Program-made: the position numbers and the translations under genes
Shown: positions 1 to 64,000 of the stretch, one piece after another
Numbering within the stretch: position 1 is the stretch's first letter
How the letters are laid out: each line of letters opens with the position of its first letter
DNA from: Escherichia coli
GTDB lineage: Bacteria; Pseudomonadota; Gammaproteobacteria; Enterobacterales; Enterobacteriaceae
Assembly: GCF_003018115.1 (NCBI RefSeq)
Contig: NZ_CP027457.1
Strand: one strand, 5' to 3'
DNA: 64,000 nucleotides
The notes under the pieces: model-generated
Databases searched by the model: none
What the model saw: only the letters and a program-made list of their open reading frames with translations
What the model was told of the DNA's origin: nothing

Positions 1-8691: not shown

Positions 8692-9498
8692 TTAACTGCG
8701 CGTCGCCGCTTTCATCGGTTGTACAAAAGCTTTCAGTGCCGCCAGCATTTTCTCTGGCTCATTAATATGTTGCTCGATGATTTTAACAATGGCCGAACCA
8801 GAAATCGCGCCCGCAGCTCCTGCATCAATCGCTGCTTTTACCTGATCCGGGGCGGAAATACCAAATCCCTGCAATGGAGGTGCAGCGTTGTACTCTTTCA
8901 GCTTCGCAACCAGATGATTGAGGGGTAACGCGGGGCGGTTTTCTGCGCCGGTCACGCCCGCTCGTGACAGCAAATAGGTGTAACCACGACCGTAAGAGGC
9001 TATCTGGCGCAGCAGGTCGTCATCGGCATTTGGCGGGCAGATGAAGATAGGTGCGACATTATGACGCAACGCGGCCTGGCGGAAGGGCGCGGACTCTTCA
9101 ACTGGCACATCGGCAACCAGCACCGAATCGACGCCGACTTTTTCGCACTGGGCATAAAACTCATCAATGCCTTTGTTAAACACCAGATTGGCATACATCA
9201 ACAGGCCAATGGGAATGGTCGGGTGTTTCTGGCGAATCAGTGCCAGCATTTCAAAACATTGTGCCGGAGTCACACCTGCCGCAAAGGCGCGCAGAGTGGC
9301 GTTTTGAATGGTCGGGCCATCCGCCAGTGGGTCGGAGAAGGGGATACCTAACTCCAGCGCGTCAGCACCGGCTTCAATTAGCGTATCGATAATTTTCAAT
9401 GACTGCTCAATGCCCGGATCCCCGAGCGTGACGAAAGGAACGAATGCGCCTTCTTTGCGCTCCTTCAACTGGGCAAACAGAGATTCGTAGCGTTCCAT
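8692..9498 (-). CDS. trpA: Tryptophan synthase alpha subunit
   Basis: 268 aa, [28 protein letters not shown]... Confidence 0.95.
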
Positions 9499-10691
9499 CA
9501 GATTTCCCCTCGTGCTTTCAAAATATCGTGAACGGTGAAGATGTCTTTATCGCCGCGACCGGAAAGGTTAACCACCAGTAGCTGCTCTTTTTCCGGGTTT
9601 TCGCGCATCATTTTCAGTGCATGGGCCAGCGCGTGGGAGGATTCCAGCGCCGGGATAATCCCTTCGTGCAGGCAGAGCGTTTTGAAGGCTTCCAGTGCTT
9701 CATCATCGGTAATTGACACGTAATCAGCGCGTCCAGTGCTGTTAAGATACGCGTGTTGCGGGCCGACGGACGGGAAATCCAGCCCGGCAGAAATGGAGTA
9801 AGATTCTTCAATCTGCCCATCTTCGGTTTGCATCATCGGCGCTTTCATACCGAAATAGATGCCCACGCGACCATGTTTTAACGGTGCGCCGTGCTCGCCG
9901 GTTTCTATACCATGACCGCCAGGCTCCACGCCAATCAGGCCGACATTGGTTTCGTTGATGAAATCAGCAAACATGCCGATGGCATTCGAACCGCCGCCAA
10001 CACAGGCGATAACGGCATCCGGCAGGCGACCTTCTCTTTCCAGAATCTGCGCTTTGGTTTCTTCGCCAATCATCCGCTGAAACTCACGGACAATGGTCGG
10101 ATAAGGATGTGGGCCGGCTGCGGTGCCCAGCATGTAGTGCGCGGTTTCGTAACTGCCGGACCAGTCGCGTAGCGCCTCATTACAGGCATCTTTCAGCGTC
10201 GCGGAACCGCTATGCACCGGGATCACTTCCGCACCCATTAAACGCATACGAAAAACGTTAGGCGACTGGCGCTCAACGTCTTTGGCCCCCATATAAATAC
10301 GGCATTTCAGGCCGAGCAGGGCGCTGGCAAGGGCAGAGGCCACGCCATGCTGACCGGCACCGGTTTCGGCGATGATTTCGGTTTTACCCATCCGCTTCGC
10401 CAGCAAAGCCTGACCGAGTACCTGGTTGGTTTTATGCGCGCCGCCGTGCAGTAAATCTTCACGCTTCAGGTACAGCGTGGTGTTCGTGCCAGCCGTTATG
10501 TTCTGGCATTTGGTCAGTGCGGTTGGACGCCCGGCATAGTTTTTCAGTAGGTCGTTGAACTGGGCTTGAAATTCAGGATCTTTTTGCGCGCTGACAAAAG
10601 CTTCTTCCAGCTGGCGCAGAGCAGGCATCAGGATTTGTGGCACGTACATGCCGCCAAACTCACCAAAATAGGGGTTAAGTAATGTTGTCAT
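9498..10691 (-). CDS. trpB: Tryptophan synthase beta subunit
   Basis: 397 aa, [21 protein letters not shown]...; stop/start overlap with trpA. Confidence 0.95.
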
Positions 10692-10702
10692 TGTTCCTTT
10701 CC

Positions 10703-12064
10703 TTAATATGCGCGCAGCGTCTGGAAAACCGAGGCCAAAAGACGTGCGTCTTTGATGCCCGGTTGCGACTCTACAGCAGAATTAAAATCAAGTCCGGCGC
10801 AGCCGGTTTGTGCCGCTTCCACGCAGTTATCTGCGCCTAAGCCCCCCGCCAGCAGAACGTTGCCAAGCGATTGACCATTTAATAGTGACCAGTCGAAACG
10901 TTGCCCGCTTCCACCCTGGCCGTTGTCTAAAACATATTTATCAACGTGCTGAAGCTCGCGGGCGGGCAGGGTTTCACCGACGCTTAATGCTTTCCAGATG
11001 GCAACGTGTGCTGGCAGAGCTTCACGCAGCGTATCGATATACAGCTGATCTTCATTACCATGCAGTTGCACTGCCGCCAGCGATAACACCTTAGCTTTGT
11101 CCACCACATCGGCAATATCGTGATTGCGGAACACGCCAACATACTGCAACGGTGCCGCAGCCATCACTTCCTGCGCCTGTTCAACGTTGACGCAACGCGG
11201 TGATGTCGCAACCAAAATCAACCCACCGTAAATCGCGCCCGCGTCATAAGCTGCTTTAGCATCTTGCCCACGCGTCAGGCCACACACTTTATTCTCACCC
11301 AGCAACACCCGACGCACGGCGGCGTGCAAATCGTCATGGGCCATCAACGCCGAACCAATCAGAAAACCGTTAGCGAAGTGGCTTAACTCGCGCACCTGAG
11401 CGTAAGTATTGATGCCTGATTCGCTGATTACCGTCACGTTGTGCCCCAGTTTCGGCGCAAGCTCGCGGGTACGGTTGAGATCAATCGACAAATCACGCAG
11501 ATCGCGGTTGTTGATGCCAACGACCTTTGCCCCCAATGCAATGGCGCGCTCCAGCTCCTCTTCATTACTGACTTCGGTCAGCACCCCCATCTCCAGACTG
11601 TGAGCGACGGCTGCAAGCTGGCGATATTGGTCGTCATCCAGTACTGAAAGCATTAATAAGCAGGCATCGGCCTGGTAATAGCGCGCCAGATAGATCTGGT
11701 AAGGGTCGATAATGAAGTCTTTACATAAAATCGGCTGCGGGGCGATTTGGCTGACGATGGGGAGGAAATCAAAGCTCCCCTGAAAATATTTCTCATCAGT
11801 CAGCACCGAAATTGCCGAAGCGTAATGTTTATAAATGGCGGCAATGCGTGCTGGATCGAAATCATCACGGATCACGCCTTTTGACGGCGACGCTTTCTTG
11901 CACTCCAGAATAAACGCCGTGCGCGCACCCTGTAGCGCATCATAAAAATGTCGCGTGCTCGGCTGAACCTCATTCTGAAAACTGGCCAGCGGTTGCTGCT
12001 GTTTGCGGGCTTCTACCCAAATCGCCTTGTCTGCGACGATTTTCGCTAAAACGGTTTGCATCAT
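10703..12064 (-). CDS. trpC: Bifunctional indole-3-glycerol-phosphate synthase / phosphoribosylanthranilate isomerase
   Basis: 453 aa; position in trpEDCBA. Confidence 0.95.
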
Positions 12065-13660
12065 TTACCCTCGTGCCGCCAGTGCGGTGACTCTGTCGTA
12101 AGCGGAACCACTGCGCAGTACCTCAAGAACGGTTTGCGCATTGGCTTGCAGATCTTCATGGCCATGCAGGCGCATTAACATGGCGACGTTCGCAGCGACG
12201 GCTGCTTCATGGGCGGCGTCGCCTTTACCTTGTAACAAACGTGTTAAAATGTCACGGTTTTCTTCCGGTGTTCCGCCTGCCAGTTGCTCCTGGTGGTAGG
12301 GCGTCAGGCCAAAATCTTCAGCGGTCAATTGATAGCTCTTAATTTCGCCGTCATGCAGCTCGGCAACGATTGTCGGCGCGTGTAATGAAACTTCATCCAT
12401 CCCGCCGCTGTGCACCACCGCCGCGCGTTGATACCCCAGCACGCGCAAGGTTTCGGCAATCGGCAGCACCAGTTCCGGACTATAAACACCAATTAACGCC
12501 AGCGGCGGATGCGCCGGGTTAATCAATGGCCCCAGCACATTGAACAGGGTGCGGGTTTTCAGTTGCTGGCGAACCGGCATCGCGTGACGGAATCCGGTGT
12601 GATACTTCGGCGCAAAGAGGAAACAAACACCTAACTCATCCAGCGCCTGGCGCGATTTATCGGCGTTCATATCAAGATTAATACCGAACGCCGCCAGCAG
12701 ATCGGACGAACCAGATTTACTGGAGACGCTACGGTTGCCGTGTTTCGCCACTTTCAGCCCACAGGCCGCGGCGACAAACGCACTGGCGGTAGAAATATTG
12801 ATACTGTTGCTGCCGTCACCGCCAGTACCGACGATATCAGCAAACAGATAATCCGGGCGCGGGAACGGCGCTGCGTTTTCCAGTAGCGCGGTTGCTGCCC
12901 CGGCGATCTCGTTCGGGTGCTCGCCGCGAATTTTCATGCTCACCAGCGCCGCCGCCAGTTGTTCCGGCTTCAGCTCGCCACGCACCACCGCTGAAAACAG
13001 CTGGTGGCTTTCTTGTTGGCTAAGCGTCTGCGCCTGATACAGTTTTTCCAGAATCGGTTGCAGCGTGTTGGCTGGCTCTAGCTTCTGCTGCGCCCAGGCC
13101 AGCGTTTGTTCCAGCAGGCGAGCGCCCTGGGTGGTGAGAATGGATTCCGGATGGAACTGGAATCCACAAACGCGATCCGCATCGTGACGTACTGCCATCA
13201 CCATGCCATTAAAATGGGCGTTGATGGTTAAACCTGCCGGAATGTTACTGCCAACCAGCGAGTGATAACGCGCCACCGGCAATGGGTTTGTTAATCCGGC
13301 AAACATCGCCTGACCGTCGTGTTCAATGCTGGAGGCTTTACCGTGGAGAATTTCGCCCGCCTGACCGACATAGCCCCCGTAAGCTTCGACAATCGCCTGA
13401 TGACCGAGGCAAATGCCAATAATCGGCAGCTTACCGCGCAGGCGGGTAAGGAGTTCTGGCATACAACCGGCTTCACTCGGCACACCTGGCCCCGGAGAAA
13501 GCATCAGCACCGGATTGCTCATCGTCGCCAGGCGTTCAATTAAGGTTTGCGCCGGAATATGGTTGCGGTAAATCACCACGTTATGCCCATTGCTGCGCAA
13601 CTGATCTGCCAGGTTATAAGTAAAAGAGTCGATATTATCGAGCAGCAGAATGTCAGCCAT
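12065..13660 (-). CDS. trpD: Anthranilate synthase component II / anthranilate phosphoribosyltransferase
   Basis: 531 aa; [17 protein letters not shown]... Confidence 0.95.
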
Positions 13661-15222
13661 CAGAAAGTCTCCTGTGCATGATGCGCGGTGGCGATAGCGC
13701 GCAGTACAGCGCGAGCTTTATTACGGGTTTCGTCGGCTTCCGACTGCGGAACAGAATCAAGGACTACGCCAGCACCGGCTTGCACGGTGGCGATACCGTT
13801 TTCCACCAGCGCCGAGCGGATCACAATGCAGGTGTCGAGATCGCCATGCGCGGTGAAATAACCTACCGCGCCGCCGTAGCTGCCGCGGCGACGACCTTCA
13901 GCCTCGGCAATTAACTGCATAGCGCGTACTTTCGGCGCACCGCTTAACGTACCCATATTCATACAGGCGCGGTAAGCGTGCAGGGCGTCAAGATCGTGGC
14001 GCAGCTCACCGACCACGCGAGAGACCAGGTGCATCACGTAAGAGTAACGGTCAACTTTGGTAAGATCGGCGACGTAGCGGCTGCCGGGGGTGCAAATGCG
14101 TGCCAGGTCATTACGGGCGAGATCCACCAACATCAGATGTTCAGAAAGCTCTTTATGATCGGTACGCATTTCCAGTTCGATGCGGCTGTCGAGGTCTCTG
14201 TCCAGTGAACCATCGGCACGACGACCGCGCGGGCGTGTTCCGGCAATCGGGTAGATCTCAATCTGGCGGCTGGTGGCGTCATACTTGAGCGAACTTTCCG
14301 GCGACGCGCCAAACAGGGTGAAATCATTATCCTGCATAAAAAACATGTACGGGCTGGGATTACTCTTTTTCAGCACGTAATAGGCCGCCAGCGGTGACGG
14401 GCAGGGCAGAGAGAAACGGCGAGATGGCACCACCTGGAAAATTTCTCCGGCGCGAATCGCTTTTTGCAACAAACGCACTACGCCACCGAACTCTTCATCG
14501 CTCTGGTTACATTCACAACGCATATACGGCACGGAAACCACCGGCAGCGGTGGCGCGGTTTCGGTCAGTTGCTGGCGAAGATCGTTCAGGCGAGCAGTGA
14601 GACGCTGTTTTTCTTCTTCATTCGGAGCAAACAGACTGGCCTGAATGCGGGTGCTTTTTTTCTGATGGTCAATCACCATCAGCGTTTCAGCGAGATAAAA
14701 ACAGAAATCAGGGCAGTTATTTTCCGCTGACAGTTGCGGTAAATCTTCAAACCCCGCCACAAGGTCATAAGAGAACAGGCCGCCGAAGAACATTGCTTCT
14801 CGTTCTTCCTTCGGTACATTCAACATATTCTGCAATAAGCGGAAAGCGTCAAAAACCGAAAGGGAGCATAAGCGAGCGTCTTCATCCAGCAGTGGACTGA
14901 CAGGGGGGAAGCGCAGCACACGGCAGTTTGGTAATTGTTCATTTTCCACACCCGCAGGCAGGGCGTTATCCAGTAGTGTCAGCAGGGCTTCGCCGTTGCC
15001 GGAAAGGGACTGGATTGTGACAGTGTCACCTAATGCTGTAATGCGCAGCGCACTGTCTACCAGTAGCAGGCTTTTTAAATCATCTTTGCTGTCGATATCT
15101 GCGGATTCCAGCAGCAGCGTTGCCGGACGATCCCCACACAACTGGTGAAAAAGCGCGGTGGGATTGTCGCGATAAGCGCCTTCGCAGGTTAGCAGTTCGA
15201 GAGTCGGTTTTTGTGTTTGCAT
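13660..15222 (-). CDS. trpE: Anthranilate synthase component I
   Basis: 520 aa; [28 protein letters not shown]... Confidence 0.95.
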
Positions 15223-15243
15223 TGTTATTCTCTAATTTTGTTC

Positions 15244-15272
15244 AAAAAAAAGCCCGCTCATTAGGCGGGCTG
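15244..15272 (-). terminator. trp attenuator (3:4 terminator hairpin)
   Basis: - strand AGCCCGCCTAATGAGCGGGCTTTTTTTT between trpL and trpE. Confidence 0.9.
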
Positions 15273-15313
15273 GGTATCTGATTGCTTTACGCATGGTGAA
15301 TACACTGCCCGTT

Positions 15314-15358
15314 TCAGGAAGTGCGCCACCAAGCTTTCAGTACGAAAATTGCTTTCAT
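15314..15358 (-). CDS. trpL: trp operon leader peptide
   Basis: ATGAAAGCAATTTTCGTACTGAAAGGTTGGTGGCGCACTTCCTGA = [14 protein letters not shown] with tandem Trp codons. Confidence 0.9.
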   Translation of the reverse strand: [14 protein letters not shown]

Positions 15359-15379
15359 TGTCGATACCCTTTTTACGTG

Positions 15380-15422
15380 AACTTGCGTACTAGTTAACTA
15401 GTTCGATGATTAATTGTCAACA
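15380..15422 (-). promoter_or_regulatory. trp promoter with TrpR operator
   Basis: - strand TTGACA (plus 15415-15420), TTAACT -10, and palindromic operator CGAACTAGTTAACTAGTACG (plus 15386-15405). Confidence 0.9.
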
Positions 15423-15494
15423 GCTCATTTCAGAATATTTGCCAGAACCGTTATGATGTCGGCGCAAAAACATTATCCAGAACGGGAGTGCGCC

Positions 15495-16376
15495 TTGAGC
15501 GACACGAATTACGCAGTGATTTACGACCTGCACAGCCATACCACAGCTTCCGATGGCTGCCTGACGCCAGAAGCATTGGTGCACCGTGCAGTCGAGATGC
15601 GCGTCGGCACCCTGGCGATCACCGACCATGACACCACAGCTGCAATCGCGCCAGCAAGAGAGGAAATTTCACGTTCGGGACTGGCGCTGAATCTTATTCC
15701 CGGCGTGGAAATTTCCACGGTCTGGGAAAATCATGAGATTCATATTGTCGGGCTGAATATTGATATTACTCATCCGCTAATGTGTGAGTTCCTCGCGCAG
15801 CAGACAGAACGGCGCAATCAGCGGGCGCAGCTCATTGCCGAAAGACTTGAAAAAGCGCAAATACCTGGGGCGCTGGAAGGCGCGCAACGACTGGCGCAGG
15901 GCGGCGCGGTGACGCGCGGTCATTTTGCGCGTTTCCTTGTTGAGTGCGGCAAAGCCAGTTCAATGGCGGATGTCTTTAAAAAGTATCTGGCGCGCGGGAA
16001 AACCGGATATGTTCCGCCACAGTGGTGTACAATAGAACAAGCTATTGATGTCATTCATCATTCTGGCGGTAAGGCGGTGCTAGCTCATCCTGGGCGGTAC
16101 AATCTTAGTGCTAAATGGCTGAAAAGATTGGTTGCGCATTTTGCCGAACACCACGGCGACGCGATGGAAGTCGCGCAGTGCCAGCAATCGCCCAATGAAC
16201 GCACCCAGCTGGCGACACTTGCGCGTCAGCATCATTTATGGGCATCACAAGGATCTGATTTTCATCAGCCATGCCCGTGGATCGAACTGGGTCGTAAACT
16301 CTGGCTGCCCGCAGGCGTTGAAGGCGTCTGGCAGCTATGGGAACAGCCGCAGAACACCACAGAGAGGGAATTATGA
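15495..16376 (+). CDS. trpH: PHP-domain phosphoesterase TrpH/YciV
   Basis: 293-aa product if translation starts at TTG 15495 (LSDTNYAVIYDLHSHTTASDG...); the track's upstream extension overlaps the trp promoter. Confidence 0.8.
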   Translation: MSDTNYAVIYDLHSHTTASDGCLTPEALVHRAVEMRVGTLAITDHDTTAAIAPAREEISRSGLALNLIPGVEISTVWENHEIHIVGLNIDITHPLMCEFLAQQTERRNQRAQLIAERLEKAQIPGALEGAQRLAQGGAVTRGHFARFLVECGKASSMADVFKKYLARGKTGYVPPQWCTIEQAIDVIHHSGGKAVLAHPGRYNLSAKWLKRLVAHFAEHHGDAMEVAQCQQSPNERTQLATLARQHHLWASQGSDFHQPCPWIELGRKLWLPAGVEGVWQLWEQPQNTTEREL

Positions 16377-16993
16377 GCCAGTTTTTTTATATTCATCCTG
16401 ATAACCCACAGCAACGTCTGATCAACCAGGCGGTGGAGATCGTGCGTAAAGGCGGGGTGATTGTTTATCCAACTGATTCCGGCTATGCGCTCGGCTGTAA
16501 AATTGAAGATAAAAACGCCATGGAGCGTATTTGTCGTATTCGCCAGCTGCCGGACGGTCACAACTTTACCCTGATGTGTCGCGATCTTTCTGAACTCTCG
16601 ACCTATTCATTTGTCGATAACGTTGCGTTTCGTTTAATGAAAAACAACACGCCGGGCAACTATACCTTCATCCTGAAGGGGACGAAGGAAGTGCCACGCC
16701 GTCTGTTGCAGGAAAAACGCAAAACCATCGGTATGCGTGTGCCTTCTAACCCGATTGCGCAGGCGTTGCTTGAAGCACTGGGCGAACCGATGCTTTCCAC
16801 TTCGCTAATGCTGCCAGGCAGCGAATTTACCGAATCCGATCCCGAAGAAATTAAAGACCGTCTGGAAAAACAGGTAGATTTGATTATTCACGGCGGCTAT
16901 CTCGGGCAGAAACCGACAACGGTTATTGATCTTACCGATGATACGCCGGTCGTGGTGCGTGAAGGCGTAGGTGATGTGAAGCCTTTCTTATAA
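16373..16993 (+). CDS. yciO: L-threonylcarbamoyladenylate synthase-like (Sua5/YrdC family) YciO
   Basis: MSQFFYIHPDNPQQRLINQAVEIVRKGGVIVYPTDSGYALG...; 4-bp overlap with trpH stop. Confidence 0.9.
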   Translation: MSQFFYIHPDNPQQRLINQAVEIVRKGGVIVYPTDSGYALGCKIEDKNAMERICRIRQLPDGHNFTLMCRDLSELSTYSFVDNVAFRLMKNNTPGNYTFILKGTKEVPRRLLQEKRKTIGMRVPSNPIAQALLEALGEPMLSTSLMLPGSEFTESDPEEIKDRLEKQVDLIIHGGYLGQKPTTVIDLTDDTPVVVREGVGDVKPFL

Positions 16994-17020
16994 CAAATTG
17001 CGTTCCACGGATGGAAGACT

Positions 17021-18916
17021 ATGGCAGGGAAGTTTCGCTGCATTTTGCTGTTGATAGCAGGGCTGTTTGTATCATCTCTAAGTTATGCAGAAAACACGGA
17101 GATCCCTTCTTATGAAGAAGGGATCTCGCTCTTTGATGTTGAAGCCACTCTGCAACCGGATGGGGTGCTCGACATCAAAGAGAACATTCATTTTCAGGCG
17201 CGAAATCAGCAGATTAAGCACGGATTTTATCGTGATTTACCACGACTCTGGATGCAGCCTGATGGGGACGCTGCACTGCTGAACTATCATATTGTTGGCG
17301 TCACCCGTGATGGTATTCCTGAACCCTGGCATCTTGACTGGCATATCGGGTTAATGAGTATTGTCGTGGGCGATAAACAACGTTTCTTGCCTCAAGGCGA
17401 CTATCATTATCAAATTCATTATCAGGTTAAAAATGCTTTCCTGCGTGAGGGGGATTCTGATCTGCTAATTTGGAACGTGACCGGTAACAACTGGCCGTTT
17501 GAAATTTATAAGACCCGTTTTTCTCTCCAGTTCTCTAATATTGCGGGTAATCCATTTAGCGAAATCGATCTCTTTACCGGAGAAGAGGGCGACACATATC
17601 GTAATGGCCGCATCCTTGAGGACGGAAGAATTGAATCCCGCGATCCGTTTTATCGTGAAGATTTCACGGTCCTCTACCGCTGGCCTCACGCTTTACTTAG
17701 CAATGCCCCGGCTCCGCAAACGACGAATATTTTCAGCCATCTTCTTTTACCCTCCACGTCATCGTTGTTAATTTGGTTTCCGTGTCTGTTCCTGGTTTGT
17801 GGATGGTTATATCTCTGGAAGCGCAGGCCGCAATTTACGCCGGTAGATGTGATTGAAACCGATGTCATTCCGCCAGATTACACGCCCGGCATGTTACGTC
17901 TCGATGCGAAGCTGGTTTACGACGATAAAGGTTTTTGTGCCGATATCGTAAATCTGATAGTGAAAGGAAAAATTCATCTGGAAGATCAGTCTGACAAGAA
18001 CCAGCAAACCCTGATTCGTGTTAATGAAGGCGTGACCAGAAATAATGCGGTATTACTGCCCGCAGAACAGTTATTACTGGAAGCGTTATTTCGTAAAGGC
18101 GATAAGGTCGTTCTTACGGGGAGACGCAACAGAGTCTTACGCAGGGCATTTTTACGGATGCAGAAATTTTATCTGCCGCGTAAAAAGTCTTCGTTTTACC
18201 GGCCTGATACGTTTTTGCAATGGGGTGGACTGGCAATATTGGCGGTCATTCTCTACGGTAACCTGAGTCCTGTAGGCTGGGCAGGAATGAGTCTGGTGGG
18301 CGATATGTTTATTATGATCTGCTGGCTTCTTCCTTTTTTATTTTGTTCCCTTGAGCTTTTGTTTGCCCGCGATGATGACAAGCCTTGCGTTAATCGTGTC
18401 ATCATCACTTTGTTTTTACCGCTGATTTGTTCAGGCGTGGCCTTTTATTCTCTCTATATCAATGTCGGAGATGTATTCTTTTACTGGTATATGCCAGCGG
18501 GTTATTTTAGCGCTGTTTTCCTGACCGGTTATCTCACTGGTATGGGGTATATTTTTCTGCCAAAGTTTACCCAAACTGGGCAGCAACGTTATGCCCACGG
18601 TGAAGCTATCGTTAACTATCTTGCGCGTAAAGAGGCGGCAACACACAGTGGGCGTCGGCGGAAAGGGGAAACACGGAAACTGGATTACGCGTTGCTAGGT
18701 TGGGCAGTCTCAGCAAACCTTGGAAGAGAATGGGTAGCACGTATCACCCCATCACTCACAGCGGCTGTTAGCGCCCCGGAAATTGCCCGTAGTGGCGTTT
18801 TGTTCTCATTACAGATGCACCTGAGTCTGGGGGCCAATACCAGTTTGTTGGGGCGAAGTTATTCCGGTGGTGGTGCTGGCGGCGGCGCGGGTGGCGGAGG
18901 CGGTGGTGGCTGGTAA
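17021..18916 (+). CDS. yciQ: DUF2207-type membrane protein YciQ with Gly-rich C-terminal tail
   Basis: 631 aa; signal peptide plus hydrophobic segments; ends GGGAGGGAGGGGGGGW. Confidence 0.85.
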   Translation: MAGKFRCILLLIAGLFVSSLSYAENTEIPSYEEGISLFDVEATLQPDGVLDIKENIHFQARNQQIKHGFYRDLPRLWMQPDGDAALLNYHIVGVTRDGIPEPWHLDWHIGLMSIVVGDKQRFLPQGDYHYQIHYQVKNAFLREGDSDLLIWNVTGNNWPFEIYKTRFSLQFSNIAGNPFSEIDLFTGEEGDTYRNGRILEDGRIESRDPFYREDFTVLYRWPHALLSNAPAPQTTNIFSHLLLPSTSSLLIWFPCLFLVCGWLYLWKRRPQFTPVDVIETDVIPPDYTPGMLRLDAKLVYDDKGFCADIVNLIVKGKIHLEDQSDKNQQTLIRVNEGVTRNNAVLLPAEQLLLEALFRKGDKVVLTGRRNRVLRRAFLRMQKFYLPRKKSSFYRPDTFLQWGGLAILAVILYGNLSPVGWAGMSLVGDMFIMICWLLPFLFCSLELLFARDDDKPCVNRVIITLFLPLICSGVAFYSLYINVGDVFFYWYMPAGYFSAVFLTGYLTGMGYIFLPKFTQTGQQRYAHGEAIVNYLARKEAATHSGRRRKGETRKLDYALLGWAVSANLGREWVARITPSLTAAVSAPEIARSGVLFSLQMHLSLGANTSLLGRSYSGGGAGGGAGGGGGGGW

Positions 18917-19128
18917 TTAAGCTGATGTTAATCGAAACAAGCTTTAACCATAAAGATAGTGTAGTATGTTGCGCCTCAAAGCCAGGCCAGTTAAAACGTC
19001 GAGTCGTTTACTTAAGGCCTGAAGAGTTCAAACAGACTTTACTATCAGTGAGTCAGATGTAAGTTCTGACTCACTGTTGCACAAAAGCATATCAGACGCC
19101 TGGGAAGGCGACACCAAAAGGAAGCTCT

Positions 19129-20001
19129 ATGAGCGAAAAGCTACAGAAAGTGCTGGCGCGTGCCGGCCACGGTTCTCGCCGTGAAATCGAATCTATTATT
19201 GAAGCCGGTCGTGTGAGTGTTGATGGCAAAATTGCTAAACTCGGCGATCGCGTTGAAGTTACCCCTGGATTGAAAATCCGTATCGATGGTCACCTGATTT
19301 CGGTACGTGAGTCCGCTGAACAAATTTGTCGCGTTCTGGCCTATTACAAACCGGAAGGTGAGTTGTGTACCCGTAACGATCCGGAAGGACGTCCAACGGT
19401 GTTTGACCGTCTGCCAAAACTGCGTGGCGCACGCTGGATTGCCGTGGGTCGCTTGGACGTTAATACCTGTGGTCTGCTGCTGTTCACCACCGATGGTGAA
19501 CTGGCAAACCGTTTAATGCACCCAAGCCGTGAAGTTGAACGTGAATATGCCGTGCGTGTATTTGGTCAGGTTGACGACGCGAAACTGCGTGATTTGAGTC
19601 GTGGCGTGCAGTTGGAAGATGGTCCGGCAGCTTTTAAAACCATCAAGTTCAGCGGCGGCGAAGGGATCAACCAGTGGTACAACGTGACTCTGACCGAAGG
19701 CCGTAACCGTGAAGTTCGTCGTCTGTGGGAAGCGGTTGGTGTGCAGGTGAGCCGCCTGATCCGTGTTCGTTACGGTGATATCCCACTGCCAAAAGGTCTG
19801 CCACGCGGTGGCTGGACGGAGCTGGACCTCGCCCAGACTAACTATCTGCGCGAACTGGTGGAGCTACCGCCAGAAACCAGCTCTAAAGTCGCTGTAGAAA
19901 AAGACCGTCGTCGCATGAAGGCGAATCAGATTCGTCGAGCGGTGAAACGTCACAGTCAGGTGAGCGGCGGTCGTCGTTCTGGCGGGCGTAATAACGGTTA
20001 A
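19129..20001 (+). CDS. rluB: 23S rRNA pseudouridine synthase RluB
   Basis: 290 aa; S4-like N-terminus, Arg-rich C-terminus. Confidence 0.9.
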
Positions 20002-20010
20002 TCAAAGAAT

Positions 20011-20036
20011 GCCGGACGTCATATCCGGCATTTTTA
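20011..20036. terminator. Bidirectional terminator between rluB and btuR
   Basis: gccgga / tccggc stem followed by T5. Confidence 0.5.
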
Positions 20037-20040
20037 CAGA

Positions 20041-20631
20041 TTAATAATCGATCCCTATCTGCGCTTTTACACCGGCATCAAACGCATGTTTGATGGGGCG
20101 CAGCTCACTCACCGTATCCGCCAGTTCAAGAATATCCCGATGACAGCCTCGACCCGTGATAATCACCGTCTGTTGATGTGGACGTTCATTTAACGCCTGC
20201 ACCACTTCTTCCAGTGGCAAATAGTCATACGCCACCATATAAGTCAGCTCATCAAGCAAAACCATATCCAGTGAAGGATCGGCAAGCATCCGCTTTGCAT
20301 GTTGCCAGACTTCACGGCAGGCAGCGGTATCAGACTCGCGATTTTGTGTATCCCAGGTAAAGCCCGTTGCCATCACCTGAAACTCAACGCCATGTGGCTC
20401 CAGCAGATTGCGTTCGCCATTAGGCCAGGTGCCTTTAATAAACTGCACGACGCCCACTTTTTTTCCGTGACCAACTGCGCGTGTTGCCGTACCAAATGCC
20501 GCGGTGGTTTTGCCTTTTCCATTGCCGGTAAAGACGATGATAATACCGCGTTCATCCTGGGCCTGGGCCACACGAGCATCTACTTTTTCTTTCACTCGCT
20601 GCTGACGCTGTTGGTAGCGTTCATCACTCAT
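20041..20631 (-). CDS. btuR: Cob(I)yrinic acid a,c-diamide adenosyltransferase
   Basis: 196 aa; P-loop GNGKGKTTAAFG. Confidence 0.9.
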   Translation of the reverse strand: MSDERYQQRQQRVKEKVDARVAQAQDERGIIIVFTGNGKGKTTAAFGTATRAVGHGKKVGVVQFIKGTWPNGERNLLEPHGVEFQVMATGFTWDTQNRESDTAACREVWQHAKRMLADPSLDMVLLDELTYMVAYDYLPLEEVVQALNERPHQQTVIITGRGCHRDILELADTVSELRPIKHAFDAGVKAQIGIDY

Positions 20632-21386
20632 TGGGAAATTCCTGGTTTACGGCCCGGTTGGGCGTCAAAGGTCATGCCGGTTTTACGGCGGCTGTCATCG
20701 CCCATCAGCCAGAGGTAGAGCGGCATGATATCAGCGGGTGTTTTAAGTTTCTGTGGATCTTCGGTCGGGAAGGCGCTGGCACGCATTGCGGTGCGCGTAC
20801 CGCCTGGGTTAATGCAGTTGACGCGCAGGCGCTGCTGATATTCATCGGCCAGTACCTGCATCATCCCTTCGGTGGCAAATTTCGACGCTGCATATGCGCC
20901 CCAGTTGGCTCGTCCCTGACGTCCAACGCTTGATGAAGTAAAGACCAGTGAACCGGCGTCCGATTTGAGTAATAAAGGAAGCAGTGCCTGGGTGAGCATA
21001 AAGGTGGCATTAACGTTGACCTGTATTACGTCCTGCCAGACCTGTGGATTTTGTTCGCTCATTGGACAAACATCGCCGAGCAATCCGGCATTATGCAAAA
21101 CACCATCCAGACGCGGATAATTAACGGCAATGCGCTGTGCCAGTTGTTGGCAATCTTCGGACCTGCAGGTCAGCAAATCGAGAATAAACCACTGTGGCTG
21201 ACGCCCAGTTTCTTCGTTTATGTGGCTGGCTACCTGACGTAATTTTTCTTCATTACGGCCCAACAGAATCACTGTCGCACCATAGCGTGCATACGTCATC
21301 GCGGCTTCACGACCAATACCATCACTGGCTCCCGTCACCAGGATAATGCGATCATTGAGTAAATCTTGTTTTGGCTGGTAATGCAT
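20628..21386 (-). CDS. yciK: Short-chain dehydrogenase/reductase YciK
   Basis: 252 aa; TGASDGIG cofactor motif; 4-bp overlap with btuR. Confidence 0.9.
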   Translation of the reverse strand: MHYQPKQDLLNDRIILVTGASDGIGREAAMTYARYGATVILLGRNEEKLRQVASHINEETGRQPQWFILDLLTCRSEDCQQLAQRIAVNYPRLDGVLHNAGLLGDVCPMSEQNPQVWQDVIQVNVNATFMLTQALLPLLLKSDAGSLVFTSSSVGRQGRANWGAYAASKFATEGMMQVLADEYQQRLRVNCINPGGTRTAMRASAFPTEDPQKLKTPADIMPLYLWLMGDDSRRKTGMTFDAQPGRKPGISQ

Positions 21387-21605
21387 GGCTACTCCTCAAC
21401 GACGTTGTCTGTCGCGCTGCCAGTGTACTTTATGACTTTGGGGCTTTATGCCTGAAACAGAAGGGCATTTCAATCAGCCTGGGGCGATAACACCGCAAAA
21501 TGGATACTTTGTCATACTTTCGCTGCAATAACATCTCTGCGAGACGGCTTAACATGCCTGTTGTAAACTGTGAGCCAAAGCGTTGTTTAACCAAGGTGGG
21601 GACTC

Positions 21606-22655
21606 GTGGAATTGTTGTCTGAATATGGTTTGTTTTTGGCGAAAATCGTTACCGTTGTGCTAGCGATTGCGGCGATTGCCGCCATTATTGTCAATGTTGC
21701 TCAACGTAATAAACGCCAGCGTGGCGAGTTACGGGTCAACAATCTCAGCGAACAGTATAAGGAGATGAAAGAAGAACTGGCCGCGGCGCTGATGGACTCA
21801 CATCAGCAAAAACAGTGGCACAAAGCGCAGAAGAAAAAGCATAAGCAAGAAGCGAAAGCAGCAAAAGCGAAAGCCAAACTGGGAGAGGTGGCAACTGACA
21901 GTAAACCCCGCGTCTGGGTGCTGGATTTTAAAGGCAGCATGGACGCCCATGAAGTGAACTCGCTACGTGAAGAGATAACGGCTGTACTAGCAGCATTCAA
22001 ACCGCAGGATCAGGTTGTACTACGTCTGGAAAGCCCTGGTGGCATGGTGCATGGTTACGGGTTGGCGGCTTCGCAGCTGCAGCGTCTGCGTGATAAAAAC
22101 ATTCCTTTAACTGTTACGGTAGACAAAGTCGCTGCCAGCGGCGGTTACATGATGGCCTGTGTGGCGGACAAAATTGTTTCCGCACCGTTTGCTATTGTGG
22201 GTTCCATTGGGGTGGTGGCGCAAATGCCCAACTTTAACCGCTTCCTGAAAAGCAAAGATATTGATATCGAACTTCACACCGCCGGGCAGTATAAGCGTAC
22301 GCTGACCTTGCTGGGTGAAAATACCGAAGAAGGGCGGGAGAAATTCCGCGAAGAGCTGAACGAAACGCATCAGTTATTTAAAGATTTTGTGAAGCGTATG
22401 CGTCCGTCTCTGGATATTGAACAGGTGGCAACGGGTGAACACTGGTACGGACAACAGGCGGTAGAGAAAGGCCTGGTTGATGAAATCAACACCAGTGATG
22501 AAGTTATTCTTAGCCTGATGGAAGGCCGAGAAGTGGTCAATGTACGCTATATGCAGCGTAAACGACTCATTGACCGATTCACCGGCAGCGCGGCAGAGAG
22601 CGCCGATCGATTATTGCTACGCTGGTGGCAGCGTGGGCAAAAGCCATTGATGTAA
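21606..22655 (+). CDS. sohB: Inner-membrane peptidase SohB (S49 family)
   Basis: 349 aa, GTG start, MELLSEYGLFLAKIVTVVLAIAA... Confidence 0.9.
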   Translation: MELLSEYGLFLAKIVTVVLAIAAIAAIIVNVAQRNKRQRGELRVNNLSEQYKEMKEELAAALMDSHQQKQWHKAQKKKHKQEAKAAKAKAKLGEVATDSKPRVWVLDFKGSMDAHEVNSLREEITAVLAAFKPQDQVVLRLESPGGMVHGYGLAASQLQRLRDKNIPLTVTVDKVAASGGYMMACVADKIVSAPFAIVGSIGVVAQMPNFNRFLKSKDIDIELHTAGQYKRTLTLLGENTEEGREKFREELNETHQLFKDFVKRMRPSLDIEQVATGEHWYGQQAVEKGLVDEINTSDEVILSLMEGREVVNVRYMQRKRLIDRFTGSAAESADRLLLRWWQRGQKPLM

Positions 22656-22662
22656 AAGACAA

Positions 22663-22690
22663 ACGCGAGGGTAAGACCTCGCGTTTTGCT
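22663..22690. terminator. Bidirectional terminator between sohB and yciN
   Basis: acgcgagg / cctcgcgt stem followed by TTTTGCTTT. Confidence 0.5.
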
Positions 22691-22942
22691 TTAATCAACC
22701 AGATGATATTTTTCTGAAAGCACATGGGCCAGGTGTTTGAACATATTAAACACCGCGGTGCTTTTGGCTGTTGGCAATCCTTGTTCATCTAAAAAGTAGT
22801 CGCCGGTAAATACCAGCACGCCATTACGCTGTGTGACGCCGGTGGCTTCAATCCCTGCGAGCGTATCCTCATGCTCACGAATGATTTTGTTGGCCTCTTT
22901 CAACAGCGTTTCGCGGTCGATGGGTTGTGTCTCTTTGTTCAT
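22691..22942 (-). CDS. yciN: DUF2498 protein YciN
   Basis: 83-aa ORF; position between sohB and topA. Confidence 0.85.
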
Positions 22943-23321
22943 TATTTACTCCTTAAACAAGGACATTAGTCTACGCCAGGCATGGCTTGCAGACAAATAT
23001 ACCACGCTGGTGGCAAGAGCGCCTTACTGGCAACTTTGGATTTTGCATGCTAATAAAGTTGCGTATCGGATTTTATCAGGTACAGTGTGACGCTTTCGTC
23101 AATCTGGCAATAGATTTGCTTGACATTCGACCAAAATTCCGTCGTGCTATAGCGCCTGTAGGCCAAGACCTGTTAACTCAGTCACCTGAATTTTCGTGAA
23201 CAGAGTCACGACAAGGGGTTGATATCCGCAGAGAGCGAGTCCATATCGGTAACTCGTTGCCAGTGGAAGGTTTATCAACGTGCGACGCATTCCTGGAAGA
23301 ATCAAATTAGGTAAGGTGAAT

Positions 23322-25919
23322 ATGGGTAAAGCTCTTGTCATCGTTGAGTCCCCGGCAAAAGCCAAAACGATCAACAAGTATCTGGGTAGTGACTACGTGG
23401 TGAAATCCAGCGTCGGTCACATCCGCGATTTGCCGACCAGTGGCTCAGCTGCCAAAAAGAGTGCCGACTCTACCTCCACCAAGACGGCTAAAAAGCCTAA
23501 AAAGGATGAACGTGGCGCTCTCGTCAACCGTATGGGGGTTGACCCGTGGCACAATTGGGAGGCGCACTATGAAGTGTTGCCTGGTAAAGAGAAGGTCGTC
23601 TCTGAACTGAAACAACTGGCTGAAAAAGCCGACCACATCTATCTCGCAACCGACCTTGACCGCGAAGGGGAAGCCATTGCATGGCACCTGCGGGAAGTGA
23701 TTGGTGGTGATGATGCGCGCTATAGCCGAGTGGTGTTTAACGAAATTACTAAAAACGCGATCCGCCAGGCATTTAACAAACCGGGTGAGCTGAATATTGA
23801 TCGTGTTAATGCCCAGCAGGCGCGTCGCTTTATGGACCGCGTGGTGGGGTATATGGTTTCGCCGCTGCTATGGAAAAAGATCGCTCGTGGTCTGTCTGCC
23901 GGTCGTGTGCAGTCGGTGGCAGTCCGCCTGGTGGTCGAGCGTGAGCGTGAAATTAAAGCGTTCGTGCCGGAAGAGTTCTGGGAAGTCGATGCCAGCACGA
24001 CCACGCCATCTGGTGAAGCGTTGGCGTTGCAGGTGACTCATCAGAACGACAAACCGTTCCGTCCGGTCAACAAAGAACAAACTCAGGCTGCGGTAAGTCT
24101 GCTGGAAAAAGCGCGCTACAGCGTGCTGGAACGTGAAGACAAACCGACAACCAGTAAACCTGGCGCTCCTTTTATTACCTCTACGCTGCAACAAGCTGCC
24201 AGCACCCGTCTTGGATTTGGCGTGAAAAAAACCATGATGATGGCGCAGCGTTTGTATGAAGCAGGCTATATCACTTACATGCGTACCGACTCTACTAACC
24301 TGAGTCAGGACGCGGTAAATATGGTTCGCGGTTATATCAGCGATAATTTTGGTAAGAAATATCTGCCGGAAAGTCCGAATCAGTACGCCAGCAAAGAAAA
24401 CTCACAGGAAGCGCACGAAGCGATTCGTCCTTCTGACGTCAATGTGATGGCGGAATCGTTGAAGGATATGGAAGCAGATGCGCAGAAACTGTACCAGTTA
24501 ATCTGGCGTCAGTTCGTTGCTTGCCAGATGACCCCAGCGAAATATGACTCCACGACGCTGACCGTTGGTGCGGGCGATTTCCGCCTGAAAGCACGCGGTC
24601 GTATTTTGCGCTTTGATGGCTGGACAAAAGTGATGCCTGCACTGCGTAAAGGCGATGAAGATCGTATCTTACCGGCAGTCGATAAAGGCGATGCTCTGAC
24701 GCTCGTTGAACTGACACCAGCCCAGCACTTTACCAAACCGCCAGCCCGTTTCAGTGAAGCATCGCTGGTTAAAGAGCTTGAAAAACGCGGTATCGGTCGT
24801 CCGTCTACCTATGCGTCGATCATTTCGACCATTCAGGACCGTGGCTATGTGCGTGTAGAAAACCGTCGTTTCTATGCGGAAAAAATGGGCGAAATCGTCA
24901 CCGATCGCCTGGAAGAGAATTTCCGCGAGTTAATGAACTACGACTTCACCGCGCAGATGGAAAACAGCCTCGACCAAGTGGCAAATCACGAAGCAGAGTG
25001 GAAAGCTGTACTGGATCACTTCTTCTCGGATTTCACTCAGCAGTTAGATAAAGCTGAAAAAGATCCGGAAGAGGGGGGTATGCGTCCGAACCAGATGGTT
25101 CTGACCAGCATCGACTGCCCGACCTGTGGTCGCAAAATGGGGATTCGCACAGCGAGCACCGGGGTATTCCTTGGCTGTTCTGGCTATGCGCTGCCGCCGA
25201 AAGAGCGTTGCAAAACCACCATTAACCTGGTGCCGGAAAACGAAGTGCTGAACGTGCTGGAAGGCGAAGACGCTGAAACCAACGCGCTGCGCGCAAAACG
25301 TCGTTGCCCGAAATGCGGCACGGCGATGGACAGCTATCTCATCGATCCGAAACGTAAGTTGCATGTCTGTGGTAATAACCCAACCTGCGACGGTTACGAG
25401 ATCGAAGAGGGCGAATTCCGCATTAAAGGTTATGACGGCCCGATCGTTGAGTGTGAAAAATGTGGTTCTGAAATGCACCTGAAAATGGGGCGTTTCGGTA
25501 AATATATGGCCTGCACCAACGAAGAGTGTAAAAACACGCGTAAGATTTTACGTAACGGCGAAGTGGCTCCACCGAAAGAAGATCCGGTACCATTACCGGA
25601 GCTGCCGTGCGAAAAATCAGATGCCTATTTCGTGCTGCGTGACGGTGCTGCCGGTGTGTTCCTGGCGGCCAATACCTTCCCGAAATCGCGTGAAACGCGT
25701 GCGCCGCTGGTGGAAGAGCTGTATCGCTTCCGCGATCGTCTGCCGGAAAAACTGCGTTATCTGGCCGATGCGCCGCAGCAGGATCCGGAAGGTAATAAGA
25801 CCATGGTTCGCTTTAGCCGTAAAACCAAACAGCAATATGTCTCTTCGGAAAAAGACGGAAAGGCGACTGGCTGGTCAGCATTTTATGTTGATGGCAAATG
25901 GGTTGAAGGAAAAAAATAA
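23322..25919 (+). CDS. topA: DNA topoisomerase I
   Basis: 865 aa from [23 protein letters not shown]-terminal zinc-ribbon Cys clusters. Confidence 0.95.
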
Positions 25920-25950
25920 CCTTTAATTCTGTCAGGTTTTTATAAACAAA

Positions 25951-25976
25951 GGGTCGCGAAAGCGGCCCTTTTTTAT
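25951..25976 (+). terminator. topA terminator
   Basis: 7-bp stem with GAAA loop (25952-25969) followed by T6. Confidence 0.55.
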
Positions 25977-26104
25977 TGCATATTATTTTTTCTTCACACC
26001 TATACACTAAGGCTATAAATGATATAGTGGTTATAGTTAGCACCTTTTTTATTATTAAATCGTATTAGTCACCCGCCTGGTGTGACGAAAAAACGATGTT
26101 CTGA

Positions 26105-27103
<999 letters not shown>

Positions 27104-27117
27104 TTTCTTGCGTTATT

Positions 27118-27156
27118 TTCGGCACCTTTTTTGTAGCGAAGGTGCCGAAATATATT
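27118..27156 (+). terminator. Putative cysB terminator
   Basis: ttcggcacc / ggtgccgaa stem with a long loop, AT-rich tail. Confidence 0.4.
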
Positions 27157-27420
27157 TTCTTTTGTTACTTATTTGTATATCGTGCACAATATTTTATCCC
27201 TCATATTTATAGGGTAAATTACCTGTAAAGTAGTGTCTAATTACCCGCCTCGCAAACTCCAGTTTTCAAATATCTATTTCAGGTCAAAAGATTGAATTAT
27301 TCACTGAAGACGATTCGTAAATTCGCTGGATTTTTGACTAAAGTTTCTTTAGGATTTGTCTCATCGTATGATTAATTACACCAATCGTTCAACGTCTTGC
27401 TGATAAGTGATGGCGATTAT

Positions 27421-27561
27421 ATGAGGTTAGCAATGCCTTCTGGAAATCAGGAACCCCGCCGCGATCCTGAATTAAAACGTAAAGCCTGGCTGGCGGTTTT
27501 TCTTGGTTCTGCACTTTTCTGGGTGGTTGTCGCACTGCTGATTTGGAAAGTGTGGGGATAA
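27421..27561 (+). CDS. ymiA: Small membrane protein YmiA
   Basis: 46 codons with one hydrophobic helix, in the position of ymiA upstream of acnA. Confidence 0.5.
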   Translation: MRLAMPSGNQEPRRDPELKRKAWLAVFLGSALFWVVVALLIWKVWG

Positions 27562-27563
27562 CT

Positions 27564-27731
27564 ATGGTTGGTCAGGAGCAACTGGAGTCGTCACCATTAT
27601 GCCAGGATAGTGACAATGAACCAGAAACGAAACGGGAATGTTCCGTCGTTATTCCAGACGACTGGCAACTAACATCGCAGCAGCAAGCCTTTATAGAACT
27701 GTTTGCTGAAGATGATCAGCCGAAACAATAA
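27564..27731 (+). CDS. yciX: Small protein YciX
   Basis: 55 codons from MVGQEQLESSPL... directly after ymiA. Confidence 0.45.
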   Translation: MVGQEQLESSPLCQDSDNEPETKRECSVVIPDDWQLTSQQQAFIELFAEDDQPKQ

Positions 27732-28103
27732 TTATCATCATTCTTATTACCCATTTTTAATGAATTAAAGGGCTTTTAATACACCGCAGCAATAACAGGT
27801 TGAGTTATCTCAACACAAAGTAATAACCGTTAAGGGTGTAGCCTATGATCAACACAAATATGAAATATTGGTCCTGGATGGGCGCGTTTTCTCTGTCGAT
27901 GCTCTTCTGGGCCGAACTCCTCTGGATCATTACTCACTGATCCTTGACCCCGCTGCGGCGGGGTTTTCATTTGCTTTGCCACAAGCTTTCTCCTCTTTTA
28001 TCAATTTGGGTTGTTATCAAATCGTTACGCGATGTTTGTGTTATCTTTAATATTCACCCTGAAGAGAATCAGGGCTTCGCAACCCTGTCATTAAGGAGGA
28101 GCT

Positions 28104-30779
28104 ATGTCGTCAACCCTACGAGAAGCCAGTAAGGACACGTTGCAGGCCAAAGATAAAACTTACCACTACTACAGCCTGCCGCTTGCTGCCAAATCACTGG
28201 GCGATATCACCCGTCTACCCAAGTCACTCAAAGTTTTGCTCGAAAACCTGCTGCGCTGGCAGGATGGTAACTCGGTTACCGAAGAGGATATCCACGAGCT
28301 GGCGGGATGGCTGAAAAATGCCCATGCTGACCGTGAAATTGCCTACCGCCCGGCAAGGGTGCTGATGCAGGACTTTACCGGCGTACCTGCCGTTGTTGAT
28401 CTCGCTGCAATGCGCGAAGCGGTTAAACGCCTCGGCGGCGATACTGCAAAGGTTAATCCGCTCTCACCGGTCGACCTGGTCATTGACCACTCGGTGACCG
28501 TCGATCGTTTTGGTGATGATGAGGCATTTGAAGAAAACGTACGCCTGGAAATGGAGCGCAACCACGAACGTTATGTGTTCCTGAAATGGGGAAAGCAAGC
28601 GTTCAGTCGGTTTAGCGTCGTGCCGCCAGGCACAGGCATTTGCCATCAGGTTAACCTCGAATATCTCGGCAAAGCAGTGTGGAGCGAATTGCAGGACGGT
28701 GAATGGATTGCTTATCCGGATACACTCGTTGGTACTGACTCGCACACCACCATGATCAACGGCCTTGGCGTGCTGGGGTGGGGCGTTGGTGGGATCGAAG
28801 CAGAAGCCGCAATGTTAGGCCAGCCGGTTTCCATGCTTATCCCGGACGTAGTGGGCTTCAAACTTACCGGAAAATTACGTGAAGGTATTACCGCCACAGA
28901 CCTGGTTCTCACTGTTACCCAAATGCTGCGCAAACATGGCGTGGTCGGGAAATTCGTCGAATTTTATGGTGATGGTCTGGATTCACTACCGTTGGCGGAT
29001 CGCGCCACCATTGCCAATATGTCGCCAGAATATGGTGCCACCTGTGGCTTCTTCCCAATCGATGCTGTAACCCTCGATTACATGCGTTTAAGCGGGCGCA
29101 GCGAAGATCAGGTCGAGTTGGTCGAAAAATATGCCAAAGCGCAGGGCATGTGGCGTAACCCGGGCGATGAACCGATTTTTACCAGTACGTTAGAACTGGA
29201 TATGAATGACGTTGAAGCGAGCCTGGCAGGGCCAAAACGCCCACAGGATCGCGTTGCACTGCCCGATGTACCAAAAGCATTTGCCGCCAGTAACGAACTG
29301 GAAGTGAATGCCACGCATAAAGATCGCCAGCCGGTCGATTATGTTATGAACGGACATCAGTATCAGTTACCTGATGGCGCTGTGGTCATTGCTGCGATAA
29401 CCTCGTGCACCAACACCTCTAACCCAAGTGTGCTGATGGCCGCAGGCTTGCTGGCGAAAAAAGCCGTAACTCTGGGCCTCAAGCGGCAACCGTGGGTCAA
29501 AGCGTCGCTGGCACCAGGCTCGAAAGTTGTTTCTGACTATCTGGCAAAAGCGAAACTGACACCGTATCTCGACGAACTGGGGTTTAACCTTGTGGGATAC
29601 GGTTGTACCACCTGTATTGGTAACTCTGGGCCGCTGCCCGATCCTATCGAAACGGCAATCAAAAAAGGCGATTTAACCGTCGGTGCAGTGCTGTCCGGCA
29701 ACCGTAACTTTGAAGGCCGTATCCATCCGCTGGTTAAAACCAACTGGCTGGCCTCGCCGCCGCTGGTGGTTGCCTATGCGCTGGCGGGAAATATGAATAT
29801 CAACCTGGCTTCTGAGCCTATTGGTCATGATCGTAAAGGCGATCCGGTTTATCTGAAAGATATCTGGCCATCGGCACAAGAAATTGCCCGTGCGGTAGAA
29901 CAAGTCTCCACAGAAATGTTCCGCAAAGAGTACGCAGAAGTCTTTGAAGGCACTGCAGAGTGGAAAGAAATTAACGTCGTACGATCCGATACCTACGGAT
30001 GGCAGGAGGATTCAACCTATATTCGTTTATCGCCTTTCTTTGATGAAATGCAGGCAACACCAGCACCTGTGGAAGATATTCACGGTGCGCGGATCCTCGC
30101 AATGCTGGGGGATTCAGTCACCACTGACCATATCTCTCCGGCGGGCAGTATTAAGCCCGACAGCCCGGCAGGTCGATATCTACAAGGTCGGGGTGTTGAG
30201 CGGAAAGACTTTAACTCCTACGGTTCGCGGCGTGGTAACCATGAAGTGATGATGCGCGGCACCTTCGCCAATATTCGCATCCGTAATGAAATGGTGCCTG
30301 GCGTTGAAGGGGGGATGACGCGGCATTTACCTGACAGCGACGTAGTCTCTATTTATGATGCTGCGATGCGCTATAAGCAGGAGCAAACGCCACTGGCGGT
30401 GATTGCCGGGAAAGAGTATGGATCAGGCTCCAGCCGTGACTGGGCGGCAAAAGGTCCGCGTCTGCTTGGAATTCGTGTGGTGATTGCCGAATCGTTTGAA
30501 CGAATTCACCGTTCGAATTTAATTGGCATGGGCATCCTGCCGCTGGAATTTCCGCAAGGCGTGACGCGTAAAACGTTAGGGCTAACCGGGGAAGAGAAGA
30601 TTGATATTGTCGATCTGCAAAATCTACAACCCGGCGCGACGGTTCCGGTGACGCTTACGCGCGCGGATGGTAGCCAGGAAGTCGTACCCTGCCGTTGTCG
30701 TATCGACACCGCGACGGAGTTGACCTACTACCAGAACGACGGCATTTTGCATTATGTCATTCGTAATATGTTGAAGTAA
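28104..30779 (+). CDS. acnA: Aconitate hydratase A
   Basis: 891 aa; aconitase Cys ligand context and SGNRNFEGR motif. Confidence 0.95.
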
Positions 30780-30786
30780 CAAGTAT

Positions 30787-30823
30787 TTGCTTGCCGGTTA
30801 TTTTGCTTCCGGCAAGCAAAAGA
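30787..30823. terminator. Bidirectional terminator between acnA and ribA
   Basis: ttgcttgccgg / ccggcaagcaa 11-bp stem. Confidence 0.55.
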
Positions 30824-30842
30824 ATTACACAATGCAAGAGGG

Positions 30843-31433
30843 TTATTTGTTCAGCAAATGACCCATTTTCTCGGCTTTGGTATCGAGATAATGTTCGTTA
30901 TTGGGGTTACGACCTACAATCAACGGTACGCGTTCAACAATATTAATTCCTGCTTCGGTCAGAATTTCGACTTTTTTCGGGTTATTGGTTAACAAGCGGA
31001 CTTCATTGACGCCAAGAAGTTTGAACATATCAGCGCAAAGAGTGAAGTCGCGCTCATCAGCGGCGAAGCCTAACTGGTGGTTAGCCTCTACAGTATCGTA
31101 ACCTTGGTCCTGCAGTGCGTAAGCGCGGATTTTATTCAGCAGACCAATGTTACGACCTTCCTGACGGTGATACAGCAAAATACCACGGCCTTCCTCGGCA
31201 ATTTGCGTCAATGCCGCTTCGAGCTGGAAGCCACAATCGCAGCGCAAGCTGAACAGGGCGTCACCGGTCAGACATTCGGAATGGACGCGCGCAAGTACCG
31301 GGGTATGCCCGGAAATATCGCCATAGACTAGCGCGACATGATCGTGTCCGGTTGCCAGTTCTTCAAATCCCACCATCAGGAAATCGCCCCATGGGGTTGG
31401 CAGTTTGGCTTCTGCCACACGTTTAAGCTGCAT
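30843..31433 (-). CDS. ribA: GTP cyclohydrolase II
   Basis: 196 aa from [18 protein letters not shown]...; Cys cluster [15 protein letters not shown]. Confidence 0.95.
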
Positions 31434-31602
31434 GAAATTCTCCAGATAATGCTGGTTCTGTATTGGCTTATTTTGCCATAACGAGAAGGGGTTCACCTAA
31501 TCACGACGTGTCGATCGTTCACGGAATGGCACAAATCTGTCAATTTTTCCTGGAACTGGCATTTTCAGTTATGATTGTGGGACTTATCAAAAAGGAGAGG
31601 CC

Positions 31603-32367
31603 ATGCGTTCGATTGCCCGACGTACCGCAGTGGGAGCTGCACTATTGCTTGTTATGCCAGTAGCCGTATGGATTTCTGGCTGGCGTTGGCAACCTGGAGA
31701 ACAAAGTTGGCTACTAAAAGCGGCTTTTTGGGTTACTGAAACTGTCACCCAGCCCTGGGGCGTCATTACACATTTGATTTTATTCGGCTGGTTTCTCTGG
31801 TGTCTGCGTTTTCGCATTAAGGCTGCCTTTGTATTATTTGCCATTCTGGCGGCGGCAATCCTTGTGGGACAAGGCGTTAAATCCTGGATCAAAGACAAAG
31901 TCCAGGAACCAAGACCTTTTGTTATCTGGCTGGAAAAAACACATCATATTCCGGTTGATGAGTTCTACACTTTAAAGCGAGCAGAACGCGGAAATCTAGT
32001 GAAAGAACAGTTGGCTGAAGAGAAAAATATTCCACAATATTTGCGTTCACACTGGCAGAAAGAGACGGGGTTTGCCTTTCCTTCCGGTCACACGATGTTT
32101 GCTGCCAGTTGGGCACTGCTGGCCGTTGGTTTGCTGTGGCCGCGTCGGCGAACGTTAACCATTGCTATCTTGTTGGTCTGGGCAACGGGAGTCATGGGAA
32201 GCCGCCTGCTGCTCGGGATGCATTGGCCACGCGATCTGGTGGTAGCTACGTTGATTTCGTGGGCGCTGGTGGCGGTGGCAACGTGGCTTACGCAACGAAT
32301 TTGTGGGCCATTAACACCGCCTGCGGAAGAAAATCGCGAAATAGCGCAACGAGAACAAGAAAGTTAA
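31603..32367 (+). CDS. pgpB: Phosphatidylglycerophosphatase B
   Basis: 254 aa; PAP2 motifs (SGHT, lipid-phosphatase signature). Confidence 0.9.
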   Translation: MRSIARRTAVGAALLLVMPVAVWISGWRWQPGEQSWLLKAAFWVTETVTQPWGVITHLILFGWFLWCLRFRIKAAFVLFAILAAAILVGQGVKSWIKDKVQEPRPFVIWLEKTHHIPVDEFYTLKRAERGNLVKEQLAEEKNIPQYLRSHWQKETGFAFPSGHTMFAASWALLAVGLLWPRRRTLTIAILLVWATGVMGSRLLLGMHWPRDLVVATLISWALVAVATWLTQRICGPLTPPAEENREIAQREQES

Positions 32368-32515
32368 CGCTGGTTGATTTTCCGAATTTAGCCCTTAAAT
32401 CATCAACAATGCGCGTGGATGCCATTTCGCAGACGGCGCGAAGATGGTACTTTAAAGGGCTATTGCGGTAAGTTGACCATAATTTATTCGCTCTAACCAC
32501 ATAACGGGAAGTAAT

Positions 32516-32824
32516 GTGAAATATTTACTCATTTTCTTACTGGTGTTAGCGATCTTCGTGATTTCGGTCACGTTGGGTGCGCAGAACGATCAACAGGTGA
32601 CGTTTAATTATCTGTTAGCGCAAGGGGAGTACCGTATTTCCACATTGCTGGCGGTATTGTTTGCTGCGGGTTTTGCTATCGGTTGGTTGATTTGTGGCCT
32701 GTTCTGGCTGCGAGTTCGTGTTTCCCTGGCGCGCGCTGAACGTAAAATAAAGCGACTGGAAAACCAGCTTTCACCCGCGACTGACGTGGCTGTAGCGCCG
32801 CACTCGTCAGTGGCGAAGGAATAA
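32516..32824 (+). CDS. lapA: LPS assembly protein LapA (YciS)
   Basis: 102 aa, two hydrophobic helices, immediately upstream of lapB. Confidence 0.85.
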   Translation: MKYLLIFLLVLAIFVISVTLGAQNDQQVTFNYLLAQGEYRISTLLAVLFAAGFAIGWLICGLFWLRVRVSLARAERKIKRLENQLSPATDVAVAPHSSVAKE

Positions 32825-32830
32825 CTTTCT

Positions 32831-34000
32831 ATGCTGGAGTTGTTGTTTCTGCTTTTGCCTGTAGCCGCTGCCTATGGCTGGTATATGGGCCGCAGAAGTG
32901 CGCAACAAAACAAGCAAGATGAAGCCAACCGCTTGTCGCGTGATTACGTAGCGGGGGTTAACTTCCTGCTTAGTAATCAACAGGATAAAGCGGTAGACCT
33001 GTTTCTCGATATGCTTAAAGAGGATACAGGCACCGTTGAAGCCCACCTTACGCTCGGAAACCTGTTCCGTTCGCGTGGCGAAGTTGATCGCGCTATTCGC
33101 ATCCATCAGACCCTAATGGAAAGCGCCTCGCTGACCTATGAACAGCGTCTGTTGGCGATTCAACAACTGGGGCGTGATTACATGGCCGCTGGGTTATACG
33201 ACCGCGCGGAAGACATGTTCAATCAGCTGACCGATGAAACTGACTTCCGCATTGGTGCGCTGCAACAGTTGCTACAAATCTACCAGGCTACCAGCGAGTG
33301 GCAGAAAGCAATTGATGTTGCCGAACGCCTGGTGAAGCTGGGTAAAGATAAACAGCGCGTCGAAATTGCCCATTTCTACTGTGAGTTAGCCCTGCAGCAT
33401 ATGGCCAGCGACGATCTCGATCGTGCCATGACCTTGCTAAAAAAAGGGGCGGCGGCAGATAAAAACAGCGCCCGCGTATCCATCATGATGGGACGCGTGT
33501 TTATGGCGAAAGGAGAATACGCCAAAGCCGTCGAAAGTTTGCAACGCGTGATATCCCAGGACAGAGAACTGGTCAGCGAAACGCTGGAAATGTTGCAAAC
33601 CTGCTATCAGCAGTTGGGTAAAACTGCCGAATGGGCAGAATTCCTGCAGCGCGCGGTGGAAGAGAACACCGGCGCCGATGCTGAATTGATGCTTGCGGAT
33701 ATCATCGAAGCGCGCGACGGTAGTGAGGCTGCACAGGTCTATATTACGCGCCAGCTTCAGCGTCATCCGACCATGCGTGTGTTCCATAAGTTAATGGATT
33801 ACCACTTAAATGAAGCGGAAGAAGGGCGTGCCAAAGAGAGCCTGATGGTGCTGCGTGACATGGTTGGCGAAAAGGTACGTAGTAAGCCTCGTTATCGCTG
33901 CCAGAAATGTGGTTTTACCGCATACACCCTCTACTGGCATTGTCCGTCTTGTCGGGCCTGGTCAACCATTAAACCGATTCGCGGTCTTGATGGCCTGTAA
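32831..34000 (+). CDS. lapB: LPS assembly protein LapB (YciM), TPR and rubredoxin-like
   Basis: 389 aa; C-terminal CQKCG...CPSC zinc-ribbon. Confidence 0.9.
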   Translation: MLELLFLLLPVAAAYGWYMGRRSAQQNKQDEANRLSRDYVAGVNFLLSNQQDKAVDLFLDMLKEDTGTVEAHLTLGNLFRSRGEVDRAIRIHQTLMESASLTYEQRLLAIQQLGRDYMAAGLYDRAEDMFNQLTDETDFRIGALQQLLQIYQATSEWQKAIDVAERLVKLGKDKQRVEIAHFYCELALQHMASDDLDRAMTLLKKGAAADKNSARVSIMMGRVFMAKGEYAKAVESLQRVISQDRELVSETLEMLQTCYQQLGKTAEWAEFLQRAVEENTGADAELMLADIIEARDGSEAAQVYITRQLQRHPTMRVFHKLMDYHLNEAEEGRAKESLMVLRDMVGEKVRSKPRYRCQKCGFTAYTLYWHCPSCRAWSTIKPIRGLDGL

Positions 34001-34192
34001 TTTTTTAAAAAAACCGACTTTAGTTACAACATACTAGTTATTGATGTCCCATTGTGCTCCGGCAATGACGGCGCAGAAAAAGCCTGCCAGGGGAGAAATC
34101 GCAACTGTTAATTTTTTATTTCCACGGGTAGAATGCTCGCCGTTTACCTGTTTCGCGCCACTTCCGGTGCCCATCATCAAGAAGGTCTGGTC

Positions 34193-34930
34193 ATGACGTT
34201 AACTGCTTCATCTTCTTCCCGCGCTGTTACGAATTCTCCTGTGGTTGTTGCCCTTGATTATCATAATCGTGATGCCGCGCTGGCCTTTGTCGACAAGATC
34301 GACCCACGCGATTGTCGTCTGAAGGTCGGCAAAGAGATGTTTACATTGTTTGGGCCACAGTTTGTGCGCGAACTTCAACAGCGTGGTTTTGATATCTTTC
34401 TTGACCTGAAATTCCACGATATCCCCAACACTGCAGCGCACGCTGTCGCTGCTGCAGCTGACTTAGGCGTGTGGATGGTGAATGTTCATGCCTCTGGTGG
34501 GGCGCGTATGATGACCGCAGCGCGTGAGGCACTGGTTCCGTATGGCAAAGATGCACCGCTTTTGATTGCTGTGACAGTGTTGACCAGCATGGAAGCCAGC
34601 GACCTGGCCGATCTTGGCGTGACACTGTCACCTGCAGATTATGCAGAACGTCTGGCGGCACTGACGCAAAAATGTGGCCTTGATGGTGTGGTGTGTTCTG
34701 CTCAGGAAGCTGTGCGCTTTAAACAGGTATTCGGTCAGGAGTTCAAACTGGTTACACCGGGCATTCGTCCGCAGGGGAGTGAAGCAGGTGACCAGCGCCG
34801 CATTATGACGCCAGAACAGGCGTTGGCGGCTGGTGTTGATTATATGGTGATTGGTCGCCCGGTAACGCAATCGGTAGATCCAGCGCAGACGCTGAAAGCG
34901 ATCAACGCCTCTTTACAGCGGAGTGCATGA
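34193..34930 (+). CDS. pyrF: Orotidine-5'-phosphate decarboxylase
   Basis: 245 aa from [23 protein letters not shown]... Confidence 0.95.
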
Positions 34931-35256
34931 TGAGTGATTCCAACAGCCGTCTGGTCTACTCAACAGAAACCGGGCGTATTGATGAGCCCAAAGCGGCCCC
35001 AGTACGCCCTAAAGGCGATGGTGTGGTGCGTATTCAGCGTCAGACCAGTGGACGTAAAGGTAAGGGCGTTTGCCTGATTACCGGTGTCGATCTCGATGAT
35101 GCCGAACTGACAAAACTTGCAGCGGAACTGAAGAAAAAATGCGGCTGCGGCGGAGCAGTTAAAGATGGAGTTATTGAAATCCAGGGCGATAAGCGTGATT
35201 TATTAAAATCACTACTTGAAGCGAAAGGGATGAAGGTAAAACTCGCAGGCGGTTAA
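34930..35256 (+). CDS. yciH: SUI1/eIF1-like translation factor YciH
   Basis: 108 aa [17 protein letters not shown]...; translationally coupled to pyrF. Confidence 0.9.
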   Translation: MSDSNSRLVYSTETGRIDEPKAAPVRPKGDGVVRIQRQTSGRKGKGVCLITGVDLDDAELTKLAAELKKKCGCGGAVKDGVIEIQGDKRDLLKSLLEAKGMKVKLAGG

Positions 35257-35262
35257 CATAAA

Positions 35263-35297
35263 AAGCCACGGATATATCCGTGGCTTTCGAATATTTT
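35263..35297. terminator. Bidirectional terminator between yciH and osmB
   Basis: aagccacgg / ccgtggctt stem with atatat loop. Confidence 0.55.
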
Positions 35298-35381
35298 ACT
35301 GTGTGTATTATTCAGTTATTTCGTTCTGAACAGAATCAAGCGTATTATAATTGCGAGTCGATAATCGACATTTATTTACGA

Positions 35382-35600
35382 TTATTTACCGACCTGGTGA
35401 CCAATAACACCACCGACAGCTGCGCCACCTAATGTACCCAACGTACTGCCATCGGTCAGTACTGCACCGCCTAATGCCCCTGCACCCGCGCCGATTGCGG
35501 TGTTGCGGTCCCGTTTAGACCAGTTAGAACAGGCACTCAGAGACATTGCCAGGGTAATTGCCAGAACAGCCGCGGTCATTTTTTTGCTCGTTACAAACAT
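35382..35600 (-). CDS. osmB: Osmotically inducible lipoprotein B
   Basis: 72 aa; lipobox LSAC; Gly-rich. Confidence 0.9.
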   Translation of the reverse strand: MFVTSKKMTAAVLAITLAMSLSACSNWSKRDRNTAIGAGAGALGGAVLTDGSTLGTLGGAAVGGVIGHQVGK

Positions 35601-35868
35601 AATACTCTCTCCTGAATTTATGATTCACGGAAGTAAGCTCTCTATAACTATAATAGCTAAGAATAAGCCTGATGAAATTATTCCGTGAAATCCGCTCGCG
35701 CGCAGGGTTATATCACGCAGGTGATAATGACTTCCTGTTATATCGCTGATAATAATTTTATATCTTGAGAGTGTTAATAACAGGTAAATAGTCTTAATTA
35801 TCAACCAGGAATCATCTTAGAGCGGATGATTTGCCAAACTGCAAATCATCCGTAGAGAAGGGAAATGG

Positions 35869-36618
35869 TTAAATGTCAACGACGTGAACGGTGAGTTTAC
35901 TGTGCTCAAGATGCATCAGATCGCTGGCGCGTATTTTCGAATCGGTAATCACGCGATTGAATCGCTCAACGGGACCGATGGAGTATGAATGTACAGCACC
36001 AAATTTCGAGCTGTCAGTCAGGACTATCGCTTCGCACTCTTTTTCCAGCACGGCATTCACCACATCGGTACGCATCATATCGCGACCGGTGAATCCAGTT
36101 TCAGGTTGCCAGCCATCAATACCAATAAATGCTTTGCTGAAATGTACCTGTTGGATGCACTGGCGTGTCAACGGGCCAACCATACTTTCGCTTTTTTTCT
36201 GGTACACGCCACCGAGCAAAATAACTTCACAAGGCGCGTCTTTCAGCAAATGCGCGATGTAGCTGCTGACCGTGATGATAGTGACATTTTTCTTCTGCTC
36301 CCCCAGAGTCCGGGCGAGCAGGGCATTGCTGCTGCCATTTTCGATAAAGATGGTTTCGCCCGGTTGAACCAGTGACGCGGCAAACTCGGCGAGTTCACGC
36401 TTCAGCGTATAGTTGCTCATCATCCGGGTTTCGACGTCATCACTATCAAGCGAAACTGCAAAACCATGTGCACGGCGGAGGTAACTCAGTTTTTCGAGGG
36501 TGTTGAGATCCTGGCGAATGGTAACTTCAGAAACTCCAGTGGCTTTTGCCAGATCGGTTACGCTAACCTGACCCTGGTCAATGACCATCTGTAGAATAGT
36601 TTGTTGTCGGGAATTCAT
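35869..36618 (-). CDS. yciT: DeoR-family transcriptional regulator YciT
   Basis: 249 aa; N-terminal HTH, DeoR C-terminal domain. Confidence 0.85.
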
Positions 36619-36708
36619 CGCTGTAATTCTTATAACGTTATAATACTAAATAAAAAAAATACTGACGCGCCGGGCATCCTCAAATAGGAAAACCTGAAGG
36701 CACGATTG

Positions 36709-36882
36709 TTAAATCTCCCACGGTGCCTTCGGGATGTCTGGCGTAGATTCAGCAACCTGGCGCAAGAGTTCTGCTTTAAGAATCTCGAGATTATGGATCG
36801 CAGAGTGGTAATCGCCTGCCACAAGAATATCTAACACAATATCAATACGTTCGGCAACGCGCTGGGCATCAAATTCAGACAT
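36709..36882 (-). CDS. yciZ: Small protein YciZ
   Basis: 57 aa from [20 protein letters not shown]... Confidence 0.7.
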
Positions 36883-37028
36883 CAAGGACATCCTTATAGC
36901 AAAAGGGGAAAATGAATAATGCAAAAATTGCCGCTAAAAGAGAAGTGTTTAACAGCAACGGCTAATTATCATCCGGGAATACGATATATAATGACGGAAT
37001 ATAGCGCTAAGTATATATATTCATCTAC

Positions 37029-39014
37029 TTATGCGCGCTTCAGATAGCGTTTATACCAGCGTTCGAAGGCGACGGCGGGCATCGGTTTGGCAAACAAAAA
37101 TCCTTGCCGCTCATTGATCCCGTTCTTGGTTAAAAAAGCATCTTCCTTTGCACTCTCTACACCTTCGGCGATCACCTGAAGATTCAATGCCTGGGCCACA
37201 GCGACGATTGCCCGAACCAGTGACTGCGAGACAGGTTGTTTGTGAATATCTCGAACAAAAACCTGGTCAAGTTTGATGGCATCGATCGGAAAGCGCGCCA
37301 GTTGCGAAAGTGAAGAGTAGCCGGTACCAAAATCATCCAGATGCACTTGCGCACCTAGTTGGCTAAATTGTTGAATAACAGACAGTGCCAGTTCATCATT
37401 CTCAATCAGACAACTCTCTGTCAATTCAACATCAATAGGGCAGTATTCAAAATTGAGTTCCTGGAGAACCTGTTTCAGGGCGGTGAAAATGGTTTGATCG
37501 GCGAGCTGACGTGCAGAAATGTTTACCGCCACTCGCAGGTTAATGCCTTTATCCCGCCACTTTGCCACCTGGCGTACGACATCGAGAATCACCCAACGGC
37601 CTAAAGGCACAATTAGCCCTGACTCTTCTGCGTAGGAAATGAAGTCCAACGGTGGAATCAACCCACGTTCAGGTGACTGCCAACGTACTAGTGCTTCCAG
37701 ACTGCGCACTTCGCCACGCCAGGTGATTTTCGGTTGATAGTGAATAACCAACTGATCGTTTTCCAGTGCTTTACGCAAGTTGGTATCCAGCCAGAGATAT
37801 TCAAATACTCGCTGATTCATTTCTGGAGTAAAAACGCAAAATTGTCCTCGTCCGCCTTCCTTCGCTGTGTACATTGCTGTGTCGGCGTGACGAATAATAG
37901 CCGTGCTGTCTGAACCATGTTCGGGAGAGAGTGCAATACCTACTGAACAGCTGGTATAAACTTCAATTAAACCAATGCGAAAGGGGAGCCGTAAGCGGGT
38001 CAAAATTCGTGATGCCATTGCTTCCAGCGCGCTTTGTGAGGTGTTGGATGCCAGTACCAGAAACTCATCCCCACCTGGACGCGCCAACACCTGGTCATGT
38101 TCGAGACAGCTTAAAATAGCCAATGACACGTCGCGTAATAACTGGTCACCAAACAAATGCCCATAGGCGTCGTTGACCTTTTTGAAATTATCCAAATCAA
38201 GATACACAACCCCAACTTTATTGTTATCTGCCTGATTAATAGCGTGATCGATTAAATCCTGCATTGCGTTACGATTCGGCAGTCCGGTGATACTGTCGGT
38301 ATTTGCCAGAATACGCAGTCGCTCCTGAGCGCGGCGCTCTTCGGTAATGTCGGTGCCGGAACAGATTAAAAAAATCTCGTTTTTGCCACTGCCGCTGTGG
38401 ACAAATTTATTGCGAAACAGAAACAGCCGCTGGCCTTTACATGTTGGTATCCACAGTTCGACTTCATATGCATTGCCGCTTCGAAAAAATACACGGTTAT
38501 TGCGCCTGGATGCCGCAGCTTCACGACGGCTCATAAACAGTTTAAACACGCTTTGCCCAATGACGTCGTGTTCTTTCAACCCTGTGTAATCTTCACATAA
38601 CCGATTGAAGCGTTGGATATTCCCCCGGCTGTCGAGAATCACTATTGCGGAATGTGCTTCAGAAACTACCTGCTCAGCAAAGGAAAGCCCGTGTGATAAA
38701 TCACGAGCAACCGCCGGTGTGTCATGCCATGCAGACGCGTTGCCAGCCCATTCCCGTTTATTGATTTTTCGTCCTACCAGATGCACAGAAAGATCGCTTT
38801 CATCGACGGTCAGACTCATCATCAGGCTGGAGGTGATGACCGTCATTTCCCTGATGCGAGCAGCCTGTTCGGCAGATAACTGCAATGTACGATCAGGTTC
38901 TGTGGTTTCGGTGGTAGAAAAGCGCAAAACATCGCTGCTTTCCGTCAACCGCCAGTATGGATTGTGCGATCCGAGAAAGTTGTACAACGTTGTGGACTCC
39001 CTAACGGTTTTCAT
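37029..39014 (-). CDS. pdeR: PAS-GGDEF-EAL c-di-GMP phosphodiesterase PdeR (Gmr/YciR)
   Basis: 661 aa; GGDEF region and EAL domain motifs. Confidence 0.9.
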   Translation of the reverse strand: MKTVRESTTLYNFLGSHNPYWRLTESSDVLRFSTTETTEPDRTLQLSAEQAARIREMTVITSSLMMSLTVDESDLSVHLVGRKINKREWAGNASAWHDTPAVARDLSHGLSFAEQVVSEAHSAIVILDSRGNIQRFNRLCEDYTGLKEHDVIGQSVFKLFMSRREAAASRRNNRVFFRSGNAYEVELWIPTCKGQRLFLFRNKFVHSGSGKNEIFLICSGTDITEERRAQERLRILANTDSITGLPNRNAMQDLIDHAINQADNNKVGVVYLDLDNFKKVNDAYGHLFGDQLLRDVSLAILSCLEHDQVLARPGGDEFLVLASNTSQSALEAMASRILTRLRLPFRIGLIEVYTSCSVGIALSPEHGSDSTAIIRHADTAMYTAKEGGRGQFCVFTPEMNQRVFEYLWLDTNLRKALENDQLVIHYQPKITWRGEVRSLEALVRWQSPERGLIPPLDFISYAEESGLIVPLGRWVILDVVRQVAKWRDKGINLRVAVNISARQLADQTIFTALKQVLQELNFEYCPIDVELTESCLIENDELALSVIQQFSQLGAQVHLDDFGTGYSSLSQLARFPIDAIKLDQVFVRDIHKQPVSQSLVRAIVAVAQALNLQVIAEGVESAKEDAFLTKNGINERQGFLFAKPMPAVAFERWYKRYLKRA

Positions 39015-39204
39015 GATGCATATCCTCCGGTTAACAGCGGAGTCCGCGGTTAAATAAAAGGAACAACATGACTTACATGAAATTAACGGCGGCTAAACGC
39101 ATTGTTTTTTTTATATATTTATTTGTAATCCAGTTTTGGAAAAACGCCAGTTTTCAAACGAAAGTCAGTTAAAAAATCTGCCTGGATATAACGAAGGTAG
39201 AGCG

Positions 39205-39240
39205 GGGAAATAAACGGCCCATCCATGAGGAATGGGCCGT
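39205..39240 (-). terminator. rnb terminator
   Basis: acggcccat / atgggccgt stem followed on the - strand by TTTATTT. Confidence 0.5.
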
Positions 39241-39249
39241 GAAAGGAGA

Positions 39250-41184
39250 TTACGCGACCGGGCGCGCAATAATGCTGCGGGTTTCCATGCGGACTTCGGC
39301 AATGGTGACGTCAATAACGTCAGTTACTTTGTAAACCGTTTCACCTTTAATTTGTACAGTGCCGTTTTCCTGGCTGCAAACCAGTTCATCGCGCATAGCG
39401 TGTAAGAAAGGTGCCGGAATAAAGGCGATAGCGCCGTTATCAACCAAACGCACACGCATGCCGCCACGGCTGATATCGACAATTTCCGCCGCGAAACGGG
39501 TGTCGGTCCCGGCTTTGTCTTTCAGGAAGCGTGCGTATAACCAGTCGCCAACATCACGTTCTGCCATCCGGTTGAGACGGCGACGCTCGGCCATTTGGAC
39601 AGTGATTTCATCCTGTGGGCGCGTCGCAGTTTCGCCTTTGATAACCGCTTTCAGCAGACGGTGGTTGATCATGTCGCCATATTTACGGATCGGCGAAGTC
39701 CAGGTGGCGTATGCTTCCAGACCGAGGCCAAAGTGAGGACCGGGTTCAGTGCTAATTTCAGCAAATGACTGGAAGCGACGAATGCGGCTGTCGAGGAAAC
39801 CAGTTGGTTGCGCATCCAGTTCACGACGCAGTTTGCAGAAACCGTCCAGCGTGAGCACTTCTTCGGCATCGACATGCAGACCGTGCGTTTTCAGCAACGC
39901 TGCCAGCGCGTCGGCATTCGCCGGATCAAAGCCCATATGCACGTTATAGATGCCAAAACCGAGCTTATCGCGCAGTACGCGGGCCGCACAAATGTTAGCG
40001 GCAATCATCGCTTCTTCGACGATACGGTTGGCAAAGCGACGAGGCTCGGCGACGATATCCAGCACTTCACCTTTTTCACCGAGAATAAAGCGGTAATCCG
40101 GGCGATCTTTAAACACCAGTGCGTGGTTATGACGCCACTCGCCGCGGCGTTGGCAAATTTGCGCTAGCAAACGGACTTGTTCGGCAATTGCTTCACTTTC
40201 AGGCTGCCAGTCACCGGTATTTTCCAGCCAGTCAGAAACCTGGTCATACACCAGCTTTGCTTTGGATTCGATGGTGGCGGCAAAGAATTCGATATTATCT
40301 TCAATGGTGCCATCAGCGGAGAGCGTCATGCGGCATGCCAGTACCGGGCGGACTTCATTGGCGCGCAGTGAGCAGAGATCGTCAGAAAGCTCGCGAGGCA
40401 GCATAGGGATGTTGAAGCCAGGCAGATAGTTGGTGAATGCGCGAATTTTCGCGGCTTTGTCCAGCTTGCTGCCTTCAGCAATCCACGCGGTTGGATCGGC
40501 AATCGCCACAATCAGCTGAAGTTTGTCATCCGGCAACGCCTTAGCGAAAAGGGCGTCATCCATATCTTCTGTGCTTGCACTGTCGATGGTGACAAAATCC
40601 AGCGCGGTCAGATCTTCACGAACCAGACCTTCATCGAGCATTTCGGTAGAGACGCCGTCTGGTGCTTCTTTTTCCAGATTATGGCGCGCAAGTGTAACCC
40701 ACCACGGTACAAAGTGGTCGTCACCAAAAGTGATGTATTGTGTCAGTTCAGCATAGAAAGAACGATCGCCTTTCAGCGGATGACGGCGCATTTCGGCAAC
40801 CGCCCAGTCGCCTTCTTTAAACTCGTGGTTCAGGCCACGGGCTGCGCGGCAAGGAATGGCGTCTTTTAAGAGTGGATGATCAGGAACGATGGCCAGACGG
40901 TCATTTTTGCCCTGAACTTTACCCACGAAACGAGTCAGGAACGGTTCAACCAGTTCTTCTGGCTCTGCGGATTCACGTTCTTTTTCACTGTGGATCACCG
41001 CGATAATTCGGTCGCCATGCATGACTTTTTTCATCTGCGGCGGCGGAATGAAATAACTTTTTTGCGCGTCGACTTCCAGGAAGCCAAAGCCTTTTTCTGT
41101 GGCTTTTACCACCCCTTCAGCGCGTGGCGTCTGGGAATGCAGTTGCTGTTTAAGCTGCGCTAGCAGCGGGTTGTCCTGAAACAT
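39250..41184 (-). CDS. rnb: Ribonuclease II
   Basis: 644 aa, [39 protein letters not shown]... Confidence 0.95.
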
Positions 41185-41251
41185 AATTGTCTATTTTGGT
41201 GGCCATTAGAGCGGCTGACAGTTTTACGCGAATCTGTCTGACGCGGCAAGG

Positions 41252-42379
41252 TTAATATGTCTCACCCAACGCGATTTTTAAGCGATTTATCCAGCCACAC
41301 AGCCCGCTCCATACCAGCAGATTAATAATCTGCGTTGATGATTTTTCGTGTTCGAGTAAAGGGCTGAACTGGGCGGCGCTAAAGCGATCGGGTGCTCGGG
41401 TCAGCCATTGTATCGCCTGAACGGTAGCGTGCTCAACAGAATGACGGTCAGCCCATTGGTTAATTTCATTTTCGCCCTTGCGCACAAGGGCGCTGATTTT
41501 TTTATATTCATTTGATGAATCCATACAGGCGGCAAAACAAGCAGGACTGCCATTTATCCGCGCGCATAACAACGCCGCAAGCTTATTATCCGGCTGTGTA
41601 TTAACCCGTGTACTGTTTAACAACCTTTCGAGAAGGGAAAGTGAAATAGGGTGGAGAGAGAGTGTTTCGGCCAGTTGGCAAAGTTCTGCAGTTGAACTTT
41701 TTGTGTACTCTTCAGGTAGTTTTTCCACCTCATAGCTGCTTCGCCAGCGTATTGATTCATCAGCAAACAGTGACGCGTCGGCGTAGTTTTGTATTTCCAG
41801 ACCGGGTAACCAGCGTACCGGGTGCCCGAGATAAGCCTGAAATGTCGCAATGGTCCGCGCCTGAAAGCCAATAAAACCAATGATTTGGTTAATGATCACA
41901 CAGTCCCAGGCAGTAAGACCGACGTCATTCAGATGCTGGCGCGATCGGTTGTCGATAATAGAAGGCGAGCTAGCCAGTTGGCGGGCATATTGCGTGATTT
42001 GTGCCAACCTATGATTGCTTTCCCTGGAGGAATCAGGCCCGGGGAGCGGCGTAAGTCGCGCCGAATAGTAGTTACATAACCGCTGGACGCCGCAAACCTG
42101 AGCAACCGTCAGGGCCGTAGACAAGCGTTCATAAGCGGTGAAGGTCTGTGAACGGGTCACGGTAAGCTGGTCAGGGAACAATTCCACTGCAAGAACGCGC
42201 GCAGGGACCAGCCATGAAAGGAAGGGAGCCAGCGTTTCTTCATCAAGGATCACGTCGAGCAGAAAGGGATCGCTGACCTTTGCGGCTTCCGGGACCAGAG
42301 GCAGAACGTCATACTCCGCAGTACTGGATTGCGTTTCATGATACCAGTGGCTTTTGCCGGTGATGTGGCGTTGTTCCAT
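41252..42379 (-). CDS. yciW: Putative peroxidase-related protein YciW (AhpD-like)
   Basis: 375 aa from [16 protein letters not shown]... Confidence 0.8.
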
Positions 42380-42523
42380 GGGCGCTCCTTGGTCGTAAAG
42401 GAAATCGTTATCCTGACGCAAGGCGGGAAGGGGAGAAAGACGGATCGGCGATAACAAATATCAGAAAGGTATAACAGAGATAACGGGCGGCAGAACGCCG
42501 CCCAATATTTACCAACAGAATGA

Positions 42524-43312
42524 TTATTTCAATTCGAGTTCGTTCATTGCAGCGATGCTGAAACCGCCGTCAACGTGGACCACTTCACCGGAGATACCGG
42601 CAGAGAGATCGGAGCACAGGAATGCCGCAGAGTTACCCACATCTTCAATAGTAACGGTACGGCGAATCGGGGTAACGGCTTCGCAATGAGCCAGCATTTT
42701 GCGGAAGTCTTTGATACCGGAGGCCGCCAGAGTACGGATCGGACCAGCAGAGATGGCGTTAACACGCACACCTTCCGGACCCATCGCGTTCGCCATATAG
42801 CGCACGTTCGCTTCCAGAGACGCTTTTGCCAGACCCATAACGTTGTAGTTCGGGATAGCGCGCTCAGCGCCAAGGTAGGAAAGGGTCAGCAGGGCAGAAC
42901 CCGGATTCAGCATGGAGCGGCAAGCTTTTGCCATTGCAACGAAGCTGTAGGAGCTGATGTCGTGGGCAATTTTGAAGCCTTCACGGGTAACGGCGTTAAC
43001 ATAGTCACCATCCAGCTGATCGCCAGGTGCAAAACCAATAGAGTGTACGAAACCGTCAAATTTCGGCCAGACTTTACCCAGTTCAGCGAACATGGTGTCG
43101 ATGCTGGCATCTTCTGCAACATCGCACTGCAGAACGATGTCAGAACCCAATTGAGCGGCAAATTCTTCTACGCGGCCTTTCAGTTTGTCGTTCTGGTAGG
43201 TGAATGCCAGTTCAGCTCCTTCGCGGTGCATCGCCTGAGCGATACCGTAGGCGATGGACAGTTTGCTGGCAACACCGGTTACCAGAATGCGCTTACCGGA
43301 AAGAAAACCCAT
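42524..43312 (-). CDS. fabI: Enoyl-ACP reductase (NADH)
   Basis: 262 aa, [28 protein letters not shown]... Confidence 0.95.
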
Positions 43313-43422
43313 AGCTTTAATCCTTATTGTTGATGCTTGTTGTGCCTGAAAATCAGGCGATTCGTTGTTTAAATAAACAGTACGAACAGATAAACAGTTA
43401 TTATAATCAACCTGGCTGTGAG

Positions 43423-43620
43423 TGGCTATAGCTGCCAGGTCCGACCGGAGCAGGGTGCGGGCAGGGTGGGCGCTATTCCCCTCACCCTAACCCTCTCCCC
43501 AGAGGGGCGAGGGGACCATATTGTGCAAATATTGTTACCCCAGCAACAAACAGGCTCATACAGCCCCCTAACCCTTTCAGGGAGAGGGTTGGGGTGAGGG
43601 TGACAGGCGGTTCAGTTCCT
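43423..43620. repeat. Pair of inverted intergenic repeat units (ccctctcccc...gaggggcgagggg type)
   Basis: cctcaccctaaccctctccccagaggggcgagggg at about 43480-43520 and its near reverse complement at about 43562-43610. Confidence 0.5.
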
Positions 43621-43942
43621 GCAGAATAATCTCCAGCACCGCCACCTCATTACAATCAATCTCGTTATTCCAGAAACGCAGCACAGTCCAGCCCTGCGAC
43701 TCAAGCCAGCTAGTGCGCCTGGAATCATAGGCAACTGCCAAATCATGCTGCCCACCATCCAGCTCAACGACTACACGCGCCGAGCAGCAAGCAAAATCGA
43801 GAATGTAGCTCCCCACCGGATGTTGACGGCGAAATTTGAAATCACCAAAACGTCGGCTGCGAAGATATCGCCAGAGCTTTCGTTCCTGCAAAGTGAGATT
43901 GCGTCTTAAATCACGCGCATTTGATTTTATTTTATCCATCAT
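43577..43942 (-). CDS. ycjD: DUF559 endonuclease-like protein YcjD
   Basis: 121-aa ORF whose last ~13 codons (LSPSPQPSP) lie inside the repeat unit. Confidence 0.7.
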   Translation of the reverse strand: MMDKIKSNARDLRRNLTLQERKLWRYLRSRRFGDFKFRRQHPVGSYILDFACCSARVVVELDGGQHDLAVAYDSRRTSWLESQGWTVLRFWNNEIDCNEVAVLEIILQELNRLSPSPQPSP

Positions 43943-44009
43943 CTCATTCTGACAAGATTTAATCTCTTGTCAGAATGAGATGAATAATCTGGAAGGAGGA
44001 TTCAGAAAA

Positions 44010-44816
44010 TTAGCGATCTTTACGCCATGCATCCGCCGTCAATGCCTCGCCAAAATGACCGGCAATCAGCCGTTTGGTGAGTTCATGCAGCGGCGATGCC
44101 AGCACATCCGCGGTGCTGCCTCGCTCGACAACCTCGCCCTGATGCATCACCAGCACCTGGTCGCTAATGTGCTTCATCATTCCGATATGCTGGGTAACAT
44201 AAATATACGAAATGCCCTGTTTTTCCTGTAATTCCAGCATCAGATTAATCAACTGCGAACGCATCGACATATCCAGTGAAGCGAGGGCTTCATCGGCAAT
44301 AATGACTTTTGGGCGCAATATCAGCGCGCGCGCCAGACCCAGACGCTGTTTTTGCCCGGGGGCCAACATATGCGGATAGTAACTGACGTGATCCGGTAGC
44401 AGCCCAACCATACGCATCGTTTCAATAATCTGTTTGCGACGCTGTTCCGGTTCCAGGTTGGTGTTCAGGCGCAGTGGAAAATCCAGGATTTGCGAGATAC
44501 GTTGACGGGGATTCAACGAGGTCGAAGGATCCTGAAAAATCATGCGAATACGCTGACTGCGGAAGGAATAATCGCCAAAATGCAGTGGATGATCGTCAAT
44601 CAATAACTCGCCGCTGGTAGGTTCTATCATTCCCGCCAGCATTTTTGCCAGCGTGGATTTACCCGAACCATTCTCGCCAATAATCGCCAGTGTCTGGCCT
44701 TCACGTAGCGTAAAGCTCAAGGGTTTTACCGCTTCTACGGTCTGGCGACGAAACCAACCGGTCCGGTAGCGGAACGTTTTACTTAAATTACGCACTTCAA
44801 GCAGCGTTTCGATCAT
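44010..44816 (-). CDS. sapF: Peptide ABC transporter ATPase SapF
   Basis: 268 aa; Walker A GENGSGKST. Confidence 0.9.
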   Translation of the reverse strand: MIETLLEVRNLSKTFRYRTGWFRRQTVEAVKPLSFTLREGQTLAIIGENGSGKSTLAKMLAGMIEPTSGELLIDDHPLHFGDYSFRSQRIRMIFQDPSTSLNPRQRISQILDFPLRLNTNLEPEQRRKQIIETMRMVGLLPDHVSYYPHMLAPGQKQRLGLARALILRPKVIIADEALASLDMSMRSQLINLMLELQEKQGISYIYVTQHIGMMKHISDQVLVMHQGEVVERGSTADVLASPLHELTKRLIAGHFGEALTADAWRKDR

Positions 44817-44817
44817 C

Positions 44818-45810
44818 TCACTCTTTCTCCATGTTCAGCGGGAAATGACAGGCATAGAGATGATTTTTCGCCCCCGTCAAACGTGGCGTCACAATGCATT
44901 CTCGTTGTGCATATGGGCAACGTGGCCCCAGACGACAACCAATCGGTAACTGTTCAAGCAGTGGGATAGCGCCGGGTAGCGTATTGAGGCGACTTTTATG
45001 CGGCATCGCGCTGCCGAAGTCTGGTATCGCGCGGATCAGCGCCTGGGTATAAGGATGATGTGGCATCGTCACCAACTCCTTACTCGGCGCGGTTTCCACC
45101 GTTTGACCGCAGTAAAGCACGTTAATTTTATCCGCCCATTGGCTAAGCATTTGTAAGTCATGGCTGATAAGCAAAATAGTGGTATTGCTGTTTTGGTTGA
45201 GACGCGTCAGCAGGCGAAAGATTTGCGCCTGGGTTGTTGGCTCCATTGAGTTTGTCGGTTCGTCAGCAATCAGCAGACGCGGTTGATTCGCCAGTGCAAT
45301 GGCTATCATCACTTTCTGACATTCACCTTCGGTCAACTCATAGGGAAAACTGCGCATCGCATCTTTGTGATCTTTAATCCCCACGCGGTGCAGCAGTTCA
45401 ATGGCACGCCGTTTGCGCCAGCCAAAACGCTGCCACCAACGGCCTTTATAGGTCCAGGCTGGGATGTTTTGCATCAACTGGCGACCCACACGTTCTGAAG
45501 GATCTAGACACGACTGCGGTTCCTGGAAAATCATCGACACGTTGTGGCCAACCAGTTTGCGCCGTTCGCGTGCGGAGAGACGCAGCAAATCGATATCATC
45601 AAAACGCATACGGTCAGCAGTAACACGCCAGTTATCTTTATTCACCCCACAAATCGCTTTCGCAATCAAACTCTTGCCGGAACCGGATTCACCAACAAGA
45701 CCGCGGATTTCACCTTCGGTTAAGGTCATACTTACCCGGTCGACGGCTTTAACCCACTCATCCCCGGTTTTAAATTCAATAGTCAGGTTACGAATATCGA
45801 GTAATGGCAT
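44818..45810 (-). CDS. sapD: Peptide ABC transporter ATPase SapD
   Basis: 330 aa; Walker A GESGSGKS. Confidence 0.9.
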
Positions 45811-46700
45811 TATTCCACCCCCGCAATAATTGCACGACGGACACCGTCGCCAAGGAGGTTAACCAACAACACGCTAATCATAATTGCCGCACCTGGCAGC
45901 ATGACAGTCCACGGGGCGACATAAATCAGTTCCAGCGCATCACCGAGCATCGCTCCCCATTCAGGCGAGGGGAGTTGTGCGCCGAGATCGAGAAAGCCCA
46001 GCGCGGCGATATCGAGAATTGCCATCGACAGTGCGCGGGTGATCTCGGTGACCAGCCCGGCGGTGATGTTTGGCATCACAGCAAACCAGAGAATATTCAG
46101 CGTTGATGCGCCATCCAGACGGGCGGCGATAACGTACTCTTTTTCCAGTTCGTCATGCACCATGCTGTAAATCGAACGTACCATACGCGGCAGCAATGCC
46201 AGCCAGACAGCAAACATAGCGTGGGACAAACTCGGTCCGGCAAACGCTACAACGATAATGGCCAACAGCAGCGAAGGGATCGCCAGTAAGGTATCCAGAA
46301 TATGGTTAAGCACCGCTGAGCGGAGGCCGTGTGTCGCCCCGGCGAAGGTGCCCAGTACCAGGCCACAGATCGTCGCGGCAAGCGTCACCACAAATGCGCC
46401 ACCCACGGTTGGCGCAGCTCCGCTCAGTAAACGGCTTAAAACATCGCGTCCGAGGTCGTCAGTCCCCAGGAAGAAAGAAACTTCGCCATAGCGCGACCAT
46501 GACGGCGGCAATAATTGATAACCGAGAAATTGCTGGTCGATGCCGTAAGGCGCAAACCAGCCGCCAAAAATACACAGTACAGCCAGCCCCGCGCAGCCGT
46601 ACAGGCCGACCATCGCAGAGGCGTCACTATAAAATTTGCGCCAGGCGGTACGCAGCGTGCCCGGCGGGCGCTTTTCGCTGTATACGCTATCGTAAGGCAT
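45810..46700 (-). CDS. sapC: Peptide ABC transporter permease SapC
   Basis: 296 aa polytopic membrane protein. Confidence 0.9.
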
Positions 46701-47652
46701 ACCATTCCTTATGTTTCAGAGGGTTAGCCATGGCACCCAAAATATCAGAAATCACGTTAACAATAATGACCAGTGAGCCACACACCATCACTCCGGCGGA
46801 AATGGCTGCGTAATCCTGCTGGCGGATGGCGTTAATTAACCAGCGCCCTAAACCCGGCCAGCTAAAAACCATTTCGGTGATCATCGCCAGCGTCAGCATG
46901 GTGGAAAACTGTAAGCCCAGGCGAGGAATAACCGGCGGTAACGCGTTATGCAGAACGTGGCGACGCAAAATAGTAAAGCGCGACAAACCGCGGGTCGCCG
47001 CCGCTTTTACATAGTTCTGGTCATACACTTCGATAGTGCTGATACGCATCAGGCGGATCACTTCAGTTGTTGGCGCAACCGACAGGGTGATCACGGGCAA
47101 TATCATATGGCGGATTGCGCTCATGATCATTTCATCCCGCCATGGTGAGTCCGAAAGCCAGGCATCAATCAACGCAAAACCGGTAATCGGTTTCACTTCG
47201 TAGAGCAGATCGAAACGCCCTGAAACGGGCAACCAACCTAGCGTGAGTGAACAAAACAGCGTCAACAGAAGCGCCAGCCAGAACACCGGGATTGAAAAGC
47301 CCAGTAAGGCGATGGCGTTGATCAAGTTATCCTGCCACTTATGGCGCGTAATCCCGGCAATCATCCCCACGGGGATGCCAACAATCAGCGCAAAACCGAA
47401 GGCGAGGATGCACAGTTCCATCGTCGCCGGGAAGACCTCTTTTAACTGTTCGGCAATTGGTTGACCGTTAATGCTGGAAACACCAAAATCCCAGTGGATC
47501 AGGCCATTAAACCAGAACACCCAGGCATTCCACAGTGACGCGCCTTGTAACGGCGCGTGTGGAGTGAAATAGCTCAAACTGAAGCCAACGAAGGTCAGCA
47601 GGAACAAGGTAACAATCAATAACAAAATGCGGCGTAAGGTGAAGATAATCAT
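46687..47652 (-). CDS. sapB: Peptide ABC transporter permease SapB
   Basis: 321 aa polytopic membrane protein. Confidence 0.9.
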
Positions 47653-49291
47653 GGCTTTTTCACCTCATCCTGTTTCTCGCGATACACCCCAGCAAAGGAG
47701 GCGTTACCAAACGGGCTAAGTACCAGACCTTTGATATCGTACCGATAGGCCTGCAAACGCAATGACGACGCCAGCGGCAAAATGGGCAATTCCTGCGCCA
47801 GAATACTCTGCGCTTCGTCATAGGCTTCAATACGCGCTGCCAGCTGCTGCGAGGAGAGCGCCTTACGCAACACGCTGTCGAATTTCGGATCGCACCAGTG
47901 GGCGAGGTTGGTCTGTGAATGAATTGCCGCGCAGCTCAGTAAAGGACGGAAGAAACTGTCCGGGTCGTTACTGTCCGTCGCCCAACCGGATAACGTCAGA
48001 TCATGGCTCATATCCATCAACCGCGCCTCCTGAAAGCGACCTTCTACCGGCACAATCACCACTTTTACGCCAACCTGCGCCATATCCGCCTGAATCAGTT
48101 CGGCAGTTTTCAGTGGACTGGGGTTCCACGCCTGCGAACGTGTGGGCACCCACAGTTTCAGCGTTAAATTTTCCAGCCCCAACGACTTCAACTGTTCGCG
48201 CGATTTCGCCGGATCGTATTCAGTAATTTTAGCCTCGTTGTCATAGGCCCACGAGGCGCGCGGTAAAATAGAGGCCGCCGTTTCAGCCGTACCATAATAG
48301 ATGGATTGCATCAGGCGCTGGTTATTAATCGCCAGTGCCAGCGCATGGCGGACAGCGGGATTATTTAGCGGCGGTTTGGCGGTGTTAAATGCCAGATAGG
48401 CGACGTTCATCCCGGGACGCAGCGTTAAACGCAAGCGCGGGTCGTCACGCAAAATGGATAGCTGGCTGGCAGCAGGCCAGGCCAGAACGTCGCATTCACC
48501 AGTCAGGAGTTTCGACAGACGTCCGGTGCCGCCGGAGCCTAAATCCACCACCACCTGCGGCATTAACGGTTTACCGCGCCAGAAGTCATCATGACGTTGT
48601 AGGCGAATAAATTGCCCGGCGCGGTATTCCGACAATTGATACGGACCGGTGCCGACCGGTTGACGGTCGAGTTGCTCCTGGCGATCTTCTTTCTCTAACT
48701 TCCGGGCATATTCTGCCGACATGACCGAAGCATAATGGGTTGCGAGGTGCCACAAAAAAGAAGCATCCGGCTGGGCGAGTCGGAACTCAACGGTATGATT
48801 ATCCAGTTTACGGACGCTTTTCACGTTATCGGCAAATTGCAGACTGTCGAAGTAGGGGAAGTTGCTGCCGTTGACGTTATGCCACGGGTTGTTGCGGTCA
48901 AAAATTCGCTGGAAGGTAAACACCACATCGTCGGCATTCATTTTACGAGTGGGAGTAAACCAGTCGGTTTTTTGAAACGGAACATCGCGACGCAGGTGGA
49001 AGCGATAGGTCGCGCCGTTGTCGAGTACTTCCCAGCTTTCGGCAAGTTCCGGCATCAGGCGATAGGTATAGGGATCGACATCCAGCAGTCGATCATAAAA
49101 CTGGGCGGCAAGGGTATCGACAATTAACCCACTGCTCGCTTTGGATGGGTTAAAGGTGTTGACTTGCCCGCTGACGCAATAGACAAAACCGCTGTCGCGG
49201 ATATCAGCATGCGGGGGGATTCAGGCGCGGCGATTGCCTGACCACTCACAAGTCCAGCAATCACCAAAAGAGACGATAATACCTGGCGCAT
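47649..49291 (-). pseudogene. sapA: sapA (periplasmic peptide-binding protein) with a -1 frameshift in a poly-C tract near the 5' end
   Basis: ATG at 49291 gives signal peptide MRQVLSSLLVIAGLVSGQAIAAPES, then the frame terminates shortly after; the SapA body (..DIRDSGFVYCVSGQVNTFNP.. to the stop at 47649) is in the -1 frame; the frames meet at C6 (plus G6, 49213-49218); start-to-stop span is 1643 nt, not a multiple of 3. Confidence 0.7.
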
Positions 49292-49538
49292 AATATTAAG
49301 GGATTATATGTAAAGAGGCTATCTTACTAATATTTAATGACATTTGCCATTACCGTTTGTGTTCAGGGGTCGTAATGAGGGCCGTGTGGTTGGTCGTTGA
49401 ACAGGTGGCGTCGCCATCTGTTCAACATTCGTACCCGTGATTTCTCTATAACTATAACTCACAGAACAACTTAGCGAGGAGCAGAGCGGTACGATCGTGA
49501 GAAACCCATTAAAGCACGCTGCAGTGCGTGTCATTGTT

Positions 49539-49570
49539 AGCCGGATGCGGCGTGAACGCTTTATCCGGAC
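49539..49570. repeat. REP (repetitive extragenic palindrome) element
   Basis: gccggatgcggcgtgaacgctttatccggac. Confidence 0.6.
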
Positions 49571-49603
49571 AACGATACTGACCGATCGTCTGCAATTAAA
49601 TAA

Positions 49604-49849
49604 TTACTCATTACCCCATTGATTCAAAAACTCTGCGATCTCATCAATGCGTACGGGATTAATCCCCGCTTCAGCAGCCATTTCATGTTGGGCTTCTTCG
49701 CTGATCTCTTCATTGTTCATCAAACGGGTGAGCAGTAACTGGAAGTAGTGGGCCAGCGGTGTGCGTTCAGCCTCTGCGACAGGCTCTGCGCATTCGGTCG
49801 CGTACTCATCGGCAATATCAAAATATTTTAGCGGGATATCGTGGTTCAT
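49604..49849 (-). CDS. ymjA: DUF2543 protein YmjA
   Basis: 81-aa acidic protein. Confidence 0.8.
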
Positions 49850-49933
49850 TATTTGCCCCTGGGGTTAATGCGCTAAGCATAAGGGCGGATGATAGCACTC
49901 GTGATCCGGGTCATACATCTTTTTATAGTTAAT

Positions 49934-49980
49934 GGCGCGGCGCGTTACCCTCAGGCAGGATAATGCGCCGCGCATCCGGC
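49934..49980. repeat. REP-like element
   Basis: gcgccgcgcatccggc core in the ymjA-puuP intergenic region. Confidence 0.4.
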
Positions 49981-49982
49981 TA

Positions 49983-51368
49983 TTACGTTTCGCTCACCGG
50001 CGTTCTGTCACCTTCGTACAGCGGCACTTTGCGATAGCGGCGGATCAGATACCACAAATATGCGCCGCCTAACGAAGCCCATACCAGACCGAGTGTCAGT
50101 GACGTTGACTCTAGGTTAACCCACAGCACACCCACCGTCAGCGCGCCAACCAGCGGCATCAGCAAATAGTGGAAGTGATCCTTCCAGCTTTTATTCATTC
50201 CTTTACGCCGCCAGAAATGATTAAACACCGACAGATTCACGAAGGTAAACGCCACCAGAGCACCGAAGTTAATCAGTGCTGTCGCGGTGACTAAATCAAA
50301 GAACAGCGCCGACAGCGCGACAATCCCGACCATAATGACGTTGAGTGCCGGAGTCCGCCATTTTGGGTGCACATAGCCAAACACGCGCTCCGGAAACACA
50401 TTGTCACGCCCCATCACATACAGCAGACGCGACACGCTGGCATGTGAAGCCAGGCCAGACGCTAACGTGTTCACAAACGTGGTGCAGAGGAAAATCGACT
50501 GGAAGAGCTTGCCGCCGACGTACAGTGCAATTTCAGGCAGTGCGGCGTCCGGGTCTTTAAAGCGGCTGATATCGGGAAAGAACAGCTGCATAAAGAACGA
50601 CGCCGCGATAAAGATAACGCCGCCGTATACCGCCGTCAGGAAGATGGCTTTCGGGATCACGCGTGCGGCGTCCGGCGTCTCTTCCGAAAGCGTGGTCACC
50701 GCATCGAAACCGAGGAACGAGAAACAGACAATCGTCGCACCGGTAATAATCGGGATCAGGTGCGCGTTCTCGCTGATAAACGGCTGAAGTGACCAGACGG
50801 TGCCAACGCCTTCTCCTTTATGCAGTCCCTGAACCACCAGGAAGATAAACACCACCATGATGGAGATTTGCACCAGTACAAACAGGGTATTGAAGTTAGC
50901 GACCAGGTTGACGCTCTTCAGATTCGCGGCGGTTAAAATGGCGACGAAGGTTACCACCCACACCCACGGCGGCACTTCCGGGAAGAGGGCGGAGAGATAG
51001 ATTTTCGCCAACAAAACGTTGATCATTGGCAAAAAGAGATAATCCAGCAGTGATGACCAGCCGACCATAAATCCGACGTGCGGATTAATCGACTTTTGCG
51101 CGTAGGTATAGGCCGAACCGGCCTCCGGAAACTGGCGAACCAGTTTGCCGTAGCTGATAGCGGTAAACAGCACGCCCGCCAGCGCCAGCAAATAGGACGC
51201 CGGAACGTGACCGTCGCTAATGCCGGAGACAATACCAAAAGTATCAAATACGGTCATCGGCGTGAGATAGGCCAGACCCATCATTACCACCTGCCACAAT
51301 TTCAGTGATTTTCGCAGACGGGTTTTGCCGGGTTGCGCAGCAATATTCAGTGGTGAATTAATAGCCAT
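49983..51368 (-). CDS. puuP: Putrescine importer
   Basis: 461 aa from [31 protein letters not shown]... Confidence 0.9.
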
Positions 51369-51670
51369 AATTGCTGCCTCCCCTGCGTAATAAGGTTTGC
51401 GGTCGTGTCGACCTGAAATCAAACCTGTTTAGCAAGGGAAGCAAAGGGGGCGGAGTCCAGTCAGTAGCAGGAGGGGCGCATACGCAGCCTCCCTCGCCAT
51501 GCGGGGATTTAATCATCGGCATCATCTCATTTCCTCGTCACAGTCTTAATCGTTAACGGAAGCCCGTTGCCGCCTGCGCTCCATAACGCGACATCCGGGA
51601 AATGTCTGGATTACCAGCAAATGTCAGGCCTGGCTCCGCTCAGGCCGATGAAACAACCCCGCAAGGGGAA

Positions 51671-53089
51671 TTACGCGTTTTTCAACATCCACTCAATTTC
51701 TGTTTCTGTGATGAGGCGCTCAAACTGCAACAGCTCATCATTTTTACAGGCGTGATACACATGGCAAAACCGTTCGCCTAAATAGCGGCGCAGGTGATCA
51801 TTCTCGATAAACTCACCCAGGGCATCGCTCTGGCGAATCGGGAAGGGTAAGCCTTCCTGTTCCAGCCCGTTGCCTTCGACTTCTTCCTGCAACGGCAGCT
51901 CGTTATCAAGGCCATGCAAAATACCGGCAAAAATCGCTGCCATCACCAGATATGGGTTGGCATCGGCACCCGCCACGCGATATTCCACGCGGTGATTATG
52001 ACGGTCGCCGCACGGAATACGCAGGGCGACGGTGCGGTTGTTATGGCCCCACGACGCCTGCGTCGGCACATACATTCCCGGCTGGAAGCGGCGATACGAG
52101 TTCACGTTTGGTGCCAGCAACGCCATTGATGACGGCATCAGGTCAATCATCCCGGCGAGCATCTTTTTCAGCAGCGGCGAATCTTCGCCTTCTGTGTCAG
52201 AAAGCACGTTCTCGCCACGATTATTTTGCATACTGATATGGATATGCATTCCGCTGCCCGCGTGCTCTTCATACGGCTTCGCCATAAAAGTGGCGTGCAT
52301 CTTATGCTTTTCTGCCATCAGACGCACCAGGCGTTTTAGTGCCAGCGCATCATCGCAGGCTTCCAGCACGTTATCGGTATGGTAAAGGTTGATTTCAAAC
52401 TGACCCGGCGAGGCTTCGGCGACCGCACCGTCGGCGGGAATTAACTGTAACTGCGCCAGTTCATCAATATCATTGAGCACGTCGGCGAAGTGGTTGAGGT
52501 TATCAACGGAGTAAACCTGGCTTTGTGTATTGCGGTCATCGGTGCCGGGCGCGCAGGGCGGTTGCAGATACCCTTCAGCGTCGCGCTGACGATCCAGTAA
52601 ATAGAACTCCAGCTCTACCGCTACAACCGGGAACAATCCGCGCTGGCGTAGCTGCTGCCACAGGCGGTTAAGAACGTTCCGCGGCTCAACGTCAAAGGGA
52701 GCGCCATCTTCATCGACCATGGTCAGGAGCATCTGACCGATAAACTCTGGATCGGCGGCAGAAGGGGTTAAGGAACCGAGAACAGGAACACAAGTACGAT
52801 CCGGCTCGCCCATTTCCTGACCCAGACCCGCTTCTTCTACTACGTTGCCCAGAATATCCATTGCAAACACCGAGGCCGGGAAATAACACCCTTTCTCCAA
52901 CTTCTTCAGGCTTGAAACAGGGATACGTTTTCCACGGAAGCAACCATTCAAATCAGTAAGTAAAACATCAACATATTGCGTATTCGGGTAGCGCTCCAGG
53001 TAGCGTTTCACTTCCTGCGTAAAGGCGCTACCCCGCCTCTCTTCTGACTGCTGAACAAAGTTCTCTACTTCAACGATATTGGTTTCCAT
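51671..53089 (-). CDS. puuA: Gamma-glutamylputrescine synthetase
   Basis: 472 aa from METNIVEVENFVQQSEERRG...; glutamine-synthetase fold. Confidence 0.9.
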   Translation of the reverse strand: METNIVEVENFVQQSEERRGSAFTQEVKRYLERYPNTQYVDVLLTDLNGCFRGKRIPVSSLKKLEKGCYFPASVFAMDILGNVVEEAGLGQEMGEPDRTCVPVLGSLTPSAADPEFIGQMLLTMVDEDGAPFDVEPRNVLNRLWQQLRQRGLFPVVAVELEFYLLDRQRDAEGYLQPPCAPGTDDRNTQSQVYSVDNLNHFADVLNDIDELAQLQLIPADGAVAEASPGQFEINLYHTDNVLEACDDALALKRLVRLMAEKHKMHATFMAKPYEEHAGSGMHIHISMQNNRGENVLSDTEGEDSPLLKKMLAGMIDLMPSSMALLAPNVNSYRRFQPGMYVPTQASWGHNNRTVALRIPCGDRHNHRVEYRVAGADANPYLVMAAIFAGILHGLDNELPLQEEVEGNGLEQEGLPFPIRQSDALGEFIENDHLRRYLGERFCHVYHACKNDELLQFERLITETEIEWMLKNA

Positions 53090-53300
53090 GATTCTTCGCC
53101 TTTGGTTTGTTTTCCGCTCGTTATCAAAGCGTAAAATATAATGACCACCATTCGAATCTGTATGCAAACTAAATGTTTGTCAAATGTTAAATTTAGTTTG
53201 CAAAAATGAAAACCCACTGCTAGATTGAAAAAATATTGAACATAAAGGTCATTTAAAGCGCAGTGATGGCGATAATTTAGTCCACTTTGTGAGATTGAGC

Positions 53301-54065
53301 ATGGAAAATATAATGAACAATCCGGTTATCGGTGTCGTAATGTGCAGGAACAGGCTTAAGGGTCATGCGACCCAGACTCTGCAAGAAAAGTACCTGAATG
53401 CCATCATCCACGCAGGCGGCTTGCCAATTGCGCTACCACATGCGCTGGCGGAACCGTCGTTACTTGAACAACTTTTGCCGAAACTCGATGGCATTTATCT
53501 TCCTGGTAGTCCCAGCAATGTGCAGCCGCACCTATATGGTGAAAACGGCGATGAGCCTGACGCCGATCCTGGGCGTGATCTTCTGAGCATGGCGATAATT
53601 AATGCCGCACTCGAAAGGCGCATCCCCATTTTCGCCATCTGCCGGGGTTTACAAGAACTGGTGGTGGCAACCGGTGGTTCGTTGCATCGCAAGCTGTGCG
53701 AACAGCCTGAATTGCTGGAACATCGGGAAGATCCCGAACTGCCGGTGGAACAGCAATATGCACCGTCGCATGAAGTTCAGGTTGAAGAGGGGGGATTACT
53801 GTCTGCGTTGTTACCTGAATGTAGCAACTTTTGGGTAAACTCTCTACATGGACAAGGGGCGAAGGTCGTTAGCCCACGGTTGCGTGTTGAAGCTCGCTCG
53901 CCGGATGGCTTAGTTGAGGCGGTTAGCGTCATCAATCATCCTTTTGCGCTGGGCGTACAGTGGCACCCGGAATGGAACAGTAGCGAGTACGCGCTTTCGC
54001 GTATATTGTTCGAGGGCTTTATCACCGCTTGTCAGCACCATATCGCTGAAAAACAGCGACTCTGA
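53301..54065 (+). CDS. puuD: Gamma-glutamyl-GABA hydrolase
   Basis: 254 aa from MENIMNNPVIGVVMCRN...; class-I glutamine amidotransferase-like. Confidence 0.9.
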   Translation: MENIMNNPVIGVVMCRNRLKGHATQTLQEKYLNAIIHAGGLPIALPHALAEPSLLEQLLPKLDGIYLPGSPSNVQPHLYGENGDEPDADPGRDLLSMAIINAALERRIPIFAICRGLQELVVATGGSLHRKLCEQPELLEHREDPELPVEQQYAPSHEVQVEEGGLLSALLPECSNFWVNSLHGQGAKVVSPRLRVEARSPDGLVEAVSVINHPFALGVQWHPEWNSSEYALSRILFEGFITACQHHIAEKQRL

Positions 54066-54091
54066 CCACTACAGTTTAAGGAAATGCAAAT

Positions 54092-54649
54092 ATGAGTGAT
54101 GAGGGACTGGCGCCAGGAAAACGCTTGTCGGAAATCCGCCAGCAGCAGGGGCTTTCACAACGTCGTGCCGCCGAACTCTCCGGGCTGACTCACAGTGCTA
54201 TCAGTACGATAGAACAAGATAAAGTCAGCCCTGCCATCAGTACGCTGCAAAAGCTGCTGAAGGTGTATGGTCTGTCACTCTCGGAATTCTTTTCCGAGCC
54301 GGAAAAACCTGATGAGCCGCAGGTCGTCATTAATCAGGACGACTTAATTGAGATGGGCAGTCAGGGTGTGTCAATGAAGCTGGTTCATAACGGTAACCCG
54401 AATCGCACGCTGGCGATGATCTTTGAAACGTACCAGCCGGGCACAACCACTGGGGAAAGAATTAAGCATCAGGGTGAGGAAATAGGCACAGTACTGGAAG
54501 GTGAAATTGTTCTGACGATTAATGGTCAGGATTACCACCTCGTCGCGGGGCAAAGTTATGCCATTAATACCGGCATCCCGCACAGTTTCAGTAATACGTC
54601 GGCAGGTATTTGCCGAATTATCAGCGCCCATACGCCCACCACGTTTTAA
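54092..54649 (+). CDS. puuR: HTH/cupin repressor of the puu genes
   Basis: 185 aa; XRE-type HTH at the N-terminus. Confidence 0.9.
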   Translation: MSDEGLAPGKRLSEIRQQQGLSQRRAAELSGLTHSAISTIEQDKVSPAISTLQKLLKVYGLSLSEFFSEPEKPDEPQVVINQDDLIEMGSQGVSMKLVHNGNPNRTLAMIFETYQPGTTTGERIKHQGEEIGTVLEGEIVLTINGQDYHLVAGQSYAINTGIPHSFSNTSAGICRIISAHTPTTF

Positions 54650-54661
54650 TCTTTTTGTTCT

Positions 54662-54835
54662 GTAAGCCGGGTAAGCGCAATGCGCCCGGCAATCTATACA
54701 CAAAATCATTCAAGTTGCATCAAGGCGGCAAGTGAGCGAATCCCGATGAGCTTACTCAGGTAAGTGATTCGGGGGAGCGAACGCAGCCAAGGCAGAGGCG
54801 GCTTGAAGGATGAAGTGTATATAAAGAATGTCGCC
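54662..54835. repeat. ERIC/IRU-like intergenic repeat
   Basis: gagcgaatcccgatgagcttactcaggtaagtgattcgggggagcgaacgcagcc with a central inverted repeat. Confidence 0.45.
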
Positions 54836-54923
54836 AGAAATAAACGGGCATACGGCCCGGGGATCTCTGCGCCCTGACGTTCACAAACTGCATATATCTG
54901 ATAGACGTGAAACAGGAGTCATA

Positions 54924-56411
54924 ATGAATTTTCATCATCTGGCTTACTGGCAGGATAAAGCGTTAAGTCTCGCCATTGAAAACCGCTTATTTATTAACGG
55001 TGAATATACTGCTGCGGCGGAAAATGAAACCTTTGAAACCGTTGATCCGGTCACCCAGGCACCGCTGGCGAAAATTGCCCGCGGCAAGAGCGTCGATATC
55101 GACCGTGCGGTGAGCGCAGCACGCGGCGTATTTGAACGCGGCGACTGGTCACTCTCTTCTCCGGCTAAACGTAAAGCGGTACTGAATAAACTCGCCGATT
55201 TAATGGAAGCCAACGCCGAAGAGCTGGCACTGCTGGAAACTCTCGACACCGGCAAACCGATTCGTCATAGTCTGCGTGATGATATTCCCGGCGCGGCGCG
55301 CGCCATTCGCTGGTACGCCGAAGCGATCGACAAAGTGTATGGCGAAGTGGCGACCACCAGTAGCCATGAGCTGGCGATGATCGTGCGTGAACCGGTCGGC
55401 GTAATTGCCGCCATCGTGCCGTGGAACTTCCCGCTGCTGCTGACTTGCTGGAAACTCGGCCCGGCGCTGGCGGCGGGAAACAGCGTGATTCTAAAACCGT
55501 CTGAAAAATCACCGCTCAGTGCGATTCGTCTCGCCGGGCTGGCGAAAGAAGCAGGTCTGCCGGATGGCGTACTGAACGTAGTAACGGGTTTTGGTCATGA
55601 AGCGGGGCAGGCGCTTTCGCGTCATAACGATATCGATGCCATCGCCTTTACCGGTTCAACCCGTACCGGGAAACAGCTGCTGAAAGATGCGGGCGACAGC
55701 AACATGAAACGCGTCTGGCTGGAAGCGGGCGGCAAAAGCGCCAACATCGTTTTCGCTGACTGTCCGGATTTGCAACAGGCGGCAAGCGCCACCGCAGCAG
55801 GCATCTTCTACAACCAGGGGCAGGTGTGCATCGCCGGAACGCGCCTGTTGCTGGAAGAGAGCATTGCCGATGAATTCTTAGCCCTGTTAAAACAGCAGGC
55901 GCAAAACTGGCAGCCGGGGCATCCGCTCGACCCCGCAACCACCATGGGCACCTTAATCGACTGCGCCCACGCCGACTCGGTCCATAGCTTTATTCAGGAG
56001 GGCGAAGGTAAAGGGCAACTGCTGCTGGATGGCCGCAACGCCGAACTGGCTGCGGCCATCGGCCCGACAATCTTTGTGGATGTAGACCCGAATGCGTCCT
56101 TAAGCCGCGAAGAGATTTTCGGTCCGGTGCTGGTGGTCACGCGTTTCACATCAGAAGAACAGGCGCTACAGCTTGCCAACGACAGCCAGTACGGCCTTGG
56201 CGCGGCGGTATGGACGCGCGACCTCTCCCGCGCGCACCGCATGAGCCGACGCCTGAAAGCCGGTTCCGTCTTCGTCAATAACTACAACGACGGCGATATG
56301 ACCGTGCCGTTTGGCGGCTATAAGCAGAGCGGCAACGGTCGCGACAAATCCCTGCATGCCCTTGAAAAATTCACCGAACTGAAAACCATCTGGATAAGCC
56401 TGGAGGCCTGA
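54924..56411 (+). CDS. puuC: Gamma-glutamyl-gamma-aminobutyraldehyde dehydrogenase
   Basis: 495 aa from MNFHHLAYWQDKALSL...; aldehyde dehydrogenase catalytic Cys context. Confidence 0.9.
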   Translation: MNFHHLAYWQDKALSLAIENRLFINGEYTAAAENETFETVDPVTQAPLAKIARGKSVDIDRAVSAARGVFERGDWSLSSPAKRKAVLNKLADLMEANAEELALLETLDTGKPIRHSLRDDIPGAARAIRWYAEAIDKVYGEVATTSSHELAMIVREPVGVIAAIVPWNFPLLLTCWKLGPALAAGNSVILKPSEKSPLSAIRLAGLAKEAGLPDGVLNVVTGFGHEAGQALSRHNDIDAIAFTGSTRTGKQLLKDAGDSNMKRVWLEAGGKSANIVFADCPDLQQAASATAAGIFYNQGQVCIAGTRLLLEESIADEFLALLKQQAQNWQPGHPLDPATTMGTLIDCAHADSVHSFIQEGEGKGQLLLDGRNAELAAAIGPTIFVDVDPNASLSREEIFGPVLVVTRFTSEEQALQLANDSQYGLGAAVWTRDLSRAHRMSRRLKAGSVFVNNYNDGDMTVPFGGYKQSGNGRDKSLHALEKFTELKTIWISLEA

Positions 56412-56412
56412 A

Positions 56413-57693
56413 ATGACCGAACATACCAGCAGTTATTACGCCGCCAGTGCGCATAAATACGCGCCATTCGACACGCTGAATGAGTCAATCACCTGCGACG
56501 TTTGCGTGGTCGGCGGCGGCTATACCGGGCTGTCTTCCGCGCTACATCTGGCGGAAGCGGGCTTTGACGTAGTGGTTCTCGAAGCCTCACGCATCGGCTT
56601 TGGCGCCAGCGGACGCAACGGCGGACAGCTTGTGAACTCCTACAGCCGCGACATTGACGTGATCGAAAAAAGCTACGGCATGGACACCGCCCGTATGCTC
56701 GGCAGCATGATGTTTGAGGGTGGTGAGATCATCCGCGAACGTATCAAACGTTATCAGATTGACTGCGATTACCGCCCCGGCGGTCTGTTTGTGGCGATGA
56801 ATGATAAACAGCTCGCCACACTTGAAGAGCAGAAAGAGAACTGGGAACGCTACGGCAATAAACAGCTGGAGATGCTGGACGCCAACGCCATTCGCCGCGA
56901 GGTCGCCAGCGATCGCTACACTGGTGCGCTGCTGGATCACAGCGGCGGGCATATTCACCCGCTGAACCTCGCCATTGGTGAAGCGGACGCTATCCGCCTG
57001 AACGGCGGGCGCGTGTATGAGCTTTCCGCAGTGACGCAGATCCAGCACACCACGCCCGCCGTAGTGCGTACAGCCACAGGTCAGGTGACGGCGAAGTATG
57101 TGATTGTCGCCGGGAATGCCTACCTGGGCGATAAAGTGGAGCCGGAGCTGGCGAAACGCAGCATGCCGTGCGGCACGCAGGTGATCACCACCGAGCGGCT
57201 GTCGGAAGATTTAGCCCGTTCCCTTATCCCGAAAAACTACTGTGTGGAAGACTGTAACTATCTGCTTGATTACTATCGTCTTACCGCCGATAACCGCCTG
57301 CTGTATGGCGGCGGCGTAGTGTACGGCGCGCGCGACCCGGATGACGTTGAGCGTCTTGTGGTGCCGAAACTGCTGAAAACCTTCCCGCAGTTGAAGGGCG
57401 TTAAAATCGACTATCGCTGGACGGGCAACTTCCTGCTGACCCTTTCACGGATGCCGCAGTTCGGTCGCCTCGATACCAACATCTATTACATGCAGGGCTA
57501 CAGCGGCCACGGTGTGACCTGTACCCATCTCGCCGGGCGTCTGATTGCTGAACTGCTGCGCGGCGACGCCGAGCGTTTCGACGCCTTCGCCAATCTGCCG
57601 CATTATCCGTTCCCCGGCGGGCGCACGCTGCGTGTGCCGTTTACCGCGATGGGCGCGGCGTATTACAGCCTGCGCGATCGTCTGGGCGTTTAA
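56413..57693 (+). CDS. puuB: Gamma-glutamylputrescine oxidase
   Basis: 426 aa; FAD-binding VVGGGYTG. Confidence 0.9.
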   Translation: MTEHTSSYYAASAHKYAPFDTLNESITCDVCVVGGGYTGLSSALHLAEAGFDVVVLEASRIGFGASGRNGGQLVNSYSRDIDVIEKSYGMDTARMLGSMMFEGGEIIRERIKRYQIDCDYRPGGLFVAMNDKQLATLEEQKENWERYGNKQLEMLDANAIRREVASDRYTGALLDHSGGHIHPLNLAIGEADAIRLNGGRVYELSAVTQIQHTTPAVVRTATGQVTAKYVIVAGNAYLGDKVEPELAKRSMPCGTQVITTERLSEDLARSLIPKNYCVEDCNYLLDYYRLTADNRLLYGGGVVYGARDPDDVERLVVPKLLKTFPQLKGVKIDYRWTGNFLLTLSRMPQFGRLDTNIYYMQGYSGHGVTCTHLAGRLIAELLRGDAERFDAFANLPHYPFPGGRTLRVPFTAMGAAYYSLRDRLGV

Positions 57694-57730
57694 TTTCCGA
57701 TTAACAGTGAAGAGTCAAAAGGTGTGAAAC

Positions 57731-64000: not shown

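What the first reader, a model, noticed from the sequence alone, without database searches (positions are those of the whole stretch)
15380..15500. trpH start (TTG) lies back-to-back with the trp promoter and operator
The only in-frame start giving the canonical trpH product is a TTG at 15495, roughly 75 bp from the trp promoter -35 box on the opposite strand. Any trpH promoter must therefore overlap the trp promoter/operator, which raises the possibility of coupled or interfering transcription.
Basis: inference. Interest (0 to 1): 0.2.

Follow-up and report, generated by a model that had tools for sequence, protein, structure and literature searches.

The report
Back-to-back trp and rnm (trpH) promoters
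The RNase gene rnm (old name trpH) does start at a TTG 75 bp from the tryptophan-operon promoter, but it has its own conserved promoter that sits next to the trp promoter and operator without overlapping them, an ordinary arrangement at a textbook locus.

Summary
The window is the E. coli trp region. The rnm/trpH/yciV start is the TTG at 15495, and the trp -35 hexamer (15415-15420, minus strand) lies 75 bp away.

The inference that any trpH promoter must overlap the trp promoter and operator is only partly right. The 74-bp gap holds a complete sigma-70 promoter:
- -35 TTCAGA at 15429-15434
- 17-bp spacer
- -10 TATGAT at 15452-15457
- transcription start near 15463
- 32-nt leader, then SD GGGAG at 15484-15488

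Published SMRT-Cappable-seq data place the K-12 rnm-yciO start at exactly this point, 79 bp from the trp start. In 80 other Enterobacteriaceae species both hexamers, the SD and the TTG are conserved, and the TTG is invariant, while the leader is not.

The two -35 hexamers are 8 bp apart. The TrpR operator (15386-15405) lies at -58 to -77 of the rnm start, outside its core promoter. Only the upstream (alpha-CTD) zones of the two polymerase footprints overlap.

Direct TrpR control is therefore unlikely. Indirect coupling through supercoiling or polymerase competition remains untested. A separate antisense start inside rnm (15620, minus strand) is a more concrete source of interference. The finding is ordinary and low in novelty.

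The parts
15244..15337 (-). trp leader/attenuator RNA. The attenuator terminator hairpin is at 15271..15251, followed by a T run.
   Evidence: Rfam RF00513, 91.4 bits against a gathering score of 41; terminator scan.
15314..15358 (-). trpL leader peptide CDS (14 codons, including Trp-Trp).
   Evidence: Sequence; position equivalent to the RefSeq trpL annotation.
15384..15384 (-). trp operon transcription start (+1, A).
   Evidence: K-12 start at 1323108, reverse strand, in SMRT-Cappable-seq Supplementary Data 2 of PMC6131387. Its context is ...TTAACTAGTACGC-A. It maps to window 15384 through the alignment.
15386..15405 (.). trp operator: the 20-bp dyad CGTACTAGTTAACTAGTTCG, symmetric at 18 of 20 positions, centred at -11.5 of Ptrp. 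It lies at -58 to -77 relative to the rnm start.
   Evidence: Sequence. Mean identity is 0.94 (computed for 15387-15407) across 80 distinct sequences, the window plus 79 of the species loci. Its identity as the TrpR site is established knowledge and was not tested here.
15392..15397 (-). trp promoter -10 hexamer, TTAACT.
   Evidence: Sequence; identity 1.00 across species.
15415..15420 (-). trp promoter -35 hexamer, TTGACA (TTGACT in many genera).
   Evidence: Sequence; mean identity 0.91; variants listed.
15429..15434 (+). rnm (trpH/yciV) promoter -35 hexamer, TTCAGA. It is 8 bp from the trp -35 hexamer.
   Evidence: The only + strand sigma-70-like site in 15150-15650. Mean identity 0.90; the conserved block is ATTTCAG at 15427-15433. 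The 8-bp gap is found in 68 of 81 sequences; 3 more that score 14 are regex artefacts.
15452..15457 (+). rnm promoter -10 hexamer, TATGAT, with a 17-bp spacer.
   Evidence: TATGAT, TATCAT or TATTAT is found with a 17-bp spacer in 74 of 81 sequences (the window plus 80 species loci). Mean identity 0.94.
15463..15463 (+). rnm-yciO transcription start (about ±1-2 nt). It is 79 bp from the trp start, and the leader is 32 nt in this window.
   Evidence: K-12 start at 1323187, forward strand, for operon b1266|b1267. Context TATGAT-GTCGG-C. Mapped to the window through.
15466..15470 (+). A5 run in the rnm leader (A6 in K-12). This rare one-base deletion puts the upstream ATGs at 15453 and 15456 in frame with rnm.
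   Evidence: Alignment. The 60-mer with 5 A occurs in 3 of 5,421 genomes. The CDS is still called at the TTG.
15484..15488 (+). Shine-Dalgarno GGGAG, 6 nt before the TTG.
   Evidence: Sequence; mean identity 0.89, against 0.40 for the rest of the leader.
15495..16376 (+). rnm (trpH/yciV) CDS, RNase AM, 293 aa, TTG start. Its stop overlaps the yciO ATG (16373) by 4 nt.
   Evidence: The start is TTG in all 81 sequences (L072 by inspection).
15620..15620 (-). Secondary minus-strand transcription start inside rnm. It is antisense to rnm codons 1-42, the rnm leader and the rnm promoter, and reads on into Ptrp and trpL.
   Evidence: K-12 1323345, reverse strand, operon b1265|b1264|b1263. The same site appears as 1321369 in the older K-12 coordinates, assigned to trpL with a 263-nt leader, in Kim et al. 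2012, PMC3415461. Their 51-mer matches window 15620-15670 exactly.

Best explanation
Two separate sigma-70 promoters stand back to back in a 79-bp start-to-start interval.

Ptrp fires leftward from 15384 and carries the TrpR operator over its -10 region. Prnm fires rightward from about 15463, using TTCAGA (15429-15434), a 17-bp spacer and TATGAT (15452-15457). It produces a 32-nt unstructured leader, and translation starts at the TTG at 15495, helped by a well-spaced GGGAG. The transcript continues into yciO, whose ATG overlaps the rnm stop.

The core elements of the two promoters do not overlap, and the operator lies at -58 to -77 of Prnm. TrpR should therefore not repress rnm directly. rnm is expected to be a low-level housekeeping gene, with a weak -35 hexamer, a TTG start, and a GC-rich discriminator of the kind seen at growth-rate or stringently controlled promoters.

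Shown here: the positions of all elements, the K-12 transcription starts, and the conservation. Inferred: independence from TrpR, low expression as the reason for the invariant TTG, and any ppGpp or supercoiling sensitivity.
For: 1. One search finds TTCAGA-17-TATGAT (15429-15457) as the single + strand promoter-like site in 15150-15650.
2. (SMRT-Cappable-seq, PMC6131387, Supplementary Data 2; columns defined) gives the b1266|b1267 start at 1323187, forward strand. That is 5 nt after TATGAT and 33 nt before the TTG. The same table gives the canonical trp start at 1323108, which validates the coordinates.
3. Searches give a phylogenetic footprint across 80 Enterobacteriaceae species (protein identity down to 77%). 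Mean identity to the window is 0.90 for the rnm -35, 0.94 for the rnm -10, 0.89 for the SD and 1.00 for the TTG. It is 0.40 for the leader and 0.38 for the part of the trp spacer outside the operator. The spacer is 17 bp in 74 of 81 sequences.
4. The ATGs at 15453 and 15456 lie upstream of the mapped start and are out of frame in K-12. PGAP calls the TTG even in A5 genomes.
5. The leader has no significant structure (z = -0.10).
6. The 7 nt after the -10 hexamer average 73% GC, against 34% for the rest of the leader, in 80 species.
Against: - Only one experimental dataset supports the rnm start. It is absent from the parts of Kim et al. 2012 and Ettwiller et al. 2016 that are held, and it comes from K-12, not from this strain.
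- The mapped +1 is a C, which is uncommon.
- The promoter scan alone is not significant (1 site found, 0.6 expected).
- The conserved ATTTCAG block also falls at -43 to -49 of Ptrp, where an upstream A+T-rich enhancer of the trp promoter has been reported (recalled from memory, Nishi and Itoh 1986, not checked). Part of its conservation could therefore serve Ptrp.
- Independence from TrpR was not tested. The nominal polymerase footprints overlap by about 32 bp.
Confidence: 0.75

Rival explanations
1. One reading: the two promoters are functionally coupled. One route is that polymerase on Ptrp, with its alpha-CTDs, occludes the rnm -35 hexamer and vice versa. The other is that negative supercoils thrown back by trp transcription stimulate Prnm. 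Either way, tryptophan supply acting through TrpR would change rnm-yciO expression indirectly.
For: - The -35 hexamers are only 8 bp apart, and that spacing is kept in most species.
- Each promoter's -41 to -60 zone covers the other's -35 hexamer (coordinates; footprint sizes are established knowledge).
- Prnm has a GC-rich discriminator, a feature often linked to supercoiling sensitivity.
- Topological coupling of non-overlapping back-to-back promoters is documented for dmpR Pr/Po (PMC5175336).
Against: - No data were found on rnm expression as a function of TrpR or tryptophan.
- In the dmp study the coupling was not seen in E. coli, whose DNA stays more negatively supercoiled.
- The gap length varies from 7 to 9 bp, which changes the helical phasing.
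- The length conservation of an 8-bp segment is no stronger than that of the neighbouring leader.
Confidence: 0.2
2. In this strain translation starts at the in-frame ATG at 15453 or 15456, giving a 307- or 306-aa Rnm with an N-terminal extension.
For: The frame is open from 15414, and ATG ATG at 15453-15458 is in frame because of the A5 run.
Against: - Both ATGs lie upstream of the mapped transcription start and inside the -10 hexamer.
- There is no SD before them.
- They are out of frame in K-12 and in nearly all E. coli.
- The leader varies in sequence and length across species.
- The family model starts at residue 9 of the TTG-initiated protein.
Confidence: 0.03
3. The conserved blocks at 15427-15433 and 15452-15457 are upstream enhancer (UP-like) DNA of Ptrp rather than an rnm promoter, and rnm is transcribed from elsewhere.
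For: The block ATTTCAG lies at -43 to -49 of Ptrp and reads TGAAAT on the trp strand, which is A-rich. An A+T-rich upstream enhancement of Ptrp is recalled from the literature but was not verified here.
Against: - TATGAT lies at -68 to -73 of Ptrp, beyond the usual alpha-CTD reach, yet it is the best conserved block (0.94).
- The two blocks keep a 17-bp spacing.
- A capped 5' end maps 5 nt downstream of TATGAT.
Confidence: 0.04

Closest known systems
Back-to-back (non-overlapping) divergent promoter pairs, in the classification of Beck and Warren 1988 (from memory). An example is dmpR Pr / dmp Po (PMC5175336).
   Same: Two promoters fire outward from one short intergenic region, with no shared core elements and start sites tens of bp apart (79 bp here). 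The weak promoter faces a strong, regulated one.
   Different: Both promoters here are sigma-70 type. No coupling has been demonstrated. The gap between the -35 hexamers is only 8 bp.
Divergent operons with a shared operator, such as bioA/bioBFCD (BirA) and argE/argCBH (ArgR). This comparison rests on established knowledge.
   Same: A divergent gene pair sits next to an amino-acid or vitamin biosynthetic operon that has a repressor operator in the control region.
   Different: In those systems the operator overlaps both core promoters, so one repressor shuts both. Here the TrpR dyad overlaps only the Ptrp -10 region and lies at -58 to -77 of Prnm.
Symmetric bidirectional promoters that share a -10 region (Warman et al. 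2021, from memory).
   Same: Divergent transcription from one small region.
   Different: Those have start sites about 18 bp apart on a shared, symmetric -10 element. Here the starts are 79 bp apart and the hexamers are separate.
The E. coli K-12 rnm (yciV/trpH)-yciO-yciQ transcription unit and the trp promoter/operator/attenuator.
   Same: Apart from one deleted A (15466-15470) and one synonymous SNP, the aligned promoter-to-start region is identical to K-12. The CDS start is the same. Rnm is RNase AM, a 5'-3' exoribonuclease that matures rRNA 5' ends (PMC7261194).
   Different: Only the rare A5 allele, which opens the frame upstream without changing the annotated product.

Membership tests
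Sigma-70 promoter (Prnm) | -35-like and -10-like hexamers separated by 16-18 bp. | tested here: met
   TTCAGA (4 of 6), 17-bp spacer, TATGAT (5 of 6) at 15429-15457. The site is kept in 80 species.
Sigma-70 promoter (Prnm) | A primary (triphosphate) 5' end 5-9 nt downstream of the -10 hexamer. | tested here: met
   Cappable-seq start at K-12 1323187, with 5 nt between TATGAT and +1. This is literature data from K-12, not from this strain.
Sigma-70 promoter (Prnm) | Loss of activity on mutation of the hexamers, or RNAP open-complex formation. | not testable with these tools
   Needs reporter assays or KMnO4 footprinting.
Back-to-back divergent promoters | Opposite orientation, start sites separated, core elements not overlapping. 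| tested here: met
   The starts at 15384 (-) and ~15463 (+) are 79 bp apart. The hexamer sets 15392-15420 and 15429-15457 do not overlap.
Shared-operator divergent regulon (bio/arg type) | The repressor site overlaps the core elements of both promoters. | tested here: not met
   The operator at 15386-15405 overlaps only the Ptrp -10 and start region. It is 23 bp away from the rnm -35 hexamer.
TrpR regulon member (rnm) | TrpR- and tryptophan-dependent change in transcription. | not tested
   No dataset or paper was found.
RNase AM / Rnm (PHP-domain 5'-3' exoribonuclease) | Full-length match above the curated cut-off of the equivalog model. | tested here: met
   NF047791 RNaseRnm, 505.7 bits against a cut-off of 375, residues 9-282.
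Trp operon leader (Rfam RF00513) | Covariance-model score above the gathering score. | tested here: met
   91.4 bits against 41, at 15244-15337 on the minus strand.
Stringently controlled (ppGpp/DksA-sensitive) promoter | GC-rich discriminator between -10 and +1. | tested here: met
   GTCGG in E. coli. Across 80 species the 7 nt after the -10 hexamer average 73% GC, against 34% for the rest of the leader.
Stringently controlled (ppGpp/DksA-sensitive) promoter | Short-lived open complex, or a fall in transcription on ppGpp induction. | not testable with these tools
   The ppGpp RNA-seq paper I looked for is not held.

The most novel reading that the evidence does not exclude
The conserved 79-bp back-to-back geometry and the GC-rich discriminator of Prnm could make rnm-yciO transcription respond to trp-operon activity. 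The routes would be transcription-driven supercoiling or polymerase competition, together with the antisense promoter at 15620 that reads through Prnm into trpL. Tryptophan starvation would then tune an rRNA-maturation RNase without any TrpR site on its promoter.
Probability: 0.12. Interest if true: 0.4.

Novelty: already known. Interest (0 to 1): 0.13.

Why it matters
This mainly serves as a correction. A 75-bp gap is enough for an independent promoter plus leader, so closeness to a famous operator does not imply shared control.

It also records three points. The old name trpH is misleading, because the gene encodes RNase AM and shows no sequence sign of TrpR control. Its weak TTG start is invariant across the family. 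A rare one-base deletion in this strain creates a spurious longer reading frame that annotators should ignore.

If coupling with Ptrp were ever shown, it would be one more example of topological promoter coupling, at one of the best-studied loci in biology.

Tried and rejected
- **Literature on a trpH/yciV promoter or on TrpR control of it**. Nothing relevant turned up; the 'TrpH' hits were tryptophan hydroxylase or cryptochrome radicals.
- **Other transcription-start datasets.**
  - Ettwiller 2016 supplements hold no entry in the region.
  - The ROSE in vitro set has none.
  - No supplements are held for the Rend-seq annotation paper or Conway 2014.
  - The Shigella M90T tables have no hit.
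  - The stored part of Kim 2012 lists only the antisense start, and there is no Klebsiella start for KPN_01258.
- **Papers not held:** Khodursky 2000 and the ppGpp RNA-seq paper.
- **RNA structure in the rnm leader:** none (z = -0.10).
- **Upstream ATG start:** rejected, as set out under the rival explanations.
- **Promoter scan of 15500-16450:** it found no consensus site for the two intragenic starts. The same scan also misses the textbook Ptrp, because TTAACT lacks A at position 2, so its negatives carry little weight.
- **Spacing between the -35 hexamers as evidence of coupling:** the conservation of the 8-bp spacing is not clearly stronger than the length conservation of the adjacent leader, so I did not use it as evidence.

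Full report
**What the window is.** The region is the E. coli trp control region. On the minus strand:
- trpE is at 13660-15222.
- The Rfam Trp_leader match is at 15244-15337, 91 bits.
- The attenuator hairpin is at 15271-15251.
- trpL is at 15358-15314.

On the plus strand, rnm (old names trpH and yciV) is followed by yciO and yciQ. The 471 bp around the finding match 5,421 of 5,426 complete E. coli genomes at 95% identity or more, and the annotated features under the match are always rnm, the Trp leader region and trpL.

**Check of the observation.** The TTG at 15495-15497 opens a 293-aa frame ending at 16376.
- RefSeq places the rnm CDS at the equivalent base in K-12 (b1266, 1323220-1324101) and in strain Combat11I9.
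- The product is an RNase RNM equivalog: 505.7 bits against a cut-off of 375, with the model starting at residue 9.
- Reading the minus strand gives the canonical TTGACA (15420-15415), a 17-bp spacer, TTAACT (15397-15392), the 7 nt AGTACGC, then +1 A at 15384.
- The 20-bp operator dyad is at 15386-15405.
- From 15420 to 15495 is 75 bp.

One detail was missed. In this window the frame is open back to 15414 and holds in-frame ATGs at 15453 and 15456. This is due to a one-base deletion, five A at 15466-15470 where K-12 has six. The exact 60-mer spanning this run, with five A, occurs in only 3 of 5,421 genomes, and in the two of them checked the CDS is still called at the TTG.

**Where the rnm promoter is.** Three lines of evidence agree.
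- *Consensus scan.* It finds one plus-strand sigma-70-like site in 15150-15650: TTCAGA (15429-15434), 17-bp spacer, TATGAT (15452-15457). Alone this is not significant, with 0.6 sites expected by chance.
- *Published start-site mapping.* SMRT-Cappable-seq Supplementary Data 2 (PMC6131387; columns defined) lists operon b1266|b1267 with a start at 1323187, forward strand. The same table lists the trp operon start at 1323108, reverse strand. The trp value is exactly the textbook +1, which validates the coordinates. The rnm value falls 5 nt after TATGAT and 33 nt before the TTG in K-12, which is window position ~15463.
- *Conservation.* In 80 other Enterobacteriaceae species, from Escherichia and Citrobacter to Buttiauxella, Klebsiella and Raoultella, with Rnm identity falling to 77%, the same layout recurs. 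Per-column identity to the window is shown below.

| Segment | Mean identity to window |
|---|---|
| rnm -35 hexamer | 0.90 |
| rnm -10 hexamer | 0.94 |
| Shine-Dalgarno | 0.89 |
| TTG start | 1.00 |
| Rest of the rnm leader | 0.40 |
| trp spacer outside the operator | 0.38 |

The -35/-10 spacer is 17 bp in 74 of 81 sequences. The start codon is TTG in all 81; the one apparent exception, L072, was an offset error and reads TTG.

**Geometry.** The two transcription starts are 79 bp apart and the two -35 hexamers are 8 bp apart (68 of 81 sequences; range 7-9; three values of 14 are regex artefacts). The operator lies at -58 to -77 of the rnm start. No core promoter element or operator base is shared.

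Taking the established -55 to +20 footprint of RNA polymerase, the two footprints would overlap at about 15408-15439. Each promoter's alpha-CTD zone therefore covers the other's -35 hexamer. This is my inference and was not measured.

So the statement that any trpH promoter 'must overlap the trp promoter/operator' is too strong. The promoters abut, in the ordinary back-to-back class of divergent promoters. They differ from shared-operator pairs such as bioA/bioB or argE/argCBH.

**Translation start.** Several points favour the TTG.
- It has GGGAG 6 nt upstream.
- The ATGs at 15453 and 15456 sit inside the -10 hexamer region, upstream of the mapped start, with no SD.
- Those ATGs are out of frame in almost all E. 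coli.
- The leader varies in length and sequence between species.
- The leader RNA shows no structure beyond chance (z = -0.10).

**Most likely mechanism.** rnm-yciO is read from its own weak sigma-70 promoter and translated from a weak, invariant TTG. The yciO ATG at 16373 overlaps the rnm stop, which suggests translational coupling.

The 7 nt after the -10 hexamer are 73% GC on average, against 34% for the rest of the leader. A discriminator of this kind is typical of growth-rate or stringently controlled promoters. That would fit a gene whose product, RNase AM, trims the 5' ends of 5S, 16S and 23S rRNA (PMC7261194). This regulatory reading is inference only.

Direct TrpR repression of rnm is unlikely from the geometry. 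Indirect coupling, by polymerase competition or by negative supercoils generated by trp transcription as in the dmpR Pr/Po pair (PMC5175336), is possible but has no supporting data. I found no paper on a TrpR or tryptophan effect on rnm.

**A more concrete source of interference.** Two independent K-12 datasets report a minus-strand start inside rnm.
- Yan et al. 2018 give 1323345, as operon b1265|b1264|b1263.
- Kim et al. 2012 give 1321369 in the older K-12 coordinates, assigned to trpL with a 263-nt leader.
- Their 51-mer matches window 15620-15670 exactly, which places the start at 15620.

The upstream sequence reads TTGCTG, 18-bp spacer, TGgTGTCAT, a weak extended -10-like promoter by my reading. 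This transcript is antisense to the first 126 nt of rnm, to the rnm leader and to Prnm. It then runs through Ptrp and the operator into trpL. It is face to face with Prnm over about 158 bp. Its strength and any effect are unknown.

**Comparison and verdict.** Every element here is either textbook (Ptrp, operator, attenuator), standard annotation (TTG start), or already in public high-throughput data (the rnm start). What this analysis adds is descriptive:
- the promoter assignment with its phylogenetic footprint;
- the invariant TTG;
- the GC-rich discriminator;
- the rare A5 allele.

The finding is real, its interpretation is partly right, and it is of low interest unless coupling is shown experimentally.

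Noticed in passing
window 15620 (- strand), promoter region about 15627-15662: A secondary minus-strand transcription start lies inside rnm and is reported in two K-12 datasets. It is antisense to the rnm 5' end and to the rnm promoter, and it reads on into the trp promoter and trpL with a 263-nt leader. It may interfere with rnm or give TrpR-independent entry into the trp leader.
   Followed up: partly
window 15466-15470: This window has a run of five A where K-12 and almost all E. coli have six. The exact 60-mer with five A occurs in 3 of 5,421 complete genomes. The deletion opens the rnm frame upstream to 15414 and puts two ATGs in frame, a trap for gene callers.
   Followed up: yes
window 15495-15497 and loci L003-L082: The rnm start codon is TTG in every one of 80 other Enterobacteriaceae species, although the bases just upstream are only about 46% conserved. 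This suggests selection for a weak start codon.
   Followed up: partly
window 15458-15464 and loci L003-L082: The discriminator after the rnm -10 hexamer is GC-rich in composition (73% against 34% for the rest of the leader) but not conserved in sequence. This hints at stringent, growth-rate or supercoiling control of an rRNA-maturation RNase.
   Followed up: partly
window 16028-16039 (+ strand): An internal start for yciO lies inside rnm (K-12 1323764, which is window 16039), preceded by TACAAT at 16028-16033. Shimada et al. 2014 separately list an internal RpoD-binding site between yciO and yciQ.
   Followed up: partly
window 16373-16376: The rnm stop and the yciO start overlap as ATGA, which suggests translational coupling of RNase AM with the TsaC/Sua5-like YciO.
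   Followed up: no
window 6404-6589 (- strand) and about 6687-7283: Rfam finds C4 antisense RNA and isrK, both prophage-type RNAs. The adjacent DNA matches the ends of 'PPompW' and Stx-converting prophages, where it is annotated as a duplication caused by insertion at ompW. A lambdoid prophage end therefore seems to lie at the left of the window.
   Followed up: partly
window 27772-27974 (+ strand): Strong Rfam match to the enterobacterial sRNA STnc180 (203 bits).
   Followed up: no
window 15392-15420 (- strand): The consensus promoter scan does not report the textbook trp promoter, because its -10 hexamer TTAACT lacks A at position 2. Negative results from that scan elsewhere in the window should be read with caution.
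   Followed up: yes

What the first reader, a model, noticed from the sequence alone, without database searches (positions are those of the whole stretch)
43423..43620. Inverted pair of intergenic repeat units supplying the C-terminus of ycjD
Two copies of a ccctctcccc...gaggggcgagggg-type unit lie in opposite orientation between fabI and ycjD, and the last ~13 codons and stop of the ycjD ORF (..LSPSPQPSP*) are encoded inside one unit. The protein end is therefore repeat-derived and may differ between strains.
Basis: seen in the sequence. Interest (0 to 1): 0.25.

Follow-up and report, generated by a model that had tools for sequence, protein, structure and literature searches.

The report
BoxC repeats capping a nuclease gene
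The two inverted units are known E. coli BoxC (triplex-motif) repeats, one of which encodes the last seven codons and the stop of the DUF559 nuclease gene ycjD; the same repeat brackets DUF559 genes in many bacterial groups, which points to a candidate partner enzyme for a repeat family that has had no known function.

Summary
U1 (43478-43513, minus) is identical to catalogued K-12 BoxC/PIT/TMECO copy #9. U2 (43566-43600, plus) fits the TMECO pattern with one mismatch. U2 encodes the last 7 codons (PSPQPSP) and the TGA of ycjD (43577-43942, minus), beyond the end of the DUF559 domain.

The tail varies between strains. K-12-type strains have a 117-aa protein after loss of one 12-nt G block. At least 193 of 5426 genomes keep the 3-block, 121-aa form. 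The window allele is a rare 119-bp deletion between two direct repeat copies. Other alleles reach 134-160 aa. About 38% of genomes lack the whole cassette.

The overlap is not local chance. YcjD homologues at 45-68% identity carry the same DNA motif at the same junction, read in two different frames. In 80 loci from many groups a strict motif starts 0-19 nt after the domain end in 38, and an inverted copy lies just upstream of the start in 27. In Neisseria the gene sits inside a motif array.

Gene and repeat therefore form one conserved unit, resembling REP/RAYT but with a Vsr-like nuclease. I found no report of this link. That the nuclease acts on the repeat is inference only.

The parts
43478..43513 (-). 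U1: BoxC / PIT / TMECO unit, type A with one mismatched triplet (loop 2 = TTA)
   Evidence: Its reverse complement is identical to TMECO no. 9 of K-12 (sequence). As single-stranded DNA it folds at -12.4 kcal/mol, z=-3.2. The 65-nt query containing U1 has a median of 16 places per E. coli genome.
43514..43565 (.). Spacer between the two units. On the minus strand it holds a weak terminator-like hairpin (43566-43552, followed by GTTTGTTGCT) just after the ycjD stop.
   Evidence: The spacer is conserved in K-12-type strains.
43566..43600 (+). U2: type-B-like TMECO unit, CCCTAACCC-TTTCA-GGGAGAGGG-TTG-GGGTGAGGG. In this strain it is a hybrid: left part from a degenerate upstream copy, right part from the copy fused to ycjD.
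   Evidence: In Type I strains (L088, L089) the two direct copies lie 119 nt apart. The window retains the left end of one and the right end of the other, joined in the shared CCCTTTCAGGG.
43577..43942 (-). ycjD, a 121-aa DUF559 (Vsr-like PD-(D/E)XK) protein. Codons 115-121 (PSPQPSP) and the TGA stop lie inside U2.
   Evidence: ORF. Pfam PF04480 E=1e-47, residues 4-111. NCBIfam NF007294. RefSeq annotation of the identical strain F9792. PDB 3HRL E=3e-40.
43931..43982 (.). Perfect 19-bp-stem palindrome overlapping the ycjD start codon. The CTCATTCTGAC leader motif in it is shared with DUF559 cassettes of other Enterobacteriaceae.
   Evidence: DNA fold -20 kcal/mol, z=-9.4. Leader comparison.
43436..44009 (.). 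The whole variable segment (ycjD cassette): G-rich stretch, U1, spacer, U2, ycjD and leader. It is present in 62% of E. coli genomes and replaced by a 7.5-kb efflux island in others.
   Evidence: Left junction. Right junction at the sapF stop. Island content. Frequency.
43400..43428 (-). fabI promoter-like site (TAGCCA-17-TATAAT) immediately outside the variable segment
   Evidence: a consensus match only.

Best explanation
SHOWN:
- The two units are copies of the known E. coli BoxC / PIT / TMECO repeat, a G/C-rich motif of one C block and two G blocks that forms an intrastrand triplex in vitro.
- U1 is the catalogued K-12 copy no. 9.
- U2 is fused to the 3' end of ycjD. The DUF559 domain ends at residue 111. 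The reading frame then runs into the two G blocks (read as PSPQPSP) and stops at a TGA in loop 1.
- The tail is a by-product of a conserved DNA element, not a selected peptide. In homologues the same DNA (CCCTCACCC-NNN-CCCTCTCCC) is read in two frames (PSPxPSP or PHPxPLP) with essentially fixed codons, or the loop itself supplies the stop.
- Differences between strains arise by recombination inside the repeats. One is a 12-nt, 4-codon slippage between the two direct G blocks (121 vs 117 aa). Another is a 119-bp deletion between two direct units through an 11-nt shared core, which produced the window allele. There are also breakpoints inside U1 and read-through fusions.
- Gene plus repeat is one conserved genetic unit. 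In many bacterial groups a motif in one orientation lies just upstream of the DUF559 start codon and an inverted copy overlaps its C-terminus. In Enterobacteriaceae a B unit lies over the stop and an A unit 12-122 nt downstream. The unit sits in non-syntenic places in different genera.

INFERRED (about 0.4): the DUF559 nuclease acts on these motifs, as its recognition or cleavage site or its terminal repeats. The arrangement would then work like REP/RAYT (a resident nuclease gene bracketed by the repeat that is dispersed through the genome), and this activity would underlie the genome instability reported at TMECO sites.
For: Identity with BoxC/TMECO. Copy number: median 16 places per E. coli genome.

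Tail outside the domain.

Allele series in E. coli. Database variants of 117-160 aa.

Conservation of the tail: 78 of the 120 best homologues contain PSPxPSP, 56 of them as the last residues.

One DNA motif in two reading frames, codons essentially fixed.

The 80 genome loci:
- A strict motif starts 0-19 nt after domain codon 111 in 38 loci.
- An inverted motif ends within 130 nt upstream of codon 1 in 27 loci.
- Either is present in 55 of 80 loci.
- Density is 3.5 per kb next to the gene against 0.08 per kb elsewhere in the same loci.
- Near-perfect inverted flanking copies are visible in L024, L044, L057, L087 and L043.

Independent test: the Neisseria gene, a relative of PDB 3HRL with no PSP tail, lies inside a motif-containing repeat array, with a motif-like unit ending 20 nt before its ATG. 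Published counts for Neisseria genomes are only 1-6 TMECOs.

Genomic position: no locus from another genus lies next to fabI or in the fabI-sapF interval (one, L011, has only a distant ABC-ATPase match at 28% identity), and 8 of 11 enterobacterial loci share a different site. A common 5' leader is present across non-syntenic loci.

Nuclease fold and invariant D49, E60, D62, H66.

TMECO-linked instability with unknown mechanism: PMC4666352.

DUF559 genes are 14-fold enriched among CDSs overlapped by inverted repeats: PMC9881135.

TMECO counts per strain are 18-30 in the K-12, B and B1-type strains, and the ycjD carriers I checked fall in or near that range: K-12 23, REL606 20, 042 13 (presence). 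They are 10-11 in O157:H7, one strain of which I checked and found to lack the ycjD segment. They are 1-2 in the CFT073/UTI89 group, whose ycjD status I did not test.
Against: No experiment links YcjD to BoxC.

25 of the 80 loci have no strict motif, among them most of the loci from AT-rich Gastranaerophilales/Melainabacteria genomes.

The 80 loci and the 120 homologues were ranked against a query that includes the tail. This inflates the share with a 3' motif. The upstream motif and the Neisseria case are free of this bias.

K-12 BoxC doublets contain no DUF559 remnant in their 16-28 nt gaps. No target-site duplication was seen.

O157:H7 lacks the ycjD segment yet keeps 10-11 TMECOs, so the repeats persist without the gene.

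The correlation between strain groups rests on very few independent losses.

Earlier work found no promoter, terminator or in vivo replication effect of PIT elements, and no triplex footprint in vivo.
Confidence: 0.72

Rival explanations
1. Chance juxtaposition. BoxC is merely an abundant intergenic structural repeat that happened to land on the ycjD 3' end in E. coli. The tail is neutral and there is no relation between gene and repeat.
For: BoxC copies flank all kinds of genes with no functional bias (PMC4666352). The tail lies outside the domain. The K-12 allele has a truncated unit.
Against: The same junction (motif starting 0-19 nt after the domain end) recurs in 38 of 80 loci from several bacterial classes at 45-65% protein identity. 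An inverted copy lies upstream in 27 loci. Enrichment next to the gene is 44-fold over the rest of the same loci. The Neisseria gene sits inside the motif array.
Confidence: 0.05
2. The repeat serves ycjD expression. The hairpin at the stop codon would act as a transcription terminator or a 3' mRNA stabiliser, as REP elements do, and is conserved for that reason.
For: U1 and U2 fold into stable hairpins. They sit at the gene's 3' end, upstream of the fabI promoter-like site. REP elements stabilise upstream mRNA (general knowledge).
Against: There is no T-run after U1 or U2, and the terminator scan lists neither; it reports only a weak hairpin in the spacer. PIT elements showed no terminator activity in earlier tests (cited in PMC4666352). 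A terminator role does not explain the inverted copy upstream of the start codon, sequence conservation across phyla far above that of the protein, or the many copies without a DUF559 gene.
Confidence: 0.1
3. An autonomous selfish cassette. Motif-DUF559-motif (about 450-480 bp) would be a minimal mobile element: either IS-like with 36-40 bp terminal inverted repeats, or a free-standing homing-endonuclease gene that targets BoxC doublets. Solo units and doublets would be its MITE-like derivatives or its empty targets.
For: Flanking inverted copies with the ORF running into one of them, as in many IS elements. Non-syntenic locations and two copies in some genomes: L030/L032, L057/L079, L055/L063, L036/L070. 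A remnant of a second DUF559 3' end lies beside ycjD in K-12. There is a weak sequence relation to the Vsr-like homing endonuclease I-Bth0305I (3R3P, E=0.006). K-12 tail-to-tail doublets have the same orientation as the motifs that bracket the gene.
Against: The gene is single copy at one fixed site in 3377 E. coli genomes. 8 of 11 enterobacterial loci are syntenic, which indicates mostly vertical descent. There are no target-site duplications, no known transposase domain, and no DUF559 remnants in K-12 doublets. Motif copies outnumber genes by 20 to 140 to one.
Confidence: 0.2
4. YcjD is an ordinary very-short-patch mismatch-repair nuclease paired with some cytosine methyltransferase. The repeats accumulate beside it only because the locus is a recombination hotspot.
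For: DUF559 proteins are Vsr-like, and a Caulobacter DUF559 protein behaves as a Vsr-type enzyme linked to a methyltransferase (PMC12907096). The fabI-sapF interval is highly variable.
Against: There is no methyltransferase gene next to ycjD in the window. A hotspot in E. coli does not explain the fixed gene-motif junction in unrelated genomic contexts and phyla.
Confidence: 0.1

Closest known systems
BoxC / PIT element / TMECO (Bachellier et al. 1990s; Hoyne et al. 2000; Holder et al. 2015, PMC4666352)
   Same: U1 is identical to the catalogued K-12 copy no. 9. U2 fits the pattern with one mismatch. The pair is an inverted type A plus type-B-like pair, as at five K-12 loci. The locus shows the rearrangements reported around TMECO sites.
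   Different: The published description says the motif is always intergenic and not associated with mobile or other specific genes. Here one unit supplies 7 codons and the stop of ycjD, and the motif systematically brackets DUF559 genes. The truncated 2-block K-12 unit at the ycjD stop is not in the published list.
REP / REPIN with RAYT (TnpA-REP) systems
   Same: A usually single-copy nuclease gene is flanked by inverted copies of a short structured repeat. That repeat is dispersed through the genome as singlets and inverted doublets. Inheritance is largely vertical, with occasional relocation.
   Different: The enzyme is a Vsr-like PD-(D/E)XK nuclease, not an HUH tyrosine transposase. The repeat is a three-block triplex motif, not a GTAG- or CGTC-tagged palindrome. 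No activity on the repeat has been shown. Here the ORF itself runs into the repeat.
DUF559 / Vsr-like endonucleases (PF04480; PDB 3HRL; E. coli Vsr 1CW0; homing endonuclease I-Bth0305I 3R3P)
   Same: Full-length Pfam match, 3HRL at E=3e-40, and invariant acidic and histidine residues (D49, E60, D62, H66).
   Different: No substrate is known for YcjD. Similarity to Vsr and to I-Bth0305I is only marginal by sequence (E=0.73 and 0.006). There is no intron or intein context and no adjacent methyltransferase.
IS elements and MITEs
   Same: Terminal inverted repeats of 36-40 bp bracket one small ORF that extends into one repeat. Gene-less inverted doublets occur elsewhere in the genome.
   Different: No DDE, HUH or serine/tyrosine recombinase is present. 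No target-site duplications were found. The gene is not multicopy.

Membership tests
BoxC / PIT / TMECO repeat | Sequence pattern CCCTCNCCC N3-6 GGGNGAGGG N3 GGGNGAGGG (one mismatch allowed) | tested here: met
   U1 is identical to TMECO no. 9. U2 fits with one mismatch, CCCTAACCC.
BoxC / PIT / TMECO repeat | Dispersed in many copies in E. coli genomes | tested here: met
   The 65-nt U1 query finds 77,246 places, median 16 and maximum 27 per genome. A copy at tktB-ypfG was inspected. There is no other copy in the 64-kb window.
BoxC / PIT / TMECO repeat | Always intergenic (as stated by Holder et al.) | tested here: not met
   U1 is intergenic. U2 overlaps 24 nt of the ycjD CDS, i.e. 7 codons and the stop. 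This contradicts a published generalisation rather than the sequence definition.
BoxC / PIT / TMECO repeat | Inverted pairs combine a type A unit (loop 2 TTA) with a type B unit (loop 2 CCG-like) | tested here: met
   U1 has loop TTA. U2 has loop TTG, while K-12 B units have CCG, TCG or CTG. The pair is head to head, like K-12 pair 17+18.
BoxC / PIT / TMECO repeat | Forms an intrastrand triplex | not testable with these tools
   Only the Watson-Crick hairpin could be computed. In vitro evidence is in PMC4666352.
DUF559 (PF04480), Vsr-like PD-(D/E)XK nuclease | Full-length match to the family profile above the curated cut-off | tested here: met
   160.8 bits against a cut-off of 20.6, model positions 2-109 of 109. 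NCBIfam NF007294 at 263 bits against 218. 3HRL at E=3e-40.
DUF559 (PF04480), Vsr-like PD-(D/E)XK nuclease | Nuclease activity | not testable with these tools
   Only conservation of D49, E60, D62 and H66 across 24 homologues is shown.
REP / RAYT (REPIN-RAYT) system | Nuclease gene flanked by inverted copies of the dispersed repeat | tested here: met
   An upstream motif in 27 of 80 loci, a C-terminal inverted motif in 41, both in 13 by strict pattern. Examples are shown.
REP / RAYT (REPIN-RAYT) system | The enzyme is an HUH Y1 transposase (TnpA-REP) | tested here: not met
   Pfam gives only DUF559 and MTES_1575, both of the PD-(D/E)XK clan. It is therefore not a member, only an analogue.
REP / RAYT (REPIN-RAYT) system | Typically one gene copy per genome against many repeat copies | tested here: met
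   ycjD has 1 place per genome in 3377 genomes. BoxC has a median of 16.
IS element / MITE | Terminal inverted repeats plus target-site duplication and a recognised transposase | tested here: not met
   Inverted repeats are present. No direct duplication was seen at the outer edges on inspection of L024, L043, L044, L057 and L087. There is no transposase domain.
Intrinsic terminator | G+C-rich hairpin followed by a T-run | tested here: not met
   The scan lists neither U1 nor U2, only a weak 5-bp hairpin in the spacer.
Known RNA families (Rfam 15) | Match at or near a family's gathering score | tested here: not met
   Only far sub-threshold microRNA-type hairpin hits were found.

The most novel reading that the evidence does not exclude
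BoxC/TMECO triplex motifs are the non-autonomous partners of the DUF559 Vsr-like nuclease. This would be a second type of 'dispersed repeat plus resident nuclease' system, mechanistically different from REPIN/RAYT and spread over many bacterial phyla. In it, YcjD-type enzymes would recognise or nick the motif. One possible recognition feature is the conserved mismatched position of the common 'A mm' units. This activity would drive the motif's spread, maintenance and the associated genome rearrangements.
Probability: 0.35. Interest if true: 0.8.

Novelty: new variant of a known kind. Interest (0 to 1): 0.5.

Why it matters
BoxC/PIT/TMECO has been catalogued in E. coli since the 1990s. No function, origin or partner protein is known for it. 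Its link to genome instability was reported with the mechanism described as unclear.

ycjD is an uncharacterised K-12 gene, and DUF559 is a very large nuclease family with no known role.

A DUF559 gene and this motif form one conserved unit across phyla. That finding gives both orphans a concrete hypothesis that can be tested at the bench: does YcjD cut or bind BoxC?

It also explains several annotation oddities. These include the PSPxPSP, PHPxPLP and GEG tails on DUF559 proteins, the variable protein lengths, and the enrichment of DUF559 among predicted inversion targets.

If the functional link fails, the result is still useful. It is a clean case of a protein C-terminus written by a repeat and remodelled by slippage and recombination within a species.

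Tried and rejected
- Rfam scan of 43200-44100: only spurious microRNA-like hairpin hits, so no known RNA family.
- Other copies in the 64-kb window: none.
- Dispersed fragments of the ycjD 3' end accompanying BoxC in E. coli: none; ycjD is single copy.
- DUF559 remnants in the K-12 BoxC doublets and solo B units at hrpB-mrcB, fepB-entC, ygfF-gcvP, alx-sstT, lldD-trmL, yagA-yagE and xynR-argF: none. Gaps are 16-28 nt in the four tail-to-tail pairs and 59 nt at lldD-trmL.
- Occupied versus empty site at the enterobacterial hemW-like...yggN locus, using E. coli as the empty state: not comparable, because E. coli does not have the two flanking sequences adjacent.
- Target-site duplications at the outer edges of motif-DUF559-motif units (inspection): none convincing. 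The inverted repeat sometimes extends 4-5 nt beyond the motif.
- Terminator role: no T-run.
- Defence-system membership (PADLOC): none.
- Literature: no paper in the searchable library links DUF559 with BoxC, PIT or triplex motifs. The library lacks most subscription journals, so prior description cannot be excluded.
- Prediction that Neisseria homologues carry the PSP tail: false, 0 of 120. However, the motif array surrounds the gene there.

Full report
WHAT IS IN THE WINDOW

The region is E. coli and is 100% identical to strain F9792. All genes lie on the minus strand:
- yciW
- fabI, 42524-43312
- ycjD, 43577-43942
- sapF, 44010-44816
- sapD

Two G/C-rich units lie between fabI and ycjD.
- U1 is 43478-43513. 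Its reverse complement, CCCTCGCCCCTCTGGGGAGAGGGTTAGGGTGAGGGG, is identical to entry 9 of the published list of 23 'TMECO' motifs of K-12 MG1655. That entry is placed between fabI and ycjD (PMC4666352, Table 1 and Table S2).
- U2 is 43566-43600, CCCTAACCC-TTTCA-GGGAGAGGG-TTG-GGGTGAGGG. It fits the published pattern CCCTCNCCC N3-6 GGGNGAGGG N3 GGGNGAGGG with one mismatch.

According to that paper, the motif is the one earlier called BoxC and later PIT (potential intrastrand triplex) element.

The units are inverted, head to head and 52 nt apart. There is no other copy in the 64 kb. A 65-nt query containing U1 finds a median of 16 places per genome in 5425 of 5426 complete E. coli genomes. Rfam has nothing for the region.

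THE ycjD END

YcjD is 121 aa here. The Pfam DUF559 domain covers residues 4-111 and matches the model end to end. The frame then continues into U2:
- codons 115-121 (PSPQPSP) are the two G blocks and loop 2 read on the opposite strand;
- the TGA stop is the TCA of loop 1.

So 7 codons plus the stop are repeat-encoded, not about 13.

VARIATION WITHIN E. COLI

Five arrangements were read directly.

- Type I (CE0007a, 118UI). The order is U1, spacer, a degenerate unit U2', a roughly 60-nt remnant of a second DUF559 3' end, a full 3-block unit U3, then ycjD. The K-12 version of the remnant translates as ..GENMETVLENIRQGLN, against YcjD ..CNEETVLENILQELN. The protein is 121 aa.
- Type II (K-12, 042, SCU-308). 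As Type I, but U3 has lost one 12-nt block plus loop, giving 117 aa ending ..RRSPSP*. The surviving block is GGGAGAGGG in K-12 and SCU-308 and GGGTGAGGG in 042. This fits slippage between the two direct G blocks at different points.
- Type III (this window, F9792). A 119-bp deletion between U2' and U3 through the shared CCCTTTCAGGG. U2 is therefore a hybrid unit. Only 9 records match the 348-nt region at 99% or better.
- Type IV (strain 135). A breakpoint inside U1, followed by unrelated DNA.
- Type V. Everything from 43436 to the sapF stop is replaced by a 7.5-kb TetR/RND/outer-membrane/MFS efflux island.

Frequencies: ycjD is present, single copy, in 3377 of 5426 genomes. The 3-block junction is present in at least 193. 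Protein databases also hold 134-160-aa variants that read through the repeats, the remnant and the spacer. This is the kind of instability reported around TMECO sites.

THE OVERLAP IS NOT A LOCAL ACCIDENT

Homologues of YcjD from Enterobacter, Kluyvera, Klebsiella, Lelliottia, Phytobacter and other genera are only 60-68% identical. Nearly all of them end in PSPRPSP*. Of the 120 best hits, 78 contain PSPxPSP and 56 end with it.

At the DNA level the conserved element is CCCTCACCC-NNN-CCCTCTCCC.
- It is read as PSPxPSP in some genes and one base out of frame as PHPxPLP in others.
- The Pro and Ser codons are essentially fixed.
- In some genes loop 2 itself is the stop codon.

The constraint is therefore on the DNA, not on the peptide.

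A scan of one genome per species returned 80 loci. They come from Enterobacteriaceae, other Gamma-, Beta-, Alpha- and Deltaproteobacteria, Elusimicrobia, Planctomycetes and Melainabacteria. With a strict three-block pattern:
- a motif starts 0-19 nt after domain codon 111 in 38 loci;
- an inverted motif ends within 130 nt upstream of codon 1 in 27 loci;
- at least one is present in 55 of 80 loci;
- density next to the gene is 3.5 per kb, against 0.08 per kb in the rest of the same 576 kb.

In L024, L044, L057, L087 and L043 the two flanking motifs are near-perfect inverted copies. The neighbouring genes begin immediately outside them, giving a compact unit of 450-480 bp.

Enterobacteriaceae use a variant layout: a B unit over the stop and an A unit 12-122 nt downstream. 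They also share a 5' leader, consisting of a CTGGAAG...CTTCCAG hairpin and CTCATTCTGAC.

Caveat: the loci and homologues were ranked against a query that includes the tail. This favours genes with a 3' motif. The upstream motif is not affected by this bias.

AN INDEPENDENT TEST

Published counts give Neisseria genomes only 1-6 TMECOs. The solved DUF559 structure 3HRL is from N. gonorrhoeae. I fetched a N. meningitidis homologue.
- It has no PSP tail; none of 120 Neisseria-clade homologues does.
- The gene lies in the repeat array downstream of carA.
- Four strict motifs and several degenerate inverted ones occur within 1.5 kb.
- One of them ends 20 nt before the ATG.

So even where motifs are rare, they sit at the DUF559 gene.

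INHERITANCE

No locus from another genus lies next to fabI or between fabI and sapF. The only sapF-like matches are distant ABC-ATPase hits (28-29% identity) in L011 and L072.

Eight of the 11 enterobacterial loci share a different site, next to yggN. Kluyvera, Enterobacter sp. Ag1 and [Erwinia] mediterraneensis each differ again. Some genomes carry two copies.

The pattern is mostly vertical descent with occasional relocation. In K-12 a remnant of a tandem second copy survives.

MECHANISM

Shown: what the repeat is, the structure of the tail, the recombination events that create the alleles, and the conserved gene-plus-motif unit.

Inferred: that the nuclease acts on the motif.

The protein has the Vsr-like PD-(D/E)XK fold. 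PDB matches are 3HRL at 3e-40, the homing endonuclease I-Bth0305I (3R3P) at 0.006, and Vsr (1CW0) at 0.73. D49, E60, D62 and H66 are invariant.

The closest working analogy is REP/RAYT: a resident, usually single-copy nuclease gene bracketed by inverted copies of the repeat that is dispersed as singlets and inverted doublets. K-12's four tail-to-tail doublets have the same relative orientation as the motifs that bracket DUF559 genes elsewhere.

It is not a member of that family, because the enzyme is not an HUH transposase.

Consistent but weak evidence comes from published TMECO counts per strain:
- 18-30 in the K-12, B and B1-type strains. The ycjD carriers I checked fall in or near that range: K-12 23, REL606 20, 042 13 (presence).
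- 10-11 in O157:H7. The one O157:H7 strain I checked lacks the ycjD segment.
- 1-2 in the CFT073/UTI89 group, whose ycjD status I did not test.

These differences are confounded by phylogeny.

AGAINST THE FUNCTIONAL LINK

- There is no experimental evidence.
- 25 of the 80 loci have no strict motif.
- K-12 doublets hold no DUF559 remnant.
- No target-site duplications were found.
- The repeats persist in O157:H7 without the gene.
- Earlier studies found no in vivo role for PIT elements.

KNOWN OR NEW

The repeats, and U1 at this exact site, are already known. I did not find any description of:
- the overlap with ycjD (the published account calls the motif 'always intergenic');
- the allele series;
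- the systematic bracketing of DUF559 genes.

The searchable literature was checked. The nearest hint is an unexplained 14-fold enrichment of 'DUF559 domain-containing protein' among CDSs overlapped by inverted repeats (PMC9881135). Most subscription journals are not searchable here, so prior description cannot be excluded.

VERDICT

The object is a known repeat family in a newly recognised relationship with a nuclease gene. Interest is moderate (0.5): low for the E. coli polymorphism alone, higher for the testable link between BoxC and DUF559.

Noticed in passing
window 43436-44009, compared with L004/L007 (NZ_CP023815.1): The whole ycjD cassette is one of two alternative fillings of the fabI-sapF interval. 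About 38% of complete E. coli genomes lack it. The one such genome I read in full (IMT16316) carries a 7.5-kb TetR / RND adaptor / RND pump / outer-membrane factor / MFS efflux island instead. The junctions lie just upstream of the fabI promoter-like site and at the sapF stop codon.
   Followed up: partly
window 43931-43982: A perfect palindrome with 19-bp stems (z=-9.4) overlaps the ycjD start codon and carries promoter-like hexamers on both strands. Half of it (CTCATTCTGAC) is the conserved leader of DUF559 cassettes in other Enterobacteriaceae. A related hairpin follows sapF in the efflux-island strain. It could occlude the ycjD start in read-through transcripts from sapF.
   Followed up: partly
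window 43453-43472: The G-rich stretch GGGTGCGGGCAGGGTGGGCG just outside U1 looks like two degenerate G blocks facing U1's C blocks. It may be a decayed partner unit.
   Followed up: no
L090 (NZ_CP080260.1) 1060-1100: In strain 135 homology with the window ends inside U1, after loop 1. Unrelated DNA encoding DUF4942 proteins follows. This is a rearrangement breakpoint within a BoxC unit.
   Followed up: no
L058 4330-4900; L017 4330-4560: Downstream of the DUF559 gene of [Erwinia] mediterraneensis there are at least six tandem repeats of about 103 bp, each carrying a triplex motif. Pseudocitrobacter faecalis has a similar tandem array of longer (about 74-bp) units carrying a single G block. The motif can therefore amplify in tandem next to the gene.
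   Followed up: no
L097 900-2500 (N. meningitidis, downstream of carA): The Neisseria DUF559 gene, a relative of PDB 3HRL, lies within a tandem array of roughly 275-290-bp repeats. Each repeat holds a strict motif and a degenerate inverted one (CTCTCTCCC-CGT-GGGAGAGAG-TTA-GAGAGAGGG).
   Followed up: partly
L091-L096 (K-12 BoxC doublets): Type A units carry a conserved flank of about 14 nt beyond the 36-nt motif (GAC[CT]G....GAG[CT][AC]C). The B-gap-A doublets at ygfF-gcvP and alx-sstT are homologous across the gap as well. The repeated unit is therefore the roughly 100-bp doublet rather than the single motif.
   Followed up: no
L043 3861-3920 and 4400-4470: In a Hydrogenophilaceae MAG the motif-DUF559-motif unit is itself flanked on both sides by a second repeat (..GGGAGAGGGTTGGGGgcggagatgtttggacgatctaac..). 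This suggests tandem or nested cassettes.
   Followed up: no
literature: PMC9881135, table of enriched gene families: 'DUF559 domain-containing protein' (14-fold) and 'Endonuclease domain-containing protein' (9.6-fold) are enriched among predicted programmed-inversion targets. The inverted triplex motifs overlapping these genes would explain this without any programmed inversion.
   Followed up: no

What the first reader, a model, noticed from the sequence alone, without database searches (positions are those of the whole stretch)
49205..49225. sapA inactivated by a -1 frameshift in a C-run while sapBCDF remain intact
The sapA start and signal peptide (ATG at 49291) are in one frame and the whole mature SapA body is in the adjacent frame; they meet at a C6 tract (plus-strand G6, 49213-49218). 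From my recollection of SapA (..APESPPHADIRDSGF..) the intact gene would have C7 there. The start-to-stop distance is 1643 nt, one short of a multiple of three. This leaves the ABC transporter without its periplasmic binding protein. It is either a genuine pseudogene or a homopolymer-length sequencing or assembly error.
Basis: partly seen in the sequence, partly recalled or inferred. Interest (0 to 1): 0.55.

Follow-up and report, generated by a model that had tools for sequence, protein, structure and literature searches.

The report
One-base sapA frameshift, probably assembly error
The E. coli gene sapA is broken here by one missing C in a run of seven, but the same call in public data tracks assembly type, so it is most likely a sequencing artefact and would be a mild, ordinary gene loss even if real.

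Summary
sapA (minus strand, ATG 49291) has a C6 tract at 49218-49213 where 99.8% of complete E. coli genomes have C7. The reading frame breaks after residue 26 and stops at 49126-49124. The gene span is 1643 nt. sapBCDF are intact, and sapA is the only broken gene of 59 chromosomal genes compared.

C6 appears private to this assembly. The five closest complete genomes have C7. None of 15 contigs from near-identical kin assemblies carries the truncated SapA product, although this is indirect evidence.

Across public assemblies with the same SapA allele, the truncated call depends on assembly type:
- 1-5% in contigs under 20 kb
- 0.012% in 50-200 kb contigs
- 0 of 4,701 in 0.2-1 Mb contigs
- 0.31% in contigs over 1 Mb

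Seven of the ten RefSeq genomes with C6 have accession numbers from 2018 or earlier, and some have further frameshifts next door.

The best reading (about 0.8) is that a long-read consensus under-called the longest G/C homopolymer in the chromosomal part of the window. The alternative (about 0.18) is a fresh slipped-strand null mutation. Its effect would be small, because SapBCDF exports putrescine without SapA. Low interest; a known kind of event.

The parts
47649..49291 (-). sapA locus as it stands in the window: 1643 nt, frame broken
   Evidence: The relatives' intact sapA is 1644 nt. After restoring one C, the protein matches the NCBIfam SapA equivalog NF011689 at 1162.7 bits over residues 1-547.
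49213..49218 (-). C6 tract (G6 on the plus strand) at sapA codons 25-27; it is C7 in 99.8% of complete E. coli genomes
49124..49291 (-). Start-frame ORF of 55 aa plus TAA: signal peptide, then APESP, then 29 out-of-frame residues
   Evidence: This exact 55-aa sequence is not in the 15-billion-protein collection.
47649..49055 (-). Body-frame ORF of 468 aa starting at SapA Met80. It has no signal peptide and no Shine-Dalgarno-like sequence upstream, and begins 68 nt after the premature stop
   Evidence: It matches SapA profile positions 80-547 at 1020 bits.
47649..47652 (-). ATGA overlap of the sapA stop codon and the sapB start codon (site of translational coupling)
46687..47652 (-). sapB, intact
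   Evidence: no amino-acid differences from WP_000583277.1 of F6326-C1.
45810..46700 (-). sapC, intact
44818..45810 (-). sapD, intact
44010..44816 (-). sapF, intact

Best explanation
The missing C is most likely not in the organism's DNA. It is probably a homopolymer-length under-call in the consensus of a long-read, chromosome-scale assembly. It falls on what would be the longest G/C mononucleotide run in the chromosomal part of the window.

Shown: the tract is C6 here and C7 almost everywhere else. C6 is absent from the nearest relatives. In public data the C6 call tracks assembly type and quality rather than phylogeny.

Inferred: the window comes from a long-read assembly. The evidence is that a 5,001,754-bp contig is the recorded longest contig both for the truncated SapA product and for the window's rare YciE allele. 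It is also inferred that this particular C6 is one of those technical calls.
For: 1. Private to this assembly.
- All five closest complete genomes (99.9% identity, O169:H41 ETEC clade) have C7. The window's sapA-sapB allele otherwise has no substitutions against theirs over 2.7 kb.
- Fifteen contigs share the window's rare YciE allele. The seven compared with the window differ from it by 0-1 SNP over 10.7 kb of chromosome and share its rare A5 marker; all seven also end in the prophage next to ompW.
- By their lengths these contigs must span sapA. None appears among the contigs carrying the truncated 468-aa product.

2. Dependence on assembly type, for the same SapA allele, as truncated versus intact index blocks:
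- 2-5 kb contigs: 5.1%
- 5-10 kb: 2.2%
- 10-20 kb: 1.1%
- 20-50 kb: 0.18%
- 50-200 kb: 0.012%
- 0.2-1 Mb: 0 of 4,701
- over 1 Mb: 0.31%
Fisher tests: over 1 Mb versus 50 kb-1 Mb, p = 0.006; under 20 kb versus 50 kb-1 Mb, p = 7e-43.

3. Era. Seven of ten C6 RefSeq genomes have accession numbers from 2018 or earlier, against 10 of 59 in an evenly spread sample of C7 genomes (binomial p = 3e-4).

4. Error-prone company.
- 2013C-4830 also has puuA frameshifted, and MRY15-131 has ymjE frameshifted, each within 2.5 kb.
- The NCTC assembly with C6 has a split puuC.
- Three of nine Logan C6 contigs have further homopolymer deletions within 7.4 kb.

5. C6 sits on at least 8 sapA-sapB haplotypes in RefSeq genomes plus the window, and on many more in Logan. 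It therefore recurs independently of ancestry.

6. Deletions in homopolymers are the dominant residual error of long-read assemblies (PMC12007338).
Against: - No reads are available, so the call itself cannot be checked.
- The assembly is otherwise clean. There is no other private indel in 57 kb. All 13 A/T 7-runs, 3 A/T 8-runs and 6 other G/C 6-runs agree with relatives.
- The one other rare homopolymer difference (A5 at 15466-15470) proved to be a true inherited marker shared by the kin assemblies compared.
- A C7 run is also a real hotspot for replication slippage.
- Several Logan contigs have C6 as their only indel in 7.4 kb, so genuine C6 variants may exist.
- The kin's sapA sequence was not read directly. 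Absence of C6 there is inferred from the gene-product index.
- The counts in the key classes are small (1 and 2).
- Equating accession era and contig length with sequencing technology rests on my general knowledge, not on a tool result.
Confidence: 0.8

Rival explanations
1. This is a genuine, very recent loss-of-function mutation. Slipped-strand mispairing during replication contracted the C7 tract to C6 in this isolate only. The product would be a 55-aa peptide and no periplasmic SapA. SapBCDF function would be largely unaffected.
For: - C7 would be the longest G/C run in the chromosomal part of the window, and so the likeliest slippage site.
- The assembly is otherwise accurate, and its other rare homopolymer state is real.
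- There are no secondary mutations in sapA, which fits a fresh event.
- Loss of sapA should be tolerated. 'SapBCDF, but not SapA' exports putrescine, and a sapA deletion gives only a 2-fold rise in negamycin MIC (PMC8097410). sapA is reported to have its own promoter (PMC9629497).
- Some otherwise clean public contigs carry C6.
Against: - C6 is absent from the five nearest complete genomes and apparently from all 15 kin contigs.
- In contigs typical of good short-read drafts the truncated form is seen once in about 13,270 index blocks, against 0.2-0.3% in chromosome-scale assemblies. A C6 seen in a contig over 1 Mb is therefore roughly 15-35 times more likely to be technical than real.
Confidence: 0.18
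2. The tract is a regulated switch. Either it is a phase-variable contingency locus toggling SapA on and off, or it is a recoding site where -1 ribosomal slippage or transcriptional slippage on the C-run restores full-length SapA from the C6 template.
For: - A -1 slip of the P-site tRNA-Pro on CCC would recreate exactly ..SPPHAD.. (read directly from the sequence).
- C6 recurs on many haplotypes, and a C9 variant exists.
Against: - 99.8% of complete genomes are in frame with C7, so no out-of-frame arrangement is conserved.
- The tract is short for a contingency locus.
- Close kin do not show both states.
- C6 frequency follows assembly quality, not lineage or host.
- There is no X XXY YYZ heptamer in register. 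No downstream stimulatory structure was looked for.
Confidence: 0.02

Closest known systems
Homopolymer deletion errors in long-read (PacBio CLR / Nanopore) bacterial assemblies, which produce spurious 'frameshifted' pseudogenes
   Same: A single-base deletion inside a G/C homopolymer. It is private to one chromosome-scale assembly. The same call is enriched in early long-read-era and fragmented assemblies, and in some of them it is accompanied by other homopolymer frameshifts (PMC12007338).
   Different: The window shows no other such error in 57 kb. The sequencing platform of the source is not known.
The sapA 'frameshifted' pseudogene annotated by PGAP in ten RefSeq complete E. coli genomes (N3, 2013C-4830, CREC-544, MRY15-131, KSC64, O177:H21, SaT040, RM8082, CUVET16-321, CAVp367)
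   Same: The identical lesion: C6 at the same tract, the same 1643-nt span, and sapB intact.
   Different: The sapA-sapB haplotypes differ, with 17-69 substitutions from the window's allele over 2.7 kb. None of them is the window's strain.
Slipped-strand frameshift pseudogenes at mononucleotide runs in enterobacteria
   Same: If the lesion is real, it is exactly this: a 1-nt contraction of a run, giving a premature stop and a null allele.
   Different: Natural pseudogenes are normally shared by clonal relatives and soon collect further lesions. Here neither holds.
[quoted passage not shown]
   Same: The same operon and the same protein family (NF011689).
   Different: In E. coli the sapBCDF knockout did not alter LL-37 resistance. 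SapBCDF acts as a putrescine exporter without SapA (PMC9629497, PMC8097410). Losing SapA is therefore not expected to disable the known functions.

Membership tests
SapA, ABC transporter substrate-binding protein (NCBIfam NF011689 equivalog; Pfam SBP_bac_5) | Full-length match to the family profile above the curated cut-off | tested here: met
   The intact allele of relative F9792, identical to the window's apart from the one missing C, scores 1162.7 bits over 1-547 (cut-off 560). The window's 468-aa ORF scores 1020 bits on profile positions 80-547.
SapA, ABC transporter substrate-binding protein (NCBIfam NF011689 equivalog; Pfam SBP_bac_5) | One uninterrupted ORF encoding the signal peptide plus the mature domain | tested here: not met
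   The frame breaks after residue 26. The signal peptide and the body are in different frames.
sapABCDF operon | sapA followed by intact sapB, sapC, sapD and sapF in conserved order next to the ymjA-puu cluster | tested here: met
   The gene order matches the annotated relatives, and SapB, C, D and F have no amino-acid differences.
Long-read homopolymer consensus artefact | A single-base length change inside a homopolymer, absent from close relatives | tested here: met
   C6 versus C7. The five nearest complete genomes have C7. Kin contigs lack the truncated product (indirect).
Long-read homopolymer consensus artefact | Frequency of the call depends on platform or assembly quality rather than on phylogeny | tested here: met
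   The frequency is U-shaped across contig-length classes. There is an enrichment by accession era. The call occurs on many unrelated haplotypes.
Long-read homopolymer consensus artefact | Raw reads or orthogonal sequencing of the same isolate show the true length (C7) | not testable with these tools
   No reads are available, and the source assembly could not be retrieved.
Genuine frameshift pseudogene | The lesion is inherited by clonal relatives or confirmed by independent sequencing | tested here: not met
   C6 is not shared by the relatives. The kin contigs are not among the carriers of the truncated product.
Phase-variable contingency locus | A long simple repeat with both on and off lengths common within lineages | tested here: not met
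   C7 in 5,412 of 5,422 matching records (5,421 genomes) and C6 in 10. Both states are not seen among close kin.
Programmed ribosomal frameshift or transcriptional slippage gene | The out-of-frame arrangement is conserved across homologues | tested here: not met
   99.8% of genomes encode SapA in a single frame.

The most novel reading that the evidence does not exclude
The C7 tract could be a genuine, recurrently hit mutational weak point, and SapA-null variants with intact SapBCDF could arise and be favoured in some niches, for example by reducing uptake of peptide-like antibiotics, since a sapA deletion doubles the negamycin MIC. The window's strain would then be a natural sapA null. That would support a SapA-independent role for SapBCDF and a separate role for SapA with other permeases.
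Probability: 0.04. Interest if true: 0.35.

Novelty: already known. Interest (0 to 1): 0.07.

Why it matters
It matters mainly as a caution. This one tract produces a 'frameshifted sapA pseudogene' annotation in about 0.2-0.3% of chromosome-scale E. coli assemblies, but almost never in good short-read drafts. Pseudogene surveys or gene-loss inferences that include sapA would be misled by it.

If the lesion were real, it would be a mild natural knockout of a binding protein whose function in E. coli is still unclear. The known SapBCDF activities (putrescine export, and SapD support of Trk potassium uptake) would be expected to persist.

Tried and rejected
1. I suspected an error-prone assembly because the window has a second very rare homopolymer contraction: A5 at 15466-15470, with A6 in 5,418 of 5,421 genomes. 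This was rejected, because all kin assemblies compared share A5, so it is a true lineage marker.
2. I tried the window's YciW allele to find kin. It turned out to be the common allele (9,532 blocks). The recombination patch belongs to the O169:H41 relatives, not to the window.
3. I tried to retrieve the source genome, probably a 5,001,754-bp contig, and the single 50-200 kb contig carrying the truncated product. Neither was shown by the look-ups.
4. The NCTC assembly UGAS01 is not the source; it is 99.3% identical.
5. L051 (GCA_014042135.1) looked like kin because its ycjM is intact. It differs at several SNPs and has C7.
6. I could not read sapA directly in the kin contigs, because no lineage-specific protein lies within 10 kb of sapA.
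7. I looked for the sigma-54 promoter predicted for sapBCDF inside sapA. No convincing match was found; the best was 5 of 11 consensus bases. The sigma-70 scan was no better than shuffled sequence.
8. The primary paper, Sugiyama 2016 (PMC5159496), is not held. Its claims are cited through PMC9629497 and PMC8097410.
9. A literature search found no report of a sapA C-tract frameshift in E. coli.

Full report
OBSERVATION

The window carries the E. coli sapABCDF operon on the minus strand, next to ymjA and the puu cluster.
- sapA starts at ATG 49291.
- The gene-strand sequence reads GCG CCT GAA TCC CCC CGC ATG, with six C's at 49218-49213.
- The start frame gives the signal peptide plus APESP (26 native residues), then 29 unrelated residues, then TAA at 49126-49124.
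- The rest of SapA lies in the adjacent frame. That frame is open from 49220, but its first start codon is the ATG at 49055, which is Met80. It begins 68 nt after the premature stop and has no Shine-Dalgarno-like sequence upstream.
- Start to stop is 1643 nt.
- The intact allele of a close relative is 1644 nt. It has C7 and encodes ..APESPPHADIRDSGF...
- That intact allele, identical to the window's apart from the one missing C, matches the NCBIfam SapA equivalog NF011689 at 1162.7 bits over its full length. The window's 468-aa ORF matches profile positions 80-547.
- SapB, C, D and F are identical in protein sequence to those of the relatives. sapA is the only broken gene of 59 chromosomal CDS compared.

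HOW UNUSUAL IS C6?

With an 80-bp probe, 10 of 5,421 complete RefSeq E. coli genomes match C6 exactly. The rest are C7, some with a nearby SNP. In all ten, PGAP annotates sapA as a 'frameshifted' pseudogene with sapB intact. Together with the window, the C6 carriers sit on at least eight different sapA-sapB haplotypes. Further C6 contigs from Logan, ENA and an NCTC assembly lie on many more haplotypes, and none of them matches a RefSeq C6 genome. C6 is thus rare and highly recurrent, and it does not follow ancestry.

WHERE THE WINDOW COMES FROM, AND WHETHER ITS RELATIVES SHARE C6

No complete RefSeq genome is identical to the window. The closest are five O169:H41-type ETEC genomes at 99.9% identity.

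Against F6326-C1, window 6809-63066 shows 39 SNPs and three single-base indels:
- 31 of the SNPs are clustered in a recombination patch at yciW.
- One indel lies in that patch.
- One is A5 versus A6 at 15466-15470, which is intergenic.
- One is the sapA tract.

All five relatives have C7. Apart from the missing base, the window's sapA-sapB sequence has no substitutions against theirs over 2.7 kb.

The second homopolymer difference first looked suspicious, because only 3 of 5,421 genomes share A5. I then found that the window's YciE allele is rare (8 contigs in the protein collection). Its recorded longest contig, 5,001,754 bp, is the same as for the truncated 468-aa SapA product. This points to a chromosome-scale source assembly.

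Fifteen contigs carry that YciE allele. They come from NCBI drafts (158-196 kb contigs) and Logan assemblies (69.6 kb contigs). The seven places shown were compared with the window:
- They end in the prophage that occupies window 1-6808.
- They differ from the window by 0-1 SNP over 10.7 kb of chromosome.
- They all have A5.

A5 is therefore a real lineage marker, and the assembly is accurate at that site.

By their geometry these kin contigs must span sapA, which lies 42 kb from yciE. If they had C6 they would carry the exact 468-aa product and would head the look-up lists with full flanks. Only the unrelated NCTC contig does. The C6 therefore appears private to the window's assembly. This step is indirect, because I could not read the kin's sapA DNA.

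REAL MUTATION OR ARTEFACT?

The decisive evidence is at the population level. For the same SapA allele, the index lists the intact 547-aa product in 18,729 blocks and the truncated product in 72.

- 2-5 kb: 5.1%
- 5-10 kb: 2.2%
- 10-20 kb: 1.1%
- 20-50 kb: 0.18%
- 50-200 kb: 0.012%
- 0.2-1 Mb: 0 of 4,701
- over 1 Mb: 0.31%

Fisher tests give p = 0.006 for over 1 Mb against 50 kb-1 Mb, and p = 7e-43 for under 20 kb against 50 kb-1 Mb.

A true allele frequency should not depend on how contiguous an assembly is. Here the call nearly vanishes in contigs typical of good short-read drafts. It reappears in fragmented assemblies and in chromosome-scale assemblies, which I take to be long-read based.

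Other observations point the same way:
- Seven of the ten C6 RefSeq genomes have accession numbers from 2018 or earlier, against 10 of 59 in an evenly spread sample of C7 genomes (p = 3e-4).
- Two of the ten have another frameshifted gene within 2.5 kb.
- The NCTC assembly with C6 has a split puuC.
- Three of nine Logan C6 contigs show further homopolymer deletions within 7.4 kb.
- Deletions in homopolymers are the typical residual error of long-read assemblies (PMC12007338).
- The intact tract would be the longest G/C run in the chromosomal part of the window, which is where such errors concentrate.

Suppose the rate in 50 kb-1 Mb contigs is taken as the ceiling for real C6. Then a C6 seen in a chromosome-scale contig is about 15-35 times more likely to be technical than real.

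Several points hold my confidence down:
- The window is otherwise clean, with no other private indel in 57 kb.
- The counts in the key classes are small.
- The platform is inferred, not known.
- A C7 run is also a genuine slippage hotspot.
- Some otherwise clean contigs do carry C6.

I put the artefact at about 0.8 and a genuine, isolate-specific slippage mutation at about 0.18.

CONSEQUENCES IF THE LESION IS REAL

- The product would be a 55-aa secreted fragment. No periplasmic SapA would be made.
- The 468-aa ORF lacks a signal peptide and a ribosome-binding site.
- Translational coupling at the ATGA sapA/sapB overlap (47652-47649) would be lost. About 1.5 kb of untranslated RNA could cause some polarity; this is inference.
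- However, sapA is reported to have a promoter separate from sapBCDF in E. coli (PMC9629497, citing Sugiyama 2016). I could not confirm an internal promoter from the sequence.
- The functional effect should be small. 'SapBCDF, but not SapA' contributes to putrescine export. The sapBCDF knockout did not alter LL-37 resistance. SapA's role in E. coli is called unclear. A sapA deletion gives only a 2-fold rise in negamycin MIC (PMC8097410, PMC9629497).

REGULATED ALTERNATIVES

Phase variation and programmed frameshifting are disfavoured. 99.8% of genomes are in frame, close kin do not show both states, and the frequency follows assembly quality.

COMPARISON WITH WHAT IS KNOWN, AND VERDICT

The lesion is identical to the 'frameshifted' sapA already annotated in ten RefSeq genomes. 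It belongs to a well-known class: a homopolymer length change, which is either a long-read artefact or slipped-strand mutation. Nothing about it is new. Its practical value is as a warning that this tract generates spurious sapA pseudogene calls. Interest is low.

Noticed in passing
window 1-6933: This is the right end of a lambdoid prophage (gpJ tail tip, Lom, tail fibre, DUF4376, ORF6N). It is inserted in ompW and leaves a ~126-nt ompW 3' remnant at about 6809-6933. The prophage is absent from the five O169:H41-type relatives. It is present, at 98.7-99.8% identity, in the YciE-allele kin assemblies.
   Followed up: partly
window 15466-15470: An A5 run lies between the trp promoter and the rnm start codon. 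5,418 of 5,421 complete genomes have A6, yet all kin assemblies compared share A5. It is therefore a genuine rare lineage marker and not an error.
   Followed up: yes
window 41430-42532: There are 31 clustered SNPs and one indel against the O169:H41 relatives, in yciW and the yciW-fabI spacer. The window carries the common YciW allele (9,532 index blocks), so the recombination patch belongs to the relatives.
   Followed up: partly
window 63057-63066 (ycjM); L003 31103-34000, L004/L005 39414-49921: The closest complete relatives carry Tn10 (IS10, tetC, tet(B), tetR and cargo genes) inserted in ycjM. The window has an uninterrupted ycjM at that point.
   Followed up: partly
L004 and L005, about 31825-33432 (puuC): LR882990 and F8111-1SC3 have a 120-bp in-frame duplication in puuC (1608 nt against 1488 nt). 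The duplication is absent from the window and from F6326-C1.
   Followed up: no
window 5973-5979: This is the only G7 run in the window, and it lies in the prophage. The kin assemblies read G6T here, which is a difference at the boundary between a G-run and a T-run.
   Followed up: no
L007 (2013C-4830), L009 (MRY15-131), L027 (NCTC UGAS01000002.1): Other assemblies with C6 in sapA show further broken genes close by: puuA frameshifted, ymjE frameshifted, and puuC split into 37 + 429 aa. This suggests those assemblies are error-prone.
   Followed up: partly
L024 (SRR17885569), about 2800-2900; L017 (ERZ28636570), about 2820-2840: Other lengths of the same tract occur. One Logan contig has C9. 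One metagenome scaffold reads nine C's through a G-to-C substitution next to the run.
   Followed up: no
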